Below, one piece after another: positions 1-14,172 of a DNA stretch of 14,172 bases. The position numbers and the translations under genes are program-made. The stretch spans positions 1 through 14,172 of the forward strand of contig JAYVCD010000125.1 in NCBI GenBank assembly GCA_043750125.1, given 5' to 3'. Positions within the stretch are counted from its first letter, which is position 1; the number at the start of each line of letters is the position of its first letter. The stretch comes from Archangiaceae bacterium. Lineage in GTDB: Bacteria > Myxococcota > Myxococcia > Myxococcales > Myxococcaceae. Under the pieces are notes generated by a model. It had not been told where the DNA came from. It saw nothing but the letters and a program-made list of their open reading frames with translations, and did not search any database.

Positions 1-21
1 CCCGGTTACTTCAACGGGCTG

Positions 22-2088
22 CTAGAGCCAACCCAGCGGCTCGAAGCGCAATCGCAGTGCCCCGTCGCGCAGCAGCTTCTTCACGAAGTTCAGTCCCGCG
101 CGGGTGCGAGCGGCGTCCTCCGGGCCCGTCGCGCCGAGCGCCAGCGCGATCGAATGTTTGCCGTCGATTTTCGAACACAGGGCTTCCATGTCCACGCCTT
201 CGATCATCGGAATGCTCAAGGTCCGCGGCTTCACTTTTCGATTCATCGGGGCAAAGCGCAGTTGCAGCAGCGGCTTGCCTCCTGAGAGCGATCGGCTGGC
301 GTTGAATTCCCAGCGGGGGGAAAGAGCCGGGAACAGCTCGGCGGCGGTGGGCTGCTCGACCCGGTACGGGCCCAGGTAGAGCACGTCCATCGCGGTGTAC
401 AGAAAGCACTGGAGCGCTTCTTTCGGCGACTCGACAATCGGCATTCCGCGCAGGTTGAACGAGGTGTTGAGGACGACCGGAACTCCGGTTCGCTCGCCGA
501 AGGCCGAGATCAACCGGTGGTAGAGCGGGTCGACCTCGCGGTCCACCGTCTGAATGCGGGCGCTGCCGTCGACGTGGGTAACAGCGAGGACCCGGTCCGC
601 CCACGCCTTGCGAACGGGAGCCACAATCAACATGTACGGGCTCTCGCCCTCGAGCTCGAAGACCTCGTTCGCCCGCTCGGCGGTCACGCTGGGGGCAAAA
701 GGGCGAAAGCCTTCTCGAAACTTCACCTGAGCGTTGACCACGTCCTTCATTCGCAGCGGGCGGGAATCGGCCAGGATGCTTCGATGGCCGAGCGCGCGGG
801 GCCCCAGCTCGCTGCCGCCCTGGACCCACCCCAGGATGCGTGAGTCGGCGAGCTGTTCGGCAGCGTCCTCGGCCAGGGCCTGGTCGTCGGGCAGCTTGCG
901 GTACCGGATGCCGCAGTCTTCCAGCAGCCGGTGAATGCCTTCCGCCGGGTAGGTTCGGCCCCCAAAAGCGTGGCGAATCGGTTTGATCGGGCCGCCTGAG
1001 AGCTGCAGATGTCCGTAGTAGGCAAGGCCGATGGCCTGCCCATTGTCGGCGGCACACGGCTGCACGAAGACCCGGTCGAAGATTTTTTTCGAATGGATGA
1101 TTCCGTTGGTGACCGAGTTCAACGCGACCCCACCGGCGAGACAAAGGTTGGCGGCGCCCGTCGCGCGCTTGAGCTGTTCGGCCAGGTGGACCATGGCCTG
1201 CTCGGTTTCGATCTGCACCTTGTACGCGAGGTCTCGGGCGAACTGACCCTGCCCGTCCCGCGCGAGCAGCCCCAGCTGTTCCTCGTTGGTGAAAAAAAAC
1301 TCGTAGACCCCCGAACGCCGCGCGAACTCGTAGAACTTCGAGAAGTCGAGGTGGAAGCCGTCACGCCCGACCCACGACTCGGCCAGTTCCGCGTTTGGGC
1401 GCCCGTACGGCGCGAGTCCCATCGTCTTCCCGGGGTCACCGATTTCGATCGTTCGGTTCTTGAAGCCGAGCGCAACGGTAACGAACTCGTACATCAGCCC
1501 GATCCCACCCCAGCGATCGGCGGCGGTCTTGTCCGACGGCGAGCTGCCGAGCATCTCGGCCGTGTAGCGGTTCTTGAAAATTTCTTTGTAGTTGCCCTTT
1601 CGATTCTCGAAAAAATAGCCGGTCTCAGCTTCCGAGGCGCTCGAGCCGTCGGCGGTGACGATCGCCGAGCCGTCTGCGTCGACCACCAGCACGGCAGCCT
1701 TTTCGAAGGGGCTTGCGTGAAACGCGGAAAGCGCGTGGCAGAAGTGGTGGGTTCCACCGGCGGGTTGATCGGCCACGATGATCTTCTTGCGATCGATCGG
1801 GAGGAAGCCGCCCCAGTCGACGCTGAACCAGTCGTTCTGGGGCACGACGATCGCGTCCAACTGGTCGAGCGAGATGCCCGCGGTCTCGAGGCAGTAGGTG
1901 ACCGACGCCCACGGGAAATAGCCCCACCGAAAGTTGTACCAGAACCAGTGGCTGCGTTGGTCTGCGGGCACCGCGTGCTTGACGCGCGTGAGCCGCTCTT
2001 CCTCGATTGCCACCACGATCTCGCCGTCCCGAAGCAAACACGCTCCGACATCGTGACCGCCCACATAGACACCAAGCACGTACGCCAT
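22..2088 (-). CDS. Carbamoyltransferase, NodU/CmcH/TobZ family (CT1), ~688 aa, with C-terminal extension
   Basis: Motifs GGHDVGACLL, AIEEERLTRVK, HHFCH (HxxxH), VVDADG, GKTMGLAPYG, LAGGVALN, DNGQAIG, ELGPRALGHRS, VKFREGFRPFAP, HVDGSARIQTV, LNTSFN. Start set at ATG 2088 (MAYVLGV aligns with the paralogue N-termini; AAGGGG lies 4 nt upstream) rather than TTG 2154. Stop TAG at 22-24. Confidence 0.95.
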   Translation of the reverse strand: MAYVLGVYVGGHDVGACLLRDGEIVVAIEEERLTRVKHAVPADQRSHWFWYNFRWGYFPWASVTYCLETAGISLDQLDAIVVPQNDWFSVDWGGFLPIDRKKIIVADQPAGGTHHFCHALSAFHASPFEKAAVLVVDADGSAIVTADGSSASEAETGYFFENRKGNYKEIFKNRYTAEMLGSSPSDKTAADRWGGIGLMYEFVTVALGFKNRTIEIGDPGKTMGLAPYGRPNAELAESWVGRDGFHLDFSKFYEFARRSGVYEFFFTNEEQLGLLARDGQGQFARDLAYKVQIETEQAMVHLAEQLKRATGAANLCLAGGVALNSVTNGIIHSKKIFDRVFVQPCAADNGQAIGLAYYGHLQLSGGPIKPIRHAFGGRTYPAEGIHRLLEDCGIRYRKLPDDQALAEDAAEQLADSRILGWVQGGSELGPRALGHRSILADSRPLRMKDVVNAQVKFREGFRPFAPSVTAERANEVFELEGESPYMLIVAPVRKAWADRVLAVTHVDGSARIQTVDREVDPLYHRLISAFGERTGVPVVLNTSFNLRGMPIVESPKEALQCFLYTAMDVLYLGPYRVEQPTAAELFPALSPRWEFNASRSLSGGKPLLQLRFAPMNRKVKPRTLSIPMIEGVDMEALCSKIDGKHSIALALGATGPEDAARTRAGLNFVKKLLRDGALRLRFEPLGWL

Positions 2089-2125
2089 TCGTCCCCTTGC
2101 AGGTTCGCCATCGCTGAAGGCGCAA

Positions 2126-2154
2126 AGTCTGACCCGCCCACGCTGGGTTGACAA
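2126..2154 (-). promoter_or_regulatory. Possible sigma70-type promoter for CT1 in the divergent CT1/CT2 intergenic region
   Basis: Minus strand reads TTGTCA (2154-2149), a 17-nt spacer, then CAGACT (2131-2126). The plus strand has an overlapping perfect TTGACA (2148-2153) but no good -10. The 123-bp gap between divergent genes is expected to hold promoters; this exact site is speculative. Confidence 0.25.
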
Positions 2155-2211
2155 TCAATCGCCCGGGCTTTCCCTCTTGCCCCGTACGGACCTGAGCAGA
2201 AGAATCAGGCG

Positions 2212-4281
2212 GTGCCGCTGGTTCTCGGAGTCAATTGGGGAGGGATCCAGCCGGGCGCATGCCTGTTGCGCGATGGCGCAATCGTCGTCGCCATCGAAGA
2301 AGAGCGCCTCACCCGGGTGAAGCAGGGAATCCTGGGGCCGCACCGCTGGCTTTGGCTTTGGTACAACCTGCGGTGGGGCTACTTCCCGTGGGCGTCGGTG
2401 ACGTATTGCCTGCGAACCGCGGGCGTCTTGATCGACCAACTCGACGCGGTGGTGGTCTCGCGAGACACCCTACCCTTCGGAGTCGCCTGGGAATCTTTCC
2501 TGCCCATTCACCCCGACAAGCTGATTGTCCAGAGCGAGCCCGTGGGCGCATCGCATCACTTCCGCCATGCGCTCTCGGCCTTTTACGCCAGCCCGTTCGA
2601 CAGCGCTGCAGTGCTCGTGCTCGACCCGGTGGGTTCCGAGGACACCCCTGCGGTCCCGGGGGGCAGCCGAAAAGGCGGCGAGGGCGAATCTGCGTACCTC
2701 TTCGAGGACCGGTCGGGCGCGTACCAGGAAGTCTTCAAGAACCGGTACGAAACCCAGATGACCCTTCGCGCCGGAGCCATCGAAGATCCGGCCCGCTGGG
2801 GGGGAATCGGAATGATGTCTCTGGTCGTTTCGACCGCTTTGGGTTTTCGAGATCCCAACACCCGGCTGGACAGCGGGGGCCGGACTGTGGCGCTCGCCGC
2901 GCATGGCAGCCCCAGCCCCGAGTTTGCCGATCCGTGGATCTCCGACAAGGGCTCGCACCTGGATTTTTCGCGCTTCCATCAATTCGCCCAGGACTCCCAC
3001 CTCTTCGACCTTCCGCCTGGAGACCCTTCCGCGGCGATGCCCGCGCTGTTCGATGCCCGGGCCAGGAACCTCGCCCACAAAGTCCAGCTCGAGACCGAGC
3101 GGGCGATGGTGCATCTGGCCGAGAGGCTTCGCAGTGAGACCGGGGCGACGTGTCTGTGCCTGGCCGGTGGGACGGCGCTCAACGGGGGGGCCAACAACGC
3201 AATTGTGTCTCGGGGAATTTTCGAGCACGTGTTCGTCCAACCTGCCGCGGATGACGATGGGCAGGCGATTGGACTGGCGTACTACGGGCACCTGAAGCTC
3301 TCGCGCGAGCCGATCAAGCCGATGCGACACGCGTTCGCGGGTCGGTCGTATTCGAACGATGAAATCCGGATCTTGCTCGACTCCTACCGACTCGGCTACC
3401 GCGAGCTCTCGGACGAAGGTTCGCTGCCCGATCACGCGGCTGCCGACCTCGCCACATCGCGAATCGTCGCGTGGTTCCAGGGGGGCAGTGAGTTCGGCCC
3501 CCACGCGCTGGGCCATCGCAGCATTCTCGCGGACCCACGGCGGGCCGAGATGAAGGAACAGGTCAGCGCCCGCGCCAAGTTTCGGGAAACGTACCGCCCG
3601 TTCGGGGCCAGCGTGCTCGCCGAGCGCGCGACCGAGATCTTCGACCTGCGAGGCGGGGAAAGCCCGTACATGCTGATCACCGCGCCGGTGCGAAACGAAT
3701 GGTTGGCGCGCATTCCTGCAGTGACCCACGTGGACGCAACGTGCCGGATCCACACCGTCAGCCGCGACACAGATCCGCTCTACCATTGCCTGCTCGAAGG
3801 GTTCAGTGCGCGAACCGGCGTCCCGGTGCTGCTCAACACCTCGTTCAACCTGGCCGGCCTGCCCATCGTCGAATCACCGCGCGACGCGCTCCAATGCTTT
3901 TTGTTTTCGGAAACCGACGCGCTCTACCTGAACCACTTTCGAGTCGAGCAGCCGCCGCTGAGCGCCCTCTTCCCGCAGATGAATCGGCTGTGGGAGCTCG
4001 TCGCGCCCGCATCCAGTCCCGGCGAGCTGCTCTTTAGCTTCACCCCGATGAAGGGGGGGCAGGCCAAGCCGAAGTCGGTCGTGGTCCCGGCAATTCAGGG
4101 AATACAGATGGAACGCCTGTGCGCCGGAATGGACGGAGTGCGCTCGCTCGAGCAGCTGCTCGAGGAAGCGGGGCCGGAAGCACTCCACGATTCCGACCGG
4201 GCGGCGCAGGTGGTGCGCTTCGTCAAACGGGCGCTGCGCGAGAACGCGCTCCACCTGCGCTTTGGGTCCGACGTGCTGTAG
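2212..4281 (+). CDS. Carbamoyltransferase-like protein (CT2), 689 aa; divergent paralogue with degenerate catalytic motifs
   Basis: Collinear with CT1/CT3 over its length (AIEEERLTRVK, HHFRH, LAHKVQLETE, LGHRSILADPR, ESPYML, LLNTSFN). Changes: HD->IQ, GKTMGLAP(Y/F)G->GRTVALAAHG, GPRALG->GPHALG, RPFAP->RPFGA, RIQTV->RIHTV. GTG start, TAG stop, no frameshift. Confidence 0.92.
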   Translation: MPLVLGVNWGGIQPGACLLRDGAIVVAIEEERLTRVKQGILGPHRWLWLWYNLRWGYFPWASVTYCLRTAGVLIDQLDAVVVSRDTLPFGVAWESFLPIHPDKLIVQSEPVGASHHFRHALSAFYASPFDSAAVLVLDPVGSEDTPAVPGGSRKGGEGESAYLFEDRSGAYQEVFKNRYETQMTLRAGAIEDPARWGGIGMMSLVVSTALGFRDPNTRLDSGGRTVALAAHGSPSPEFADPWISDKGSHLDFSRFHQFAQDSHLFDLPPGDPSAAMPALFDARARNLAHKVQLETERAMVHLAERLRSETGATCLCLAGGTALNGGANNAIVSRGIFEHVFVQPAADDDGQAIGLAYYGHLKLSREPIKPMRHAFAGRSYSNDEIRILLDSYRLGYRELSDEGSLPDHAAADLATSRIVAWFQGGSEFGPHALGHRSILADPRRAEMKEQVSARAKFRETYRPFGASVLAERATEIFDLRGGESPYMLITAPVRNEWLARIPAVTHVDATCRIHTVSRDTDPLYHCLLEGFSARTGVPVLLNTSFNLAGLPIVESPRDALQCFLFSETDALYLNHFRVEQPPLSALFPQMNRLWELVAPASSPGELLFSFTPMKGGQAKPKSVVVPAIQGIQMERLCAGMDGVRSLEQLLEEAGPEALHDSDRAAQVVRFVKRALRENALHLRFGSDVL

Positions 4282-4296
4282 CCGTGCGGCTACAGC
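4275..4296. repeat. Perfect 10-bp inverted repeat spanning the convergent stop codons of CT2 and CT3
   Basis: GCTGTAGCCG (4275-4284) - TG - CGGCTACAGC (4287-4296). Each arm contains one gene's TAG (4279-4281 on +, 4290-4292 on -). A short T-containing tract (GTTTGT) follows on the + strand. Confidence 0.8.
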
Positions 4297-6341
4297 GTTT
4301 GTGAGCCAAACCGCAGCCCGATCGCGCCTTCCCGCAGCAGCAGCTTGATGAACCGGACGACCTCGACGATGCGGTCAGGCACCGCCGCACCCGGCCCCGC
4401 TGTTTCCAGGGCCACCCCGAGCGAACGTGTGCCGTCCATCCCGCGGCAGACGTGTTCCATGTCCACTCCCGCAATCGCGGGGACAGGAATCGCGCGGGGC
4501 TTCACGTTTCTGCGCAGAGGCGAAAATCGGATTTCGACCCGCTTCTCGCCGCTGGGTTGCGCCTGGCTCACCACGAGCTCCCAGCGCCGGCGCAGCGCGG
4601 GAAAGAGCTCGGACGGCCGCGGAGGCTCGATTCGGTAGCGGCCCAGATAGAGGGTGTCCATCTCGGTGTAGAGAAAACACTGCAGGGTGTCTCGCGGGGT
4701 CTCGACGATCGGCATTCCCCGCAAGTTGAACGAGGTGTTGAGCAGCACCGGAACCCCGGTCAGCTTCGAGAACTCCGAGATCAGCGCGTGGTAGAGCGGG
4801 TCGACCTCGCGTTCCACCGTCTGGATCCGCCCGGTACCGTCGACGTGGGTGATCGCCGGAACGCGTTCGATCCATTCCTTTCGCACCGGCGCGACGATCA
4901 GCATGTACGGGCTGTCGCCGCCGCGCAGCTCGAACACCTCGGTCGCGCGCTCGGCCAACACACTCGGAGCGAAGGGTCGAAAAGCTTCCCGGAACTTCAC
5001 CCGGGCGTTGACGATGTCCTTCATCTCGGGACGACGGGGGTCGGCGAGAATGCTGCGATGGCCCAGCGCGCGTGGGCCCAGCTCGCTGCCGCCCTGAAAC
5101 CAGCCGAGGATCTTCGACGCGGCCAGATCGGCGGCGGCTTCTTTCGCGACGGCCGCGTCGTCGGGCAGCGCGCGATAAGTGATACCGCACGAGTCGAGGA
5201 ACCCCAAAATCTCGAGATCCGAATAAGTCCGGCCACCGAACGCATGCCGCATCGGCTTGATCGGAGCGCGGGAAAGCTTCAGATGGCCGTAGTAGGCAAG
5301 CCCGATGGCCTGCCCGTTGTCTGCCGCGGCCGGCTGGACGAACACCCGCTCGAACAGACCGCTGTTCTGGATGATCCCGTTCGCCACGGAATTCAACGCC
5401 ACGCCCCCCGCCAGGCAGAGGTTGCTCGCTCCCGTCTCGCGCTTGAGCTGCTCGGCCAGGTGCACCATCGCCCGCTCGGTTTCCAGCTGCGCTTTGAACG
5501 CGAGGTCCTTCGCCTGCTGACCGAAGTGCCCTTCGTTGGCCAGCATTCCGCTGCCCTTCTCTTCGTTGACGTAGGTGTCCCAAAGACCCGAGGAACGCGC
5601 GAATTCGAGGAAGCTGGAAAAGTCGAGCTGGAACCCCTTGTGCCGGATCCACGGCGCTTCGAAGTCGGCGTTGGGGCGGCCAAAGGGAGCCAGGCCCATC
5701 GTCTTCCCGGCATCGTCGAAGCCGGTGACGCGCGATCGGAATCCGAGCGCCATCGACACCACCATGTACATCATTCCGATTCCGCCCCAGCGCGCCGGGT
5801 CGCCGGGGGCATGCAACGGCTCGATCTGGTATCGGTTCTTGAAGACCTCTCGAGGGCTGGCGCCGCGCGTTTCGAAGAGGTAGCCGGTTTCCGATTCACC
5901 CCCGCGCTCGTCCTCGGATCCAATTCCGTCGACCACCAGCACTGCCGCGTGATCGAACGGACTGGCATAAAAGGCCGAGAGTGCGTGGCTGTAGTGGTGC
6001 ACTCCGCCGGGAGGCTCGTCGGCGATGATGATTTTCGAAGGGTCGATCGGCAGCAGCCCGGCCCAGTCGACCTTGCAGAAATCATCGAGCCCCTGCACGA
6101 CGAGGGCATCGAGCTCGTGAAGCGAAACGCCCGCAGCGCGCAGGCAGTAGGTGACCGACGCCCACGGGAAATAGCCAAACAGCGCGTTGAAGTTCGGCCA
6201 GAGGTAACGGAACGACGCAGGAATTCCGTTCTTCACCCGGGTCAGACGCTCTTCCTCGATGGCGACGACGATCTCTCCGTCGCGCAGCAGGCAGGCGCCC
6301 GGATCGTGCCCGTGATTGAAAACACCGAGAATGAGGGTCAT
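4290..6341 (-). CDS. Carbamoyltransferase, NodU/CmcH/TobZ family (CT3), 683 aa, with C-terminal extension
   Basis: Intact motifs GHDPGACLL, EEERLTRVK, HHYSH, VVDGIG, AGKTMGLAPFG, LAGGVALNSVAN, DNGQAIG, ELGPRALGHRS, VNARVKFREAFRPFAP, DSPYML, HVDGTGRIQTV, LLNTSFN. GGAG lies upstream of the ATG. Confidence 0.96.
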   Translation of the reverse strand: MTLILGVFNHGHDPGACLLRDGEIVVAIEEERLTRVKNGIPASFRYLWPNFNALFGYFPWASVTYCLRAAGVSLHELDALVVQGLDDFCKVDWAGLLPIDPSKIIIADEPPGGVHHYSHALSAFYASPFDHAAVLVVDGIGSEDERGGESETGYLFETRGASPREVFKNRYQIEPLHAPGDPARWGGIGMMYMVVSMALGFRSRVTGFDDAGKTMGLAPFGRPNADFEAPWIRHKGFQLDFSSFLEFARSSGLWDTYVNEEKGSGMLANEGHFGQQAKDLAFKAQLETERAMVHLAEQLKRETGASNLCLAGGVALNSVANGIIQNSGLFERVFVQPAAADNGQAIGLAYYGHLKLSRAPIKPMRHAFGGRTYSDLEILGFLDSCGITYRALPDDAAVAKEAAADLAASKILGWFQGGSELGPRALGHRSILADPRRPEMKDIVNARVKFREAFRPFAPSVLAERATEVFELRGGDSPYMLIVAPVRKEWIERVPAITHVDGTGRIQTVEREVDPLYHALISEFSKLTGVPVLLNTSFNLRGMPIVETPRDTLQCFLYTEMDTLYLGRYRIEPPRPSELFPALRRRWELVVSQAQPSGEKRVEIRFSPLRRNVKPRAIPVPAIAGVDMEHVCRGMDGTRSLGVALETAGPGAAVPDRIVEVVRFIKLLLREGAIGLRFGSQTL

Positions 6342-6390
6342 CGCTGGCGCTCTCCGATTCGCGCGGCTGGAAAAGACGGGGCTGCGTTCC

Positions 6391-7155
6391 TCAAGACCAG
6401 AACCAGAGCTTTCCCGAGGGCAGTCGCCCCAGAAAGGTACCGAAGCTCATCCGCACACTGGGCGCCGGCAGGACCTGATGAAAGTTTCGGGTGTTGAACA
6501 TCACCAATTCGCCGCTCACCGGCTTCACTTGATACGAGCGGGCTCCCTTCACCACCTCGTCCTCGTAGCCGTAGTTGCCCGGCAAACGAAGCCGCTCATC
6601 GGCCGGTTCCCACGCTCGATCGTAGATGTGGGTCGCGCCTTCCTTCGGGCTCGTGAGGTAGACGTTCCAGGTGAGCTGACCTGTGACCTCGCTGATCTTC
6701 CAGCCCCGGGCTTCCCACGGGACGAAGTCGATGTGCACCGGAGACCCATTCTCGAACCGCCTGAAGACCCCGACCGCGTAATTCCCGACGTCCTCTTCGT
6801 GGGCGACCTCGATCGGACCCACCGCGTGGTGCCTCAGCATTTCGATCAAGCGAGCGAAGGGGTCGAACGCCACCGCATAAATCGACGTGAGGGACTGTGC
6901 CGCCGCAGCGGTGGCGGCTCGAAAGCCGGCCTTTTCGTCAGGCTGGAACTCGAAGCGGGCGGCGCCGATGTGACCAATCGGAGGGTTGGCATTCTTGTAC
7001 GGGGTGAACCCGTGCTGCTCAGCGGCGAAGGCCAACGTGGCGCACTCTGCTGCGCTGGCAAACCCGGGGACTCGAATGGCTGGAATTTCGTTGCGAAACA
7101 GCCGCTCGACATTGTCCGCGCTCAGCTCGCCCGCGCGATCGGATTTCCAGGGCAT
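6391..7155 (-). CDS. 2-oxoglutarate/Fe(II)-dependent dioxygenase (probable hydroxylase), ~254 aa
   Basis: Facial triad H-I-D (6735-6727) plus distal His in NTRNFHQV (6480-6478); 2OG-binding R-x-S in VRMSF (Arg 6453-6451); DSBH-type strands QLTWNVYL and GELVMFN. Start uncertain: ATG 7155, GTG 7218 (overlapping the upstream stop) or ATG 7257. Confidence 0.85.
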   Translation of the reverse strand: MPWKSDRAGELSADNVERLFRNEIPAIRVPGFASAAECATLAFAAEQHGFTPYKNANPPIGHIGAARFEFQPDEKAGFRAATAAAAQSLTSIYAVAFDPFARLIEMLRHHAVGPIEVAHEEDVGNYAVGVFRRFENGSPVHIDFVPWEARGWKISEVTGQLTWNVYLTSPKEGATHIYDRAWEPADERLRLPGNYGYEDEVVKGARSYQVKPVSGELVMFNTRNFHQVLPAPSVRMSFGTFLGRLPSGKLWFWS

Positions 7156-7210
7156 CGGAAGATTCTCAGGGCCGCCGACCCCAGCGTCAATGTGGAACCC
7201 AGCGGCAGTC

Positions 7211-10200
7211 TCACCCACGTTTGGACCCACGCACCCAATGGTGGACGAACGCTTCATCGATCACCGACACGTCGTCGTCTGAGGTGAAGGCGCGCAGCTT
7301 TTCGCGAAAGCCTCGATTGTCCAACTGAAGCTGGGCCACAGCTCCCATCGGCTGGGCCCACCGCTCGATCAAAGGCAATGGCGACCGTCGGCGCAAGGGA
7401 AGATCGAGCCGAGCCAGGGCCAACGTGAAGCGAGCCAACCAGTCATCGTACGAGGCGATTCGCACCAGCGGGTGTCCCGCAGATTCTACCCAGTCCACGA
7501 TCCGGTCGAGCGACACCCCATCGTCCCAATGGCCATTGCTGACGTGAAAGGTCCGATACCCCTCGAAGTTTTGCATCGTGATGCCGGCAAGGGTGGCGGC
7601 CACCACGTCCACCGGGATCCCGTCGAAATGGCGCGGCAGGCGGAAGTCCGGGTCGTAAAAAGAAGCAGGCGCCAGACCCGTGGTGATCACCCCGAAGAGC
7701 AGTCGGGAAATGTTGTCGTCTTCGTTGATCTGGCCGAGCAGGCTTCGATGCGGCAGCACCATTCCGCAGCGATGCACGGTGACGGGGATCCCGCAGCGCT
7801 GATGCAGGTCGCGCAGCAAGACCTCGCTGGCCCACTTGCTGGTGGCGTACCCCTCGCCGGGCCCCGAGCCCACCCCCCGGCTGGGCCATAAAGACGCGGC
7901 GTCTTCACTCTCGAGAATGGGCTCCGGTCGATTCAGGCCAGCCGCGACCCCACTCGAAGAAACGAAGTGAATCGCCTTTCGCCTTCCCTCGAGACAAAAA
8001 CGCATCACCTCGACCGTTCCGAGGACGTTGGGCTCGAACAGCTGCGCGTAGGAAAAGCCGTGATTCACCAGCGCGCCGTTGTGCAACACCGCGTCCACCC
8101 GGCCCGCGAGCGCTTCATAGATCCGGTCCGGCAGGCCGAGCCTGGCCTGCATTTGATCGCCGGCGTGGACGACCAATTGATTTTCGTTCGTCAGGCTCTG
8201 AAACCGATGGAGCAGCTCGGCCCCGCCCTTCGCGAATTGGCCCACCAACCGAGCGCGCGCAGAAGCATCGTCCGTACCGCGAACGAGGCACACCACCTGC
8301 CCGGCTCGCCCCGTGACTCTCTGAAGCAGCTCGAGAAGAAGGAAGCGGCCCAGAAAGCCGGTGGCTCCGGTGAGCAACACGATGCTCGGCTCGGCCTCGG
8401 CCCTTCGTCCACCCGCCCGCGCGACTTCCGCGGGCAAGAAAGATTCGACCCGCAGCTGGGCTGCGTCGACCCGTTGTGCGCCTTTTCCGTGAATGCGATC
8501 GAACGTCGGACGATCGGCCTGGGCCCCCTGCAGCTCTTCGACCTTTCGGACAATCGCGGCCAACGAGGTGCTGGGGTCGAGGACTTCGCCCACCGAGGGC
8601 GCAGCGCCACACGCGTCCTCGAGCAGCGAACACAACCGAACCGCGCTCAGGGAATCGCCCCCCAGCCCGACGAAGCTGCGGGAAGAATCGAGCTCCTCGA
8701 GGCTCAACCCCAGCGCAGTGGCGATCGCGGCGCCCACCCGCTGGGCCACGGGGTTCGTCGACGCACCCTCGGCGGCCTGCTTTCCTTCCACCTGACGACT
8801 TTCGATCTGGGCGTACCGCGCTTCGAGACGCGCCCCATAGGCGGCCTTCAAGGCCGGGCGCCTGGGTTTGTTGGCCTCGGTCAGCAGCCCGTTTTCTTTG
8901 GTGAACGGGGCGGGCTCGACCACGAAGTCGCGCGGCACCTCATGGCTGGGCAGCCTCGCCCCCTTCGAAACGCGATCGACTTCGCTTCGCAGCAAACGCT
9001 TGATTTGAATCTCGCGATCGCCGTCGGCCGTGGGTCGGCGCGCCAGCTCGACGCTCACCGCTTCTGCGTTCGGAACCACGACCGCCAGCAGGTAGGCCCG
9101 CAGCGCATTTCCGTAGAGGTAGATCTGCTCGATGAACGGGCTGCTGGTCGCGAAGAGCTCTTCCAGCCTCGAGATGCTCACGAACTCGCCTTGCGACAGC
9201 TTCACCACGTTGTGCTTCCGATCGATCCACACCAGGTGGCCCGGGCCCCGCTCTTCCATGATGTCGCCGGAATGCAAAAAGCCGTCGGGGTCGCGAAGCC
9301 GCTCGCTCGCGTCCGCATTCTTGAAATACCCGGGCGTCGCATGCGCAGTCTTGACGAGCAGCTCCCCTCTGGGAAACGGCCGATCGTTGAAGCTGTACCC
9401 GAGCTCAGGAACGTCGACCAACTTGTACGCGACGCCAGGCTGAACGCGATCGTTGATGGTCACCAGCCCAAGCTCGCTAAAGCCGTAGCCGATTCGAATC
9501 GAGACCTGAAAGCAGCGTTCGAGAAAGATCAGGACCTCGGGCGCGGTCGGCGCCGCATTGGTCTCGATCAAGCACAAGCGGTCTCCGAGGAAGGTGTGGC
9601 GCATCTCGGCCCTGATCGTCTCGGCCAGGCCTGCGTCCTCTGCACCCGGGTTCCCGCGTTTGACCAGTTGGCTTTGAAAGTGCTGGTAGATCATTCCTGA
9701 GACGCGCGGCATCAAAGTCATCACGGTGGGGCGCACGATCCGAATGTCTTCGAACAGCGTGGACATGTCGCTTCGGGGAACGAAGTGGGTCACTCCTCCA
9801 CGCATCAATGCGCGGTAGGTATTGAAGCGACCGGTCACGTGACACAGCGGCAGATAGCCGACGGTGATCCCCGGCACGGGCACTTCGAGAAGCACGTACC
9901 GGACGCGGTTGACCCAGCTGCTCTGCCGATGGGTGACACCCTTGGGCGCGCCGGTGCTGCCCGAGGTGTACATCACCGTGACGAGAGGATCGCTTCCCCT
10001 GGCCAGTACCCCGACCGCGACAGGACCCGCCGTCCGGCCAATGGCCTCCACTTCTTCGATGGTGCGGGTTTTCTGGCCCCCGCCCCACCCCCGATCCACT
10101 TCGTCGGGCAGACGGACATCAATCACAGTCACGCTGCGAAGGGTGGCGCAGCTCTCCAACACCCCTCGAAGTGTGTCGAGTTGGTCGGCGCTGCAGACCA

Positions 10201-10642
10201 GACACGCCAGCTCGGTTTCAGTCGCAATCTGCGCGAGCTCTTCTGCCGCCAGGTTCGATTGCAGGGGCACCGAAATCGCGCCGAGGTAAAGGCAAGCCAG
10301 GTCCGCCACCACCCAGTCCGTGCTGGCGAAGCCGCAGATCCCGACGAAGTCACCCGCGCGCACCCGGTTTTGGTGGAACCACCCCCCGGCGAGGGCGCAG
10401 ACGCGGTCCCACAGCTGGCGATAGCTGAGCGTTTCGAAGCGCGGGGGCCCCTCGAGGTCGCGCGTCCCCAGGCAAGGGCGGTCTGCGTAGCGCTTGCATG
10501 CGTACGCCACGTACTCGATTCCGGGGTGTTCTTCGTCGCGCAGAAACGCGAGCACTTCGTCCGAAGCAATCGTGTCACGCAGCTGCGGGTCGGTCTGAAG
10601 CAGAGTTGCCGCTCGTTGTAATGCGGCGTCGAAGTCAGACAC
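7211..10642 (-). CDS. car: Carboxylic acid reductase (CAR-type A-T-R protein), ~1143 aa
   Basis: CAR-typical segments YADRPCLG, RFETLSY..LW.RV, SDMSTLFEDI..VRPT, YKLVDVPELGY..DRPFPRGELLVKT, DR..NVVKLSQGEFV, NGLLT..K. A3 motif YTSGSTGAPKG; PCP LGGDSLSA (Ser 8653-8651); R domain LLTGATGFLG and GYATSKW (YxxxK). Start GTG 10642 overlaps the upstream stop; alternative GTG 10663. Confidence 0.93.
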   Translation of the reverse strand: MSDFDAALQRAATLLQTDPQLRDTIASDEVLAFLRDEEHPGIEYVAYACKRYADRPCLGTRDLEGPPRFETLSYRQLWDRVCALAGGWFHQNRVRAGDFVGICGFASTDWVVADLACLYLGAISVPLQSNLAAEELAQIATETELACLVCSADQLDTLRGVLESCATLRSVTVIDVRLPDEVDRGWGGGQKTRTIEEVEAIGRTAGPVAVGVLARGSDPLVTVMYTSGSTGAPKGVTHRQSSWVNRVRYVLLEVPVPGITVGYLPLCHVTGRFNTYRALMRGGVTHFVPRSDMSTLFEDIRIVRPTVMTLMPRVSGMIYQHFQSQLVKRGNPGAEDAGLAETIRAEMRHTFLGDRLCLIETNAAPTAPEVLIFLERCFQVSIRIGYGFSELGLVTINDRVQPGVAYKLVDVPELGYSFNDRPFPRGELLVKTAHATPGYFKNADASERLRDPDGFLHSGDIMEERGPGHLVWIDRKHNVVKLSQGEFVSISRLEELFATSSPFIEQIYLYGNALRAYLLAVVVPNAEAVSVELARRPTADGDREIQIKRLLRSEVDRVSKGARLPSHEVPRDFVVEPAPFTKENGLLTEANKPRRPALKAAYGARLEARYAQIESRQVEGKQAAEGASTNPVAQRVGAAIATALGLSLEELDSSRSFVGLGGDSLSAVRLCSLLEDACGAAPSVGEVLDPSTSLAAIVRKVEELQGAQADRPTFDRIHGKGAQRVDAAQLRVESFLPAEVARAGGRRAEAEPSIVLLTGATGFLGRFLLLELLQRVTGRAGQVVCLVRGTDDASARARLVGQFAKGGAELLHRFQSLTNENQLVVHAGDQMQARLGLPDRIYEALAGRVDAVLHNGALVNHGFSYAQLFEPNVLGTVEVMRFCLEGRRKAIHFVSSSGVAAGLNRPEPILESEDAASLWPSRGVGSGPGEGYATSKWASEVLLRDLHQRCGIPVTVHRCGMVLPHRSLLGQINEDDNISRLLFGVITTGLAPASFYDPDFRLPRHFDGIPVDVVAATLAGITMQNFEGYRTFHVSNGHWDDGVSLDRIVDWVESAGHPLVRIASYDDWLARFTLALARLDLPLRRRSPLPLIERWAQPMGAVAQLQLDNRGFREKLRAFTSDDDVSVIDEAFVHHWVRGSKRG

Positions 10643-13376
10643 CCGCGCTCTCTTTCTGGGCACGTTCCAGACAGCCCCGAAGGCAGGCCGCCAGCGCGGC
10701 GACGTTGTGTGGACGCAGCACCTCGAAATGCGTCCCGGGGATCTCGTGGTTTTCGATCTTCGGGGCCAGCTCTTCCCAGGCCCAGGGCGGAGGCAACGGC
10801 CGGTGTGGCCTCGGAATCACCTGATCGCGCGCTCGCAACAGCGTCAGTCGATCGGGGTAAGCCTCAGGAACGCAGCCGGACAGCGCCCGCATGTGGGTGG
10901 AAAACAATCGAAAGGCGATTCGCAGCTGGGTCAGCCCACCCTCTTCGATCACGTAACCCAGAGGTCGCAGCTTGCGCAGGATCAACTCGATCCGAGCGTC
11001 CGGCCCCAGGCCGCTGAACTCTTCGAGGGTCCCCTCGATTTCGGTGCCGAGCGTGCGCCCCATGATCACCGTGAACCAGAACGACAACACCTCAGGGTCG
11101 AAGTCCCTCGACGCCTCGCGCATGCGGCCCCGGGTGGCTGCGTGGGTGGGTCGGGCTTCAATCAACCCGAGCAATGCGACCTTCTGACCCTGGCTGCGCA
11201 GCAGCTGAGCCATCTCGTAGACGACGGCTCCGCCGAAAGACCACCCCGCCAGAAAGTAGGGACCCTGAGGCTGCACTCCCCTGATGACCCCGACATAGAA
11301 GGCGGCCATCTGCGCAACGCTGCCCAGGGGCTCTTGCTGACCGTCGAGGCCCTGCGCCTGAATCCCATAGACCTGCTGATCTTCCCCGAGCAGGTGCGCC
11401 AATTCGACGTAGCAAAAGACGTTCCCGCCGATCGGGTGGACGAGGAACAGGGGGGGCCGGGTTCCCCGGTGCAACGTCACCAGCGGCGACCACGGCTCGG
11501 GGAGGCCGCCCTGCCGCAGCAGCGCCGCGAACTGTTCGATCGTCGGGCGGTGGAACAAGGCCGAGAGCGGCAGCGCCCGCGCCTGCCTCATCTCGATCTG
11601 CGCCATCAATCGCAGCGCCAGCAGCGAGTTTCCGCCCAACTCGAAGAAGTCGTCGGTCACGCCGATGGGGTGGATCCCAAACAGCCCTTCCCACAGCCTC
11701 ACCAACTCGAGCTCGAACGCGTCTCGCGGCGAGACCCACTCATGGCTGAGCCGAGGGCGTGCATCACCCGGAACCGGCAACGCCCGCCGGTCGATTTTCC
11801 CACTGGGGGACAGCGGCAGGGCTTCGAGCGTCACGAACGCCGAAGGCACCATGTACTCGGGCAGCTGCTTTTGCAGGTGCGCCCGCAGCTCGCTCGTCGA
11901 CGGCGCCTGCTCGCCCGACGAGGCCAGGTAGGCGACCAACCGCTTTTCGCCGGGCGTGTCCTCTCGAGCCACGATCACCGTCTCGCGCACGGCCGGATGT
12001 CTCAAGAGCACCGCTTCGATCTCGCCCAGCTCGATCCGAAAGCCGCGAATCTTTACCTGGTGGTCGACCCGGCCCAGGTATTCGATTGCACCGTCGTTGC
12101 GGTAGCGCGCCAGATCGCCGCTCTTGTAGAGGCGTGCCCCGGGTTGAATCGAAAACGGATCAGGGACGAACTTCTCGGCGGTCAGTCCGGGCTGGTGAAG
12201 GTAGCCCCGCCCCAGGCCGGTTCCCGCGATGTACAGCTCTCCCACCGCGCCGATCGGAACCGGTCGCAGCTCGCGGTCGAGCAGATGAATCCGGCAGTTG
12301 GCAATCGGACGACCAATCGGAATCGAACGCGGCGGGGTTCCCCGCTCACACGTCCACGCCGTCACGTCGACCGAGGCTTCGGTGGGCCCATAGAGGTTGT
12401 GAAGCGCAGCAAAAGCGCACCGCCGAAAGAACCGCTCGGACAATTCGACCGACAGGGCTTCGCCACTGCAGATCATCTGGCGCAAGGAAGTGCAGGCCTC
12501 GAGCCCCTCGGCCTCGACCAGGGCCCCCAGCATCGAAGGCACGCAGTGCATCGTGGTCAAGGCCTGATCCTGAATCAGCTGCACCAGGTAATCAGGATCC
12601 TGGTGACCGCTCGGCCGCGCTACGACCAGCCGCGCGCCGGTGATCAGCGGCCAGAACAGTTCCCACACCGAGACATCGAAGCTCAAGGGAGTCTTCTGCA
12701 GAACCCGATCGACTGCCCCAAGCCGATAGGCTTCCTGCATCCAGAGCAAGCGGTTGCAGATGCCCTGGTGGGTGTTCATCGCGCCTTTGGGTCGTCCGGT
12801 CGAACCCGAGGTGAAGATGACGTACGCCAGCTGCTCGGGGCGCGATCCACCCACCGGTCGATCTTCCCGCTCCTGGCCGATGCGCGCCCAGTCGCGGTCC
12901 AGACACACCCGCACCGCAGCATCTGCCGGAACCCGTGGAAGCAGCCGGTCTTCAGTGAGCAAGACTTTGACCCGGGCGTCTTCAGCCATCCACGCCAGCC
13001 GTTCGGAGGGGTAGGACGGGTCGAGCGGCACGTACGCGCCGCCGGCTTTGAGGATTCCCAACAGCGCGACGATCATCGCCAGCGATCGCTCGACACAAAT
13101 TCCAACCAGCACCTCCGGCCCGACTCCCAGACCCTGAAGGAAGTGCGCCAGTTGATTGGCTCGCCGATCGAGCTCGACGTACGTCAGCTGCGTTCCCTCG
13201 AACGTCACCGCCACCGCGTCGGGGGTGCGCGTCGCCTGATCCTCGATCAGCTCATGCAGGCATCGGTCTTTCGGATAATCGCGTTCTGTCGAGTTCCATT
13301 CGAGGAACAGCTGTCGTTGCTCTGCGGGGGCGAGCAATTCCAGTCCTTCGACCCTGAACTCAAGGTCCTCAGCCAT
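10635..13376 (-). CDS. Stand-alone NRPS-like protein, A(Ser)-T-TE, 913 aa, no condensation domain
   Basis: A-domain cores LTYVEL, LKAGGAYVPLD, YVIFTSGSTGRPKG, FDVSVWE, NLYGPTE, GELYIAG.GLGRGY, YKSGD, GRVDHQVKIRGFRIELGEIE, SGKIDR. T domain FFELGGNSLLA (Ser 11627-11625). TE motifs LFLVHPIGG, GWSFGG (Ser 11240-11238), GTHF (His 10730-10728). Specificity code read by eye is DVWHISLVDK, a Ser-type code. Confidence 0.95.
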   Translation of the reverse strand: MAEDLEFRVEGLELLAPAEQRQLFLEWNSTERDYPKDRCLHELIEDQATRTPDAVAVTFEGTQLTYVELDRRANQLAHFLQGLGVGPEVLVGICVERSLAMIVALLGILKAGGAYVPLDPSYPSERLAWMAEDARVKVLLTEDRLLPRVPADAAVRVCLDRDWARIGQEREDRPVGGSRPEQLAYVIFTSGSTGRPKGAMNTHQGICNRLLWMQEAYRLGAVDRVLQKTPLSFDVSVWELFWPLITGARLVVARPSGHQDPDYLVQLIQDQALTTMHCVPSMLGALVEAEGLEACTSLRQMICSGEALSVELSERFFRRCAFAALHNLYGPTEASVDVTAWTCERGTPPRSIPIGRPIANCRIHLLDRELRPVPIGAVGELYIAGTGLGRGYLHQPGLTAEKFVPDPFSIQPGARLYKSGDLARYRNDGAIEYLGRVDHQVKIRGFRIELGEIEAVLLRHPAVRETVIVAREDTPGEKRLVAYLASSGEQAPSTSELRAHLQKQLPEYMVPSAFVTLEALPLSPSGKIDRRALPVPGDARPRLSHEWVSPRDAFELELVRLWEGLFGIHPIGVTDDFFELGGNSLLALRLMAQIEMRQARALPLSALFHRPTIEQFAALLRQGGLPEPWSPLVTLHRGTRPPLFLVHPIGGNVFCYVELAHLLGEDQQVYGIQAQGLDGQQEPLGSVAQMAAFYVGVIRGVQPQGPYFLAGWSFGGAVVYEMAQLLRSQGQKVALLGLIEARPTHAATRGRMREASRDFDPEVLSFWFTVIMGRTLGTEIEGTLEEFSGLGPDARIELILRKLRPLGYVIEEGGLTQLRIAFRLFSTHMRALSGCVPEAYPDRLTLLRARDQVIPRPHRPLPPPWAWEELAPKIENHEIPGTHFEVLRPHNVAALAACLRGCLERAQKESAGV

Positions 13377-14172
13377 CTCGCAGTCCGTCAGCGACGTTCA
13401 GTCCTCTGAGCCGGAAGACCAGCGGCACGAGAGACACCGCCCCCAGCGTCCCCATCAACACCAGGACCGCTGCGAACAAGGCAGGCGTCACCGACGCGGC
13501 GAACGTGGTGCCCCCCGAAAAGAACCCCACGTGGGCGATGTAGTTGGCGAACACGATCTGCGCGACGACCAACCCCACCCCGGTTCCAGTCAATGCCAAC
13601 AGCTCGACCTCGACGATCAGCAATCGAATCAGCCTTCCGTTTCGAAACCCGATCGCACGCAGGGTCGAGACTTCGCCGATGCGCCTTTGAAACAGCACCG
13701 CCAACATGCTCCCGGTGGCCAGAAGCGACCCCAGGGCTACCAACGCGAAGACGGCCAGCAAAACCCCGTAGAGCGCCTTCACTTCCTGGGAACCGCGCCC
13801 GTAATAATCAGGCTCGGTCAGCGCCTCGAGATCCTGGCCGCGCAACGCCATCACCCGAACGGCAACCTGCCGCGCGTCCTCGGGGCTCGCAGTCTGAAGG
13901 GTCACCACCGCCACTTCCGATTCACCTCGATCCAGATCCGAGGCGCTGCGAGAAGTGAAGACCTCGGCCTTGTAGAGGGGAGCGGCGGTGGTGAAGACGC
14001 CCACACAAGTGAACTCGTCTTTGACCATCAGGGCTTTCTCGCCCACCCGCAGGTTCGGATTTCGTTGGGCCGCAAGCTCACCCGCGATGAACTCGGGTTG
14101 TCCATTCTGGGGCAGCCGACCTTCCAAAAGCTTCACATGGAAAAAATCGAACCCCTCCGGATCAACACCGCG
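13369..14172 (-). CDS. ABC transporter permease, FtsX/MacB family (partial; 5' end beyond the window)
   Basis: The frame stays open to the window edge (RGVDPEGFDFFHVKLLEGRLP, a MacB periplasmic-core-like segment). The C-terminal FtsX region has QRRIGEVSTLRAIGF and three hydrophobic TM-like stretches. Stop TGA 13371-13369 overlaps the NRPS ATG. Confidence 0.88.
   Translation of the reverse strand, partial: RGVDPEGFDFFHVKLLEGRLPQNGQPEFIAGELAAQRNPNLRVGEKALMVKDEFTCVGVFTTAAPLYKAEVFTSRSASDLDRGESEVAVVTLQTASPEDARQVAVRVMALRGQDLEALTEPDYYGRGSQEVKALYGVLLAVFALVALGSLLATGSMLAVLFQRRIGEVSTLRAIGFRNGRLIRLLIVEVELLALTGTGVGLVVAQIVFANYIAHVGFFSGGTTFAASVTPALFAAVLVLMGTLGAVSLVPLVFRLRGLNVADGLRDG

Follow-up and report, generated by a model that had tools for sequence, protein, structure and literature searches.

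Gene content and layout of the locus

The window analysed here is a whole contig of 14,172 bp carrying seven tightly packed genes, and the seven features that an earlier note on this DNA had proposed were all recovered with Pfam and NCBIfam models, at or close to where they had been placed (Table 1). A minus-strand set of five genes encodes an ABC permease, a stand-alone NRPS module (A-T-TE), a carboxylic acid reductase, a 2OG hydroxylase and the carbamoyltransferase CT3, and beside this set lie the divergently transcribed genes of two further carbamoyltransferases, CT2 and CT1.

Table 1. Features of the 14,172-bp contig, with strand and basis of assignment
Feature	Coordinates	Strand	Basis
Multi-copy repeat end, at the contig edge adjoining the CT1 stop codon	1..25	.	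Same-genome contig comparison
CT1 carbamoyltransferase with Kae1-like and YrdC-like domains and a putative dimerisation-type domain at the C-terminus; keeps the catalytic His-Asp	22..2088	-	PF02543 + PF16861
CT1/CT2 divergent intergenic region, 123 bp	2089..2211	.	ORF coordinates
CT2 divergent carbamoyltransferase paralogue; Ile-Gln for catalytic His-Asp; Fe ligands kept	2212..4281	+	Pfam, family alignment
Inverted repeat across the convergent CT2/CT3 3' ends, imperfect, with arms of 30 nt and 77% complementarity	4255..4316	.	
CT3 carbamoyltransferase, least diverged paralogue; final gene of the minus-strand operon	4290..6341	-	Pfam, paralogue alignment
2OG/Fe(II) oxygenase, WelO5/SadA fold; H141-x-D143...H226, R235	6391..7155	-	Pfam, alignment, model
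Carboxylic acid reductase (A-T-R)	7211..10663	-	AMP-binding, PP-binding, NAD_binding_4 (Pfam)
Condensation-less stand-alone NRPS module, A(Ser-type)-T-TE	10635..13376	-	AMP-binding, AMP-binding_C, PP-binding, Thioesterase (Pfam)
MacB/FtsX-type ABC permease, C-terminal 267 aa, cut by the contig end	13369..14172	-	Pfam

The permease stop and the A-T-TE start overlap by 8 nt, the A-T-TE stop overlaps the reductase reading frame, gaps of 49-55 nt flank the oxygenase gene, and 8 nt separate the stop codons of CT2 and CT3. These overlaps and short gaps, together with a uniform GC3 (0.75-0.81 in all seven ORFs), indicate an operon-like arrangement rather than a chance juxtaposition of reading frames. 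In domain content and layout the locus resembles a biosynthetic operon of the thiotemplate type with an attached ABC-type exporter, which supports the earlier note on this point. Start sites were taken from data-bank forms for CT1 (P0011, start at 2088, 688 aa; ORF 22-2154, minus strand) and the oxygenase (start at 7155, 254 aa; ORF 6391-7257, minus strand), while the reductase probably starts at 10642, residue 8 of the reading frame, as in its ESM Atlas form.

The composition of the contig fits its genome, with a GC content of 64.3% against 64.9% and a tetranucleotide distance at the 79th percentile among the 229 contigs that reach 10 kb. Its host, probably a myxobacterium, is represented by a metagenome-assembled genome only. 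At its left edge the contig abuts a multi-copy repeat, probably a mobile-element terminus: the 25 nt there also terminate a stretch of 98 nt with which contigs C96 and C373 end, and the last 20 nt recur at positions 79-98 of C268 and C15. The right end had no match to other contigs of the same genome. The CT1 and CT2 promoters presumably lie in the region between the two genes, where no inverted repeat was found, and Rfam returned no match on the entire contig. The inverted repeat over the 3' ends of CT2 and CT3 is explained by the tail-to-tail arrangement of these paralogous C-termini.

Three carbamoyltransferase paralogues

Carbam_trans_N and Carbam_trans_C were detected in the three reading frames 22-2154 (minus), 2212-4281 (plus) and 4290-6341 (minus), with Carbam_trans_C E-values of 5e-68, 8e-62 and 9e-70, respectively, and all three proteins exceeded the gathering scores for the Kae1-like N-domain and the YrdC-like domain (PF02543 and PF16861) of the NodU/CmcH/TobZ (class III) carbamoyltransferases. 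At 61-64% pairwise identity, they are true paralogues. CT3 matched TobZ, GdmN, NovN and VtdB (7xb6 chain) at E 3e-68 to 8e-71. The Fe ligands H115, H119, D138 and D341 (CT3 numbering), which correspond to H133, H137, D156 and D333 of GdmN, are kept in all 70 aligned members, CT1-3 included, and the general-base histidine (H27 in GdmN, H14 in TobZ) is present in CT1 and CT3. CT1 deviates from the family at 12 of 198 conserved columns.

The predicted model of CT3 (pLDDT 92) superposed on TobZ over 511-517 residues, ending at model residue 573-577 (Z 36, rmsd 2.5), and on GdmN and NovN over 598-609 residues spanning 2-681 (Z 35.4-35.9, rmsd 5.2-5.3), so that about 90 more residues align with GdmN/NovN than with TobZ. 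Each carbamoyltransferase carries a C-terminal extension that, judging by the CT3 model, probably corresponds to the GdmN/NovN dimerisation domain, a domain described in the GdmN study as required for dimerisation and activity (PMC9633730). The class III enzymes GdmN, NovN and Asm21 (geldanamycin, novobiocin and ansamitocin, respectively) share with the three proteins the Kae1-like and YrdC-like domains, a probable C-terminal auxiliary domain, the H, H, D, D ligand set and, with CT1 and CT3, the catalytic histidine. GdmN/NovN reach E 8e-71 against CT3 by sequence and 33-34% identity in the structural alignment, although HMMER found no similarity between their C-terminal domains and those encoded here. 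Moreover, GdmN, NovN and Asm21 are each single in their clusters, with large polyketides or aminocoumarins as acceptors, whereas the present locus holds three paralogues, one of them without the catalytic histidine, amid small-molecule enzymes. TobZ, the nebramycin/tobramycin 6''-O-carbamoyltransferase, is the best structural match for the two catalytic domains of CT3 (Z 36.4, rmsd 2.5, 515 residues, 36% identity), and its carbamoyl-AMP mechanism would apply to them, but it has no C-terminal domain, uses an aminoglycoside acceptor and is given as a monomer in the GdmN paper (PMC9633730).

Phylogenetic analysis (FastTree, 120 rows, local support) placed CT1, CT2 and CT3 in one clade with P0010 and P0094 (support 100), within which CT3 paired with P0010 (support 98), its closest outside relative at 73% identity. 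On this topology, the duplication predates the host genome. On a Streptomyces plasmid and in a Streptosporangiaceae genome, homologues that bear the extension have stand-alone condensation, adenylation and carrier proteins as immediate neighbours.

CT2 departs from the family pattern. His12 and Asp13 occur in 68 of the 69 members having residues there, the sole exception being CT2. Of the 198 conserved columns, 31 differ in CT2, and its branch is the longest among the paralogues (0.61, FastTree). All 66 invariant family columns are nevertheless retained, including those of the Fe ligands and of the YrdC-like motifs, which a freely decaying gene would not be expected to show. Because Ile-Gln replaces His-Asp, CT2 should not be classed among the canonical O-carbamoyltransferases. 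According to the GdmN study, the H27N replacement of the general base abolishes activity (PMC9633730), and the title of entry 3vex reports a TobZ H14N variant crystallised with the carbamoyl-adenylate intermediate. The earlier suggestion of a multiply, possibly triply, carbamoylated product has thereby become less likely, since CT2 has no counterpart of a residue that is essential in GdmN, and the residues present point to probably two canonical carbamoylations rather than three.

Partner enzymes and transporter

The A-T-TE protein matched the EntF model across A-T-TE (residues 2-765, E 2.5e-175, NCBIfam), is 42-52% identical to terminal modules that belong to large NRPSs and carries the motifs LGGNSL and GWSFGG, read by eye from the translation. 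Its adenylation-domain code was read as DVWHISLVD(K), against the serine type DVWHxSLxDK, with positions placed by eye from the A4/A5 motifs and assumed to follow the GrsA numbering; on that placement, the code would support the proposed serine-loading A domain. Four stand-alone A-T-TE proteins of 887-915 aa (P0353, P0355, P0369 and P0388) have the same serine-type code, with DVWH[FIM]S..[VI]D in common. The domain order and, on the reading above, the serine-type code are shared with EntF-type terminal A(Ser)-T-TE modules and the A, T and TE domains with NRPS termination modules in general, but neither the protein nor the contig has the upstream condensation domain of these; genome-wide, 16 matches to the Condensation domain were found, none of them on the contig. 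Every match listed that spans A-T-TE has an open frame of at least 1,024 aa, compared with 920 aa here. Systems in which A-T and TE domains load, tailor and release an amino acid are a known modification route, to which this module may be likened.

Against NF041592 (NCBIfam) the reductase reached 1036 bits across residues 16-1144, short of the 1300 bits set as equivalog cut-off. It matched the reductases of known structure 5msc, 5msp and 5mso with E-values from 1e-235 to 1e-224. Full-length matches were Nocardia, Mycobacterium and Segniliparus enzymes, the ESM Atlas neighbours carry the name carboxylic acid reductase, and the secondary NCBIfam matches are fatty-acid CoA ligases. The motifs LGGDSL, TGATGFLG and YxxxK are present in the translation as read by eye. 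A reductase of this type occurred in only one of 400 other genomes of the phylum (G137, 37-39% identity), with none of the contig's other genes nearby.

The oxygenase matched WelO5 (E 1e-8) and 2OG-FeII_Oxy_3 in Pfam, and the facial triad H141, D143 and H226 and the 2OG-binding R235 are invariant across 60 aligned sequences. Its predicted model (pLDDT 96.6) retrieved WelO5 in Foldseek with TM 0.76-0.80 and probability 1.00, and SadA (3w20) with TM 0.65. The fold is common to SadA, an N-substituted L-amino acid dioxygenase, and to WelO5, at 14-18% identity to these structures, and the HxD triad is that of SadA, whereas the halogenase WelO5 has HxG/A. With Asp143 present and invariant, the triad is of the hydroxylase type and a WelO5-type halogenase was rejected. 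WelO5-type enzymes use free substrates, which leaves the tie between the oxygenase and carrier-bound serine loose. In the neighbourhoods of eight homologues of the oxygenase in the phylum, five loci have A-T-TE-like NRPS genes. In the four that were aligned the code was DVQFIA.., which we take to be a proline-type code and which is unlike that of the contig. At L047, the annotated interval between the 2OG and NRPS genes holds sulfate-activation genes and neither a carbamoyltransferase nor a reductase. These loci were accordingly rejected as instances of the same cluster, on account of the different code and of the gene content at L047.

The truncated permease passed the cut-off for FtsX (37.4 bits) and fell below that for MacB_PCD (23.2 bits, cut-off 27), with weak NCBIfam matches to LolCE and ADOP-type permeases (E 4e-6 and 1e-4). 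A PF12704 scan of its own genome for the missing N-terminal half gave 15 matches, and no contig end fitted.

Distribution, closest known systems and interpretation

The combination of genes was absent from 40 relatives, 400 genomes of the phylum, GTDB representatives, JGI metagenomes and a collection of 5.8 billion proteins, in which only single components had relatives. Among the 40 relatives, the best outside matches to CT3 reached 39-47% identity and none adjoined counterparts of the contig's other genes. A pattern search of GTDB representatives returned 15 loci with one full-length carbamoyltransferase gene each (L018 has an extra partial carbamoyltransferase-like segment directly upstream). 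For the oxygenase, reductase and permease none of these loci gave a match exceeding 80 bits, and there was a single weak A-domain match, at 24.5%. In the JGI metagenomes, the reductase pattern gave 79 matches and no relatives, and the carbamoyltransferase alignment gave eight loci, none of them syntenic. Conserved co-occurrence in other genomes, whose absence the earlier note had named as telling against its reading, was not found in the collections searched and, with no second copy in them, the genes' working together is without comparative support. The same note had recognised the gene set from no characterised cluster, and no search brought one to light. In the open-access literature, no biosynthetic gene cluster uniting a carbamoyltransferase, a carboxylic acid reductase and serine was found, nothing relevant paired A-T-TE with a carbamoyltransferase and, going by titles and abstracts, nothing concerned O-carbamoylserine biosynthesis.

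Two pathways come closest in logic. The carbamoylpolyoxamic acid branch of polyoxin biosynthesis (PolL-PolP), to which the locus had been likened, is described as ordering carboxylate reduction, O-carbamoylation by the NodU-like PolO, and hydroxylation (PMC4029187). The analogy holds for this order but not for the chemistry: reduction in polyoxin proceeds through an acyl phosphate, N-acetylglutamyl phosphate, and the arginine-pathway-like PolN/PolP/PolM rather than a carboxylic acid reductase, and PolL is described as having no detectable homology (PMC4029187). Pfam found no counterparts of PolN, PolP and PolM (N-acetylglutamate synthase, kinase and dehydrogenase) on the contig, so that the carbamoyltransferase step alone is shared; the polyoxin branch has one carbamoyltransferase, no thiotemplate enzyme and no carboxylic acid reductase. 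For the Photorhabdus phurealipids, a route from fatty aldehyde to amine to carbamoyl product is postulated and the carbamoyltransferase gene pliA is required (PMC4486325). Here too a reductase together with a carbamoyltransferase could turn an acid, by way of its aldehyde, into a carbamoylated product, but in the phurealipid pathway an amine acceptor yields a urea, no serine module or oxygenase takes part, and no carboxylic acid reductase gene is clustered with the others.

On balance, we regard the contig, as somewhat more likely than not, as a fragment of a lineage-specific cluster for a small, serine-derived, carbamoylated and exported metabolite, with a pathway that is probably functional; the precedents for reduction followed by carbamoylation in phurealipids and with PolO count in its support. 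The A domain, by the chemistry of its family, would adenylate L-serine and load its own carrier domain and, with no condensation domain, the TE would free the seryl unit, tailored or not, either by hydrolysis in the manner of load, tailor and release or by transfer to a nucleophile. The reductase may turn a free, probably non-amino, carboxylic acid into an aldehyde that enzymes absent from the contig would convert to an alcohol or amine, and the SadA/WelO5-fold enzyme may hydroxylate a free, possibly N-substituted, intermediate. CT1 and CT3, GdmN-type and probably dimeric, would form carbamoyl-AMP from carbamoyl phosphate and ATP and then carbamoylate hydroxyls, for which serine, the reductase-derived alcohol and the oxygenase product are conceivable as three acceptors. 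CT2, with its metal site kept, could act as a non-catalytic dimer partner or on a nucleophile needing no general base, and the MacB-type transporter would export the small polar product. The cluster is cut at both ends, and an aminotransferase or alcohol dehydrogenase, the partner ABC ATPase and a carbamoyl phosphate supply are not visible on the contig.

Overall, the cluster is an orphan variant of known biosynthetic logic and moderately interesting, a lead rather than a discovery while it has neither product nor second example. Carbamoylation often decides antibiotic activity, and carbamoyltransferases are wanted as biocatalysts. Three GdmN-type paralogues in one cluster offer a system for studying how acceptor choice diverges after duplication and for asking whether a catalytically altered paralogue such as CT2 serves as a dimer partner. 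It is also uncommon for a condensation-less serine module to stand beside a carboxylic acid reductase, a pairing that could lead to a small polar metabolite, new and from an uncultured bacterium. An iterative carbamoyltransferase was engineered in the GdmN study (PMC9633730).

A lipid product is an unlikely alternative, in which the reductase gives a fatty aldehyde that becomes an alcohol or amine, the TE couples it to serine, and carbamoylation yields a urea or carbamate lipid for MacB/Lol-like transport. The enzyme does belong to a family of fatty- and aromatic-acid reductases, with fatty-acid CoA ligases as secondary matches, although its sequence does not reveal the substrate; the postulated N-carbamoylation of phurealipids supplies a model, the permease's matches to LolCE and ADOP-type proteins point the same way, weak as they are, and an amine acceptor could account for CT2 without a general base. 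Against this, an aminotransferase, an acyltransferase and a condensation domain are all absent from the contig. We find it improbable that no single working pathway exists and that the locus is a recent, partly decaying mosaic built by duplication and a mobile element, with CT2 becoming a pseudogene and no product or only a shunt product. The lack of synteny in the collections searched, the repeat end directly adjoining CT1, the rarity of the reductase in the phylum, the lost His-Asp and deviating columns of CT2, and an A-T-TE protein that looks as if cut from an NRPS terminal module, being shorter than the spanning matches listed, are in keeping with such a mosaic. Yet all seven ORFs are intact, translationally coupled and host-like in GC3 and composition, CT2 keeps its invariant columns, stand-alone A-T-TE proteins with a serine code exist elsewhere, and P0010 shows the carbamoyltransferase clade persisting in another organism.

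A further reading is speculative and quite improbable: the three paralogues might form a set of hetero- or homodimers through their GdmN-type C-terminal domains, with CT2 as a specialised subunit (carbamoyl-AMP supplier, scaffold or N-carbamoylase), and together add several carbamoyls or an allophanate-like chain to a serine-derived scaffold. If true, the product class would be new, namely poly-carbamoylated metabolites made without any condensation domain. It is highly improbable that the carbamoyltransferases instead modify a peptide or carrier-bound substrate and that their C-terminal extension is a RiPP-type recognition element rather than a dimerisation domain. In the model, the layout of beta-strands plus helices recalls, by eye, winged-helix recognition domains, and the neighbourhoods of extension-bearing homologues in Streptomyces and Streptosporangiaceae would suit a carrier-bound substrate. 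However, the short intergenic gaps have no room for a precursor peptide gene, and a PqqD-like element was rejected: up to E 10, neither PqqD nor, apart from DUF5703 at E 0.18, any other Pfam family matched the three extensions, and the entire CT3 model, to residue 681, superposes on GdmN/NovN.

Gene layout of the contig

The window is an entire contig of a 6.17-Mb assembly (460 contigs, 89% complete), and that assembly offers no flanking sequence. A six-frame ORF listing combined with a GC3 filter indicated that seven genes fill the contig, and Pfam and NCBIfam searches recovered every domain named in the earlier note. None of the 16 Condensation domain matches of the genome fell on this contig. 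From the permease through the A-T-TE, reductase and oxygenase genes to CT3, neighbouring genes overlap or are spaced by 49-55 nt, indicating a single operon. CT1 and CT2 are divergent with 123 bp between them, and CT2 and CT3 are convergent with only 8 nt separating their stop codons. The tail-to-tail 3' ends of the latter pair form an imperfect inverted repeat (30 nt, 77% complementary, window 4255-4316), which may be a bidirectional terminator or the mere trace of an inverted duplication.

Genes of the contig, with positions in nucleotides of the window
Feature	Position	Strand	Basis
CT1, carbamoyltransferase	22-2088	-	ORF listing, Pfam/NCBIfam
CT2, carbamoyltransferase	2212-4281	+	ORF listing, Pfam/NCBIfam
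CT3, carbamoyltransferase	4290-6341	-	ORF listing, Pfam/NCBIfam
2OG oxygenase	6391-7155	-	ORF listing, Pfam/NCBIfam
Carboxylic acid reductase	7211-10663	-	ORF listing, Pfam/NCBIfam
A-T-TE module	10635-13376	-	ORF listing, Pfam/NCBIfam
FtsX/MacB permease, last 267 codons	13369-14172	-	ORF listing, Pfam/NCBIfam

Nothing in the composition of the contig suggests that it was misbinned or very recently transferred; its GC content is 64.3% versus 64.9% for the genome, and among the 229 contigs of 10 kb or longer its tetranucleotide distance ranks at the 79th percentile. A repeat has its end in bases 1-25, and contigs C96 (1-98) and C373 (last 87 nt) of the same genome terminate in the same repeat (98 nt); its last 20 nt occur in contigs C268 and C15 (79-98) as well. 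At least three to five contigs carry this repeat end terminally, in one constant orientation relative to the unique flank. It is probably the terminal part of an insertion sequence or a comparable element, and a multi-copy element abutting CT1 explains the assembly break there.

A triplet of GdmN-type carbamoyltransferases

The most interesting feature of the locus, which the earlier note missed, is the triplet of GdmN-type carbamoyltransferases, one of which has lost the general base. The three paralogues share 61-64% pairwise identity, and CT3 matched GdmN, NovN, TobZ and VtdB (7xb6 chain) with E values of 3e-68 to 8e-71. A carbamoyltransferase model built from a 70-sequence alignment (mean pLDDT 92) was superposed with VIA-align on TobZ (Z 36, rmsd 2.5, 511-517 residues) and on GdmN and NovN (Z 35.4-35.9, rmsd 5.2-5.3, 598-609 residues). 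Because the model superposes on GdmN and NovN across residues 2-681, and on TobZ only to residue 573-577, where that alignment stops, the C-terminal extension of about 110 residues common to CT1, CT2 and CT3 appears to be the counterpart of the GdmN C-terminal auxiliary domain. In the GdmN study, this domain is described as mediating a face-to-face homodimer and as required for activity (PMC9633730). The extension marks a sizeable subfamily. Among the best 120 of 7,997 matches, many are proteins of 665-740 aa that align to 99-100% of the length of CT3, their sources including Planctomycetota, Nannocystaceae, Pendulispora and Streptomyces. A PqqD-like recognition element was also considered as a reading of the extension and found no support in the domain search.

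The same study reports that GdmN H27 deprotonates the acceptor and that H27N is inactive (PMC9633730), and the title of entry 3vex refers to a TobZ H14N variant crystallised with the carbamoyl-adenylate intermediate. GdmN H27 was aligned by HMMER to His12 of CT3. Of the 69 sequences that have residues at the catalytic columns, 68 hold His-Asp there (one of the 70 is N-terminally truncated), the exception being CT2, which carries Ile-Gln, and the four Fe ligands are kept in 70/70. Counted over the 198 columns with conservation of at least 90% in the 67 other alignment members, CT2 deviates 31 times, CT1 12 and CT3 7; the changes in CT2 include several in the YrdC-like half, such as R424H, and all 66 invariant columns are retained. 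We read CT2 as a paralogue with a putatively altered role and not as a decaying gene; it may serve as a silent partner in a dimer or act on a stronger nucleophile.

A FastTree phylogeny of 120 family members grouped CT1, CT2 and CT3 in one clade (support 100) with two outside sequences, P0010, which lies on an ENA contig of 7.2 kb and shares 73% identity with CT3, and P0094, a fragment of 430 aa on a JGI contig of 1.6 kb. The pairing of CT3 with P0010 (support 98) implies that the duplications are older than this genome and that a CT3 orthologue exists in at least one other organism. The gene neighbourhood of P0010 probably differs from that of the window, as no CT1-like, CT2-like or oxygenase match among those listed could be assigned to its contig.

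Partner enzymes and the predicted product

The reductase aligned full-length to the solved structures 5msc, 5msp and 5mso (E values of 1e-235 to 1e-224) and scored below the NCBIfam equivalog cut-off. This type of enzyme is rare in the phylum, occurring in 1/400 other genomes when two candidates were scored per genome (37-39% identity, unrelated context), and the ESM Atlas neighbours of the window's reductase are mainly from Actinomycetota. The specificity code of the A-T-TE module, with positions placed by eye through GrsA numbering, is DVWHISLVD, and four stand-alone A-T-TE proteins (887-915 aa) of other bacteria show the same serine-type pattern. Within the phylum, the closest relatives of the module are terminal modules of large NRPSs (42-52% identity), and among the matches listed those spanning A-T-TE lie in open frames of at least 1,024 aa, versus 920 aa in the window. 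NRPS relatives with a named source include Archangium and Polyangia; like the size of the same-family genomes (9-14 Mb), this suggests a myxobacterial host.

A word-based search retrieved a single relative of the oxygenase (42%), and an exhaustive HMMER search retrieved 612 representatives (E up to 0.001), with the top outside match at 44% identity. Residues H141, D143, H226 and R235 do not vary across 60 aligned sequences, and the model (pLDDT 96.6) has WelO5 (TM 0.76-0.80) and the N-substituted amino-acid hydroxylase SadA (TM 0.65) as its nearest folds. The triad contains Asp, which makes the oxygenase one of the hydroxylase type, and the enzyme probably acts on a free substrate.

Altogether, we lean slightly towards an operon that makes a small serine-derived, carbamoylated and exported metabolite. 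Reasoning from family chemistry only, serine would be loaded onto the carrier domain, the TE would release serine, tailored or not, by hydrolysis or transfer, the reductase would convert an acid to an aldehyde and the oxygenase would hydroxylate a free intermediate, with two canonical O-carbamoylations by CT1 and CT3 and with CT2 in either of the candidate roles given above. A serious variant, although an unlikely one, is a lipid product formed by a pathway that may resemble the phurealipid route (PMC4486325), and it is improbable that the window genes are a non-functional mosaic. The polyoxin comparison drawn in the earlier note holds for the reaction order, as an analogy only (PMC4029187), and does not extend further. 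The cluster described in that note was confirmed as an observation, and the interpretation given with it found partial support. We regard the cluster as an orphan variant built on known biosynthetic logic.

Related loci in other genomes

No second example of the gene combination was found among 40 relatives, the loci of GTDB representatives (15 loci), the phylum genomes or the JGI metagenomes (two scans). With CT3 as query, some carbamoyltransferase was present in 14 of 41 genomes (the 40 relatives plus the window's own), at 39-47% identity outside the latter, and none of the 40 relatives carried tandem copies. Queries from the window found neither the oxygenase nor the reductase in three same-genus genomes (78-97% complete).

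Two Planctomycetota loci (L011, L014) hold a single-copy long-subfamily carbamoyltransferase, 52-55% identical to CT3, amid Ser/Thr kinases, regulators and transport genes and not in biosynthetic clusters. These carbamoyltransferases may have a housekeeping or envelope-related role. Three further loci (L012, L015, L016) hold one copy each (51-53%). At L018 (Melainabacteria genome, 9953-12549), a segment like the carbamoyltransferase C-terminal half lies directly upstream of a full-length gene (35-42% identity), which may represent a gene split in two or a tandem duplication that is only partial.

Two actinomycete loci place subfamily members beside stand-alone condensation, adenylation and TauD-type proteins. 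The carbamoyltransferase of L026 (Streptomyces sp. BB1-1-1 plasmid NZ_CP134205.1, locus 14998-17100) shares 45% identity with CT3 over 99% of the length of the latter, including the extension, and that of L013/L061 (Streptosporangiaceae) is 52-53% identical, its match stopping near CT3 residue 589. In each, the next gene downstream encodes a stand-alone condensation-domain protein, with a TauD-type dioxygenase and an adenylating enzyme nearby. These loci represent a recurring actinomycete cluster with an uncharacterised product, and their neighbours show that such carbamoyltransferases do work beside thiotemplate enzymes, in another gene set.

The oxygenase profile matched 21 of 401 phylum genomes, and in five of the eight neighbourhoods fetched the homologue lies near an NRPS with a TE. 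All four of these modules that were aligned carry a specificity code other than that of the window's A-T-TE, DVQFIA.., which we take to be proline-type. In four large same-family genomes (G400, G279, G356 and G204; loci L047, L049, L050 and L052), an NRPS whose last domains are A-T-TE (44-46% identity to the module of the window) lies about 6 kb from the oxygenase homologue (38% identical), and the NRPS of L047 also has a condensation domain. L047 is the one interval annotated; between and next to these two genes it has CysD/CysN/APS-kinase-like sulfate-activation genes together with genes for a carrier protein, a Zn-dependent alcohol dehydrogenase and an HlyD protein, with neither a carbamoyltransferase nor a reductase. 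This gene content points to an uncharacterised, possibly sulfated product. At L048 (G339), the homologue (41% identical) adjoins a PKS-NRPS (KS-AT-KR-ACP-C-A-T-TE) and genes for an acyl-CoA dehydrogenase, an alcohol dehydrogenase and a pyrroline-5-carboxylate reductase.

Follow-up and report, generated by a model that had tools for sequence, protein, structure and literature searches.

A GdmN/NovN-like auxiliary domain with a predicted RRE-type fold at the C-terminus of three clustered carbamoyltransferases from an Archangiaceae bacterium

Gene content of the contig

The window analyzed here (14,172 nt, the whole contig) is filled by genes for three carbamoyltransferases (CT1, CT2 and CT3), an oxygenase, an A-T-R protein, an A-T-TE protein and a permease (Table 1). 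The longest ORF of CT1 (22–2154, minus strand, 710 aa) reaches a TTG at position 2154, and the database form (P0013) has 688 aa. All three carbamoyltransferases are of the NodU/TobZ type, showing Pfam matches to both Carbam_trans_N (E-values of 5e-38, 1e-24 and 2e-38) and Carbam_trans_C (5e-68, 8e-62 and 9e-70), and are 54–64 % identical to each other along the whole protein. Residues H115, H119, D138 and D341 of CT3 correspond, in a phmmer alignment, to the metal ligands H133, H137, D156 and D333 of GdmN (PMC9633730), and these metal-binding His, His, Asp and Asp are invariant in the three paralogues and in 95 homologues. Judged by both their domains and their metal ligands, CT1–3 are class III (TobZ/NodU-type) O-carbamoyltransferases; they share the Kae1-like and YrdC-like catalytic core with the short class III enzymes TobZ, VtdB, NodU and CmcH, the match to TobZ having an E-value of 3e-68 and a TMq of 0.68.

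Table 1. Coordinates of genes and protein features in the window.
Feature	Position	Strand	Description
CT1, carbamoyltransferase paralogue 1	22..2088	minus	Pfam Carbam_trans_N/C; 688 aa from ATG at 2088
CT2, carbamoyltransferase paralogue 2	2212..4281	plus	Pfam Carbam_trans_N/C; 689 aa
CT3, carbamoyltransferase paralogue 3	4290..6341	minus	Pfam Carbam_trans_N/C; 683 aa; phmmer alignment to GdmN
CT1 tail	25..354	minus	Residues 601–710 of the 710-aa ORF; putative GdmN-type auxiliary domain with predicted RRE-like fold; no Pfam match; aligns with CT2 and CT3 tails
CT2 tail	3949..4278	plus	Residues 580–689; no Pfam match; aligns with the other two tails
CT3 tail	4293..4628	minus	Residues 572–683; domain used for modeling
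Long beta-hairpin of CT3 tail	4524..4583	minus	Residues 587–606; DSSP of models
PqqD-like core of CT3 tail	4308..4496	minus	Strand 616–619, helices 628–633/641–646/650–670, strand 674–678; hhalign and DSSP
WelO5-like 2OG/Fe(II) oxygenase	6391..7257	minus	Pfam PF22814, E 1e-8; H-x-D motif in PVHIDF
A-T-R protein	7211..10663	minus	Adenylation, carrier, terminal reductase; CAR-like; Pfam AMP-binding, PP-binding, NAD_binding_4
A-T-TE single-module NRPS-like protein	10635..13376	minus	Pfam AMP-binding, AMP-binding_C, PP-binding, Thioesterase
MacB/FtsX-type ABC permease	13369..14172	minus	Pfam FtsX, MacB_PCD; cut by contig end

The C-terminal extension

The Carbam_trans_C match ends at residue 600 of 710 in CT1, 579 of 689 in CT2 and 571 of 683 in CT3, leaving 110, 110 and 112 residues, respectively, without a Pfam match. 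An earlier note on this sequence had described an extra extension of about 100 aa on all three paralogues, at approximately 340–22, 3960–4281 and 4610–4290; this description holds, with ranges close to those in Table 1, and the motifs quoted in it are all found in the translations: D(V/A/T)LYL..(Y/F)R(V/I)E, RWELVV, VEIRFSP and AIPVP, as well as ME(A/R/H)(L/V)C..(I/M)DG..S(I/L) and F(V/I)K..LR(D/E)(G/N)A(L/I).LRF. The tails of CT2 and CT3 align with that of CT1 with 41–45 % identity and no large gaps, and 35 of the 121 columns of the three-tail alignment are invariant; in sequence, the tails are thus more diverged than the whole proteins. A tail profile matched CT1 at 31–366 (minus strand, E 6e-43) and CT2 at 3934–4278 (plus strand, E 9e-43).

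The statement that TobZ, NodU and CmcH are shorter is correct for TobZ (576 residues, its alignment ending at 570–572), which, like VtdB (chain of 597 aa), NodU and CmcH, stops at the family boundary without a tail, but it is incomplete, because GdmN (682 aa) and NovN (687 aa) are characterized long forms, like CT1–3. The same genome codes for a fourth carbamoyltransferase, on contig C51, that lacks the tail.

Predicted fold of the extension

The CT3 tail could be modeled in isolation with a pLDDT of 88.9 and a pTM of 0.79, and full-length CT3 with values of 94.0 and 0.93, all blocks of residues 570–683 scoring at least 80. This confident folding, both alone and within the full-length protein, suggests that the tail is more than a chance extension. 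DSSP analysis of the model identified strands at residues 580–583, 587–593, 600–606 and 616–619, helices at 628–633, 641–646, 650–653 and 655–670, and a terminal strand at 674–678.

In an hhalign comparison with 27 PqqD-like sequences, the tail reached 94.9 % (P 4.6e-8), with controls at 4 % at most; the local alignment covers tail positions 43–106, equivalent to CT3 residues 614–677, and the resulting PqqD-like core includes the motifs MDGTRSL and FIKLLLREGAIGLRF. As modeled, the tail has the fold of PqqD/RRE proteins, for which the comparators were PF05402, lasso B1, TbiB1, the PbtF RRE and the N-terminal domains of ThcOx and TruD, differing from them in its longer hairpin and in one additional strand at the N-terminus. 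The PqqD/RRE-like winged helix proposed earlier is supported by the predicted fold and the hhalign match but not by Pfam: searching the isolated tails against it at E-values up to 10 gave no match to PqqD (PF05402). The sole match of that scan, to DUF5703 on the CT3 tail (E 0.17), was taken as noise. Similarity of predicted fold and profile indicates that the tail belongs, as a diverged representative, to the PqqD/RRE superfamily of winged helices; our literature search found no paper in which the dimerization domain of GdmN is identified as an RRE.

Comparison with GdmN and NovN

GdmN, the geldanamycin 7-O-carbamoyltransferase (PDB 7VYJ and 7VX0, among others), and NovN (PDB 9S2T) have the same C-terminal domain of about 110 residues, which has been solved and pairs two copies of the enzyme as a dimer; a search for papers from 2023 onward on a NovN carbamoyl crystal structure retrieved none. 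As in the GdmN type, an auxiliary domain of about 100 aa directly follows the YrdC-like domain in CT1–3, and the predicted CT tail has the fold of GdmN D574–L674. The GdmN hairpin T586–L609 forms an intermolecular four-stranded sheet (PMC9633730), and from the aligned ranges, rather than residue by residue, we infer that the CT3 hairpin is its positional counterpart. The alignment of the 95-sequence full-length profile of CT homologues continues into the GdmN tail, and homology to this tail was seen only with that profile and by structure: the three-tail profile gave 0 matches to PDB sequences at E-values up to 10.

TobZ is reported to be a monomer (PMC9633730). In GdmN, the auxiliary domain is the principal dimer interface, and deleting the hairpin specifically disrupts dimerization (PMC9633730). 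These GdmN data stand against a role of the tail as a lid or wall of the acceptor site, or as a solubility or stability module, with no part in oligomerization, which we consider highly improbable. A complex prediction for two copies of CT3 residues 566–683, using an alignment of 95 rows, gave ipSAE values of 0.59, 0.00 and 0.00 for these tail fragments (mark, 0.42), which speak neither in favor of dimerization nor against it.

Several differences separate CT1–3 from GdmN and NovN. Their tails are only about 20 % identical to the GdmN tail, and the whole proteins are 29–30 % identical to GdmN and 30–31 % to the tail-less TobZ, so that, as judged by identity, membership of the strictly defined GdmN/Asm21/NovN subclade is not indicated. 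In addition, a manual reading of the alignment places the pocket tyrosine of the GdmN subclade, Y82, apparently opposite an aliphatic profile column in the CTs. Unlike GdmN and NovN, CT1–3 do not come from an actinomycete and are three tandem paralogues, whose small NRPS-like cluster contains neither polyketide nor aminocoumarin genes.

Distribution among homologues

The tail is widespread: 82 of 97 long homologues have it, and its carriers represent several phyla. A 9-sequence profile search of the collected homologues found it in 89 of 125 proteins. The consensus of the homologue alignment indicates that the hairpin sequence is poorly conserved. Among 20 long extensions seen in other genomes, five (L113, L087, L078, L052 and L047) failed to match either the tail or the PqqD profile and, by this measure, are different add-ons. 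When the three-tail profile was run exhaustively against 1.84 billion representatives, it yielded eight matches, six of which are real, including CT2 itself, and all of these are carbamoyltransferase C-termini or their fragments; the remaining two (P0008 and P0010) are repeat proteins by sequence and were rejected. We attribute this low number to fast divergence of the tail, not to rarity. With the CT3 tail as query, a word-indexed search for homologues retained only two proteins, CT3 itself and P0004, from 1420 candidates. A tail profile search found no stand-alone tail-like gene in the bacterium's own genome, and its only other match there (contig C162, E 0.14) was rejected.

Possible roles of the extension

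We favor, with a probability of roughly two in three (0.68), that each CT is an O-carbamoyltransferase of the GdmN/NovN architecture, whose tail would pair subunits into a homodimer and which would act on a free small molecule. Each enzyme comprises a Kae1-like, a YrdC-like and a C-terminal auxiliary domain of about 110 residues, the latter fixed rigidly to the core with no flexible linker. Most likely, by analogy with GdmN, the long beta-hairpin of this domain pairs with that of a second subunit to give a face-to-face homodimer, which would stabilize the enzyme and shape the acceptor pocket. Homodimerization and structural integrity would be the most likely role of the tail, the RRE fold having been repurposed for subunit pairing without recruitment of a leader peptide, and the substrate would be a released small molecule made by the products of the neighboring A-T-R, A-T-TE and oxygenase genes. 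Counting against this reading, in which dimerization of CT1–3 is inferred from the comparisons above, are the low identity of the tail to that of GdmN, an overall identity no higher to GdmN than to TobZ, the poorly kept hairpin sequence and the apparent absence of the pocket tyrosine. Besides, the authors of the GdmN study linked the auxiliary domain with weakly polar macrocyclic substrates (PMC9633730), and a small NRPS-like cluster is unlikely to produce such a compound.

The tails could instead pair CT1, CT2 and CT3 with each other into a multi-carbamoylation complex, rather than three homodimers. The genes of these three tail-bearing paralogues are neighbors, and the GdmN-type interface, consisting mainly of main-chain hairpin pairing (PMC9633730), could tolerate mixed partners. 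However, the divergence of the tails beyond that of the whole proteins fits partner specificity at least equally well, and most homologues are single genes (e.g., L039 and L110), which makes heteromers an unlikely arrangement.

The similarity of the tail, in fold and profile, to true peptide-binding RREs is compatible with a binding function that may have been retained. The tail might be a working recognition element, as the earlier note proposed, with its beta3/alpha3 cleft binding either the T domain of A-T-TE or A-T-R or a peptide such as a RiPP precursor whose gene lies outside the contig, for carbamoylation of a tethered substrate. A class III-type carbamoyltransferase acting on a peptide is known (PMC13174530), although that enzyme, unlike the CTs, is fused to a protease domain and the RRE of its cluster resides on a separate partner protein, StdD; RRE-carbamoyltransferase fusions were published in 2025 (PMC12710340), the sole relevant paper found in our search for carbamoyltransferase plus PqqD. 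In contrast to known RREs, the CT tail has no RiPP context, no precursor peptide gene or RiPP-tailoring enzyme being present within the window, and its nearest solved relatives homodimerize through the domain. None of the present results supports docking of the tail to a T domain or peptide, and we regard a working recognition element as improbable, to the same degree as heteromers. Slightly more doubtful still is a combined proposal, in which the GdmN-type dimerization domain would be an exapted PqqD/RRE that here still docks the CTs to one another or to a substrate, either a peptide or one tethered to a carrier protein.

If docking to such a substrate did occur, the enzymes would carbamoylate it while still on the assembly line instead of after its release. 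The interpretation in the earlier note was a plausible but overstated lead, supported in part: rather than a new mode of finding substrates, the extension is the auxiliary domain already solved in GdmN and NovN.

Organization of the locus

The window comprises the entire contig C125 of a genome bin of 6.17 Mb (460 contigs, 89 % complete) and encodes three NodU/TobZ-type carbamoyltransferases, CT1, CT2 and CT3, with pairwise identities of 54–64 %. The longest ORF of CT1 begins with a TTG codon at 2154 and codes for 710 aa; the database form of 688 aa corresponds to an ATG at 2088 (minus), and with this start the intergenic region between the divergent CT1 and CT2 genes would span ca. 123 bp. 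Minus-strand genes overlap by 47 (oxygenase/A-T-R, 7211–7257), 29 (A-T-R/A-T-TE, 10635–10663) and 8 bases (A-T-TE/permease, 13369–13376), figures that rest on mechanically called ORF starts; these overlaps suggest that the four genes may form one translationally coupled operon. The WelO5-like protein contains an H-I-D motif (PVHIDFVP), carrier-independent halogenases having instead a small residue after H-x, and the motif suggests that it is probably a hydroxylase and not a halogenase.

Genes of the window (nucleotides) and predicted secondary structure of the CT3 tail (CT3 residues)
Feature	Coordinates	Strand	Remarks
CT1 carbamoyltransferase	22-2154	minus	Pfam Carbam_trans_N + Carbam_trans_C
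CT2 carbamoyltransferase	2212-4281	plus	Pfam Carbam_trans_N + Carbam_trans_C
CT3 carbamoyltransferase	4290-6341	minus	Pfam Carbam_trans_N + Carbam_trans_C
WelO5-like 2OG/Fe(II) oxygenase	6391-7257	minus	Pfam E 1e-8
A-T-R protein	7211-10663	minus	
A-T-TE protein	10635-13376	minus	
MacB/FtsX permease, truncated	13369-14172	minus	
CT3 tail strands	580-583, 587-593, 600-606, 616-619, 674-678		predicted
CT3 tail helices	628-633, 641-646, 650-653, 655-670		predicted; between strands 616-619 and 674-678

A C-terminal domain resembling RiPP recognition elements

The Pfam domain Carbam_trans_C ends at residue 600 of 710 in CT1, 579 of 689 in CT2 and 571 of 683 in CT3, leaving tails of 110, 110 and 112 residues, respectively; this agrees with the extension of ca. 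100 aa ascribed to all three enzymes in the earlier note, and every tail motif quoted there was found in the translations. The tails align at 41–45 % identity and did not match any family in a Pfam scan with E values up to 10. Modelled with AlphaFold2 from nine aligned tails, the CT3 tail reached a pLDDT of 88.9 and a pTM of 0.79; the model of full-length CT3, from 95 homologues, reached 94.0 and 0.93, passing from the catalytic core into the tail without a drop in confidence.

After carbamoyltransferases, the best structural matches of the tail were RiPP recognition elements (RREs). A scan of 48,161 PDB representatives, independent of Foldseek, gave the following ranking.

Highest-ranked matches of the tail in the structural scan, with the two values recorded for each
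Rank	Match	First value	Second value
1	NovN	9.7	95
2	Rv2067c C-terminal domain	9.3	92
3	lasso-peptide B1 (6jx3)	7.5	83/85
4	TbiB1	7.5	82/84
5	ThcOx	7.3	94
6	PbtF RRE	7.0	82/86
7	PqqD (5sxy)	7.0	88/94

For a profile comparison, PqqD (PF05402) matches were taken from 151 genomes sharing the phylum of the window; 27 of the 30 fetched loci were translated, leaving out two near-duplicates (L025, L029) and a locus cut by a contig end (L032). Aligned with hhalign to the 95 excised tails, this set gave a probability of 94.9 % (P 4.6e-8, score 42.3, 60 columns, CT3 614–677), whereas the reversed PqqD alignment gave 4.0 % (P 0.01) and none of 20 column-shuffled alignments exceeded 0.6 % (smallest P 0.088); with the nine-sequence alignment in place of the 95 tails, the probability was 92.1 %. 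The RRE resemblance is real, and the PqqD/RRE winged-helix fold guessed from the sequence is backed by both structure prediction and this controlled comparison. Elsewhere in this genome, without linkage to the window, lies a canonical stand-alone PqqD-like gene (G000:C353:24869-25069, locus L034; E 4e-17, 109-aa frame).

Kinship with GdmN and NovN

In a search of PDB sequences with CT3, the alignments with GdmN (geldanamycin 7-O-carbamoyltransferase, 682 aa) and NovN (687 aa) stop at ca. residue 567, and therefore each carries a further ca. 110 residues; TobZ (576 aa) stops at the family boundary. The premise that characterised members are shorter thus holds for TobZ and fails for GdmN and NovN, which bear the auxiliary domain. 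The 95-sequence profile extends the GdmN alignment across the GdmN hairpin region and the segment ELYELLGAVDGTTTLGDLAKTVG, ending at tagged-chain residue 664 (native GdmN 644). Foldseek with the CT3 tail model placed ten GdmN chains on top (probability 1.00, TMq 0.59, 108 columns, 20 % identity), with NovN following in 12th place, and the best match of the full-length model was GdmN (E 2.4e-50, TMq 0.73; NovN 0.73, TobZ 0.68).

The GdmN study describes an auxiliary domain of ca. 100 aa (GdmN D574–L674) throughout the GdmN/Asm21/Asc21/Orf7*/NovN subclade, whose hairpin (T586–L609) forms a four-stranded intermolecular sheet; hairpin deletions abolished both dimer and activity, and the M1–L575 truncation showed no activity in vivo and was insoluble in vitro (PMC9633730). 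Three points count against a strict placement of CT1–3 in this subclade: their overall identity to GdmN (29–30 %) is no higher than to TobZ (30–31 %); the pocket tyrosine of the subclade seems replaced, by manual count in the 95-sequence profile alignment; and, while the authors tie the domain to macrocycles (PMC9633730), the A-T-R/A-T-TE/oxygenase product is likely small and polar.

Distribution of the tail

A three-tail profile retrieved eight proteins from 1.84 billion representatives. Two were rejected as repeat proteins on reading the sequence; the six real matches, one being CT2, were all carbamoyltransferase C-termini or fragments thereof. The wider searches show that this low count stems from fast divergence of the tail. 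No stand-alone tail domain was found among these representatives with this profile, nor in the same genome. The full-length search listed ca. 100 homologues of 657–740 aa, plus short forms of 578 aa. A nine-sequence tail HMM matched 89 of 125 proteins, a set in which those of the window are included, two being counted twice; by length, it matched 82/97 at ≥640 aa and 2/23 at 540–639 aa. Since the domain is this frequent among carbamoyltransferases, and GdmN and NovN already provide solved, characterised examples, the novelty claimed for the extension does not stand.

Twenty of the best 80 genome loci by similarity to CT3 have at least 97 residues past the family end. A 95-sequence tail HMM (E ≤3.3e-4) recognised ten of them, from six Planctomycetota MAGs plus L082, L081, L074 and L049, and hhalign added L086 (82.6 %) and L050 (76.4 %); L104 (41 %) and L054 (23 %) are doubtful. 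The extensions of L113, L087, L078, L052 and L047 (144–402 residues) match neither tail nor PqqD profiles, and these loci were rejected as tail bearers; they carry different, unrelated C-terminal add-ons. Going by record titles, hosts include Planctomycetota, Actinomycetota and Pyrinomonadaceae among the loci, and Nannocystaceae and Pendulispora in the full-length protein search. A fourth carbamoyltransferase of the same genome (633 aa; G000:C51:16489-16998; L001 1411–3312, minus) lacks the tail and adjoins an ORF that gives the impression of a GMC oxidoreductase. The homologue P0116 (713 aa) has TPR-type domains (PF14559, PF13428) in its precomputed annotation and thus represents another fusion type in the family.

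Putative role of the tail

By analogy with GdmN, we consider it likely (probability ca. 0.7) that the tail of CT1–3 serves in subunit pairing and is needed for soluble, active enzyme. Its hairpin would pair two subunits, keeping the bow-shaped monomers face to face; solubility and activity would both require it, and the substrate would be a free molecule. Mixed dimers among CT1, CT2 and CT3, formed through the same tails, are an improbable variant. Still less probable is a pocket wall or stability module without oligomerisation, for which the Rv2067c C-terminal domain offers a precedent, as it lines the substrate trough and is not the dimerization domain of that protein.

It is also unlikely that the tail keeps a recognition function toward a peptide or T domain; the docking proposed in the earlier note is unsupported. 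The window encodes no RiPP enzyme and is too full to hold a precursor-peptide gene, and no NRPS or RiPP genes were found near the two tail-bearing Planctomycetota homologues examined. Both are single genes in MAGs, outside any biosynthetic cluster: that of L039 (9566–11608; 55 % identity) adjoins a protein kinase, an LMF1-like protein and an M54-like peptidase, and that of L110 (10001–11980; 47 % identity) argininosuccinate synthase and an LRR protein. These neighbourhoods, together with the window, indicate that the tail travels with the enzyme and not with a particular partner.

The remaining interest lies in the evolutionary link of RRE domains to the carbamoyltransferase dimerization domain, a link that bears on RRE-based genome mining.
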